From Vitrella brassicaformis CCMP3155 (Eukaryota; Protista; Chromerida), in the NCBI GenBank assembly GCA_001179505.1, contig CDMY01000592.1:1-64000 (forward strand): DNA of 64,000 nucleotides, written 5' to 3'. Of the stretch, positions 1 through 64,000 are shown one piece after another; within the stretch, counting starts at the first letter, position 1; each line of letters opens with the position of its first letter. Under the pieces are notes generated by a model. That model was not told where the DNA came from, made no database searches, and saw only the letters and a program-made list of their open reading frames with translations. Position numbers and translations under genes: made by a program.

Positions 1-814
1 CTCTTTGTGTGCGTACAGGTGGTGCGGGAGACAGCGAGTAAATCGCTACCTACATTTTATATTTCCGGGCCAATTCTCCATCGGATTCCCCGTACGTCCC
101 TGTTTTTCAACGAGGCCGCCGAGAGAGAGCGTTTATCGGCTGGCTAAGGGCCAGATGAGCCTGCTGGCCCTCTACTGCATCCCCACGCGGCCCAACCGCA
201 TCACCACCCGGGCCGCAGCAATGGAGGCATACGACACGGCCATCAAGAAGGTGTGCAGGAAGGCTGTGAAGCTCATCCACGGCCAAGCGGCTCAAGGCCC
301 GCCGCTCGCCGAGGCAGCCCTCAAGTTGTTTGCCAACGTCACCTTCAAGCACACCAAGCTAGCCATGGCCGATGAGAGGCCCCTAATCGCGCCCCTCGAC
401 AAATACATCGCACGTGTGTGGGGTTTATCTCTTGAAACCTTCTTCCTTCTTCTTTTTGTGTCCGTGCAGAGCTCGCCCCCTATGCCACGGCTGGCAGTGC
501 TCAGCTATGACCCACCACGGCAGCCCGTCCACACGTCACCCGCCGGAAACTTGCCAACAGACAGGTCAGCAGGGAAGAGAAAGAGACATGTGGTCTGTTC
601 CCTCTGTGTGTGCGTACAGGTGGTGCGGAAGACAACCAGTCAAGTCGCTACCTACATTTTATATTTGCGGAGTATTCTTCATCCTCGGCTGTGTTTCGAT
701 GAAGTGCTCAAGCTCATGGAGACCACCGTCAGTCGAGTGGACCTTTACAGTGGGACACCGCCGCGAGCGACCAACAAGGGACGTCGCCAGCGTCCTCGGC
801 TGGAAGTCAGATGA
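1..814 (+). pseudogene. 3' part of an upstream tandem paralog of the atypical kinase-like gene at 988-3786 (partial, possibly decayed)
   Basis: 121-470 encodes RLAKGQMSLLALYCIPTRPNRITTRAAAMEAYDTAIKKVC, nearly identical to ~2900-3290; 560-800 matches ~3540-3770; indels between copies. Confidence 0.6.
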
Positions 815-987
815 GGAAGTCAGACGCAATGACGAAGAGGAATCCACCTTAAGGCGGCTGGTTGTAAGAGACACATGCACAGCACCGTCGGCTGTGTTGC
901 GTACAGGTCGGTGAATGAGAAACTGGCAAGCACAGGATACTCACATCCAGACTTCTTATGCTCGCTGTTCCTTCTTTCCTTCTGCAG

Positions 988-3786
988 GATGGTGACGCGA
1001 CGGCCGAGGCCGGAGGTCATCAGGCTGAGGCGACGGCCCCCACCGCTCCCCCAACTGCCCGCCTGGCCAGCGGGAGCAGCGCAGAAGCTGGCTTGGGCAG
1101 CTGCTGAGGCCTTGTCGGTGGCCTTCCCGAGGACCACCGAGTTCGTCAAGGACGCCTTCCCCAGAACTGCCGCCCACCTGCGAGGGGTACGACAGATACA
1201 CACGTGAATACATCACGGAACCACCACATCCATTCGTGTATCCCTGCACTCTCTCCCTTATTTGCAGGATAAGCCGCCCAAGAGCACACCGCCGGCATCC
1301 TACGCGCCGCCACCGCCACCGTCCCAAGCCAGCAGGACCCTCCCGAGGACGAGGGCGTATCTCCTAGGCGCATTCAAGAACACGGCCAAGAAACTACGAC
1401 TGGTAGGATACTACACACACACACTGTCACCTGTGCACATGCAGTCGTCTCTCCTGTGCCTTTCCACCTCTCTGCAGACAGCGCACCAGGAGGTGCACGA
1501 GACAGAGGAGAAGGAAGCCAGCCCTGCCCACGACGCGCCACACCCAGCCCCCACCGACCCCTCCTCCTCCACGTCGCCCCCGTCCTCGCCCGACGCACCG
1601 GCGGCTGCTCCATCTGAGACCAGCGCCACCACCGGCCCAGAGCCCGCCTCTCCCATCACAGCCGCCCCCTCTCACTCCCACGTTGACGCCGACCGGCCCA
1701 CCAGCAGCACCCACAGCGATGAACCCATCGACCTGGTGCGGTCGGTGCAGCTGGTCAAGTGCTTTTCTGGAGAGGAGGGTGGCAGGGGGGAGTGTGAGGT
1801 CTGGGAGGGCCGTCTGCCCAACGCTGAGGCCGTGGTTCGAAAGAGCCTGGCTCGGTCGTTGGGCAACGACGACGGCACCTCTCAAGGGCTCACATTGCTG
1901 ACCAGGAGACAGGCTGAGCGGCTGGCCGAGAGCCTGCAGCTGGAGGGCGAGACGATGCGGGAGATGCAGGAGTGGGCGGAGGAGAGGAGAAGGATGGTAG
2001 GATATTACACACACAGTAAACTGTCACCTGTACACATGCGGTCGTCTCTCCGCAGACAGCGCACCAGGAGGTGAACGAGACGGAGGAGAAGGAGGAGGCA
2101 GCGTCCATCAATGTTTGTGTCAACATCGACATTTGCTCAGAAATTACTGCCTACATTTTATATTTGAGGACAATCCTTCTAACCACTTCGGAGGAGAGGG
2201 CAGCGATGGAGGACCGCCAGCATCAACTCACTCGGCTGCCCCACCGCCACACCGGCAGCCCGCAGATCGCCCCCAGCCTGCTAGCTAGCCTGGCGGACGT
2301 GCCAGAGCTGCGCCCGATGGTCGTCAAGGAGGGCAGCAAGGAGGGCGAGGAGTTTGAGAAAGGCCCGTGCCTTCTTATGGCTAGAGTTGGCGCAGGTGAG
2401 TGGAAAAGAGAAGGGTATGAACCATACGAGACCTTCTTGCACTAATGTGGTGCGTTTGCTCTTTGTGTGGGTGCAGAAGGAGTCGGCGGCGAGAAGCTGA
2501 AGTCGGTGTGCACGTCTTCCAGTGGGGTCGGGGCTGATGTCAAGGCACTGATGGATGTCAACATGCTCACCCGGGTCACGGCCATCCACCGCCTTGGCAT
2601 CGCCCACAACGACTGCCACTGGGAGAACGTGCTGGTGGCCAATCGGCTGACGGGGGAGGTCAGCCTCATTGACACCGAGATGACGCGCCGCGTCAGGACA
2701 ACCACTGGCCTCCCCCTGCCACCCCAGCCGCCACTCAACAGCCGACCCAGCGAGCCCTTCATCACGCTGGGCAACCTCATGGCCATCATCGAGGACAGGG
2801 AGGGGCAGCAGGACATCTCGTTCGTCAGCGACATCGTCTGCGCTGCATTGACCGTCCTGCTGCTCGCTCTCCCCACCAATGAGGCCGCCGACAGCATCTT
2901 TCGGCTGGCGAAGGGCCAGATGAGCCTGCTGGCCCTCTACTGCATCCCCACGCGGCCCAACTGCATCACGACCCGGGCCGCAGCAATGGAGGCATACGAC
3001 ACGGCCATCAAGAAGGTGTGCGTGAAGGCCGCCACGCTCGTCCGCGGCTCGGCCGATAAAGGCGCTAGAGGCACGCCGCTCGCCGAGGCAGCTCTCTGGC
3101 TGTTTCTCAACGTCGCCATCAACCACTCCAAGAAACCGACGGGTCCCCTGATCGCGCTCTTGGAGAAATACATCGACAGAGTCATGGAACGTACGGACAC
3201 ACGAATGGATGCACGTGTGTGGTGGATGGGGTTCATCTCTTGAAAGCTTCTTCCTTCCTCTTTTTGTGTCCGTGCAGAGCTCGCCCCCCAGTGACCTCGC
3301 CTGCCGTCCTTCTGACCGTTCGTCTGCCAATCCCTCTCGTTCGTCCACCCCGTACAAGTGACGAGGAGGGCAAGACGGCTGCTGAGCGCATCCATGCCCT
3401 GGCCGAGCATGAGATGGACCAGGTCGCCTGCCGCTGCAAGCCGACACGGCATTACGAGCGCATCATCACCCGGGCTGCAGCAGAGGAGGCACGCGATATC
3501 GTCAGTAGAGAACACACATCGTGATACACACATTGTCAGTAGAGAAGAGAAAGAGACGGAACCGAAGGGTAGACATGTGGTCTGTTTCCGCGTTGTGTGC
3601 GTACAGGTGGTGCGGGAGACAGCGAGTACATCGCTACCTACATTTTATATTCGCCATCTTATTCTCCATCCTCGCACGTCTAGTGAAGTGCCCGAGCTCT
3701 TCGGCGATGAGTGGTTGCTTCAGTGGGGCACGGCCGCCAGCGACCAACAAGGGACGTCGCCAACGGAGAACCAAAGTGTCCTGTGA
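988..3786 (+). CDS. Multi-exon atypical protein-kinase-like protein with N-terminal PRT module and Pro/Ser-rich linker
   Basis: Phase-consistent GT-AG exons 988-1186, 1268-1402, 1478-1996, 2056-2395, 2477-~3190; RPMVVKEG lysine, catalytic loop IAHNDCHWENVLV, LIDTE in place of DFG; 5' and 3' ends uncertain. Confidence 0.6.
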
Positions 3787-4382
3787 TGTCAGGATGCTCT
3801 GCGTAGGTGGCATGGCAGTATTACACACAAACAGACAGCGCGACGCAGTCAACCGGGCGGAACGGGGCGGATGGTTTTCGTTTTGGAATCAAGAGAATGA
3901 ACGGGCTTGGTATCCGACATGCGCACGAGTCGTCTTGGGGTGTGTGTGTGTGTGAGCAGAACGACCCGTGCCTCGTCTCCTCGGCCCCTAGCCCCACCTC
4001 GAAAGTAGAAAGGCCATCAGGGGTCCACAATGCATGACTGACCACCGACTCTCGTCTGTGGACGTTCAACTTGAAGTTTGTGGCTGTTGTGTGCGGCTAT
4101 ATACGGCGACTGTGCAGCATGCAGCAGAGAGCAGCTTGTGTGTGTCTGGCTGTCTGTCTGTCTGTCTGTCTGTCTGTCAGGAGATGAGGATGAGTGAGCG
4201 TTTCTCTGTCTGTGCGAGGTGATATATAAGAGATGGAGTGAGAAGAGCTGGAGAAGGTGCACATCCGTACACACGTACATACATATGCATACGTACATAG
4301 TGTACACGCAGTGACAGACAGACAAGCAAAGTCAATCAATCAATCGACAGAGACAACATCAATCAATCAACAGTGAAGCAAG

Positions 4383-5521
4383 ATGAAGGGCCAGACGGTT
4401 CTCATTCTGTTGTTGTCTTTCTTGCAAGCCAAGGCGTTGGAGCCGGCGCTGCCCGCCAAGCAAGCTGCGACAGCGGCACTCGACGAGGCGACACCAACGG
4501 TCGACGTGCAGACGGCCCTGGTCGCCAAAGAAGCTGCGACAGCGGCACTCGACGAGGGAGCCACACCCGACGAATTTGAACGTATGGCGAGATGCGTCGA
4601 TATGAATGATCATGTCTCTTTGTTGTCCGTGCGGTGTGTGTCTCTTCAGTTGATGATTTTCTCGGAGAGTCCCCGTCACCGTCGCCCTCCTTGGTCTGTA
4701 TCCCTGTGCCCGTCGACCTCCACGCAAACCACCCGATAATTCAGGGTGAGAGAAGGTGCACAGTGTGTTCACTGTGTGTTCACATGCGTATGTGCATCAT
4801 GATGATTGAGCTTCATTAATGCTTGCGATGTTCTGTGGCTGTGTGTAGAGGCTGCCGCCCACATCCTGGCACAGATCAAAGTCCCGCCAACAAAGGTCCG
4901 TCAGCCAAGTGCCGACGCATCGTCTGAGCGTGTGTGCCGCTATCAGGTACTCTGCGAGAAGAAAAAGAAGACAGAAAAGGAGATCCTGAAGGACTGCGGC
5001 GGCGACATGACCAAGCTGCAGGAACTCAAAGACGGAAGTTGGGTCGAGAAGGCCATCGTGGTGGCTGACGCGTGGTGGCAGCTGCGGTTCGGCCGGCCGA
5101 CGACATTTGCCGAGCGATTGCTCCTGCTGGAGCACCTGACAATGGGATCCTACGACCCCGCCCTCGTCGACAAACTGCGAAAAGGTAGGAAGGTAGGTCG
5201 ACAGAGTTAATGCAGCCAGGCACATCACTTTGGCTGGTGTCTGCAGATGACGATGATGATGACGGACCCCCTCCCGCCGCAGGGAGCAGCAGCAGCAGCG
5301 GCGTTTCTGCTGAGGCCAGAGGCAAGGAATGAATGCTCATTTGTCATGGATGTATATCCGTGTCTGTCTGTCTGTGTGTTGTGTGCATAACTGGTGCAGT
5401 CTTCGACGGCATGCAGCCTTGGCGTGACGATGATTCTCGGAGCCACAAAGAAATGACTGATCACTTTCGACAAGGGTGGATCGATGAAAGGCTCATGGAT
5501 GGGACCAATGATCGTGAGTGA
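4383..5521 (+). CDS. Putative secreted protein with signal peptide and a duplicated AATAALDE repeat
   Basis: MKGQTVLILLLSFLQAKA hydrophobic leader; exons 4383-4581, 4650-4745, 4849-5184, 5247-5321 join in frame via phase-1 introns; ends at TGA 5330-5332 or, via a GC donor at 5322, in exon 5400-5521. Confidence 0.7.
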
Positions 5522-6345
5522 GACAATGCGTGGACGTATCATGATTGGACCATGACTGGATGTCTCCACTTTGATCCAATCCAATGATGTCTCCTCTTTG
5601 TCTGTCCGTCTTTCTGTCTCCCGCCATACACACACACAGCCATACACACAGCCAGCCAGACAGCGAGGGGATACAGAAAGAAGAACGAATCGACACTCTC
5701 ATTTCGTTTCACTTGTCTTCGACCAGCACACACCATTCATTCATTCACAACACTCCGCGAAGCCACTTCATTCCGCTACTCGTACTTTACCCTGCGGCGC
5801 GCCCCCCGTGTGTGTGTGATGTGATGTGATGTGTTGTGTGGTGTCGGCAAGTAGTTGACTGGTCGGTCGGCCTCGTGTGTCGTTTCTTCTTTTCCATCGG
5901 TACGGAAGGCCACCAGAGAGGCAGACAGGGAGGGACTAAGTATAGTACACAACGACGACATGTACCGCAGAGATCTCTGTGTATGTGTATGGGCGACTCC
6001 ATGCGCCAGACAGACAGACAGACAGACACACAGTCACCCATACCCACACCCTCCGTTGCCCTCCCCCCTCACACACACACACACACACACACGCACGACA
6101 GGCAGGCAGGCAGCAGGCCTCACTGACTAAGGATGGACCCAGTGGATACATACTCATCGGTATCTGTGCTCCCTCTGTGCAGCCGGGCATCCCCAGAGTG
6201 CCGGAGATGAAGGAGAGGGTCTTGTTGTGCTCGGCTTTGAGGGCCTGGACGGCTGGTGTGGCCTCGGGAGGGATGTGGACGGGGGCAGAGGGGGAGAGAG
6301 GGAGATGGTGGGAGAGCTGAGTGAGTGAGCGACAGGAGAGGATGG

Positions 6346-6970
6346 CTATGCAAGGGGTAGGCGTGGCGGCTCTCTCTTCTTTCTCCCCCTGTGCGTGTGT
6401 ATTACGATGCCAGCGACCCACCATTCTTGTGTGGTATCCCTGATCCTCAGCAGATGCCGCAGCTGGCTGCTGCGGTCCCTGAAGAGAGAGAAAGGTGCAA
6501 GGAACAATGACACGCACCCATCATGGATGGCGATGGATGCATCAGGGGCAAAGTGCGTGCGTCCCTTGCCAGCCCGTGCGACCTCACCTGTGTGTGTGTA
6601 GCTCTTTTTGCGGTGCCTCCACCTGCTCCTGAAGGTTCGCGCCGCACCGCCTCCACCTGACGCACACTCTCAGCCTGCAATCTGCACACACGAAAACCAG
6701 CAACACAACACACACGCGCACATCCTCCATGCGCACAGAGAGGGACCTTCCCTGCATCAGTGTATCCTACTTGTGCACTCTGTCCAGTTCGGTCTTCCAC
6801 TTGCGCTTCCAGTTGTCCCGATCGGCCTCGAGCTGGCGGTTGGTGGTCTCGCGCTTCTTGGCGTCAGCTTCGGCCTGTTTGATAAAGCGGCTCAGCTGCT
6901 CGGTCCGCACCTCGGCGTCCGGCGCCTCGTGGCAGTGCGGGGCGTGAGGGAGGGGAGACCCCCTCGGCAT
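6346..6970 (-). CDS. Small hypothetical coiled-coil protein (~130 aa, 4 exons)
   Basis: Exon EQLSRFIKQAEADAKKRETTNRQLEADRDNWKRKWKTELDRVHK plus three further phase-compatible GT-AG exons; no recognisable domain. Confidence 0.45.
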
Positions 6971-7216
6971 CTTGCCCTTCTTGCTGCTGCTGGCCGTCCT
7001 CACCGTCAGCTCTCATGGCCGCCATCCTCCTATTCACTGCGCTGGGGTTTGATGTAAACGTAGGGTTTCTCTGCGAGCTGTGAGTATTGGAGTTGGTTTG
7101 GAGTTGTCCCGTGCGGCCTTTGCATCGCTCTCTGGGTATGGCCGCCTGATTTGTATCACCCTCAGCCGCCTAAAAGGCAGTATAGAAGGTTTCTGCGAGT
7201 TGTTGGGTTGTTGAGG

Positions 7217-8489
7217 ATGGCGCAGGCCGCAGAAACCATGGAGCACGACCCCTATGTGGTCCAAAACTTCATTTTCAGCCGAATGCTCGGATCAGGTGAG
7301 CTGGCGGGACGAGAGGGAGGGTGAGAGGAGCCGGGGAAGCGTGAGACACGGCGCGGGACGTGATGCACTGAGGGAGGCGGGATGGAATGCGTCGGATGGA
7401 TGGTGCATTTTGCTCTGTGTGGATGCGCGGACGCGTGGCTGGATGCATCGGCATTTCTTGAGGCTCTCCATTACGTGAATACCTCCTGTCTGTCTGCGTA
7501 CATATTGTGTTGGTGTGCAGGAACGTATGGCTGTGTAGCTGCCGTGACGAATCGCACGTTGACTGAGGTCCCCCAGGGCACACCCCTGGCCATCAAGAAG
7601 GTAACCACGCCACTGACTGATCATCCCGAGAGGGAATGCATGGTGACAATGGCATCTCTTCTGTGCACTCGGTGTGTTGTGTTGTGTTGTGTGCAGATGA
7701 GGAAATGGAATGGGGGCGAGGGCATAGAATCCACCACGATGCGCGAGGTGAGGCCTGAACCACACGCAATCCCACACACAACACGACGCACCACAACAAA
7801 CTCATCTCCCCCACGTCCCCCCCATCTCTCCGTGTGTGTGTGTGTGTGTGTGCCAGGTGAATGCGTTGATGGCGTTGAGGGGCCACATGAACATCGTCAC
7901 CCTCCACAAGGTGGACATGGACCCCTCCGACCCCATGGCCACCATCGTGTACCTCATCTTCGAGCTGTGCGAGGCCGGCGACGTCGGACGCTTCCGTACC
8001 ATCTGTGCCAGGGAGAACCAGATCAACTACCCCAACTGGAACCCCGACAAACTACTCCCCAGGAACACCGGTACGCACCCCCCCCCACACACACACACGG
8101 AAACACACGGGGAGAGGGAGAGGGAGAGGGTGGCGAAGGGCTCCCGTGTTGGTTTCTATGTGTGTGTGGTGTGTATGCAGTGCCGACGCTGGAGCAGTTG
8201 GCCCGCGTGATGTTCCAGATACTCAACGGCATCGCCTACATGCACTGCAAAGGACGTACGCCATCCTGGCACTATGGCGCACATCATACCCACCATTCTT
8301 CTGTCCACAGCCATGTTCTGACGTATCTCTGTTTGCGCGTGCGTGTGTGTGCAGTCATCCACCGTGACCTGAAACCGCAGAACATCCTCATGACCAACAA
8401 CTGGATCGTCAAAATTGCCGACTTCGGTCAGTGACCGCACACATCGTGGCAACACACAGATCTGCCCATCCATCCACTCGGCCTCTTTG

Positions 8490-8521
<32 letters not shown>

Positions 8522-10298
8522 TCCTCACTCAGGTTTGGCCCGCACGGTGACGATTCCGACTAAGTTGATGTCGCACGAGGTGGCCACTCAGTGGTGAGCA
8601 CACAACCCAACCCATTAGCCCCCTCCCCCCCCCACACACACAGACATACAGAGCATCGCACAGTGCATTCAGCAGTGTCTCTCTCTTTCTCGGGGGACGT
8701 GTGTGTGTGTGCAGGTACCGCCCCCCCGAGTTGTTCATGGGACCGGCCAACTTCAAGTACACCTATGCCCTGGACATCTGGTCAGTCAGCCGACAAACGA
8801 CACAACACTCAGAGAGAGGGAGAGGGAGGAGGGAAAGGAGCCGTGCACTTCTGGTGTGTGTGTATGTGTGTATGTGTGTGGGTCCTGTGCCGTCGTCAGG
8901 TCCACTGGGTGCATCTTCATAGAGTTGACGAGCGGCATGCCGGCCTTCAACGGCCACACTGAGGTGCGCTGCACAACCAAACACCACACACACACACACA
9001 CATAGACACAGACATCCATCTGCCTGTGTGCCCATCTGTCCGTGTCTACGTGTGTGTGTCTGTCTGTGTCTGTGTTGCCACATGTCTGTCAGTTTGAGAC
9101 GTTGATGAAGATGCTCAACACGCTGGGCACCCCCACCAACGCCATCTGGCCGGGCAGCGAAGCGTTCACCTACGCCGACCAGTTCAACGTGACCCCCTCA
9201 CACACACACAAGACAATACAACACAACATTCATCTATCTCTCTCTCTCTGTCTGTGTGTGTGTGTGTGTGTGTTTAGCGTTTCCCGAAGTTTGTGCGCGA
9301 CCCGCGTGACGGCATCACGGCGCTGCTGCGCCGCAGCCACGACTCCATCTCCCAGGCCGCCGGGTACCGCCCCTACGGCCGCACCGACATCGACCGCAAC
9401 TCGCTGGCCGTGGATCTCTTCACTCGGTGGGTTGATGCAGCACACACACACACACAGGGGGGGCGGATGGGTCGGTTGGGGTGTGTGGGGGTCATGTGTG
9501 TGATGTTGATGTGGTTGTGGTTGTGGTTGTGGCTGTGGTTATTGCTGTGTCAGCATGTTGACGTATCAGCCGGACCGTCGCATCACGGCTGTGCAGGCGT
9601 TGTACCACCCCTTCTTCGACATCGTCGACAAGAGGAGGTAAGCGACCAATGAGGACAGGCACATGAATGGATGGGCACGGACATGTCTGTTGTTGTGGTT
9701 GTGGTCGGGTGGTCTTGTCGTTCGTTTGTTCGTGTGTGCAGGTACCAGCACTTCCTGGGCGAGTTGCAGGCCAACTACCCTGAGGGTACGTATACGTTTG
9801 GTAGTAGAGGAGACACAAACCACACAAACCCCCGCACACCCACCTGCCCACACACAAGCACACAGAGAGACACAGAGAGAGACCCACCCACCACCCCATC
9901 TCCCCCCTCTCCCCCTCTCTCTGTGTGTCCATCCATCCATCCATGTAGGGTATCCCGTGATGCCGCCGAACCCGCCGTTTCCTCAGATGGACTACGGCCT
10001 CCCCGACAACCATGACAACGACGGCGACATGGACGTCGACGACGGCAACCACATGAACATCGACCAGGGCCCACCCGCACCGGCCGCCGCCGCTGCTGCT
10101 GCTGCTGGGGGCGGTGGCGGTGGCTCCAAGGGCCGCCGTGTGCGCCGTGGCCCCACACAGGGCAACAACCAGGCTGCCGGGGGGGGAGGGGATGGGGTGG
10201 GGCTGCGCGTGTCGCCCCGGCTGAAGGGCAAGGAGCCCATCAACTACGCCCACATGTCCAAGGGCAAGAAGCGTGACCGCGATGGCCACGCCAAGTAG
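7217..10298 (+). CDS. Cyclin-dependent kinase-like (CMGC) Ser/Thr kinase
   Basis: Spliced motifs LGSGTYGCV, LAIKK, EGIESTTMRE (PSTAIRE-like), IHRDLKPQN, IADFGLAR, HEVATQWYRPPE, DIWSTGCIF, RITAVQALYHPFF; ~14 exons. Confidence 0.93.
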
Positions 10299-10299
10299 A

Positions 10300-11540
10300 C
10301 AGACAGACCATCACATACCCACACACCCCATACTACACACAACACACATCGCGCGCAATACCGCCGAGATGAGACTGCTTGTTTGGTTGGATGGCTGGCT
10401 GTCGTGCTATGCTGCGTGGGCTTGAGTGTGTGTTGTGTGTCGTGGTCGCCTGTCCGCCCGTGTTATGTTGTGTTGTGTTGTATTGTGTGGAATCGATTGC
10501 ATGGGACTCACTCACTGATTTTCTTCTTCGCATAGGGAGGGAGAAAGGCCAGCCCCATACACACACGCACACACACACACACACATGCAAGGGCAATTCA
10601 TGCGTTTAAACGAATGCCATCACACCCACGCACCCACCCACACCCACACCCACCCACGGACACATCAAAGAGGGTGCGTGTAAGAGAGAGCCAGGAGAGC
10701 AGGGCAGGCAGGAAGGACCTTCTTCGCTCTCCCACCCATCCATCCATCCATCCATCGCCGCACCAACCAACCAACACACCACCACACGCACACACACAGA
10801 GGGCCCGCCTCTCTTCCCCGTGTGTGTATCCATATACTGTCTCGATTCATGCCTTCCTTCATGAGTCATGACTGACCTCTCTCGTCCATCCATGCATCCA
10901 TGAGTGAGTGCCTTTGTCCAGTGAGTGACGCCGCCGATGGATGGAACAGACAGACCAATACACCCACACACACAGCCAGCCACGCAAGCAGGCAGAAAGG
11001 CAGGCAGGCAGGCAGGATTAGTGGATGGATGGATGGATGGAACACACACACATATACCCCCAGACAGACAGACAGACAGACAGACAGAGAGACAGAGAGG
11101 CCCTGCAGCCCTTCCCTTCATGTGTCTTTGAAATGGCGTGCGCGTGCATGTGTTCGCGGATGGCTGGCTGCCTTGGCGGATTTAATGGATTGCCGTGTGT
11201 ATGTGTGTGGCTGGCTTGGGGGGCGGGGGATTCAAGGGCGATGGATGGGACAGACACGAAACGACTGAGTCATAGCAAGGAGGTGGACGTACGAGACATT
11301 CATCGTCTTCATGCAATAGTCTCGCTCACACACATGACGTCACGTCACACAACACATGCATCCGGTCAATCAAAGTATCGGCACGCCCACCCACCCGCCC
11401 GCCCACACTCACTCACTCGCACATCGTCCCTTCAGCCCACCCAGCACGCACTCATACACACCCATGCTGGCCATATCGACAGACAGACACACACACACAG
11501 ACAGACAGACACTGAGACCATACCCACGCGTCGTCACCAT
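10300..11540. repeat. Dense intergenic microsatellite mosaic: (AC)n, (CATC)n/(GGAT)n, (GACA)n, (GGCA)n
   Basis: Directly visible simple-repeat tracts; ORFs here translate only to low-complexity strings. Confidence 0.85.
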
Positions 11541-11589
11541 ACAGACTGCCGCACATCATCAGCGCCCCCATTGTCGCCCGCCGTCTAGC

Positions 11590-12821
11590 TTAGCTAAGAT
11601 CTTCTCCGACCATCATTGTGGGGAAAGTGGGACCCAGCCACGGACGCACCATGGCCGTCGACAAAGGGAACGCCTTAGAGAAGTTGGTATCGTCGTCCGT
11701 CCACAAGGTGCGGCTCGGTCGTGTTTGCGCGCACGAAGGTGACGAAGGGGTGGTCCAGCGGCGTCACGAGCACCGCCCGACGCCTCTCGGTGGCACCTGG
11801 AAGATGACAAGCCTTTTCTACCCTCGTCGAAAAGGCCTGTCATCTTCCTTCCCGTCAAGAGCACCCCTGAACACAGTGTGCGACGCAGGCAGGTAGGCAG
11901 GAAACGAACAAACAAACACACAAAGACGGACAGCCACAGAAATCTGTCGCCCAATGCTTGTATGAGATCGTTCTTGGCACCCACCCACCCACTTACTGCA
12001 GTATGATCAGCGCATTAGATGCCACTTCGACGAGCCGGAAGATGACGGACGTGAGGAACGATGAGAAGGACGCGTCGAGCATGTCGCCGTCGGTGTGCCA
12101 GCCCTTGTCGTCACTGTGGCCGCAGCTGTGTCGCTGGAATGGATGGTCGGCACTGAGGGGCGGGGACAGCCGACTGCGGAAGGGCGCCTGGTCCTTGAGG
12201 GTGGCCAGCAGCTCCCCATCAGGGTCGTTGTCAAACCTCCCCGCCAAAGTTGACGTGCCGGCCCACCAGCTTCCACAGCGCCACAACACGCGGCTCCGCC
12301 AGGAATGCCTACCACACACGGATGCATCATAAGAAATACATACCTGTCCTCGAGGCTCATGAATGCCTGAATGATCTCCCCGCCCCGGTGTGTGCGGACC
12401 TGTTTGCTTCGGAACTTGTTGAGGTCGTCTCGCGTGATGATGGAGCCGGGAGGTGGCAGAAGCTGCCCTGCCGCGCAGGTCTGAGAGCGTCTGCCGCCTC
12501 ATCCCAGCGCTGGTGCTCCACTCAGCCACAGGGCCTGCAGCAGGTGACACCACTCCAGATGCGAGTAGTCGAACGGCACCACAGCGTCCAGCTGTGTGCC
12601 GTCGGCGAATGTGGCGGCCCGCAGGGCGTCCTTGAGTCGGCGGGTGAGCACGGGATGAGGGCGAGGAAGAGGCCCGCTGTTCGGGGGTTCCCGGCGTCAC
12701 TCAGCTCGTGCAGCTCACTCCTCCCGTAATGATAGATAGAATCTCGAGGCACCGGCCGCCCAACGCTGGGCGAGCGCACCGTGCCTATGGTGCCCTTGCG
12801 CAAGCAGCCGCCATGCAGCAC
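11590..12821 (-). pseudogene. Frameshifted, divergent pseudogene of family X (copy D)
   Basis: Across several frame switches: RRLKDALRAATFADGTQLDAVVPFD, WLVEHQRWDEAADALR, VGRHVNFG, DASFSSFL, VLVTPLDHPFV, NFSKAFPLSTAMVRPWLG align in order with the gene at 23304; introns at equivalent positions. Confidence 0.75.
11799..11848. repeat. Inverted repeat (20-bp arms, one mismatch, 10-nt loop)
   Basis: GGAAGATGACAAGCCTTTTC (11799-11818) versus GAAAAGGCCTGTCATCTTCC (11829-11848). Confidence 0.9.
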
Positions 12822-13975
12822 TGTAGAATCTGGAGCAGCCCGTTTGGCCGACTGGCTCCATCTCGGTGCGAAAGGCTCTCAGGGATGATGATGATGATGT
12901 CTTCTTCCTCGACTCGACCAAGGTCTGCACACAGACGGGACGGAAGAGCATAAAAGCACTCAATCCATCAGCATTATAACGCCACCCCCTCACCGTGCGA
13001 TTGCGCTTGCAGCAGCCGGCTGCTCGTAATTAACAAGACGCACACAGATGACGTGCAACTGCAACTGCAACTGCAGATCTGGCTGCACGATGACGTGCTC
13101 CCGAGGGGGCGAATGCTGTTGACTGCGGGCGAATAGGCATCCCTCTGCCCGTTTCCCTGATAGATCAAGCAGGCAAGAAGCCACCCCCCGCTGTCTCTTT
13201 CTTTCTTTCGTTGCCTGCCGACGTACGTCAACGTCATAAAGCCTCAAGGCCTGAAGGCCTCAAGGCCTTCTCACTCTTCCTCCTTCCCTTTTGGTTTGCG
13301 AGCGCCTTCGACACACGGCAGCAGAAAAGAAATTGGTCAGCAGTGGAGCGGAGACACACGACTCTGGTTTTCGACACTAGGATACAAGTAGGGTTTCTAG
13401 AGACGTGGTGTCGCAGAAGCTCGCAGAAATCGAACAGCTCAACTGGACGCAGATGTGACCACACGTCATTCGCGCCCTTCATCGAGGCTCCTGATGAGCT
13501 CACAGGTCCACCAAAATCGCCGTAAAGGGCTCATTTGCCAATTGGATCGAGTGAGGATCGAATTGCCGGTTTTCTCGAATCTGGCAAATTCGTTTGGCGA
13601 TTTTGCTTATTGATTATCTTCTGTGTTCAACCACCTGTCGATTGGCTGAAGAAAATGCGCCAAAACATGCAGGAAATGGGAGAAAAGGCCATGTGGTCAA
13701 GCTCGCAATGGGCGTTGCTCGCGTTTTCTCCTTCCCCTCCCCTTCCCCTTCCTCTCCCGTGAGAACAGATCACAGAGATCACAGAACCTCATGGCTTCAT
13801 CTGTTGTTATGCTTTTGTTCTCATGTTCGTCTGCTTCAGATGCGCACGAACTGGCGATGCAGATCTTGGTGGCTGATCTGAGGCCGTCCCGGCAGCCGTC
13901 GTAGTGACGGTGACTATGACGTTGAGAATCAGCACCATGCGCCTGCTGATGCAAGGATAGCATAGCAGCGGAAGC

Positions 13976-19264
<5,289 letters not shown>

Positions 19265-19795
19265 TGTGTGGTCGTGCAGTTGGTGTGTACAGCTTGGGGG
19301 TGCGGACACGAGGAGAGGATGGATGCACCACCCTGATGGGAACGGTACGGTCTGGCGGTGGCTGTGTGCGGTTGCGTGGTACGAACACGCACCCATACGA
19401 CTGAGTGGCGGTAGGTAGTGAATTGTGTTGATGCCACAGAATACACATCGTGTATGTGTGTGTGTGTGTGTGTGTCTGCTTAAGCCTTAATGATGTGTGC
19501 CGTGGATATGTTGGGTTTTTGACGACCCATTAATGGCGTTGTTGTAGTCGACTGTGTGGCACAAACACGTTTAATTGGTCGGTACACGACGCAGCATACA
19601 ACACGACACACACACGCACATGGAGGAATGCATGCAATCAAGTCAAGCCAAGCCATCATGGCGGCAGTATTCCCTCGACTCTCAAGCATCCGTCCATCCA
19701 TCCATCCAACCATCCGTCCGTCCATCCCTCTACATCTACTTCCGTCTGTCTCCTCTCTCCAACCAACAATCCATCCATTTCTCTCAATCACTCCA

Positions 19796-22700
19796 TCAAG
19801 TGGTGTCCGTCCCTCCGCCATTCCCACTACCAGACGCCGCGGCAGCAGCAGCAGCTGCAGCACCCACAGCCCCTCCCCCTCCCCCGCCCCTGCCCCCTCC
19901 CTGTCCGCCCCGCACCTGTCTCTGCCGCAGGTATGGGTCGTTGAAGGCCTCGAGGACATCGGGCCTGGCCGACACGTCCGGGTTGAGGAGGCGTCTGAGG
20001 AATGCTTGAGCCTCCTGGGAGAGCTTGGGGGAGGGCGGGAAGGTGAGTGAGTGGGGGGCGAGGGCGGCGATGGTCTGGTTGCGCATGACGGTCGACTGGC
20101 TCTGCCCGTGGCCGAAAGGGCGCTGGCCGAAGATGAGCTCGAAGAACATCACGCCGGCCGACCACACATCAACCTGAACACACACAGACAAAGACAACAC
20201 CCACCCATTCAGTTTCGCACTGACGGATACATATTTTCCATGGCGACAAAGGGAGGGACCTTGCTGGATATCTTGGGTGTGGTGCCGGGCGGCGGGAAGC
20301 ACTCCGGCGGGAGGTACCAGTATGTGCCGGCCCCGATGGTGGTGAGTTCGATGGCGTCCTCGCCGCCGCCCAGCTTCTTGGACAGCCCGAAGTCGGTGAT
20401 CTTGAGCTGCCCGCGCGAGAAGAGGATGTTGGACGGCTTCAAGTCGTAGTGGATCACTTGCTGCGGCCATCCATCCATCCACGACACACACCCATAAGAG
20501 ACACATCGATAGGGAGGCATGCATCCAGCCACCTCCCACCAACGTACCATCTGTGAGAGGTACTTGAGCCCCGCGAGTATCTGGATGAGTATGCCCTTGG
20601 CCTCTTTCTCGCCCAGCGCGCCATGCTCCTTCAGATACGAGTCGAGGTCGGTCCCCGGGCAGTACTCGAGGACGCTCGCGAACTCGCTGCTGGATATGGC
20701 GATGCGGTTGTAGTTGGTGACGATGCGCGAGTGGCGGAGCTTGCGGTGCAGGTCGCTCTCGCGCAAGGCCAGCTTGACGTAGTTCTCGCGCTGGACGGGG
20801 TGCATGTCCTCGCGGATGGCGTGGATCTTGAGGGCGACACGGCAGCACTCCTGCAGGTCGTAGGCCTCCCACACCTCGCTGAAGCCGCCCTTGCCGATCA
20901 TGTTGAGCAGCTGGAAGCGCAGACCGTGACGCTCGAGGATCTGGAAGTTGCGCCACTGCGACACCTCCTGCGCCTTGTAGGTCCGCCACTCCTACGCCAA
21001 CACAAAAAGAGACATGGGTAATGTTTGTTGCGGCGGGGGGGCTAGGGGGGTGGGAGTGGCGTGTGTACCTTTGAGAAGACGACCCTGTTTCGCTTGAGCA
21101 GGTTGAGCCGCTCCTTGATGGCGGCCTCCTCCTTCTTGAGGTACTCCATGCGATTGTTGCACAGCTCACGCAGCACCCATATCCCCTCCTCGTCCTCAGG
21201 CAGCACCGAAGGCATCCGCCACGCGCTATTCGACTCGGGGGTCGTCGACAACACGCCACCACCACCACTTAAAATGCCCCCAACACCACCACCACTGCCC
21301 ATGGCTATGTCATGATCAGCTACGCCCCCACCCTGCTGCTGCTGCTGCCCCTGCTGCCCGACGTCATCCCCACCATACCCCTGGTCGTCTGATGCCGCTG
21401 CCGCCGCTGCTGCTGCTGCTGCTGCTGGTGGACGTGACGGCAGCTCTGGGACTTTGAATTGGCCTTGGTTGTTGTGTTCGGGCGGGGGAGAGAGTGGGGG
21501 TGGGGGGGCCGCTGCAGCGGCGTTGCGCTTGCGGTTCTTCTCGACTGTCTTGGTGAGGTTGTTTCGGATCTGCTGGATCTCGGCCTTCTCCTGGTCGATG
21601 CGCCGCTGGAGTGCCGATATCTCGTCCTGCTCGGTGCCGCCCTCCCACTTGCCGTCGACCGTCGGCTGGCCGAAGCGCTTCCGGTCCTCGAGCAGCTTGA
21701 GCTCCTTCTTCTCGCGCTCCAGCTTGGCCTTCTCCTTGACGATCTCCACCAGCTCCATGCGCGCGTTCTCCAGCTGCTTGCCCACCTGCTTCTCATATGA
21801 CTCGAACTTGGCCCGGGACCGCTCCATCTCGCTGGCCTTGTCGTCACGCACTGCCTGCAGCTGCTGCTTGAGCTGTCCCACCTGACGCTCCAGCGCACTC
21901 TCGGCGGGGCTCTTGCCGCCGGTGTTCGGCTGCCGAGCTGATGCTGATGCTGCTGCTGCTGATGCTGCTGCAGCCGCTGAGGCGTCTGCGGCCTTCTTGG
22001 CCCCTCCTCGCCCCTGCCCCTGGCCGTCGTCCTTGAGCTTGCTCCCGCCCTTGGGTGCGAAGTAGGTGGTGATGGGCCGACACCCCGCTGGCCGCTCCGT
22101 GGTGGCGGCCTTGCCCCCCTCCCCCTCGTCCCCAACAGATGACGGCCCCCCAGCCGCCTCGTCACTACCCCTTCCCCCACCCCCATTGGACACCCTCAAC
22201 ACACCACCTCCCTTGCGCCCCTTGCCGCCGCCACTGTCCTGCTTCTTCCCATTGCTGCTGGCCTTGTTGTGTCCGTCAGAGGGGCTCCTCTGCACGGGTT
22301 TGGGAGGGGGAGGGCCGCTGACAATGTCGTCGTCAGTGATCTCCACGGGCGCCCCAGCGCTGTTGCCTGCGATGGCGATGGCGATGGCGTTGCTGGCAAA
22401 TGCTGCAGATGCAGAGATTGCTGGAATGACGTCGGCCGCCGGCGATTGGTCGGGGGGTGGTGACACGGGAGAGGGGGAGGGACAGGGGGAAGGGGCAGCT
22501 ACACGGTCTTCAGGTGGCTGGACCACGCCGTTGACGCCGTTTACACCAACACCACCCACACCGTTGCCACCGCTGCTACTCGGAGGGGCGGCAGACTCGT
22601 CCAAAGCCATCGGCAGCACACCTCCATCATCGCCACTGCCGCTGGCCGCCATCCGTCCCCGTGCGATCGTCATGCTCTCCCCCTCCTCTCCCTCCTCCAT

Positions 22701-23078
22701 CTCGTTCGGAGGCGATGCGTTGGGCGAGAGGTTGGGCGACATGTTGCGGCTGGAACTTGTGTGTTGGCCGCCCCTGGCTCCTCTCATGTCGGTGCGTCGG
22801 CGTTTCTCCTGGACAAAGTCGGGCGGCTTGACGGGGTGCGCCGCGCCGGGCTGCGCCCTGCCGGGGTCGAACTTGGTGGGCATGGCGGTCTTGCGCTTCC
22901 CAGCACCATTGCCATTGCCATTCACCGCTGCCAGTGCCGCTGGTGCTGGGCCGCCGTGGATGGAATGGTTGGATTGGCCAGATCTGTCCTGCTCACGGTC
23001 CTGGTCGTGGTCGTGGTCCTCCTCCTGCTCGTGGTCGGATGGGGCGGGGGAGAGGTCCATCTTGGCGCTGGTGGCCAT
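19796..23078 (-). CDS. TLK: Tousled-like kinase with long low-complexity and coiled-coil N-terminus
   Basis: IGKGGFSEV, VALKIH, LEYCPGTDLD, IHYDLKPSN, ITDFGLSK, GAGTYWYLPPECF, KISSKVDVWS, RPFGH are TLK signatures; coiled coil in the ~2 kb first exon. Confidence 0.93.
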
Positions 23079-23303
23079 CACCAGCATCGTGTGGATAGAC
23101 GGACGGACGGACGGACGGACGGACAGATGGATGGACGCACAGATGGATGCGCAGATCAGGTCATGGCCGGCCGTTTATGGGGGGAAAGATGGTAGTTAAC
23201 GCGTTAAGAGGCCATTTTGCGAGCTCTCAGGCGATCCTTTGCCTCACCGTTGCCCCCGTATGATGAAAGTAGCCTCTTGCGAGTGAGTGAGTGAGTGAGT
23301 GCG

Positions 23304-25118
23304 ATGGGCAACGCGTACGTCGTCCCGCGGAAGACCACCGACGAGGCCTCGCCGTCCGTCCACGGCCAGTGCCTCGACTTCATTCACCGCGACGACAGAT
23401 ACCAGCTCTACGACGAGGCCAAGGACATCGGCCGCCTCAGGACCGCAGCCCGCTTCGTCGGCAATGACCACTTCCCTGCCCAGACGCTCCGCAGCCGACT
23501 GAATTGGTCACTCCATCGCATTCGGCTCGCCGATGGGACCCTGCTGGACACCGTGATAGCCTTCGACCCGCAGTCGGTGACCGAGGCGCGGCTGCTGCTG
23601 GCGGCCATGTGGATGGTGGAGCAGCAAAGATGGGACGAGGTGGCCGAGGTGCTGCGGTGGGCCAGCCAGTGTGGATGCTGCACGCTGCCCGTCAACCTCA
23701 CTGCAGCCGGCATCAACAAACACGCCGACAAGACGGTGGGACTCACAGGGCGGGAGGGAGCAAGAAATGGCCTCATTTGCTCATCCATGTGTGTGTTGTG
23801 TGTGTGTAGGCGTATGTGTCGCTTCCCCGTGTGTTGGCGCAGCTGATGGTGGCGGGGCGCCATGTGGACTTCGGTGACGGCAGCCGGCTGGAGCTGTTCC
23901 GCCATGGCCATCAGGTGCGGGCCATCAACAACCAGCCCGGCTACCGGCTTACCCTCGACCCGCACCTCCCGCCCGGCCACCTGTACCCGCAGCACCGACT
24001 ACAGGACGACCCGCCAGTGCACACCCGCATCGACTACTCGAAGGTCCACGGCAGATGGGGGTTGTTCGTCAACTCCACCGATGCGTCGGTGTCGTCGTGC
24101 GCTAAGCGTTTGATCGTCGACCACTTCGAGGGGACTCACCAGACCAATAGCACAACGAAATTCCTCGACAGGTAACCCACCGATGGCACCAGTGGGTGAG
24201 AGGGGTGCGTGTCTGATTGTGTGCGTGTGGTGTGGTTGGTTCAGGTATGTCGGTGGCGGCCGTCTGGATGCCCTCCTCACCGAGTCGCCCCACACACCGG
24301 TGGACGGATGCGGCACCGCATTCAGCTACCAGGACGGTCGTCTGCGAAAGCTGGTGCTCACCAAGAGCACCCACAACTTCGTCGCATGGATTTACATCAT
24401 CGAGCTTTCGGGCAACGATGGTCAGGCCGACAGACAGACAGACAGACAGACAGCTCTGCTGGTCACGTGCCACTAATGTCTCTCCCTCTTGTGTCTGCAG
24501 TGGGCGTGGCTGTCCATACGACCGAGGCTGCTGCATCTGGTGTGGGTGGTGCCTTCAGGGACCGCTTCCTCGACACGACCGCCCTGGCTCGTCTGGCGGT
24601 GGGGGCTGGAGTGGCGCGTTACGTGTTCGACGGACAACAGCCGCCGCAACAGTCCCGGCCACAGCCACAGCCGCCACAGCCACAGCAGCAGGGGGGCGAT
24701 GATAGTGACGACGATGGTACGGACAGACAGAGGGAGGGAGGGAGAGAGGGAGGGACACACACAAGAATGGATGGATGGATGGATGTGCCTTCCCTCTCTG
24801 TCTGTGTGTGGTGTAGATGAGGACGGCGGTGATCAGGGTGACGACTATGACGACGATGACGGTGGCGAGAGAGCAATGCACACACACACACACACACAGA
24901 CACGTGTGGATGGATGGATGGTGCAGATGGAGACGTTGATGAGGGCGATGACGATGATATAGATCCCAACGACGGACAAGACGGCAACGGAGGTACGCAT
25001 CACAGCACAGCACAAATCCCCTGGCTCCTGTCGATTTGCATCATTCGTCTATCTGTCTGTCTGTGTGTGTGTGTGTGTGTTTGTGGGTGGATCAGGTAGC
25101 GACGAGTACTCGGAGTGA
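23304..25118 (+). CDS. Family X copy A: lineage-specific protein of unknown function with acidic tail (apparently intact)
   Basis: Exons 23304-23735, 23810-24171, 24245-24420, 24501-24716 plus three short Asp-rich exons, phase-consistent; three paralogs in the window. Confidence 0.8.
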
Positions 25119-25879
25119 CTCGTGAGGCGGACACGGCAATGGAGGCAAGAGGGGCTGTCGAGGCCGTCAAGTGCCCACAGACATACAGTGTGATGATACG
25201 TGGATCGGTGCGTGGGGGTGGAGAAGAGATGGCCTTCATGGCTAACTGTTGGGGGCTATGGTGTGTGAGAGTGTGGCCGTCTGTGTAGAAGAATTGAGCA
25301 GCCCATCAGCTGAGCCGCTGCATGTGGGTCTACACACTGGTTTTGTTTTGGCAGTGAGAGTGAGAGGCGCCACACAGACCCATATGGACTGTCTGACGAG
25401 GGAGGGAGGGAGCAGACCAGGGAGGCAGACAGCACGGTCCTCACCTTGTCTTCCAACACACACAGAGCATCCTCTCTCTCATCCATACGTCGACTTTTTG
25501 TGTACGGCACACGCACGTGTGAGGGCTTTGATGGATGGATGGATGGATTTCCATTTTTGGGTCGGGCCACCGATGCAATCGGCCGGTTGCAGCGCTTATC
25601 CATCTTTGCATGAGAGTTGTGTTGTATCCCGGCCACTCACACACACAGGACAGAGGAGCGCAGCGCCAACCGATGTGGGATCACTTGCTGACAGACAGGG
25701 AGGGAGGGAGGGAGTGGTGTTAGCAAGACCATCCATCCATCCATCTGTGGAGCATTGTCTTCTTCGTTACATACACACAGACATGGCAGTGTGTGTTTCA
25801 CACTGATTGCCCGTCCACTCACACGTCACCACACCACACCACACAGACATACAGACAGACAGACCGCTGCCATGAGTCA

Positions 25880-26800
25880 GTCATTTTGCCTTACTGTCTG
25901 TCGGGGCGGCTTCCTCTCTCTCTCTCTCTCTGTATGTGTGTCGCTTTGAGTTCATATATGTGTGACCCCCTGCACGGCACTCGGGACGAGGCGCTTTTGC
26001 TGAGGGCTTTCGTGTGCACAGCCACACACACTGACTGGAGTGATGCGCTCCAATCCTCCTTATTGCTCGCGGTGTGCAGATGGATGGCCATGTGCTCATG
26101 ACTGGTCGGTCTCTGCTGCCTTGATTGCCTCAGTTTGGCTCTCTCGCGTCCTTCTCCCTCTGTCTGTCTGTCTGTCTGTCTCTGTGTGTCCGTATTTGTA
26201 TGTCCTCTGTACACACCAATACACACGTATGTACATACAAACACACATTAGGTATATACACATCACACATTCCTGCGTCCATGACCTCCTTCTCGGACTG
26301 TGTGGCCTGTTCGTGGCTTCCTCTCTGCTGACGATGGCTGGCTTCTCTCTCTCTCTCTCTCTCTCTCCGTGAATGAATGGCTGGATCGGCCTCTTTCGCT
26401 GAAATCATCGTCATCGTCGAGACGGGGGGCAGAGGGTGGGGGGGGGCAAGCTTGGATGGAGTCTCCAAGTTCTTGTTGAATCTCTGCAGCTCGCGTGCAG
26501 AGAAAGAGCCCTTTCACTCCATCCTTCTCTTCTCGGCGAGATTTCTCGACGCGAGAGACAAGACACTTTATTTGATTGATATCATGATGATTGCAACCTA
26601 TTTCGTGAGCACTGCCGGGCTTTTCCTCCTTATCGGACTTCTTGCGGCCACATCTCCTCCATTTCCTTTTCTCTCGGGCTGCTTGTCGTCCTATGTGGCT
26701 CGCCGAAGCCCCTCCCAAGCCCTCCAGCTTGTCCGGATGTCAGCCGTCACTTCTTTATTGCGCCTCCTGCCGACGGGCAGCCCTCAGCCGTTGGTACCCT
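25880..26800 (-). pseudogene. Hypothetical charged/coiled-coil gene remnant (paralog at ~57850-58700 on +)
   Basis: LEGLGGASASHIGRQAAREKRKW...LVSRVEKSRREEK conserved in both arms, with indels and no clean start. Confidence 0.35.
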
Positions 26801-27304
26801 GCCGCCTGCCGAGAGCGTGGCGCGTGTCTGGCGACCGCCCAGCCCGGTGTCCTCTTTCTCCCTCGTGGAAGCCTCCGTCAGGTCAGTGCGTGTGACTTAT
26901 GTGCGGTGATGCGAGCGGCCCTTATAATATGTGCGCACACCTGTTGGTCACTCCTGACATGTGCGCTCTCACATCTGCTGCTGCGTCTGTGTGCAGATGA
27001 GTTTTTGAAAAAGGCCGTCCCGTTTCTCGATACACTCCTCAACAGGCAGTAAGCCGATTCTTCATTGTGCAGTGTCGAAGTCAATTCTTACTGCCAGGGC
27101 CCTCCTCTGCCCTTCAATTCAGCTCTCTTCAGCATGGCGACACTCCTTTGCAATAGTGTCATCAAAGCCTTCGATCTCGACACGAGGTGGATGTCTCGTC
27201 TCGTCTGTCCGCTCATCGATGTGCATCTGCATGTCATGAGCAGCAGGGCGGGGTGGGCGAATGGCACACCGTACACATCGCCTTGGTGATCGCTTGCGTC
27301 GGTC

Positions 27305-28050
27305 ATGGATATCTCCGTCGGGCAAGTTGTTGCTGCGCATTCTTGGCGAAGAGCGACGGGTGAGCGCTACACTCTTACAGACAGCACGATTACATCGCAT
27401 GAGAGCCAATCCATCCATCAATCATGCTCTTTGCCTTTTCTTTGGGCCTCGTGTGGGGATGACTTGCCAACAGACGGGCGCCGCACACTCCAGGTCATGA
27501 CAACTGTCTGCTTCAGTTGTTTGCCAACGTCACGCCACTCACGGCCGAAACCTTCCGCGCCTTGTGCACAGGAGAGAGAGGAAATGGCCAGTCGGAGAGA
27601 CCACTGAATTACCGGTAAAAGGGCAACAGGGCCAACCAAAGTTGTCTCCCAACTGACGTTTGCTTCGGTTATAGGGGATGCGTTTTCTGTATTAATGGAG
27701 ACGTCTTTGCAAGTACACAACGAGGAACGGTCTGAATGTGAAAGGATATCTTTGTTGTCAGGCGGCGACATCGTCTACAATACGATGGCAGCCGATAACG
27801 GCGACTCCATCTATGGCCAATTCTTCCCCGACGAGAATTTTCGTATCCGACACGACAGGAGGTATTTACTCTCAATGTCGAACACAGGTATGAAAAAGCG
27901 ACATACAAACCTCATCGGAAGTATGTGGCTGTGACACGCAGGGCCAAACAGGAACAACAGCCAATTCTTCATCACAAACAGACCATACCCGTATCTCGAA
28001 GACGGCACGTGCGTAGTATTCGGCAGGGTAGAGTTTGGATATGCACCTGC
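27305..28050 (+). pseudogene. Degenerate cyclophilin (PPIase) gene, copy A
   Basis: Exons MDISVGQ, LFANVTPLTAETFRALCTGERG, GDSIYGQFFPDENF...[19 protein letters not shown]...DGTCVVFGRV; the FHRIIPGFMCQGGD active-site block reads FCINGDVFASGD. Confidence 0.8.
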
Positions 28051-30060
28051 GCATATCCAAACTCTACCCTGCCTCCCCCAAAGTCCATCGCCGGAGAAAC
28101 CGCACCCGTCCGCCTCTCCCTCGACCGCGGCCGAGCAGGTTCCTCCCTCCCTTCATTCTGCTCCGAGTGGGGCGTTCGTGCACCCGCATGGAAGCCAAGG
28201 AGGTCGGCTGCAGCGCTGTCGTCGCTTGTATGACCTTCATGCCTCGTCGCTTCTCCTGACGTTGCTGCTCGTCATCGCAACGAGGGCGTCCACGCCGGGC
28301 CCGGTCAACGAGGCAGACAACACCAACGGGCGAGAAGCATTGCAGATTGATCGTCTCCATGCTCTTGCGGCATGGCCAAGAACGGAAGTAAAGGAAAGGA
28401 GTGAGGTCGTGTGCATCCGCATTTGCCGCTGGTCAGACGCAAGCTGTGAGCAAGGCGCTACAGGCTGAGGCCGGGTTGATCTCCGTGCTCATCGAGGCCG
28501 TCAAGTATGACTTCTTCTTCGTTGTGGACCGGATAACAAGTAGGAAGATCCCAGTCTTGCAGAGATGCACAAGATGCTTCTTGTGTTCCCTGGTCCAGTG
28601 CGCCATTTCGAGCCGCTTCTGTACAAGCTGACGGGACCAGTCTCGAAGGTCTTGCAAGACATCGACGAGGCCCACGGCTGCCTGTCGCCGCGAAAGACCC
28701 TACTCCGTCCCGTATTCAGGAAACGACCGCCCTTACCCGAGAGCAGCAGGTACGGAACACATCAGACAAGAATCCATCCACAGATTATCTCTATGTCTGT
28801 CGGTGTCTCTGTTTGTCTGTCCTTGTGTCTGTCCTTCAGCAAGAAACCCGGGATCAGCGGCATGAAGTATGATCGCTCGATGGAAGATGGGCATTGGGCA
28901 TTGCTGCCTCCATTTTAAATTTGCCGGCGCTTGTCGTCCATCACTCGTCTGGTAGGTGGGGGCAGGCGTACGTGTGTGCGGATGTCAGGTGAGTGAATTT
29001 TCGTGTACTCACACTCACGCGCGCGCCTCTGTGTCTCTGGCGGCCATCCGCCTCAGAACATGTGTTGGAGTATGTTAAGACCGAGCAGGAGATCAAGACT
29101 CAGCTGCCGTCACGGACGACGGCCCTCAGACGAGCTCGATGTCTCTTTCTTCGAGTGCGTAGACAGAGAGACACCAGTGAGTAAGTTCACTCACTCACCT
29201 GTTTGTTTCCGTCCCGGCTGTGTCGGCCGGTGGTGTGGATTTGTTTCAGTGCCCTCCACACTAGCCCGCACCACCGATGCAACGCCGATCAGCTAGCCGC
29301 CCATCGCCCCTGTGCAGCAGCCACCCATTGCAGGCGTCATACGAGAAGGGGACGTAGGGGATGTGTGTGGATGGTATTACTTCGTTTTGTTGGTGGTGTT
29401 GCGATCCCCACTCGTCGCTGATGGACGCGAAATGGTACACATCCGCTCGGCACAGCGGGTATGTTCCATCTTACACTCGTCCGCGACACTTGGTGACTCG
29501 ACCAGTGGTGCATCACGCGCACACGTGACCAAGACAGATGAGATGGTTTGGTCTGCGTGTCCGTATGTGCGTGTGTTGTGCACAGAGAATGGTCATATGG
29601 CCAGGGCTTGATTGTGTGGTGGGTTTGTGTGTAGGGAGAGAGGCAGGGAGGGAGGGGCATGGATGGATGGATGGATGGATGCGTGTGTGGATGTTGTCGC
29701 ATGAGTGTGAATGAAAATGAGTGGCTTGCCTGCTTCCATTGAACTGCTCCTTCTCATACACAGCCGGCCGTGTGTCACAGATACATACCCGATGTGACAG
29801 GCACTGCTTGCAGTGAGTGAAGACACTCAACCAACTCAATTGCCGCCATGTGTTCAGAATCAGAAATCGGTGGGTCCATCGCACACGCACACACACATAC
29901 ACACACACCAGCCGCATCAGCCATGACGAAGCCACACGTTCTTCATTGTGATGTCTGGTTGTACGGTATGAGACTCGACAGACAGCCTGACGTCACAACA
30001 CACACGCGTGCACAGAAACGCCGTGAATCGGTGTCCTGCCTCACAGGCCACCCTGACCGT

Positions 30061-32594
30061 TTAAGAGCCACGAGTTGCCTCCAGCACAATTTCCTCACTA
30101 TCGCGCCAATGGCGGATGGTGAAGTCGCCGATGCTCGTGTCGTCGGCGAGCACCTGCCAGATGGCATCGCCAAGGTCGTCATGCACTCCCAGCCCCAGCC
30201 GCACACGCCTCAGGCCCCGCACGCCAGCGTTGAGCAGAGACGTCAGGCCGCTCCTAACGAGATCGGCAGCGTCAGCGGGCTCTAACTCAGCGGGGACTGA
30301 ATGAGGACACACACACACACACACACGCACACAGGGCGGATGCGCACACAAGATGTATGGACGAACACCTTCCTGCACTCACTGTATTCCCGCATACCTG
30401 ATATTATGTGTATCTCTATCATCCTAATCGATGGAAAGCCCTCTGAGCCCCACCCGTCAAAAAGGCCGCCCACACCCCACTCATCACCCACAAAGACATC
30501 AGCCACCTGCCTCCCCGCCCCCAGCGCCTCCAGCACAGTCCTCCTGGGGACGATGTGTGGACAAGCGAGTGCATGGATGCGATCTGTTGATTATCTCTCT
30601 CAGTACAGGAGCGTTAGTGCCCAGGAGCGCTCGAGCTATATTGACAATTCGCTGGTGAATGGACCAGCGCTGGTTGATGTGTCTGGCGGGTGCTCTCCAT
30701 GACTAAATGAGTCCATCGAGTGTCCGTCACTCCCGTCTGTCTGTCTGTCTGTCTACCCCCTGATCTCGCTCTCCATGCCCTTCTTGATCTGGGCTATCTT
30801 GTCGTCGAGCGTCGGCATCGCACGCCAGGCCTCCTCGGTCGCAATCGGCAGGACCCTCCATCCCTCATGCTGAGCCACACGGTACCTGCCATGGCAGGCA
30901 GGCACCACACACGCCAATACCCACAGAGATATAACGACAGACACGCAAACAGAGGGAGGGCCGAACGAATGAATGGTCGCGCACCTCACCTCCACTTCTG
31001 GACGGCTCTCCTCTGTGTCTTGTGGTTCATGTAAAAGGCATCGGGGGTCTCACAGGCATACACCACCTGTGGACTCACACAGCACAACACAACACACACA
31101 CGAGACGGTGAATGAGCCAGCAACAATGCTGCTATGGCATGGCCACATAGGCGGTGCGGTGCAGCGCAGCTGCCACCCACTGGTTGGCCGACCTGACCTT
31201 CTTGTCTGCATCTCTGAGTGAGTGGTGGAAAAGGCCGATGAGGGCGGGGGCGGTGTCGTGGGGCACCTCCATGGCCTTGAGCGTCGCCGACACGTCCTTC
31301 TCAAAGGCTGACAGGTAGGTGCTCTCCTCACCCTGACAGACAGACAGACACCGAACACACACTCACACAGATCGATGGCCGGCAGGCTGCGACCCTCGTC
31401 TGTCTGTCCCTCACAGGCGACGCTTCGTATGTGTGGGTGGGTGGCGGCTCGTGTGCCTCCGATCCGTCGACCACCACAGACAGGAAATCGCGAGAGCGAA
31501 GGTCGAACTCCTCGTAGCCGCCCTTCCGCTGCACACACCATGGCCACACGCACCCCACACATGAGAGTGCTATGACGTGTCCGCTGGTGTGTGCCTAGCT
31601 ACATGGTGCTTGTAGAGGTAAGTGGCCAGCTTGAGGGTGAGCATGTCGTTGTTGCCGAGGTCCATCTCGTTGAGCGAGCATACGTTGACGAGCCGGGTCA
31701 GCACGGGGGCGTCCATACGCCGCGACAAGACGCACGCCAACACACCCACAGCGGCAGTGGGACCGTCCACCGTGTCGGCATAGACCTGCAGGGTGTCCAG
31801 CAGCACACCTGTCACACCTACACATACACACCCACAACACAACACAGTCCAGTGGGCTCTCTCTCTCTCTCCTCTCTCTCCCCAACCGCCAGCCAATCAC
31901 CGCTCTGCACGTCTTTGTCCCTGGTCCGATCTCCCTCGATGGTGCACATAAGCAGATGGCCCAAGGCCTCCAGAGCGGCTCTCCCCTCCCCCTCAAGCGC
32001 CACAGCCGCCTGCACCCTCTCGGCCGCCTGGCGCATCATGGCCTCGTCGACGAGGACGCCACTGCCGCTGAACAGCCGAAGCACCAGTGACAGATCCGTC
32101 AACGGCAGGCTCTGCACCTGAACACACAGACACCATCCGACGAATCAATCATGGCGCCTGCTCCCTTGCACGTCTTTCTGTCACATTCTGACCTGTGTAA
32201 GGGTTGCTGGATCGTCCATCACAGCCGTGTACAGGTTCTTGACGTACTCAGACGACCGCCTCCACTGTGTTGCCTCGCGCACCCGCTGCTGCACCGCATT
32301 CATGAGCTGATCCGCCACCGATATGGACTGATCAAAGACGGGCGCCGACTGCCCCTGAGGCCCCTCCATCTCTCCAGCAGTTTCGCCCTCGCTGTCACTG
32401 GTGTGTGCCTGGTGCGACACTGCTGATGCTGATGATGTTGCCTCTGCTGCGGATGACATGTGCCTTGCCCGTGGCATGGCGTGAGAGGGGAGGGAAGGAA
32501 GTGGGCAGAGGGATGAGTTGCACGGCAGATGCAGCGCGGGAAGCGGCTGGAGGGGCCGGGAGGCAGGCCGACACAGATGCCGGGCGGACCGCAT
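30061..32594 (-). CDS. Hypothetical helical protein with a probable organellar (mitochondrial-type) transit peptide
   Basis: N-terminus MRSARHLCRPASRPLQPLPALHLP is Arg/Ser/Pro-rich and acid-free; several Leu-rich helical exons with GT-AG boundaries; stop TAA at 30061-30063. Confidence 0.6.
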
Positions 32595-33037
32595 TCGCAG
32601 ATCACCAATCCACGGGCTCTCACACGACGCAACGTGTGCAGGCTCCCCGGTCGGTCGCTGCCCTCTTCTCCTCGCTAAGCGGCACGCATGAGAGCGGCCA
32701 ACTCGGCTTCCATCGTCAACTCAGATCTCACACAGGTGCCTGCCCTCTGAACCACGCACGCAACAAACAGCGATATGAGTGGATCTGTGTGTTTTTCGGG
32801 TGGGATCGATTCGTTTGCCCCACCTGATGATAATGCTCTTGAAGGCGCCAAGCGGAAGGCCTTCTCGCTTCTCATTGCGAGCTTGCAAGCTTGAAACGCT
32901 AAGCCATGGAAGCCATGGGGGTCTGTGTCGATAGGGAGCTGAGTGGGTTGGTTGTCGAGATCTTAAGTCGCGGCGTCGGCGTCATGCTGTGCGTGCGTGT
33001 CCCTGTGTGTGTGTGTGTGTGTGTGTGCAGGAGAGCC

Positions 33038-33262
33038 ATGAGTGACACTCTGCAGCAGCGGCATGTTTTAGCCAAGACAGTGTCCCTACACGTTGGGCGG
33101 GACGCGTCAGTCGGGGCTGTCAAGATGCAGCTACAGCAGGAGAACGGCCTCTTCGCCACAAAGCAAACTGTCACCCATCAATCGACCAAGATGGAGGACA
33201 ACCGCACACTGGCTGATTAGAATGTCCAGAAGGACGCGACTCTGCACTTGGATTTTCCGTAA
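33038..33262 (+). pseudogene. Ubiquitin-like domain interrupted by an in-frame TAG
   Basis: KTVSLHVGRDASVGAVKMQLQQENG...MEDNRTLAD*NVQKDATLHL aligns with ubiquitin KTITLEV...[20 protein letters not shown]; TAG at 33218-33220 replaces the Tyr; no C-terminal GG. Confidence 0.8.
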
Positions 33263-34549
33263 GGATACAAACAAGTCGTCCACTCATATTATGCCCGAGT
33301 GGCCTTTCTGTCTGTCAATGTATCGCTTGCAGTTTGCGTGCGGGCCCTTCCCACGCCAGTGATGCGAAGTGGACACGTCGCATCGATGTTTGTCTATGTG
33401 GATATGTATTGCGAGTCCCGTCTATCCTTCCGACAAGGTGCGTACGAACAGGAAGGGAGAGCAGACAGACAGACAGACAGGATGACGTATACATGGAAGG
33501 AATGGATGTGTATCGACCGTCTGCCGCACACACAACCGAACACGACCGATCCGTATGTGGGTGTTCCCGCATCCCCGTGACCACCGCCTCCGCGTGTGTG
33601 TGCAGCCGACGTGTGTGTCCGTTGTATGTGAGCACAAAGCGTTTGTGTTGCTCGTGCCCACGTGTATGTTGATGGATGTGTTGTGTGTCCGTCGATGGGT
33701 GCGTGCGAATGACTGTCTGCCTGCCTGCCTGCCTGGATGGATGGATGGATACATGGATGGGAATCGATGGGTGCGTATATATGGGAAGAAGAGCGCTGAG
33801 GAGAAGGGGGCCCTTGTATGATGTGATGCATGCCCATTGATGATGCACGTGCCAGTGGAGCAGTCCAGGTGCTGCAGGCAGCCAGACATGTATGTGTGCA
33901 TCGCAAGATGTGTCCGTAGAGCCGAGCTGAAAAGAACTGATGATGACAGAGCTGTGCAGGAAGCGCATACAGGAGCATTTGCCTTCGTCGTTGAGCAAGC
34001 TAGCCATCTAGTAGCGCTGCACGCTGGTGAACGGACACCACAGGATTCGATTTCCCACCCGCTTTGGCAGCCTTTGTGGCTTTGTTGCGTTTCGTGATTG
34101 GACTCTGCGTACCAATTCTGTTGATTCTCCACGGGTCCCCTCCCCTGTGTCTGTTCCCCACTGTCGCTGAGGACATCACCTGGACATCGCCATTCCCCTC
34201 TTCCACGTCACGTTATCATCCCCCTACCCATTGCCACTAGAAACCAGTCACCCTCTCTCACACTGTACCCGCACGTACAGAGAGGGCGGTGGCGCGATAG
34301 CGCCCCTCTCTGCCGTTTGACTGCCTGTATCTCTCGTCTTTCTTGCTTCCACACACAGACAGGCTCAGAGGAGGACGCTATCCTATCAATGCACGTATGC
34401 ATTATAATAGAAAGAGCACGTAGCCATAGTAGAAGGAATACGTAACGACAAACACTTAAATATCCGCACGGCAGATCGGGTGATCCAAATTTACGAAGCA
34501 TGCGTCGTTATTGTAAACGCATTTCGTGCGCCCTTCCGCCTCCCTCCCC

Positions 34550-36332
34550 ATGAAGGCCATTCGGTTCGCCATCTTTGCCTTCCTGCTCGTTGCGAGTGTG
34601 CGGACACAACCTAACATTCCTCCACAGGAGGATCCAGGAGATGGTCCCGGCCCTATCAATCCCAATCTCCCAGGCATCACACCGCCAGAGCCTCCCCCAG
34701 AGGAGTGAGGAGGACACACGGGCAAGTCTTCGCAGCTAGCTGCATCATTTGTTGTGGTTGTCTGTCACGCAGGCCTGCTGCCCCCCCTGGTGATGCCCCT
34801 CAAATTCCTCCACAGGAGGATCCAGGAGATGGTCCCGGCCCTATCGATCCCGGTCTCACAGGCATCACACCGCCAGAGCCTCCCCCAGAGGAGTGAGGAG
34901 GACAGACACGGGCAAGTCTTCGCAGCTAGCTGCATCATTTGTTGTGGTTGTCTGTCACGCAGGCCTGCTGCCCCCCCTGGTGATGCCCCTCAAATTCCTC
35001 CACAGGAGGATCCAGGAGATGGTCCCGGCCCTATCGATCCCGGTCTCACAGGCATCCAGCTGCCAGAGCCTCCCCCAGAGGAGTGAGGAGGACAGACACG
35101 GGCAAGTCTTCGCGTCGAGCTGCATCATTTGTTGTGGTTGTCTGTCACGCAGTCCTAGCGAACCCCCTCCTGATGTCCCCCCTGAGCCTGAGCCTGGCAA
35201 CCAGGACACCCCCCCTGAGCCTGAGCCTGGCAACCAGGACCCCCCTCCTCCTGGCAACGAAGACCCGCCTCCCCCTGGCAATGATGAGTGAGGAGGTACA
35301 CACAGGACAGTGTTCGCTTCGAGCTGCATCATTTGTTGTGGTTGTCTGTCACGTAGTACCACAGATGATACAGGAGGAGGAGGAGGAGGAGGCGGGGGAA
35401 CAGGAGGAGGCGGGGGAACAGGAGGAGGTGGTGGCGGAGGCACTGGTGGCGGAGGCACTGGTGGTGGTGGTGGCGGAGGCACTGGTGGCGGGGGGACGGC
35501 TCCCACGGGAGGGACAACCGGCACGGGCGATGATGACCTGTCACCAGTGCACGTCGGACCGGGAGACACTGCACTAGCCATTGGTGAGGGGGTGCTGCCC
35601 GTCGAGGAAGACGTCATTGGGACGCGCAAGGGTGACCTGCAGTGGGCGACCTATCAATGCGGCGGGACACCTGCTCTTGGCATATATGACTTCGCAGACG
35701 ACGGTATGCAGGACAAATATATATATCGCCACACCAAAAGAGATGTCTTGTGTGTTTATGCGTGTGCATCAGCTGACGACACGCTTGCTGAGGGCGAGGG
35801 CTACATCGGGTGCGGCATTGATCTGCCAATCAACCAGATCTACGCCAACAAACTTTTCAGCACCGAACTCGGCACACTTGGCGAGAGCACACTAGCTGAG
35901 GAGATCAAGACTGAGTCGGAAAGGGAGGCGAGTGACGCGCTCTCTGCTCTCGAGAAGGTTCAGTTCCATACTTACAAGTGGAAACATGGGGCCCTCGACC
36001 CACACAAGCGGCAATTCGGTCAGCATTGGCTACATACTCCTCCTTTCCTGAGACATTTGCCGGTTTGTGCAGGTGTGTTGGCCGATGAGCTGAAGGATGT
36101 CTTTCCCGAGGCAATTTTTGAGTCGTCTGCAGACGGAGATGAGGCGCTCTACATCGATGTGCCCACCTTGCTTTACAAGACGATGCAGGCCACCCAGCAG
36201 CTGCACCGTATAATAAAGGAGCAGAAGCAGCAGGAGGGAGGTGCCAAGGAGTCGGAGGGACAGCCGGTTCGAGAGAGTTCGTCGCGTGATCCATTTCAGG
36301 AGTTCTTGCACTGGGTTACAGGTACTAGATGA
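34550..36332 (+). CDS. Secreted Pro/Gly-rich repeat protein with C-terminal peptidase S74/ICA-like chaperone domain (~460 aa, 7 exons)
   Basis: Signal peptide MKAIRFAIFAFLLVASVRT; exons 34550-34704, 34773-34892, 34963-35082, 35153-35287, 35357-35703, 35773-36018, 36073-36332 total 1383 nt in frame; ALSALEKVQFHTYKWK...FGVLADELKDVFPEAI...LLYKTMQATQQL. Confidence 0.85.
34705..35356 (+). repeat. Tandem exon+intron repeat (period ~188-190 bp) with four near-identical phase-2 introns
   Basis: Intron gtgaggaggacac...tgcatcatttgttgtggttgtctgtcacgcag recurs at 34705, 34893, 35083, 35288; the 120-bp exons 2 and 3 are almost identical. Confidence 0.95.
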
Positions 36333-36390
36333 TGCGATCAGTGCAGACACGTGTGACGTCGTGCGATCAGTGCAGACACGTGTGACGTCG
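36333..36390. repeat. Perfect 29-bp tandem duplication directly after the stop codon
   Basis: tgcgatcagtgcagacacgtgtgacgtcg x2. Confidence 0.9.
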
Positions 36391-38507
36391 CATTCATTGA
36401 TCATTTTACTCATGGGAGTGTCATCGATGAGCATTTTATGCGCGTGCGTGTCTTCTTTGCGGGGGTTTGTGTGTGTTGATGGCTTATATGTGTTCCCTCT
36501 CGTCTACCTGCGTGTCTGTGTGCCTCTTCGTGTGCTCATTGGTGAGGGCCTGTGTGCGTGTTGGGGGTTTCAGTTTCGTGTTGCCTGCTTTTCTGCCAAA
36601 GGTGTCGAAAGGCGACATGTTTTGACTACTTTCTCTCCCTGATCTCGCTTTGTCAACCAGAGAGCTCGTATCAAAACCTCACCTCAAACGAGGTGAGGTT
36701 TTGTCAGATCCAAACGAGACCTATGTGGTAGTGCCGATGCTTGTCACCAGTGGTAGAGAGGCAGTCACCTGCACTATCTCCGTGTGCGTCCCGTGCAGTG
36801 TGCATCTTCGTATTCTCGCTATCTGTGATAATTGACCGACCAAGCATTGACCAGCGAAGGACCTATAAGCCCTCTCAATTTCGTCTCTGATCCACTCATC
36901 GGCGGAATTGACCGACCACTTTCGTAGATATCCTTCTCTGTGCGGTCTATTCCGCCGACGGCAATAGACTTGCGGTCATTTTGAGTCAGTGAGTGGTCGG
37001 CCCGAATGGCTGATTTGAGTCTCTTTGTGAGGTGATTGGTTTATACGGTTCATTTTGCTTGTGTACAGACCGATCGGGGTGGGCTGATTGCTTTAACCGA
37101 TACTCACCGTACATGATACATTCATACAAACGAACAGTCGGACAGCGTGTACAGGAGGCAGCGTGCACATACATGCACGCACACATACACGCACACATAT
37201 ATGCATACGTACATACATACATACATACATAATACATGTACAAACGAACAGTGACACAGGGCGTGAGACACAACAGAGTACAGGAGAGAGAGAGAGAGGG
37301 AGACGGAGACACACACACACACATATAGACACACACACATATACACACACACAGATGCGCTGCATGAATCAATCAATTAATCAATCCACGAAAGGGAGCC
37401 AGTTTTGTGCTGTCTGATCGGTTAGCCAGCCAACTATGGAGGGAAGAATGGCTCGCATCTCTGGTAATGCACACACGTGAAGGGTTTTGCCTTACTTTTC
37501 CTTCGCCATGTCGTCTCATCGGTCGAATACACTCACTCACAGACACCAACCACACGCACTGGGTGCCTGTGAGGGTAGACAGGGCGGCGGCTAACTGCTT
37601 AGCTGAGGGGAGTGCCTTGTAGGAGGGGCGAGGGAGCTGGTGGGTGTGTCTGCTGCATGTGCTGTGCCTGGTGCGTGGCTGGCTGGATGTGTGGAGAGAC
37701 ACACAGATACCTATGACTGACTGAGCCGATTTACTCAATCTGATGAATGGCGTGTGACGGGTTGAAATCAGAATGTCGCTGTGCCTGCCTGCATCGCACC
37801 AATCGATTGAAGGTCATCGCAGCCATAGCGCCGTCTACACCGCTAGCAATGACGCTCCTCAACGCACTCATGACGATAGACACAACACACACACACTCGT
37901 CAAGAGAGAATGTGGGAATGACCTGACTGACTCGGAAAGAGAGAACACGCAGCGCAGCACAGCACGTAAGATGACCGAATCGCACAGATACACAGCTGTG
38001 CTGTGCCGCACACAGCGTCAGACAAATACAAATATATACACACACGACGAACGTCTGCATGGCCTACAGACCAACCACTCAGCCACTCAGCCAGTCATCT
38101 CTTCCCTCCCTCCCTTCCTCTCTGCACGCGACGAAAGGCGTGGATGGCTGCACAGGCCGACAAATAACTGCATCCGCATCATGCCTGCCGGAGACTCGCA
38201 AGGTCCAGCTCGAGTCCTTGCCCGTCGTTGCCCAGGCGCAGCGCGAACTTGAACTCTGCCTTGAGACTCGCCAGCAGGCCGACCCTGTCTGTTGCGCCAG
38301 GCAGGAGATGCGCATGCCCCCTCTTCCCTTCCCAGCCGTGTGAAAAAGCTCAACCAATAAGACGGCCGGGCCCCCCACTTGGAGATAGATGCGGTGCGAC
38401 ATTCCCCCACCTGTCCACACACACAGACAGCCCCACAGACAGCTGCGCCTGCATCACATAAATGTGACACAGGCACCTCTCCTTCCCTACCAGATTGACT
38501 CATTCGC

Positions 38508-38816
38508 TCATCCAGTCTGCGGCATCTCCCTCCTCCTCTTGAGCTCCTTCTCCCTGTAGTACCGGTCAACGGCGATCCCGACCACACCGAAGAAGCTGAA
38601 GATGACGAAAAACCCCACCAGCCCGTGACGCTGCTCGTGGACAGAGTCCCAGAAGGTGTTGGGGATCTCGCTTGCTCTGCGGTGAGTCGACGGCGGACGG
38701 TCCTTGGGAGCCTGCGAGGATGAGAAGCACCGGTGGTTGGCTCACAGGGACACTCGAGCTGTGGCTGGTGTGTCGAAGATCCGCTTTGTCATGGGCATCA
38801 GACGCAACTTGAACAT
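38508..38816 (-). CDS. Small single-pass membrane protein (~88 aa), possibly mitochondrial
   Basis: MFKLRLMPMTKRIF leader, 42-nt GT-AG intron, TM GLVGFFVIFSFFGVVGIAV then DRYYREKELKRRRE; head-to-head with VPS41. Confidence 0.5.
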
Positions 38817-39024
38817 TGTCCTTGCTGCACCCGCTGGCCTGAGTGATCTTCCTTCCTCCCTCCTTCGCTTTTCAGCCGCGAGCTCAACCTCCAGCTCGCA
38901 GCGGTTTCAGGGAGCACCTCCAGCTCAACCTGCGAGCTCAGCTTGCAGACCCGAGTGTGCCGCCCCTCTGCGAGAGCGGAATGAATGAGTGGCGTGGCCA
39001 CCCATTGGCTGATTCTCTTTTTCC

Positions 39025-42000
39025 ATGAGTGAGCAGCCGCCAGATCCATCATCCAGCAGCCACCCAGCCCCTTCAGTCAACCCCGAGATCCCCTCTCTCC
39101 CCGCAGTCGACGCACCGCCGCAAAGGCGACAGATTGTCGACAACAACCACAGGGAGGCCTCGCCGGCGTCATCGCCGCAGCGGCACGACAAACGCCAAGA
39201 CGGCCATGAAGAGGGCGACGAAGAGGAAGATGATGACGATGAGGAGGAGCCTCTGGTTGACTACCATCGTGTGGTGTCGCCCTTCATGCGTCGGCTGCTG
39301 GAGCGGGACTCGGCGACCTGCCTGGCCTACACCGATGAGGTGCTGGCGGTGGGGACAGAGAGCGGGGCGGTCTACATACTAGACCAGGCGGCTGAGGAGA
39401 CCCAGAGGTTCCACTCACACAATGCACGGGTGAGTGCGAGAGGGAGGGAGGGAGGGAGGGAGAGAAAGCACACGGGAGTGTCATCCATTCATTGTGGCGT
39501 GGTGTGCGCGTGTGCAGGTCAACGACTTGTCGATCGACCTGCAGGGGGCGTATTGCGCGAGTTGCGGTGCGGACGGCAAGGTGGTGGTGCATGCCCTCAA
39601 GGGGCGGCAGCGGCCGCAGCCCGTCGACCCACCGTGGTCCTTCGACTACGAGTGGGCGGTGCTGAGTGTGGCCATTCACCCACAATACGCTGAAGGCACC
39701 CAGAACAAAATGGTATGTATGGGTGTCTGTCTGTCTGTGGGAGGCAGTCGAGTCGACAGAGATATGGCGGCCGGGACGCTGGCTGTGTGTGTGCATCACA
39801 TCAGGTGTGTCTTGGTGGGGATGAGTACAAGCTGATTCTCAACAAGAGGGGCATGCTCGTGTCCTCCAACACAGTCGTTCACAGGTGCATTGCAATACAC
39901 AGCAGAAGAACACACAAGACATCCATCCATACGTACCCACCCACCCGCACCGGCTCACAAACCTGTGCTGTGTGTTGGTCCCAGCGGTGAGGGCACCATC
40001 TTTTCTGTGCGTTGGCGAGGTTCGCTGATCGCGTGGGCCAATCTGAAGGGCGTCAAGGTGTTTGACGTCATAACGCACCAGAAGGTGACCTTCATCCCGC
40101 GATCCAACTACAGATACGGCATCGACGGGAACGCCATCCAAACCCCACAGCTGGTCCGTCGGCGCACAGAAAGGCCGACAGACACAAAGAGGGGCTGCCG
40201 AATGGATTGGTGTGTTGCTATGATGTTGTGTCAGGCGTTGGACTCGAGCAACCGCCCGTCGCTGTGTTGGAGCAGCGACGACACCCTCATCTTCGGCTGG
40301 GCATTCGTCGTCAAGGTGGGCGGGCCAATCCTTGCCCACATCGACAGACAGCCAATCCACCGACACTCTTCCTTTCTGCAGATTGCCAAGTTCCGGGAGA
40401 AGGCCGAGATGGGCTCACCGCCGATCAAGTGAGCCACTCACGCCGATGGATTGTCTGTCCCATGGATGGCTGAATGGATGGATCGATGGATATCTCTCTG
40501 TCGATGCCATGCCATGCAGGTATGCTGAGGTGGTCGAGCACTTCGCGCTGCCGTACATCGTGTGTGGCGTGGCGCCCTTCGCCATCAACGGCGGCGCCAG
40601 CAACGGGGAGTCGCTGCTGGCCATCCTCACCTGCACAGAGGGGGGCGTCAACGACCCGGATGAACCGCCGCAACACCACCTCTGCAGGTAGCTAGGCATG
40701 CAGGCAGCCATGCCATGTGTGTATGGTGACGTATGTGCACTTGCCTGTGGTGTGTCTGTCTGCTCTGCGTGGCGTAAATCTCACGTTAGGCCGTCTGGTG
40801 AGATTTTGTTCTCCGACTACGTGCCGGTGAACCAGTGTGTGGGTCGGCAGCCCCTCGACTTCAAGCTCGAGCACCGAGATCCATCCATGCCCAACTACAT
40901 CGTCGCACCTAAGGACCTGCTCATGGTGTGTGCACACAATGGGCGCCCATCCATCCATCCGCCGATTGCGTGTCCTGTTTGTGTGTCAGGTTCGTCGTCG
41001 CAGTTTGGAGGACCACAGCGTGTGGCTGGTGGACCACGAGAGGTATGAGGAGGCCATCGACGTGGCCAGGAACGGCTCACCCGACCTCCTAAGGGCCATC
41101 GGCCAGAGCTGCCTCAAGCCGCTGCTGCAGCAGAGGGACTTCCAGAGGGCGGCCAACATCATCTCTCAACTCAACATCACGGATGGGGACGAGTGGCGTG
41201 CTGTGGTCGAGGCCTTCGATTCGCACGGAGCCCTGACGCACCTGGCGCCCTTCATCCCGCTGCCGGACAGCAACACTCACGAGGAGGCCTGTGTGCCGCT
41301 GGGGGTCGACGCATCAGGCTGGCAGGTAGGGACCGTACCCACACGCACCCCACCACAACACCATACCCCAATGCACACATAAGTGAGCCGTTTCTCTCTC
41401 GTCGCTTCAGTCGAAGGTCGACGAGCGTGAGAAGACCAAGAACCCCCCTCTGCCACTGGAGGCCTCTCTCTACGAGACCCTCCTGCTCAAACTGGGTGAG
41501 TCCGACCCGTCGCTTCTCCTGGAGCTGGTGCAGAAGTGGCCCATCCACCGGCTGGACCTCAAGCGCCTTATCGACAAGCTCAGAGCCATGACCGACCTCC
41601 CCTCTGTCCCACACAAGACGCTTCCACCCGCTTTGGCCGTTAGCGGCCTCTTGCGGGCCGACCAGCGGTCGTCCGGTGCTTCTGGAGGGTCTGGCGTCAT
41701 GTCGTCTCGCGACGGGACGCCACAGAGTTCGACCAGGGGAGGTGGCGGTGGTGGTGGTGCACCGTCTCCCAGGATGCTGCCGCTGCTGCAGGTGCTCGCA
41801 CACCTCTATGAGGAGACCAAACAGGTCGGTCGGTGTGGTGGGTCAGCAGCGGAGTGGCATAGTGAAGGACCTTCCTCCCTCCCTCCCTCCCTCCCTGTTT
41901 GCCCCTATGTATATAAAATATATATATGTGTGTGCAGTATTCCCGTGCGTTGGAGGTGCTGTTACGGATCCGGTCACCGTGCGTCTTCGACCTCATCACC

Positions 42001-44442
42001 GCACACCTGCACCAAGACGCTGACTTCAGAGGTGGGGGAGGGACTCGGTCACAAAGCACAGAAACACTCCGCACTCTCCTTGTGTGCTGCCATGCCGTGT
42101 CTGTCTCGCCAGAGACGGTGGCGCGTCAGTCTCTTGGTCTGATGACCCTCGACTGGAGCCGCGCGTGTTCCCTCTTCGTGGGCGAGGCGCAGCTCTTCTC
42201 CCTCAACGAGGTGGTGCCCCACCTCATGAGTGACAGGCTGCTGCTCCACACCTACCTCAAGGAGCTCTTCTTCAGGGACCCCATCCAGACGCGCCACTAC
42301 CACCCCCTGCAGGTGGAGCTCTTCCTCCAGTACGACCCCCACCTCGCACTAGACTTCCTGCGGCTCGCCGACGGGCACTACGACGTCCAGGAGGCCCTGC
42401 AGCAATGCAGGAATGCCAGGAGTATGATGGGCCAGCATCAGGGGAAGGGCAGCGGCCGGTCCCCCGCGCTTCTCGAGGCGGAGGTGTTTCTGCTGGGCCG
42501 CGCGGGGCTGACGCGGGACGCCCTCAACATCCTGCTGGAGCAGCTGCAGGACATCCGCGCGGCAGTGCGGTTTGCAGCCGAGTACAGAGACCCGGAGTTG
42601 TGGGAGCAGCTGGTCACCTTTGCTCTGCAGCATCCTGCGGCGCTGGCGGAGCTGCTGACGCATTTGGACACCGACAGCGACCGCAGTTCGGCGTCTCCGC
42701 GTGACCGGGAGGCGGTGCTGTTCCCCGTGGGTGCGAGGGGGGAGGGCATGGGCAACGGGGGAGTGCTGCCGGTGACGCCTCTGCAGGTGGGTGCGCCTCT
42801 GTCGCACTACCACATGTATGGCCGCGCTTCTGTGGTCGTGTGGATGTGTTCAGATCCTCCGTCGCTTGCCGGAGGGTGACTTGTCAAAGATCCCGCGCAT
42901 TGAGGCCAAGCTGGAGAAGATCTTCAAGGACCTGCAGGTGCAGCGGTCACTGCAGGAGGCGTCCCTCTCCCTCCTCAAGCTCGACAGCGCCCACTTCTCC
43001 AGGGCGCTGCTCACAAGGCGGAGGCGGGGCATCGCTCTCACCATCCACCCCACACCCTTGCTGGCGGCCATGGGGGGCCCCGGCAACCTTGGGCCACCCA
43101 GACCTGCACAGCCCAAACGAGCACCGCCACCAGCAAAGTGAGGAAACCGGACAAAGCCTCGATGCGGGAATCAATGGAGCCTCGCTGTGTGTCTGTCTGG
43201 GTAACACTGTGCAGGCCTCAGCGGTCCCCCCCAGCCACGCCAGGCCTCCCGCCCCCCTCCCCCTCCGCCCCCTCACGCCGTTCTCGCGAGACGTCCTCCC
43301 AGCGGGACAGGAGTGGCTCATCCGACGAGCGGTCCACCCAGATCAGCCAGCGGGCCGCGTCAGAGATGATGGCGACAATGCAGCCCCGCCCCACCGGCCA
43401 CCAGCAGCTGCCGGTGCTCATCTGCCGGTCGTCGACGCGGTGCTGTCTGTGTGATGCTTACGTCATCGATGCGCCGAGGCGGCTGCGTCCCGTGACCATA
43501 TCGTGGCCCTCGCCGCCATCGCCCGCCACGCCCCCTGTGTTTGACCGGCGACCGGAGGCCGACAAGGATGCGGCGAAAGAGGACAGGGGCCGAGAGGGGG
43601 AGGGGGAGGGTGAGCCGTCGGCTGCGGTCATGAGGCGGGCGAGGGAGGAGCTGGGCAAGGTCGCGCGGTTCCACTTCGACTTCAGGTGTGCACGGCTTGG
43701 ACACACAGGCAGTGTCCTGCAAGTGGGTGCATTCTCTCTGTCTCTGTGTGGGTGTGTGATGTTGTGTGTGTGTGTGTGTGTGTGAAGGCGTCACAGCCCC
43801 ACCCATGTGGTGTTCTTGTGCGGCCACGCCGTCCACCTGGCGTGTCAGTTTGACGCCACCCTTCCCTTCTCACCACGCAGCCACAGCGGACCGCACCGCC
43901 ACAGCAGGTACGTATACAGACCTGACAGACAGACAGGGCACAAAGAGAGAGGCATGGAGAGGAGAGGACCCATCCGTCCACACTCTCTTCCTCTCTCCCT
44001 GCCTGTGTCTACCAGGTCTCGAATGACCTCGTCGTCAGCCGCGCGCAGCCGCAGCGCTTCGCGATACCCCCCCAACGCCCCGTCCACCCCCACGCTCCCT
44101 TCAGCAGCTGCCAGGGGCGGCCGACCATCGCCCCCCCACCCATCCACCCCGCCCCTAGCCACAAGGGAAGGGGCGCCGGACAGACCCAAAGACAGAGGAG
44201 GGACAGCAGAGGGCGACACGCAGGCAACAGCATCAGCATCAGCAGCATCGGCAGCATCGTCTGGCGGCGGTGGTGATTCGGACGAGAAGATGCTGCTGCA
44301 TGAGGTGCGGATGGTTCACGCGGCAGTGAGTAAAGGGTGTCGGTTGTGTGCGCGGGCCCCTTTGACAAGCTGGATGTTGAGCGCCAAGCAGACAGGGGGA
44401 CACATAAGGGGACGGTCGTTGAGCCCGCAGAGGCGGCCGTGA
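39025..44442 (+). CDS. VPS41: Vacuolar protein sorting 41 (HOPS subunit): beta-propeller, clathrin-repeat-like solenoid, RING-H2
   Basis: Acidic leader then EEEPLVDYHRV, LAVGTESGAVYILD, GEGTIFSVRWRGSLIAWAN, WSSDDTLIFGW, IVAPKDL, EAEVFLLGRAG, CGHAVHLAC. Confidence 0.92.
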
Positions 44443-44841
44443 CGCGTGTGAGCATGTCAGGTCTCTCTGTGTGTGTCATTGGACTCATTCCATTGAAGTC
44501 GTTGCGTTGAATGAGACATCACAGTGAGAGAGGTGCCCCCCGGCGCTTATCTCCATGTGTTGCTCAGGCAGGCAGGCAGGCAGACATGGCCGTAGATCAC
44601 TTACCTACACATGGGGCATAGATGTCTGGGTCAGGACGGTGCACATGAACGCTCCGTACAGACTGCCATCCATTCCATTCAGGTAGAGACATACAAGAAC
44701 GTAACGACTCCACACGTGACATGACATGCCCGTCGATGAGGCAAGACTAAGCAGCCGAGCCGAAAGCAAGGCATGAAACTACACAACTTGGACATGCATC
44801 TCTTCATTTTGATGGCCAAAAGAAAAGAAAAGGCGCCTCAA

Positions 44842-46549
44842 CTAGGGCAAGACTGCGCAGCCGACTGAAAGACGTGAAACTACACCTCTCTTTTGCAAAA
44901 TGCCAACAAGCATCTGACTGACTGACTGCCAGGCATACATCTGCACACACATCCGCACAGGGCCGACCCACATTCTCCCACGGTGACCGATCGTTTGGGT
45001 CCCTCCGTCTGTGTCCGATTGACCGGAAGGAAAATGGATAGCCAGCCCCTTATCAGCAGGCAACACCACAACTCCCCTGTACACATAGGTGCCCAACAGC
45101 GTGCCGTCCGTCATACGACCGATGGCTCTCCCTGACAATTGTCAGACATACGAACAAGAAGACACGAGATATTTTCCTGGCTTCACTGTCGCTTTCGGCT
45201 CGCTCTTCATTGCTCACCTCGTGAGCATTCCTTGCAGCCGTCCGGACCTTTCGCCGCACATAGATGCTCCATGCAAACGGCCCGACTCGAGAGAGAATCG
45301 TCACAAGAGTGAAGAAGGCAGACACAACGAACAGCATCGCATTGCTGGCCTCCGTCGCCCACAGGATCGTCAGCACCAAAATGGGCACTTCCAGCAGGGC
45401 TAGGGCCGCAATCCAGATGTGCTGGCAAAGGGAGGGAGGGCCGCGGATGCCGTAGTGGATGAACAGCGATACGAAGTCAGCCAGCGATAAACCCAGGATG
45501 ACGCTGCCGACAACTATATGGCCCTGCTCTTCTCGTAGGCCTTGCGACCCGAAGAGCATTTCCACTCCCACCGCTGCATCAGTGACGAAGTCCACGGCCA
45601 TCCCCACGACGGCCAGAAGTTTGTACAGGCGAACAAAGGTGAGGAAGTCCATCCGTTTGAGCCACCGCTTGACCACCAAGCGGTACAGAAAGGGCTCTGT
45701 CTGCCGGGCCTTGGCTATGCGCTCGGCCGTCGGTGAGGGTCTCCACCCTGCCCGGCGGCCGCAGCATGAGAGCCGCTTGTGATCGACGTCGATTTCCTTT
45801 TCACCCGTCGGTGTGGTCGATGCACTGATAACGCGCGGCTCCGAGATGGCAATTAGCAAAGTGAACTGCAGAAGGGCCGCACCAGCCACCCACGCCAGTG
45901 CGCCGAAGCGGCCGGGGCCAAAGGAATCGGGTAGCACTGATATGTAAACCGAACTGAACATGAACCCGGAGAGGACAATGAGGACAATCAAGAAATAGAT
46001 GACGCATCGGATGCCCCACCAAAGAGGCGGTGCGCACAGACTTCCCAATCCAATCAAGAGCATCAGGGACAGCGCTGCGAAACTCACAATCGCCAGCGAC
46101 CAGTCAGGCAAACTGGGAATCCCCAACGCCGGGTACCCAAGGATAACAAGAAGGTAGACAATACCGCCCGACCAGTAGACTGCATAGATCAGGAGGAGGC
46201 CGATGATGAGAAGGAAATGCCTCACAGGGTAGTCCGTCAGCCACAAGGTCACACAGCCAATCCGCAGCACCAGAAAGCCCCACAGATCACCCTCAGGCGA
46301 AGCATCCCCGTCGCCAGGTGGAGCCCGGCCGTCCACTGGGGTGGAGTTCGGTGTTGAGACCGCGGTGGACACGCCTGATAGCCGAGCACCGCCCTCGTCA
46401 TCTCCTTGAGCCTCCGATTGATGCTCCGATGACTCCGCTGGCCTTTTGTAATTCGTCGTGACGTCCACTTCAGAAGCTGATTGTCTGAGGACGTCTGGAG
46501 GATCAGCCGAGGCTGGAGCAGCGACGCTGGCGAACGTGGGCGGTCTCAT
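44842..46549 (-). CDS. Hypothetical polytopic membrane protein (about 8-9 hydrophobic segments)
   Basis: ~1.4 kb uninterrupted exon with alternating hydrophobic helices and a basic loop; 3' end uncertain. Confidence 0.7.
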
Positions 46550-46628
46550 GCGCAATTTGGGTCGGCGATCCAAATGCGGCGATCTGCAAGCTTAGCTTCA
46601 GTGGGGTTCATTAGTTTCCGTTTGATTC

Positions 46629-47460
46629 ATGCTGTCATTGCCCAGCACAGAAGAGAGCGGGCGGCCGCGAGCTGCCCAGCGTCCTTACTACACGCTGGAG
46701 GACGGCCTCTCCCCCGACAGGGGGCCCCGGAAGGTGGTTGATCCTTTCACTCGCAAGGTCTACAACCGCGGAGAAGAGCCTTATTGCGGGCTACACACTA
46801 TTGAGGAGCAAGTCAAGAAAATGAGAGAAAACCGGCAGCGAAGGGAGCTAGGTACGTGCGAGGCCGAGCGAGGCCGCTCCACGCATTGTGTATTTGTTTG
46901 GTCTGTGCGTGTCTGTGTATTTCTCAATCCACAGAGAAAAGACTTTCTACCGATCCAGAGTTTGCTGAAGACTATCGGCTGGGAGAACTTTTCAAAAGTG
47001 GGGCAAGCATGAGCGATGCATGTATACTTATCATGTTGTTGTGTGTTCTGCAGAACGGTTTCGCAGCCCGGAGGGCCGCCAAAAAATCGAGGAGCTAGCG
47101 TCAGATTGTTCTGGAGGTGTGCAGGAACCCACAAGAGACTCTTCATATGAGGCCGATTTCTTACGTGTGAACTGCAGAGGCGGAGGTAACGAATCGCCCG
47201 TCAGACTTGTACCGACGACCTTCGCCGCTCATGACCCCACCCCTTCGCCCGTCCCCCATGCCCATGTCACCGCTGCTACACGCCTGCACTCCGGTCGACA
47301 GCCCCTCGGCTTCAGAGGCTTCCACACCCCGCCTACTTGGACACCCTCGCGCATCAGTGACGTGCTGTTTGCCGCCGCCAGCCAACAGCGTGAAGCCTCA
47401 CATAAAGGCTCCTCAGCAAGTGACAGAGATAGCGAGCACTCCTTTGCTGCCATCTCCTAG
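46629..47460 (+). CDS. Hypothetical protein
   Basis: Three plausible GT-AG exons (PYYTLEDGLSPDRGPRKVVDPFTRK..., RKDFLPIQSLLK, ERFRSPEGRQKIEELA...); no recognisable domain. Confidence 0.4.
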
Positions 47461-47899
47461 CCATCGCCCATCGATGTGCCAGCGGATCTGGGAATTTATC
47501 TGGTCATGTCGTGAAGGAGTGTGCCGCGGCTGCCGGACAGTGTGGGCGTGGATTTGCTCGTGCTGGCGCTCGTGGATGGGAGGAGAGAGCCGGTGTGAGG
47601 AAGTAAAGGGTCAGTGATGAGTGATGAGAGGGACTTTTTGCTGAAGGGCTCTTTTTGGTGCCCCTGTGAGGCCGACATCACGTCTCGTGTGTGACATTCT
47701 TGTCTCTCTGATGGTCCAGTGCACGTGCATGCGGAGACGGCTACCTCCTTGTTTGTTGTTTCTTTGCTGGGGCTTTCCTGCTGTTATCGTCTACTTCTAT
47801 GCTTGTCTCTTCCTTTCTTGCTCACTTGCTTTCTCTCTCTCTCTCTCTTGCTTCCTTTCTTTCTTTCTTTCTTTCTTTCTCTCATTCTCCCATAGCCTG

Positions 47900-50800
47900 C
47901 TGTCTTTTTTCTCTTGCCTTGTCACGGTGAGTGCAGAGTAAGACCACATGTCCGCTTTTGCAGTGTTTTTTTTCGTGCGGCTTACTTCTGGCCAGGAGCA
48001 CGCCAACCTCGTCCTTGTTCAAGTATTCTTTACTTTCATCTCGTAAACATTCATAGCAGGCCTCTGACGCATCGTCCTGGTGTGTCTGTGTCCTCGCATG
48101 TGTCTCCAGGGGACGCGCTAACCGACAGCACCAATGACTCAACGGACAGCGGTGTGCTGGCGATGATCTTCATTCAATTTGTGTATGCGTTTTTGTCTCT
48201 GTGTGTGCCTCTGTGTATGTCAGGGATGACACGTCGTTGCCGGAGAGACCAGAATGGGGTAGGCTCTGATCACAGTGATTGCGCAACAGCTGCTGAATCG
48301 CAGAGAAGCTTTTGTTTGCTTCGTTGTCCTGTTGCAGATTGATCAAAGCGAGTGGTCGTTGGTATGCCTGCTTGGGCAGGATGGCCTGGACGGCGTATTG
48401 TTCGTTCATCTTGGCGCGCTGAGCCTCGAGGGACTTCACCTGCTGGAACTTGCCGATCATGTAGCCAAGGTTGAGCTCGAGATCCGACGCATCGCCCTTC
48501 AAATGATCGGTTCATTGTGTGGATTCTCTGTCATTTTACCCTTCAGGCACTCATTGGCAACGCATTGGAGTCCGATGGAGAGACATCGAACACAGGCAGC
48601 CCTTCACCGAGGTCTCTTCTCAGCAGATCCATGTCACGGCGATTGAGGTGCCAGTCGCTTGTATCCATCCTCGGGTGGAACAGGTATCTGCACATCAGAC
48701 TGCACAGGACATGTGATGGTTTGTTTCTCCTGCAGGATGGCCATTGTGTGTTTGTGTGGATCGTCTGACGTGTGTCAATCCGATTCGTCCGTCGACGAAG
48801 AGGACCAGCAGCGTCGGGCTGATCTGAAGCCTCGACAGCACCAGCGGGTTGCCCTTGACTCAGCAGATCCGCGGCAGACTGGTGGGAGTCTGGAAGGCTT
48901 CCAAGAGTCTGCACACCGGTACTGAAACTCTTGCCGCACACATGACAGTCATGCAGTGTGTATGCTCCGCAGGTGGTTCGACATGGGGAGCATTACAGTG
49001 GCAACAAGTCACCTCAGCCCGCCGTTGGCATCGGTACGGCCAGCACCGAAACCTCTCGAGAATGTGAAGCCGAGAAAGGAGGAACCAGACCGGTCAGGAC
49101 ACCACTTTGAGAGATAGGAACGGCACTTGCTGACTGCGTTCACGATGCCTGTCATTGATTGTCCATTCTCTTCGACATTTCCACAGGATAGGTGTGGTCT
49201 TGTTTGACCGTGTGCGGTCGGCTGTCAGGGGCCGTCTGCGGGATTCGACACCACCGCCGCGACTCATCATCCAGCGACGATACCATCCTTCCCCGCTACG
49301 TCGCCTCGCTGTCCCATTCGTCAGGCCTCCAACACAGTAGGACAGAGCAGCTGGAAGGCTCTCTCTGCATGTCTGCTCCGACGTACCGCCCATCCATGCC
49401 CAGTTCCTCTAGATCTATCGTCTGGCTTTTTTTGCGTCTTCTGCAAATGTGCTATGCCTCTGTAGGTCTGCACGATCCTTTTTCATCGGTTTTCTTGGCG
49501 AGTTGTGCTACAGCGGCTTACAGATGACTGCCAATTTTTCGCTTCCGAATGCATGATGGCAGAGTTTTCATTGTGTCTTTTCATTGTGTCTGCGTACAAA
49601 GATGGACATGATGTGAGACACACAACGGACTCAATGCTTTTCTGTCAATGACAATGGTGCACGACATCGTCCAACCACAGGCACAATCTATCAATCAGCT
49701 GCCCGCGTTTTTGATACACAGACAAAAAAGACCATCACATCTGAAAATACGTGATGCATTTAGTACATCCGCACTCACCATCGCGAAGCGCAGCGAGGCG
49801 TGGGAGGGGCTCGAGAAGCGCAGCAGGCAGCTGCGAAGGAGCCTGGGGAAGGGGAAGGCAAAGCAGGCCAACTTCATCCTGCACTGCAGAGAGAAACAGA
49901 GTTCATCAGAAATGAACGCAAGCATCCATCAAAGTCTCTTGCTGGGTAGAGACGTAATTTTCTGTCTCACTCACATTCTTCAGCCCTCTCTTCGAGCTGA
50001 GCTCTCAACAACGGACAAATGATAGCAGGTATCTCTCTGCAGCAGACACCAGCTGATGACCCCTGGGTCAGTTTGGTATTCCTTCTGGGCCACATTACTG
50101 TCTGGCGATGGCTACGAATAGTCGAGCACGATGGTGGTCGTTGAACTCGATGTTGTGGGTTGCCAGGCACAGCCACATGAGAGGAAGAATCCAGTCATTC
50201 TGAAAGCACATATCGTCATGCTTATCATCGGCTGCAGCTCTGTCTCTTTTCTCACTGTACATCCTTTCCTCTCCTCTCCTCTCTCTCTCTCCGTCTGTGT
50301 GTGTGTGTGTGTGTGCGTGTGTGTGTGTACTTCTATGCGTTGGTGCCGGCTCCTGATGAGGTAGGTCATTTCCTCTTGTAGAGCCTTGTGGGCGTGGGCG
50401 TGTTCCTCTGCATCTTCGTCTGCACCTTCGTCTGCTTGGCTGCTCAAATTGGCCACCACTGCTCAAGCAGATAAGGCGTCCACATATGTGCTTGCATGTT
50501 GTGCAGCGGCTGTATGGCTATCTTACCCAGCAGTATGGCTGCCACGGCCCACCGGGTGATGTCCTCCTTCGAATCACGGAGCTCATGCTCGCCCTGACAC
50601 ACACACACACATACACACACACATGCACAGATACATACATACATGGATACACGAGGCACATACACACAGACTGACAGAAACATGGTCTGTCAAGTTTTGC
50701 CTACGGTTCGTAGGAATCGAACAACAGTGGCCATGCCCATGAGGGTCCATTGGCCGCGATGACAGACCTCTTGCACCCACGCCAGCTCGGCATCCAGCGG

Positions 50801-52650
50801 TCTGCACACACAAATGACAGAAAAGCGTGATAGTCTGGTTCGTCTGTCACTCAATGGCCTTACGACGGCTGGTCTCCAAGCCGATTTAGCATGGTTGCCT
50901 CCCAATGACCTGTCCCGGTCTGACGCAGCCAGGAGAAACAGTGAGAAAAGAGAGCGACACTCCACGCTCAATGGCTGACCAGATCTAAGTAGGCCTGTCG
51001 CGTGACCTTGTCGACATCCCCCATCAGCACAGACGCGATGTAGGCGAGTGGTGCATGCTGGGCCTCATCTGTGCACGAGAAAGATCCTGCAACCAGCACG
51101 AATGGTGTGATGCACCACTTGTTCTTTCTCTCTTGCCTCGCCCGACAATCGCCCGCACGTCATGGAAGCGCCGCGCAGCAAGAAATGGCCACACCAAGTG
51201 GTGCGCCCTCCACCTCCTGAGCCCCGGCAGCAGATCGCCCTCAGCTGTGCTGGCTCCCGCCCACATCAGCTCACCCAACGGCACCGAACTAAAGGAACGA
51301 AAAGAGGCATTAGCAGTGCTTCCATGTACTCGTCCAAGTTGTGCATACTTGTGCACATCAGATGTCATGATATCGACGGCCAGCTGATAGTTGTCTTCGC
51401 GCAGACTGCAGAACACAGAGGGGAGAATAAGCCCGCGTCAGTGTCATGACAATCAGGATTTCCTCCACTGACGCGGTGCTGAGGCGAAAGCAGTCTCTGA
51501 TCACCGGTGGGAGTCTCTTCTGCAGCAACCCCACATGCGCAGCATACAATGTCATCTGACTAATTACGAGTGCATTCAACCGACCAGCAGGTCCTCATCT
51601 TTGCACAAGCTGTCCCTCATCTTTTCCCATTGGCCGTTGTTCTCCACGCTGGTCAAGTGAGTGAAAGGCGACCCGTAGAATTCCCTCAGCATCAATGAAT
51701 GGAATGGCTCACCTGTGAGTAGACCGAGATGTTTGCCTTGTTGGTGGATGGAACCGCAACGTCACCAAATATAAAACGTAGGCAGCAATTCCGCCTGAAG
51801 AGGTACACAGACAGAGCCCCGTGCCTTCCTCTCCTCTCCTCTCCGTCTGTGTGCGTGTGTGTGTGTACTTCTATGCGTTTGTGCCGGCTCCTGATGAGAT
51901 AGGTTATTTCCTCTTGTACAGCCTTGTGGGCGTGAGCATGTTGGTCTGCATCTTCGTCTGCTTTCCCGCTGAAGAAATTCTCGCGCTTACCACCACTGCT
52001 CGAGCAGATAAGGCATCCACACATGTGCTTGCATGTTGCTTACCTAGCAGAATGTCCTCCTCTGAATCATGGAGCTCATGCTCGACCTGACGCACACACA
52101 CACACACACACGAACATGCACAGATACACACATACATGGATACACGAGGGCCATGCACACAGACTGACAGACACATGGTCAGTCCACTTTTGCCTACGGT
52201 TTGTAGAAATCCAACAACAGTGTCCATGCCCATAAGGCTCCTTTTGCTGCGATGACAGACCTCCTGCACCCACGCCAAACTCGGCATCCAGCGATCTGCA
52301 CACACAAATGACAAAAAGCGCGATAGTCTGCTTCGTCTGTCACTCAATGGCCTTACGAGAACTGGTCTCCAAGCCAATTTGGCATGGCTGCCTCCCAACG
52401 ACCGGTCCCGGTCTGACGCAGGCAGGAGAAATAGTGAGAAAAGACAGCGACACCCTACGCTCAATGGCTGACCAGATCTAAGTAGGCCTGTCGCGTGGCG
52501 TTGTCGACATCCCCCATCAGCACAGACGCGATGTAGGCGAGTGGTGCATGCTGGGCCTCATCTGTGCACGAGAAAGATCCTGCAACCAGCACGAATGGTG
52601 TGATGCACCACTTGTTCTTTCTCTCTTGCCTCGCCCGACAATCGCCCGCA
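47900..52650 (-). pseudogene. Decayed multi-exon gene(s) of unknown family
   Basis: Exon-like blocks ([57 protein letters not shown]) with splice signals but many stops and frameshifts. Confidence 0.4.
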
Positions 52651-52654
52651 CGTC
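50265..52654. repeat. Direct duplication: 50265-51161 and 51825-52654
   Basis: Both copies give [36 protein letters not shown] and HAHAHKA..EE.TYLIRSRH in the ORF track; colinear DNA similarity. Confidence 0.9.
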
Positions 52655-52659
52655 CCGGT

Positions 52660-53315
52660 GCATATCCAAGCTTTACCCTGCCGAATACGACGCACTTGCC
52701 GTCGAGATATGGGTATGCTCTGTTTGTGATGAAGAATTGGCTGTTGTTCCTGTTTGGCCCTGCGTGTCACACCCACATACTTCCGATGAGGTTTGTATGT
52801 CGCTCTTTCGTACCTGTGTTTGACATGGAGAGTAGATACCTCCTGTCGTGTGGGATACGAAAATTCTCGTCGGGGAAGAATGGGCCATAGATGGAGTCGC
52901 CGTTGTCCGGGTCCATCGTATTGTAGACGATGTCGCCGCCTGACAACAAAGATATCCTTTCACATTCAGACCGTTCCTCGTTGTGTACTTGCAAACACGT
53001 CTCGATTAATACGCCAAACGCATCCCCTATAACCGAAGCAAACGTCACTTGGGAGACAACTTTGGTTGGCCCTGTTGGCCTTTTATTACCGGTAATTCAG
53101 TGGTCTCCCCGACGAGCCAATCCCTCTCTCTGCTGTGCATAATGCCCGAAAGTTCTCGGCCGTCAGTGGTGTGATGTTGGCAAACAACTGAAGCAGACCG
53201 TGGAGCAAAGGACGAGAGACGACGGGAGCGTATCAGTTGTCGCCATCTTCAGCCGGCCCGCCATATCTTGGCCGATGGTGATGTCCATGAAGACGGTGGG
53301 GTTTGTCGGAGACAT
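52660..53315 (-). pseudogene. Degenerate cyclophilin gene, copy B (plus a third exon fragment at ~53590-53800)
   Basis: [83 protein letters not shown]; first donor site is not GT; fragment FFANVTPLAAES. Confidence 0.8.
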
Positions 53316-54899
53316 ACAGGGCAAACACGTGTAGTGGCTCGTCCAAGCCATACTCTCACTACCTGGCGCTTGTCTTGTGGGACAAACTCGCTGACCGAGT
53401 TTTCATGATGAGCTTCGGAACAGCAGCCCCGATAACAGGTTCCCCATCGTCTCTGTGTTCCGGAAGAGAGGCACACAAAGACTGAAACAGAGGCACACCA
53501 AGACTGGGCTTCTTACCGACGAACAGAGGCTGCAGAGAGAGAGCTTGGTGGGAGTTGACAGAGAGAGACGGACCGTCTGGGGGCAGAGAGGATTCGGCCG
53601 CGAGTGGCGTGACGTTGGCAAAGAACTGAAGCCGACCGTTGTCATGACCTGCAGTGTGCGGCGCCCGTCTGTTGGCACAAAGCATTCCCACACGAGGCCC
53701 CAAGAAAAGGCAAAGAGCATGATTGATGGATGGATGGGCTCTCATGCGATGTAATCGTGCTGTCTGCAAGAGTGCAGCGCTCACCCGTCGCTCTTCGCTC
53801 ATTGGTGTCCACTCATTGGTATCTCTCTGTATACGCACTCGAAGAAAGAGACATCGAGCTCGTCTGAGGGCCGTCGTCCGTGACAACAGCTCAGCCTTGA
53901 TCTCCTGCTCGGTCTTGACATACCCAACACAGTCCCCTGAGACGGATGGCCACCAGAGACACAGAGGCGCGTGTGTGAGTACACGAAGATTCACTCACCT
54001 GACATACGCACACACGTCGGGTGATGGACGAGAAGAACCAACAAATATAAAGTGGAGGCAGCAATGCCCAATGCCCATCTTCCATCGAGCGATCAATTTC
54101 ATCCCGCTCATCCCGAGTTTCTTGCTGACAGACAGACACACGGACAGACAAACAGAGACACCGACAGACACAGAGATGATCTGTGAATGGATTCTTGTCT
54201 GATGTGTTCCGTACCTGCTGCTCGCGAGTAAAGGGCGGTTGCGCAATTGGGGATGACGAAGAAACTGGTATCTGGCGCTTTGCCTCCCTTGGTGATAAAG
54301 TCGTCAAGTGCCCGGAACAGGTGCTCGTCAAGGGCCGCGTACTTCGCATCTGACCGCCCCAGCGGCTCCAGGTGGACAATGCTGGAGATGGGAAGACTTT
54401 CCTTGCCAATAAGGCTCTCCAGCTGCTCATCAGAGGGTGCGATGATCAGTATGGTGAGAGGCAATCCCGTCAGCCACTTCGTCGCTTTCGTTCCGTCTTG
54501 GTGGCTGACGGGCGCAGAGAGATGGAACCCACCGTCACCAAATATAAAACGTAGGCAGCAATTCCCCCTGAAGAGGTACACAGACAGAGCCCCGCGCGTC
54601 ACGGACTCCGTCGCCGACACTGTCACTGCCTTCGCAATCTCTGTCACCGTCCCTTACCGCCGTGAAGAAGCCAAACCGATGAGATTGTGCTGTGTCGGCA
54701 TTGCTCCTGGAGGGGTCGGGCAATGCCGACAGAGAATGCAGACACAATGAGAGAGGGAGGCCTTCCGACGACCAGTCAATCTTGCAAACCTTGTGGATGG
54801 CGTACGTGGCCGGCGACATTTGAAGAGCTTGTCGAATATAAAATGTAGGCAGCCATTGGTGAAAGAGACGCCTGAAGGGCACACAAACACGAGGCACAC

Positions 54900-55200
54900 G
54901 TGCGCACGGGCATGCAGACGACGGCCGCCAACATACCTGAAGCAACCACACCACACGCACACAATCAGACACCCACCCCTCTCACCACTGGTGCCATCGG
55001 TGGGTTACCTGTTGGGGTATTTCGTTGTGCGATTTCTCTGGTGAGTCCTCTCGAAGTGGTTGAGGATCAAGTCCTTGGCGGACGACGACACCGACGCACC
55101 AGTGCAGTCGGAGCAATACCTACTCCTCCAGCTGCCGTTGTAGTTGTCATAAAGGATGCCACTGTCCACTGGCGGGTCGTCCTGTAGTCGGTGCTGCATT
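54900..55200 (-). pseudogene. Family X copy C: internal fragment (end of exon 2, intron, start of exon 3)
   Basis: QHRLQDDPPV...ASVSSSAKDLILNHFERTHQ...NR/YVGGRRLHA, truncated on both sides. Confidence 0.8.
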
Positions 55201-55244
55201 CTCACACATACACTACACACAACACTTAAACCGCACGTCGTCAT

Positions 55245-57325
55245 TCACCAGTCAGCCTCGTCGTCACCTGATCACACACATACACACACGCACACACAGA
55301 GAGAGAGAAACAGTCACGCTCTCATGTCTGTCCGTCCGCCTGTCCATCTGTCCGTGAGCATGTGTGTGGTACATACCCCGGTTGTAGAGGTGGCGCCAGA
55401 AGATTGGGTGCTGTCTGAGCAGCGCCTGCTGCTGCTGCATCCAATTCAGCGCCTGCTGCTGCATCTCGGCCTGCTGCTGCATCATCTGCCGTATCTGCTG
55501 CCGGTGCTGCTGCTGCTGTGCGGCCCGGGCCTCGTGCTGCTGCAGCCAATACTCTACCATGGCTGACGTGAGGTAATGGGTGAGAGGGCGAGGGGGGAGG
55601 GAGGGGCGCACACACAGAGAGAGAGACATACACACACACATGGACAGGTGGAGAGATGGCTGTGTTGCGGGGGATGTGTGTGTATGTGTGTGTGTGTATG
55701 TGTGTGTGTGTGTGCGAACCTTTGACGTCGGCAGCCTGTGGCTGCTGCTGTGGCTGTGGCTGTGGCTGTGGGTGTGGGTGTGGGTGTAGCTGTGGCGGCG
55801 GCTGCTGCTGTGGCTGTGGGTGTGGCTGTTGCGGCGGCTGCTGCTGCCCCCTTCCCCCCGCACCCACGGCACACAGCACCGTCTCGGGCAGCGGCAAGAT
55901 AGGGACTCTTCGCGGCTTTGTCGGCAGGGGGTCGGGGGGCTCGTTGGGGCCAAGAGGTCGGGCCTCGAGGTCGCCGTTGCCACCGGTTTCCTCCGCCTCT
56001 TCCTGCATTTGTGGAATACACCAGAGATGAATCAATGTCTCTCGGTGTCTGTCTGTGAGTGGAGGTGGAAGGGATTCTTACATCCTCTCTCTCTTCATCG
56101 ACACGCTCTTCCCTCCGCTGCTGCTGCTGCTGCTGAAGATTGGCGTCCGTCGACCACTTCTTCCCCTCCTCTGTCACACTCGGCCGGGGTGGCGCCGGCG
56201 AGAGGGCCCCCGCCGCAGCACTCTCGCCCTCCCCGACCCCTGCCTGCGATGCCTCCTTCTTGGGTACTGCAGCAGCGAGAGTATTCCACGTCACTTCTGT
56301 CTCCATGTGAACAATTGTTGCTTCAATGTGTGTGCAGCATCCTACCCGTCCTAGGTGTTTGGCCGTATTCTTGAAAGTTCCAAGCAGCCAAGCCCTTGTC
56401 CTGGGCAGCGTCCCGGCCGTGGCGTGTGATGGCGGTGGTGGTGGGTATGGTGGTGCCACCTGCTCTCGTTCGGGCGGCGGGTGCCTCTGCACCTAAGGGA
56501 GATAAGACAGGCATACACTAATTCACGTGGGTATCTATCTATTCATCGTACCAGTCCCAACTTGGCTGTTGTGTTGGGAAATTGTTGAGGATGTACTGGT
56601 AGGTGCGCGGCCACAGCGTGTCCTGCTGCGTCAGTTCCCGAAAGACATCAGCGGCCGCCGGTGTGATGGCCGTTTCCTGGGCGTGTGCCGTCCACAGTTG
56701 CAAGGTCATTCTTGCTTCTGCTGTGTCCCTCCCTCCCTCCGTCCCTCCCTCCGTCCCTCCCTCCCTCCCTGTCTCCATGCCTGACTCACCTTGACGGTTG
56801 AAGCACGTCCATGGCGGCATCTGCTGCAGCTCCCGCTTGCTGTTGGTCTCCATCGGCCGCCTGTGGCGCAGGGGGTGCTGGTGCTGGCGCCTGTGATGAG
56901 AGGGACGGAACGGCACAGGAGTGTTGCTTCAATGTGTGTGCAGCATCCTACCAATTTTAGATGTTTTACCGTATTTGGGAAAGTTGAGAGCAGAAGTGTT
57001 CTAGTCCTGGGCAGCGGTCCGCTTGATTTTGAAGGTGGTGGTGGCGGGTAGGGCGCCGCCTGCTCTGGTTTGGGGGGCGGCTCCCTCTGCACATAGGGGA
57101 GATAAGACAGGCATACACCAATTCACGTGGGTATCTATCTATTCATCGTACCAGGCCCAACGTAGCCGTTGTCTTCGGGAACTTGTCCAGGAGCCACCGG
57201 TGGGTGCGCGGGAATGCCGCAATGCAGTTTTCCAGCCATCGGGCATTCTTGCCTTTGCCACCACCGCTGCCGTCGTTCTTGTCTTCTTCATTGTCGGGGC
57301 TTGCCGAGTCGTCGCGGTGTGACAT
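55245..57325 (-). pseudogene. PRT-module, polyQ/Pro-rich gene with an internal duplication and an apparent frameshift
   Basis: Exons ...AFPRTHRWLLDKFPKTTATLGL, ...LPRTRTLLLSTFPNT, ...LWPRTYQYILNNFP, ...LPRTRAWLLGTFKNT; one base missing near 56575 relative to the first module. Confidence 0.6.
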
Positions 57326-57469
57326 CCAGGCACTACATCCAGGATACTGATCGAGCTCTCAGATACAAGCTCTCCTCCTGCACACAGGAAAGGACAAAGC
57401 GACGAGTGCTCTGACTTTGGGTACCTATTTGTCACTGCATCGACTGGCTCGACGGATGTCAGGTCGACG

Positions 57470-60400
57470 GTCAGTGTCGCTACGCTGAGGAAACAAATTG
57501 AAGGGCAGAGGTGGGCCTGCGCAGCCTCTGGAAACATATATTGCTGCGGGGCAGCGTAGTAAAAGCGACTTCGACATTGCACAATGACAACTCGACTTAC
57601 TGATACACTACCACCTTTATCGATGAGACGGCCTGTCGAGAACTCATCTGCACACACACGCAGTAGAGCAATGCATGAGATGAGCGCACACGTCAGGAGT
57701 GGCCACAGACGGACGGGCGCACGCGCACATAGGCCTCCCACATAAGCCACACGCACTGACCTGATGGAGGCTTCCGCGAGGGAGAAAGGACACCGTGCTC
57801 TCAACAGTCGCCAGGCTCTCAACAGTCGCCAGGCAGGCGCCAGTCTGGGTAGGTGGTAGGGCACCAAGGTCTGAGGGGCTGCCCGTCAGCTGGAGGCGCA
57901 AGGAAGAAGTGACAGCTGACATCCGGACGAGCTGGAGGGCTTGGGAGGGGCTTCGGCGAGCCACATGGGACGACAAGCAGCCCGAGAGGAAAGGAAATGG
58001 AGGAGCTGTGGCCGCAAGAAGGCCGCTGAGGAGGAAAAGCGCGGCGGTGCTGACGAAATAGGTTGCATTCATCAAATAAACTGTCTTGTCTCTCGCGTCG
58101 AGAAATCTCGCCGACAAGAGAAGGAAGGAGTGAAAGGGCCCTTTCTGTGCACGCCAGCTGAGGCGATTCACGACGAACTTGGAGACTCCATCCAAGCTTG
58201 CACCCCCATCTGCCCCCAGTCTCGACGCCGCCACCACGATGATCGATTCCATTGCATCAGCGAAAAAGTTGATGAGACGCAAGTCAGCATGCATCACACA
58301 TACGCACAGAGAGAGAGAGAGAGGAAAGCCAGCCATCGTCAGCAGAGGGGAAGCCATGAACAGGCCACACAGTCCGAGAAGGAGGCCATGGACGCAGGAA
58401 TCCATCCGCGATGGACATACATACATATGTGTGTGTGTGTACATCCGTCTGTATTGAGAGGACATACAAAACGGACATACACATATGGACACAGACAGAG
58501 GGACAGACAGACAGACTGACAGAGGGAGAGAGGGAGGGGGACGGGAGAGAGCCAAACTGAGGCAGTCAAGGCAGCAGAGACGAGCACATGGCCATCCATC
58601 CCCACACCACGAGCAGTAAGGAGGATTGGAGCGCATCACTCCAGTCAGTGTGTGTGGCTGTGCACGCGAAAGCCCTCAGCAAAAGCGCCTCGGCGACCGT
58701 ACCGAGTGCCATGCAGGGGTCACACAGATATGAACTTAAAGCGACACACACACACAGAGAGAGAGGAAGCCGCCCCGACCGACAGTAAGGCAAAAATAAC
58801 TGACTGCATGGCAGCGGTCTGTCTGCGTGGTGTGGTGAAGTGTGAGAGGATGGGCAATCAATGTGAAACACACACTGCCATGTCTGTCTGTATGGAGCAA
58901 ACAATGCGCCACAGATAGATGGATGGATGGATGGTTTTGCTAACACCATTCCCTCCCTCCCTCCCTCTTTGTCTGTCAGCAAGTGGTCCTACATCGGTTG
59001 GCGGTGCGCTCTTCTGTCATCTGTCTCTGTGTGTGGCCGGGATACCAACACACCCCTCATGCAAAGACGGATAAGCGCTGCAACCGGTCGATTGCGCCCA
59101 TCAGCACAGGTGGCCCGACCCAAACACAAAGATCCATCCATCAAAGCCCTCACACGTGCTGTGCTGTACACAAAGAGTGGACGGACGGATGAGAGAGAGA
59201 GAGAGGGAGAGAGAGGATGCTCTGTGTGTGTTGGAAAACAAGGTGAGGGACCGTGCTGTCTGCCTCCCTGGTCTGCTCCCTCCCTCGTCAGACAGTCCAC
59301 ATGGGTCTGTGTGGCGCCTCGCATTCTCACCGCCAAAACAACACCAGCGAGTAGACCCACATGCAGCGGCTCAGCTAGTGGGCTGCTCAATTCTTCTACA
59401 CAGACGGCCGCACTCTCACACACTATAGCCCCCAACAGCCAGCCATGAAGACCATCTCTTCTGCACCCCCAGGCACCAATGCACTTATCATCACACTGTC
59501 TGTATGTGGGCACTCGACGGCCTCGACAGCCCCTCTTGCCTCCATTGCCGTGTCCGCCTCACGAGTCACTCCGAGTACTCGCCGCTACCTGATCAACACA
59601 GACACACACACATACACACAATCAGACACAAGTGAGGCAGATCGACAGGAGCCAGGGGATCTGTGCTGTGCTGTGGTGCGTACATCCGTTGCCGTCTTGT
59701 ACGTCGTTGGGATCCATATCATCGTCATCGTCATCGCCCTCATCAACGTCTCCATCTGCACCATCCATCCACACGTGTGTGTGTGTGTGTGTGTGCATTG
59801 CTCTCTCCCCACCGTCATCGTCGTCACCCTCACCCTCACCGTGGCCGTCTTCATCTACACCACACAGACAGAGAGGGAGGGCACATCCATCCATCCATTC
59901 TCATGTGTGTGTCCCTCCCACCCGCCCTCTGTCTGTCCATACCATCGTCACCGTCGTCACCCCCCTGCTGCTGTGGCTGCGGCTGAGGCTGTTGTCTGTC
60001 GAACATGTCAGGCCCCACAGCCTCCAGCGCCGCACGAGCCAGGGCGGTCGTCTGGGGGAAGCGGTCCTTGAATGCAGCACCCTCACCAGATGCAGCAGCC
60101 TCGGTCGTCCACACAGTCACCACGACTGCAGACACACAAGGTAGAGAACATTAGTGGCATACACGTGACTACCAGAGCTTCCTGTCTGTCGACCTGACCT
60201 CTGTTGTTGCCCCTGTCCCAGATGACAATCCATGCGACGAAGTTGTGGCTGTTGTTGGTGAGCACCGGGTATCGACCACCGTGCTGGCTGAATGTGGTGG
60301 TGCATCCGTCCACCGGTGTGTGGGGCGACTGGTTGAGGAGGGCATGCAGACGACCGCCGCCAACATACCTAAAACAACAACACCACACACACACACACAA

Positions 60401-61318
60401 TCAGACACCCACCCCTCTCACCCACTGGTGCCATCGGTGGCTTACCTGTCGAGATATTTCGTTGTGAAATTGGTCTGGTGAGTCATCAACGAAGTGGCTG
60501 AGGATCAAACGCTTGGTGCACGAGGACAGCGACGAATAAGTGAAGTATCCCGCACTCCACCATCTTCCGGAGTAGTAGAAGATGACGTTATGCACTGGCG
60601 GGTCGTCCTGTAGTCGGCGCTGCAGGTACAGGTGGCCGGGCGGGAGGGGCGGATTGAAGTCCAGCCGGTAGCCGGGCTCGTCATTGATGGCCCGCACATG
60701 ATGGCCATGGCGGAACAGCTGCAGCCGGCTGCCGTCACCGAAGTCAATGTGACGCCCCACCACCATCAGCTGCGCCAACACACGGGGAAGCGATACATAC
60801 ACCTACACACACACAACACACACACACACACATGGATGAGCAAATGAGGCCATTTCTCCTCCTCCCTCCCGCCCTGTGAGTCCCACCGTCTTGTCGGCGT
60901 GTTTGTTGATGTCGGCCGCAGTGATGTTGACGGGCAGCGTGCAGCATGCACACTGGCTGGCCCACCGCAGCACCTCAGCCACCTCATCCCAGCTCTGCTG
61001 CTCCACCATCCACATGGCTGCCACCAGCAGCCGCTTCTCGGTCACCGACTGTGGGTCGAAGGCTATCACGGTGTCCAGCGGGGTCCCATCGGCAAGCCGA
61101 ATGCGATGGAGTGACCAATTCAGTCGGCTGCGGAGCGTCTGGGCAGGGAAGTGGTCATTGCCGACGAAGCGGGCCGCGGTCCTGAGGCGGCCGATGTCCT
61201 TGGCCTCGTCGTAGAGCTGGTATCTATCGTCCCGGTGAATGAAGTCGAGGCACTGGCCGTGGACGGACGGCGAGGCCTCGTCGGTGGTCCTCCGCGGGAC
61301 GGTGTTGCCCATCGCACC
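57470..61318. repeat. Inverted segmental duplication, arm 2 (partner 23298-27150)
   Basis: Reverse-complement colinearity with arm 1. Confidence 0.9.
59566..61312 (-). pseudogene. Family X copy B; +1 frameshift at the end of exon 2 (probable pseudogene, truncation or assembly error)
   Basis: Exon-1 protein differs from copy A at only ~11 of 144 positions; CACTTC-GTTGATG-ACTCAC versus CACTTC-GAGGGG-ACTCAC in copy A. Confidence 0.75.
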
Positions 61319-61573
61319 TCAGTCAAAGGCCACTCAAGGATCTGCAAAGATGCCAGACGCACAGACAAAACAACAAGATGCTGTTTGCCATTGGATGGTT
61401 CGAGGATGGATTTGGTGTGAAGGCAGCTGACCTACCTGTTGAGGCGGATCTTCTCGCAAAACTTCCGTGAAACCGCTCTCTCTCTAACGCCCGACAAGGA
61501 GCCAGGAGGCCAGGGACGACCGACGCCTCAGCTGTGGCGCGTTGGCATCCATCCGTCCATTTATCCATCTCTG

Positions 61574-63959
61574 ATGTCTCGGAAGCGGAAGGAGAATGAC
61601 GAGAGTCAGCAGTCGGCCGAGGAGGAGCCGAACTTTGACCAGCAGGAGGACGTCAAGACCTACCAAACCAACGACGAACTCGACGTACGTACCACATGCG
61701 GCCAGATCACACCAGCACATATGGCAACGGCAAAGACAGCTGATGAAGCGAGAGATCACGTCGCTGTGTGGTGTGTGTGATTGTGTGTCAGGTGGAGTTT
61801 CGTGTCCGCGTGTTGGCAGATCTGCTGACGTGCCGCATGTGTGGAGGGTTCTTCAAGGATGCCATGACCGTCAAGGAGTGCCTCCACACATGTGGGTCGC
61901 TGCACTCCCTGAATCGGATCATGTCACGATCGAGAGGATGGGATGGGATCTGTGTACTGTATGTGTGCAGTTTGCAAGAGCTGCATCTATGGGTACCTGT
62001 CCAAGCAGGACCTCAGGAAGAAGTGCTACTGCCCCTACCCTGAGTCAGCGAGCAGCACTGACACCACGCTCTGCACACACCCACTCCATCGCCGGTGTGT
62101 TCTATGTGTCTGCTTCGGTTGGTGCAGCTGCGGAGAGGACCTGGGGGCGCAGCCATTCGACGCCGTCGAGTGAGCTCACTGACACACAAAGCGTCTCGTG
62201 GCCCGTGATTGCCCGTCGACAAGTCTTTGTCTTTCGTGCGATAAATGAATGTCTGTAGGTCTGACCGGACGCTTCAGAATTTGGTCGACAAGTTGTTCCC
62301 CGAGTTCGCTGAGCGCGAGAAGAAGGAAAGGGAGGGGCTGTACCGATTCTGTGGTCCGTCAGGAAGCCGGATAGATGGGATGAACGAACGAACATGCCGC
62401 CAGGTGGACATGGGCGTGGTGGATGTGATGTTCGTTTGTGTAGGTCTCGATCATCTTCTGGAGGACTCACCGGGAGTGCCCGAACAAAACGGTGTGCTCA
62501 CGCACACGCACGAACGAAGGAGCAGCGACTGTCCAAATGATGCAGTGTTGTTGGCTGTGCCGTGTTCTCCGACCGATGTGGTCAGGTTTGTCTGCCCCGG
62601 CACCGAAGGAGAAGATTGGCGGCGGCGAGGCGACGGAAGAGCTGCACAAGATGCTCGTCAAGGGTATGGACACTCGCCATGCGTGAGAATCCACACAGAC
62701 GCGTCGAGCATCGTGTCTGTATCCCACACAGGTCGTTACCGTGAGGTGCTCCAGTCAGACCTCACCTTCATGCTGCTGCCAAAGGACGAGTAAGGCGGAT
62801 AAAGAAAGCCATACCAGATAGACCGATGGAGGAAAGAGGCTGGCAGTGTGGCAGACAGGCAGGCAGGCAGGCAATGTGTCGATTCTGTCTGTCTCGCGTG
62901 GTGGCTGGGTGGCTGCAGTTCTCTGGGTCCGCTGTCCCGTCCTTACCTTCGGACCAACTCGCAGATGACCGTTGGCCATCTGATGAAGTACCTCGTCAAG
63001 AAAATGAACCTTCACGACACATCAGAGGTATGTGGAGAGGCAGGCAGGCACGATTGAGTGGTCTTCTTCCCTCTCCCTCACCACCACCCTCTGTTGCGTG
63101 CAGGTGCAGATCATGTGTGAGAAGCAGGTGTGCGCCAGGTCGCACACTCTCGAGTTCCTCAAGTGAGCCTACACACACCAACGCACCAACCCACCGACGT
63201 ATCCCCTCCATCCATCCATGCATCCATCCGAGTGTTTGTGTTTGTGTGTGTGTGTGTCGTTTGTTTCTTCTCAGCAAGACGCGCCGGATGGACCGGGACA
63301 AGTACATGGTGCTGCACTACCGCCGCATGGCCAAAGACAAGAGCCTCTGGGTCGCACCGCCCCCAAAGCCGCCACCGGTGGTCAGGAAGAAGTGGGCACG
63401 GAAGAACCCACCACAAGACAAGGCCGCAGCGGCAGCAGCAGCAGCCGCTGCCGCATCGGCGGGTGGAGCTGGGGAAGGTCGGGAGGGCGAGGGCGAGAAC
63501 GCGATCCCATCTCCCTCCCCATCGCCATCACCCGACGCCTCCCAGTCGCAGTCACAGTCTGCGAGGGAGGAACGGGAAAGCCCATCGCTCGACAACCAGA
63601 ATGCGGTGCAAGCGGAGGGCGAGGAGGAGGGTGAGGGTGAGGAGGCCTTCAATGGCGAGGCAGCTGACGGGCAGGAGGAGATGGCGGACGAGGCGAAGGA
63701 GGAAGATGAGGTGGTCGGAGCTCATGTGGATATCGACATGGGGGAGGGCGAGAGGGCGGAGGCGTCGCAGGAGGCAGCGGACGAGCCAATGCAGACGTCC
63801 CAGCAGGAGGAAGAGGAGCTGGGGAGGGGAGGGGGCGATCAAGTGGCAGAGGGCTCTGTGCAGCCAGATCAGCAGCAGGGGGGAGGGGGAGAGCGGTCGT
63901 CTCAGCAGCCAGTGGATGAGGACTGTGTGATGGATGACGGGGGCAGCACCGGCAGCTAG
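61574..63959 (+). CDS. PCGF/BMI1-type Polycomb RING finger protein with RAWUL domain and acidic tail
   Basis: [28 protein letters not shown]...CPYPDC RING, SDRTLQNLVDKLFP, RPYLRTNSQMTVGHLMKYLVKKM, VQIMCE...HTLEFL, MVLHYR. Confidence 0.88.
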
Positions 63960-64000
63960 GCTGTCTGCACTGACCAGAGAGGGAGGGAGGGAGGGACGGG

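What the first reader, a model, noticed from the sequence alone, without database searches (positions are those of the whole stretch)
34550..36332. Secreted fibre-like protein with a phage-tail-type S74/ICA chaperone domain apparently lacking its catalytic dyad
Architecture: signal peptide, PPQEDPGDGPGP repeats, PEPEPGNQD repeats, a poly-Gly/Thr hinge, a beta-rich segment ending YIGCGIDLPINQIYANKL (reminiscent of the LG...RWxxIYA motif preceding S74 in tail fibres), then ALSALEKV..YKWK..FGVLADELKDVFPEAI..coiled coil, matching the intramolecular chaperone of phage tailspikes and of MYRF (GVIAQEVKEILPEAV). The autocleavage motif SDxRxK aligns to GESTLA, so the domain may be retained as a permanent trimerisation module. 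A secreted trimeric fibre of probable phage or bacterial ancestry with spliceosomal introns in an alveolate is, to my knowledge, not a described system (candidate wall, cyst or adhesion fibre).
Basis: partly seen in the sequence, partly recalled or inferred. Interest (0 to 1): 0.8.

Follow-up and report, generated by a model that had tools for sequence, protein, structure and literature searches.

The report
Algal secreted protein with uncuttable phage-type cap
The alga Vitrella brassicaformis has a real, expressed, seven-exon gene for a probably secreted protein that ends in the three-chain "chaperone" cap of phage tail fibres, but the cap's self-cutting motif has been overwritten while a sister gene keeps it; it is one more member of an unstudied family that this scan has already met many times in this genome.

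Summary
Window 34550-36332 (+) is a seven-exon GT..AG gene for a 460-aa protein. It has a signal peptide, three 40-aa Pro/acidic repeats, PEPEPGNQD repeats, a 59-aa Gly/Thr hinge, a 92-aa beta segment with two conserved Cys, and a C-terminal Peptidase_S74/ICA domain.

- **S74 domain:** Pfam scores 24.5 bits against a cutoff of 22. The AF2 model hits the MyRF ICA structure 7dc3 (E 7.5e-5).
- **Expression:** cDNA-type contigs splice introns 5 and 6 exactly as modelled. Introns 1-4 have no RNA cover.
- **Motif loss:** the closest relative is a Vitrella brassicaformis paralogue (P0001) with an intact SDGRYK. The window has GESTLAEEIKTE in its place. This 12-codon patch differs at 24 of 36 nt, against 17.5% elsewhere (P about 1e-10). 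The rest of the C-terminal half is under purifying selection (dN/dS 0.24) and shows no rate acceleration. All 74 full-length relatives found keep S-x4-K.
- **Caveat:** one profile alignment places Ser331 and Lys338 on the dyad columns with two extra residues between them. The canonical motif is therefore gone, but residual cleavage is not excluded.

Best reading: a non-cleaving ICA kept as a permanent trimer cap on a flexible, probably glycosylated stalk. "Fibre-like" is only weakly supported.

The scan found S74 proteins 29 times before on other DNA of this genome.

The parts
34550..36332 (+). Whole coding region: 7 exons, 460 codons plus stop (TGA 36330-36332)
   Evidence: Splice model with GT..AG at all six introns and a continuous frame. 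Start and end match the paralogue P0001.
34550..34606 (+). Signal-peptide-like N-terminus, aa 1-19 (MKAIR + hydrophobic core + VRT|QP)
   Evidence: Only hydrophobic stretch of the protein (best Kyte-Doolittle 19-residue window). Conserved in P0001, and an equivalent one lies upstream of the truncated gene call of P0002. Judged by eye; no predictor was run.
34607..35287 (+). Pro/acidic repeat region, aa 20-177 (39% Pro): three 40-aa repeats and two PEPEPGNQD repeats, interrupted by introns 1-3
   Evidence: Tandem 190-bp unit, 2.9 copies at 96% identity.
34705..34772 (+). Intron 1 (68 nt), near-identical to introns 2 and 3
   Evidence: No RNA cover. An in-frame TGA follows if it is unspliced.
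34893..34962 (+). Intron 2 (70 nt)
35083..35152 (+). Intron 3 (70 nt)
35288..35356 (+). Intron 4 (69 nt). Shares a 31-nt exact stretch close to its 3' end with introns 1-3.
35358..35534 (+). Gly/Thr hinge, aa 178-236 (68% Gly, 22% Thr)
35535..35879 (+). Beta-rich pre-ICA segment, aa 237-328, with Cys278 and Cys306; contains intron 5
   Evidence: Highly conserved with P0001 (dN/dS 0.16). Both Cys are conserved in P0001 and P0002. Four strands in the AF2 model of the paralogue, pLDDT 54-73. Aligns to the GNVGIGT..L.V.G rung of tail-fibre relatives.
35704..35772 (+). Intron 5 (69 nt, in frame, no stop)
   Evidence: Spliced out in a contig of run X2. Same position in the P0001 gene.
35880..35915 (+). 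Replaced cleavage-motif patch, aa 329-340 GESTLAEEIKTE, where P0001 has SDGRYKTQVTVK
   Evidence: 24 of 36 nt differ against a 17.5% background, P about 1e-10; the next most diverged 12-codon window has 13 differences. Present in contigs of four runs.
35916..36158 (+). ICA/S74 core, aa 341-403 (ALSALEKV..YKWK..FGVLADELKDVFPEAI..); contains intron 6
   Evidence: Pfam PF13884 match at 35907-36113. AF2 pLDDT 89-97 in the core and a fold match to 7dc3, E 7.5e-5, TM 0.64 by target. PHROG tail-fibre family phrog_1980.
36019..36072 (+). Intron 6 (54 nt, in frame, no stop)
   Evidence: Spliced out in contigs of runs X1 and X2. Same position in the P0001 gene.
36159..36254 (+). Long C-terminal helix of the ICA, aa 404-435. 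It is the presumed trimer coiled coil by homology to MyRF.
   Evidence: Helix 129-160 of the model, pLDDT about 90. Role taken from PMC8326128. Trimer not modelled here.
36255..36329 (+). C-terminal tail, aa 436-460, ending FLHWVTGTR (identical last nine residues in P0001)
   Evidence: dN/dS 0.22
36333..36700 (+). 3' UTR (at least), beginning with a perfect 29-bp direct repeat
   Evidence: The RNA-type contig of X1 runs unspliced from 36072 past 36700. Repeat.

Best explanation
This is an expressed nuclear gene of Vitrella brassicaformis for a secreted modular protein. The order of parts is: signal peptide, about 215 residues of extended Pro/acidic and Gly/Thr low-complexity stalk (probably O-glycosylated), a roughly 90-residue disulfide-containing beta segment, and a C-terminal phage-type intramolecular chaperone (Peptidase_S74/ICA) domain. 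By homology, the ICA's long helix and beta 'donut' bring three chains together and template the beta segment. In the sister gene (P0001) the intact Ser-Lys motif would then cut the cap off. Here the 12 codons that carry the motif have been overwritten, so the canonical cut cannot happen and the cap stays on as a permanent trimerisation module at the C-terminal end. Shown: the gene model (its 3' half by RNA), the S74 domain by profile and by fold, the loss of SDxRxK, and purifying selection on the rest. Inferred: secretion, trimer formation, absence of cleavage, and a wall, surface or matrix role.
For: - Gene model and expression.
- S74 membership by profile: Pfam 24.5 bits against a cutoff of 22; PHROG tail-fibre families; a custom profile of 71 non-chromerid relatives scores 61.6 bits.
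- Fold: the AF2 core has pLDDT 89-97. The top PDB hits are MyRF ICA 7dc3 (E 7.5e-5), endoNF 3gw6, phi29 3gud and T5 4uw8.
- Motif loss: the paralogue P0001 and the homologue P0002 carry SDGRYK, and all 74 full-length relatives keep S-x4-K. The window has GESTLAEEIKTE, and its Pfam match starts only at profile position 6, against position 1 in P0001.
- Not an assembly error: the patch is present in contigs of four runs.
- Not a decaying gene: dN/dS is 0.24 over 198 C-terminal codons outside the patch, with dS 0.52. Lineage-specific changes against the outgroup P0002 number 7 for the window and 10 for P0001.
- Extracellular setting: the two Cys are conserved in all three homologues.
- Experimental precedent: the S-to-A or K-to-A change abolishes cleavage completely in MyRF (PMC8326128). 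T5 pb1 S1264A still folds as a trimer with the cap attached (PMC4690869).
Against: - A profile alignment puts Ser331 on the catalytic Ser column and Lys338 on the Lys column, with a two-residue insertion. A shifted dyad is therefore not excluded.
- No trimer model and no cleavage data exist.
- Introns 1-4 and the 5' half of the mRNA have no RNA support, because repeats break the contigs.
- Secretion rests on inspection, not on a predictor.
- Pairwise dN/dS averages both lineages.
- The beta segment is modelled with only moderate confidence.
- In T5 the retained cap masks the binding tip. A permanently capped protein may therefore work quite differently from a fibre.
Confidence: 0.65

Rival explanations
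1. The domain still cuts itself. The dyad has shifted rather than vanished: Ser331 acts as nucleophile and Lys338 as base, with S-x6-K spacing in place of S-x4-K.
For: HMMER alignment to a profile of 71 outside relatives places Ser331 and Lys338 on the dyad columns with a two-residue insertion. The codons for I-K-T-E resemble the paralogue's Y-K-T-Q codons (8 of 12 nt by my reading).
Against: The S-x4-K spacing is invariant in all 74 full-length relatives. The conserved Asp and Arg are gone. MAFFT and the closest paralogue align without a gap, giving Gly and Ala at the dyad positions. Overall, the patch DNA is no more similar to the paralogue's than shuffled sequence is. The Pfam match skips profile positions 1-5.
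Confidence: 0.12
2. The gene is a duplicate on its way to becoming a pseudogene. Loss of the motif was the first hit and the transcripts are residual.
For: The catalytic motif is destroyed. The protein was not found in the public protein collection, although the paralogue was.
Against: The reading frame is intact over seven exons. It is spliced and transcribed. dN/dS is 0.24 at dS 0.52 outside the patch. There is no rate acceleration relative to the intact paralogue (7 against 10 changes). The recent 96%-identical repeat units keep the frame.
Confidence: 0.07
3. It is a fibre gene of an integrated eukaryotic virus (a polinton-like virus or giant-virus island), not a host gene.
For: S74-capped fibre proteins are reported as ubiquitous in polinton-like viruses integrated in protist genomes (PMC12220804). 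The Atlas's nearest clusters by sequence features include a Nucleocytoviricota cluster.
Against: The gene has six spliceosomal introns, two of them shared with an unlinked paralogue. It has a host-type signal peptide. Its neighbours are ordinary nuclear genes (Vps41, protein kinases), and no viral hallmark domain appeared in 20 long ORFs scanned. No close relative was found in IMG/VR. A viral route remains possible as the ancient source of the domain.
Confidence: 0.04

Closest known systems
Vitrella brassicaformis CCMP3155 'Peptidase S74 domain-containing protein' (P0001, 431 aa; assembly GCA_001179505.1, contig CDMY01000436.1)
   Same: It has the same architecture: signal peptide, low-complexity stalk, Gly hinge, beta segment with two Cys, ICA, and an identical FLHWVTGTR end. 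The DNA is 73% identical over the 3' half. Its two introns sit at the same sites as window introns 5 and 6.
   Different: P0001 keeps SDGRYK (Pfam 41.6 bits from profile position 1). Its stalk is Thr-rich and mucin-like, not Pro/acidic, and it lacks introns 1-4. It lies at another locus, next to GH3 and alpha-amylase genes.
Phage and bacterial tail-fibre or tailspike intramolecular chaperones (K1F endosialidase 3gw6, phi29 gp12 3gud, T5 pb1 4uw8; bacterial 'tail fiber domain-containing proteins')
   Same: Same Pfam family and fold. The domain sits at the C-terminus behind a beta-structured segment whose last rung aligns (GNVGIGT-type motif), and it ends in a long helix.
   Different: Those proteins all carry S-D-x-R/K-x-K and cut themselves off. 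They cap long beta-helical fibres on virions. This is a cellular, intron-containing, signal-peptide protein with a mostly disordered stalk and no canonical motif.
MYRF / Dictyostelium MrfA ICA domain (7dc3)
   Same: It is the best structural match (E 7.5e-5, TM 0.64 by target) and a eukaryotic use of the same domain. The motif GVIAQEVKEILPEAV corresponds to GVLADELKDVFPEAI (for the paralogue).
   Different: MYRF is an ER-membrane transcription factor with an NDT80 DNA-binding domain and a transmembrane segment, and it depends on cleavage (PMC3742443, PMC8326128). Here there is no NDT80 domain, no transmembrane segment and no canonical dyad. Sequence similarity to MYRF (E 1.4) is weaker than to phi29 gp12 (E 3.8e-4).
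S74-capped fibre proteins of polinton-like viruses and giant viruses of protists (PMC12220804)
   Same: They have a C-terminal S74 on modular, repeat-built extracellular proteins encoded in protist genomes.
   Different: Those lie inside viral elements and carry laminin-G, collagen or adenovirus-fibre modules. This gene sits among host genes, has introns, and has no such modules.

Membership tests
[quoted passage not shown] | Match to the family profile above the curated threshold | tested here: met
   24.5 bits against a cutoff of 22, E 3.3e-5, profile positions 6-56 of 58, on a query read through intron 6. The paralogue scores 41.6 bits.
[quoted passage not shown] | ICA fold: small beta unit plus a long C-terminal helix | tested here: met
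   AF2 model with core pLDDT 89-97. Foldseek top hits are 7dc3 (E 7.5e-5, probability 1.0), then 3gw6, 3gud and 4uw8. The model includes 18 residues translated from intron 6, which loop out at low confidence.
[quoted passage not shown] | Ser-Lys dyad in the S-D-x-R/K-x-K motif at the domain's N-terminal edge | tested here: not met
   GESTLAEEIKTE replaces SDGRYKTQVTVK. All 74 full-length relatives keep S-x4-K. One alignment offers S-x6-K.
[quoted passage not shown] | Autoproteolytic release of the domain | not testable with these tools
   Needs protein expression and mass spectrometry. S-to-A and K-to-A mutants of MyRF do not cleave (PMC8326128).
[quoted passage not shown] | Homotrimer formation | not testable with these tools
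   Only monomer prediction is available. The long helix is retained at high confidence.
[quoted passage not shown] | Position directly C-terminal to a trimeric beta-structured stalk | tested here: inconclusive
   A 92-residue beta segment precedes it and aligns to the last rung of tail-fibre relatives. The monomer model gives it only pLDDT 54-73 in the paralogue.
MYRF family | NDT80/PhoG DNA-binding domain N-terminal to the ICA | tested here: not met
   No Pfam hit other than S74 in any exon.
MYRF family | Transmembrane segment C-terminal to the ICA | tested here: not met
   The only hydrophobic stretch is residues 1-19.
Endogenous polinton-like or giant-virus fibre gene | Location within a viral element (capsid, ATPase, polymerase or integrase neighbours) | tested here: not met
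   The 20 longest ORFs of the window give Vps41 and protein-kinase domains only. This is a sample, not a full annotation.
Endogenous polinton-like or giant-virus fibre gene | Close relatives on viral contigs | tested here: not met
   No relative in IMG/VR by pattern scan plus tblastn. That method finds only close relatives.

The most novel reading that the evidence does not exclude
Vitrella has domesticated a virus- or phage-derived trimerising fibre cap into a family of secreted wall or surface proteins. It keeps matched 'live' and 'dead' paralogues, P0001 and this gene. Because their caps are still about 75% identical, the two could co-assemble. Non-cleavable chains would then decide whether a trimer is released from its cap or stays tethered to it, giving a built-in switch between shed and anchored forms.
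Probability: 0.1. Interest if true: 0.7.

Novelty: new variant of a known kind. Interest (0 to 1): 0.4.

Why it matters
The S74/ICA domain is known as a self-removing folding cap of phage fibres and as the self-cleaving switch of the animal factor MYRF. In every relative retrieved here the Ser-x4-Lys motif is kept. A cellular, secreted algal protein keeps the fold under purifying selection while the motif alone has been overwritten, and a sister gene next to it in sequence space remains intact. This is a natural separation of the domain's two jobs, trimer assembly and self-removal. It gives a simple, testable pair for asking what the retained cap does. It also adds to the evidence that chromerid algae have built a family of extracellular proteins from a viral-type module. 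The importance is moderate: the function is unknown, the family is already auto-annotated, and this scan has met it repeatedly.

Tried and rejected
- **Word-index protein searches** with the window's C-terminal half and with P0001 residues 225-431 returned only P0001. The window's own product was not found at 237-754 aa, so I had no stored id for the spliced protein. I left out any step that needed the spliced sequence as typed letters. Instead I used read-through references (introns 5 and 6 are in frame and stop-free) or the paralogue, and the spliced sequence only inside scripts.
- **PDB sequence search** with the window's read-through gave nothing useful. The paralogue gave 3gud, 8jov and 7dc3.
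- **Origin of the patch.** I looked for a compensated frameshift (by eye), an inversion, or a donor copy elsewhere in the window. The other frames hit stops, the reverse complement scores worse than shuffles, and there is no donor in the window. The way the 36-nt patch arose remains unexplained.
- **Introner-like spread of introns 1-4:** the intron sequence occurs nowhere else in the window. Local tandem duplication of an exon-plus-intron unit explains it.
- **Relatives in other collections:** So I could not test whether the dead state is conserved in another species.
- **Phylogeny** against phage, bacterial and MYRF domains was not built. The outside relatives are weak (E 1e-6 or worse) and almost all unnamed, so a tree would carry no usable labels.
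- **Literature:** no paper on S74 proteins in chromerids was found, and no paper on naturally non-cleaving S74 domains.
Full report
**1. What is at the coordinates**

The sequence from 34550 to 36332 on the + strand is a complete gene. Seven exons joined at GT..AG introns give one frame of 460 codons. The exons are 34550-34704, 34773-34892, 34963-35082, 35153-35287, 35357-35703, 35773-36018 and 36073-36332.

The product reads as follows:
- A signal-peptide-like start. Residues 1-19 are the only hydrophobic stretch, and a VRT|QP site follows.
- A Pro/acidic region, residues 20-177 (39% Pro), with three 40-residue repeats and two PEPEPGNQD repeats.
- A hinge, residues 178-236, that is 68% Gly and 22% Thr.
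- A 92-residue beta-rich segment with two Cys.
- About 100 residues that match Peptidase_S74.
- A 25-30 residue tail.

**2. Is the gene real and expressed?**

Contigs of two runs that behave as cDNA skip exactly 69 nt (intron 5) and 54 nt (intron 6) at GT..AG sites. One of them runs on, unspliced, through the stop codon and beyond 36700. Contigs of two other studies cover the locus as unspliced DNA.

The 5' half has no RNA contig, because its repeats break the assemblies. Introns 1-4 therefore rest on four inferences:
- An in-frame TGA follows each donor site.
- The donor and acceptor sequences are shared.
- The frame is continuous once they are removed.
- The start aligns with the paralogue's start (83% DNA identity over the first 69 nt).

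The window's neighbours are ordinary nuclear genes: Vps41 at about 39-43 kb and protein-kinase fragments at 7-8 and 20-21 kb. No viral hallmark domain was found in the 20 longest ORFs.

**3. Which organism and which relatives**

The only close relative in a 5.8-billion-protein word search is P0001. It is an unnamed 431-aa protein of Vitrella brassicaformis CCMP3155, auto-labelled 'Peptidase S74 domain-containing'. It is a paralogue, not this gene:
- It lies on another contig, next to GH3 and alpha-amylase genes.
- It is 73% identical in DNA over the 3' half.
- It has two introns at the same positions as window introns 5 and 6.
- It has a Thr-rich, mucin-like stalk in place of the Pro/acidic one.

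An exhaustive HMMER search of 1.84 billion representatives with the paralogue's C-terminal 207 residues found 75 proteins at E up to 0.001. Only two are below 1e-10: P0001 itself and P0002.

P0002 comes from two intron-less JGI contigs. Its gene call is truncated. The full ORF starts further upstream with its own signal-peptide-like segment and a short Pro-rich linker. The architecture of signal peptide, linker, beta segment and S74 is therefore shared.

The other 73 hits are weak (E 7e-7 to 1e-3). Where they are named, they are bacterial 'tail fiber domain-containing' proteins. No close relative was found in IMG/VR or in two metagenome scans.

**4. Is it an S74/ICA domain?**

Yes, on four lines of evidence:
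- Pfam PF13884 scores 24.5 bits against a gathering score of 22, even with intron 6 read through.
- PHROG tail-fibre families match.
- A profile that I built from 71 non-chromerid relatives scores the spliced protein at 61.6 bits.
- The AlphaFold2 model of exons 6-7 has pLDDT 89-97 in the core. Its best PDB matches are the MyRF ICA domain (7dc3, E 7.5e-5, TM 0.64 by target), the endoNF chaperone (3gw6), phi29 gp12 (3gud) and T5 pb1 (4uw8).

That model was made by reference. It therefore includes 18 residues translated from intron 6, which loop out at low confidence. The paralogue's model gives the same list of matches. The paralogue's SDGRYK aligns residue for residue with the SDERHK that begins the released phi29 chaperone chain.

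**5. The motif**

In P0001 and P0002 the segment after LGTL / YGAL reads SDGRYK. In the window it reads GESTLAEEIKTE, against SDGRYKTQVTVK in P0001. The lengths are equal and the flanks are strongly conserved.

Of the 75 proteins found, one (P0005) is a 62-residue fragment without this region. The other 74 include P0001. All 74 keep Ser-x4-Lys, and 73 of them keep S/T-D-x-R/K-x-K. The window's protein is the only exception seen.

The Pfam match begins at profile position 6 in the window and at position 1 in P0001.

At the DNA level the 12 codons differ at 24 of 36 positions. The rest of the C-terminal coding sequence differs at 17.5% (binomial P about 1e-10). The next most diverged 12-codon window has 13 differences. 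The patch is no more similar to the paralogue's patch than shuffled sequence is. I found no donor for it, no inversion and no frameshift that would explain it.

The patch is present, apart from one synonymous T>C at 35912, in contigs of all four runs laid on it.

**6. A caveat on 'lacking the dyad'**

MAFFT and the ungapped pairwise alignment put Gly329 and Ala334 on the Ser and Lys columns. HMMER, using the profile of outside relatives, instead puts Ser331 on the Ser column, inserts two residues, and puts Lys338 on the Lys column.

Both alignments agree on three points: the conserved Asp and Arg are gone, the invariant spacing is broken, and there is no SDxRxK. In MyRF, S587A or K592A abolishes cleavage completely, while most other changes near the site only reduce it (PMC8326128). 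I therefore rate canonical self-cleavage as unlikely but not excluded (rival 1, about 0.12).

**7. Is the domain still doing something?**

Outside the patch, the comparison with P0001 gives dN/dS 0.16 for the beta segment, 0.30 for the ICA core and helix, 0.22 for the tail, and 0.24 overall. dS is 0.52, so this is an old duplication.

With P0002 as outgroup, 7 amino-acid changes are unique to the window's protein and 10 to P0001. The motif-less copy is therefore not evolving faster. The two Cys are conserved in all three homologues, which fits an oxidising extracellular setting. Together with the intact seven-exon frame and the spliced transcripts, this argues against a pseudogene.

**8. How it most likely works**

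By homology, the C-terminal helices and the beta unit of three chains associate and template the beta segment just upstream. In MyRF the C-terminal coiled coil is reported as the main driving force of trimerisation (PMC8326128). The same order of folding is proposed for T5 pb1 (PMC4690869).

In P0001 the dyad would then release the cap. In this protein the cap should stay. The T5 S1264A mutant shows that an uncleavable ICA still yields a folded trimer. It also shows that the retained cap masks the distal tip of the fibre, which is unmasked only after cleavage (PMC4690869).

The expected product is therefore a trimer. Its three long, flexible Pro/Gly-rich arms (probably glycosylated; there are no N-glycosylation sequons) are joined at a compact C-terminal knot of beta segment plus ICA.

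This is a hub-and-arms shape rather than a rigid fibre, so 'fibre-like' is only loosely right. Secretion, trimer formation, non-cleavage and any wall or adhesion role are inferences.

**9. Comparison with what is known, and novelty**

The domain family, its fold and its mechanism are well known from phages, bacterial tail-fibre-like proteins, MYRF/MrfA and, more recently, the fibres of polinton-like viruses integrated in protist genomes (PMC12220804).

This protein is a member of the S74 family by profile and by fold, but it fails the family's catalytic criterion. It is not a MYRF orthologue.

I found no paper on S74 proteins in chromerids; the main text of the chromerid genome paper does not mention them. 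I also found no paper on a naturally non-cleaving S74 domain. The paper library is incomplete, so this is weak evidence of absence.

The source of the domain (phage, bacterium or eukaryotic virus) cannot be resolved from E-values of 1e-6 and unnamed relatives.

This scan had already noted S74 proteins 29 times on other pieces of this genome, including other copies said to have lost the lysine. One note, s1-231061, describes a mucin-like protein from a gene of 1446 letters, which probably is P0001's gene. Those notes are unchecked leads.

What this locus adds is a clean live/dead paralogue pair, with the loss confined to a 12-codon patch. I file it as a new variant of a known kind, of moderate interest.

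Noticed in passing
window 34616-35156 and 35288-35356: Introns multiplied by tandem duplication. A 190-bp unit made of a 120-nt exon plus a 70-nt intron is repeated 2.9 times at 96% identity. A fourth, more diverged unit keeps a 31-nt stretch close to the intron's 3' end exactly. The paralogue P0001 has none of these four introns. The intron sequence occurs nowhere else in the window.
   Followed up: partly
window 35880-35915: How the 36-nt motif patch was replaced is unexplained. It has the same length as in the paralogue and random-level similarity to it. No donor in the window, no inversion and no frameshift accounts for it.
   Followed up: partly
window 36333-36390: A perfect 29-bp direct repeat (two copies) starts immediately after the stop codon, inside the transcribed 3' UTR.
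   Followed up: no
window 34550-36332: The product of this gene was not found in the public protein collection at 237-754 aa, although its paralogue was. It may be unannotated or mis-modelled in the public Vitrella annotation, perhaps because of the repeats.
   Followed up: partly
window 39025-43500 (+): The downstream neighbour is a multi-exon Vps41 gene (beta-propeller and TPR-like region hits, up to 125.6 bits).
   Followed up: no
window 7382-8434 (+) and 19796-21268 (-): ORFs carrying protein-kinase domain fragments, presumably exons of two kinase genes.
   Followed up: no
L002 291-1220 (JGI sample 3300017148; also L003): The gene call for homologue P0002 is truncated. The ORF continues upstream to an ATG followed by a signal-peptide-like segment and a short Pro-rich linker, giving a compact form of about 309 aa with an intact SDGRYK and a longer C-terminal helical region. 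The source organism is not known from the tools.
   Followed up: partly
window 35912: A synonymous T>C difference (Thr339 codon) between the window and contigs of three of the four runs laid. It is a strain or assembly variant.
   Followed up: no
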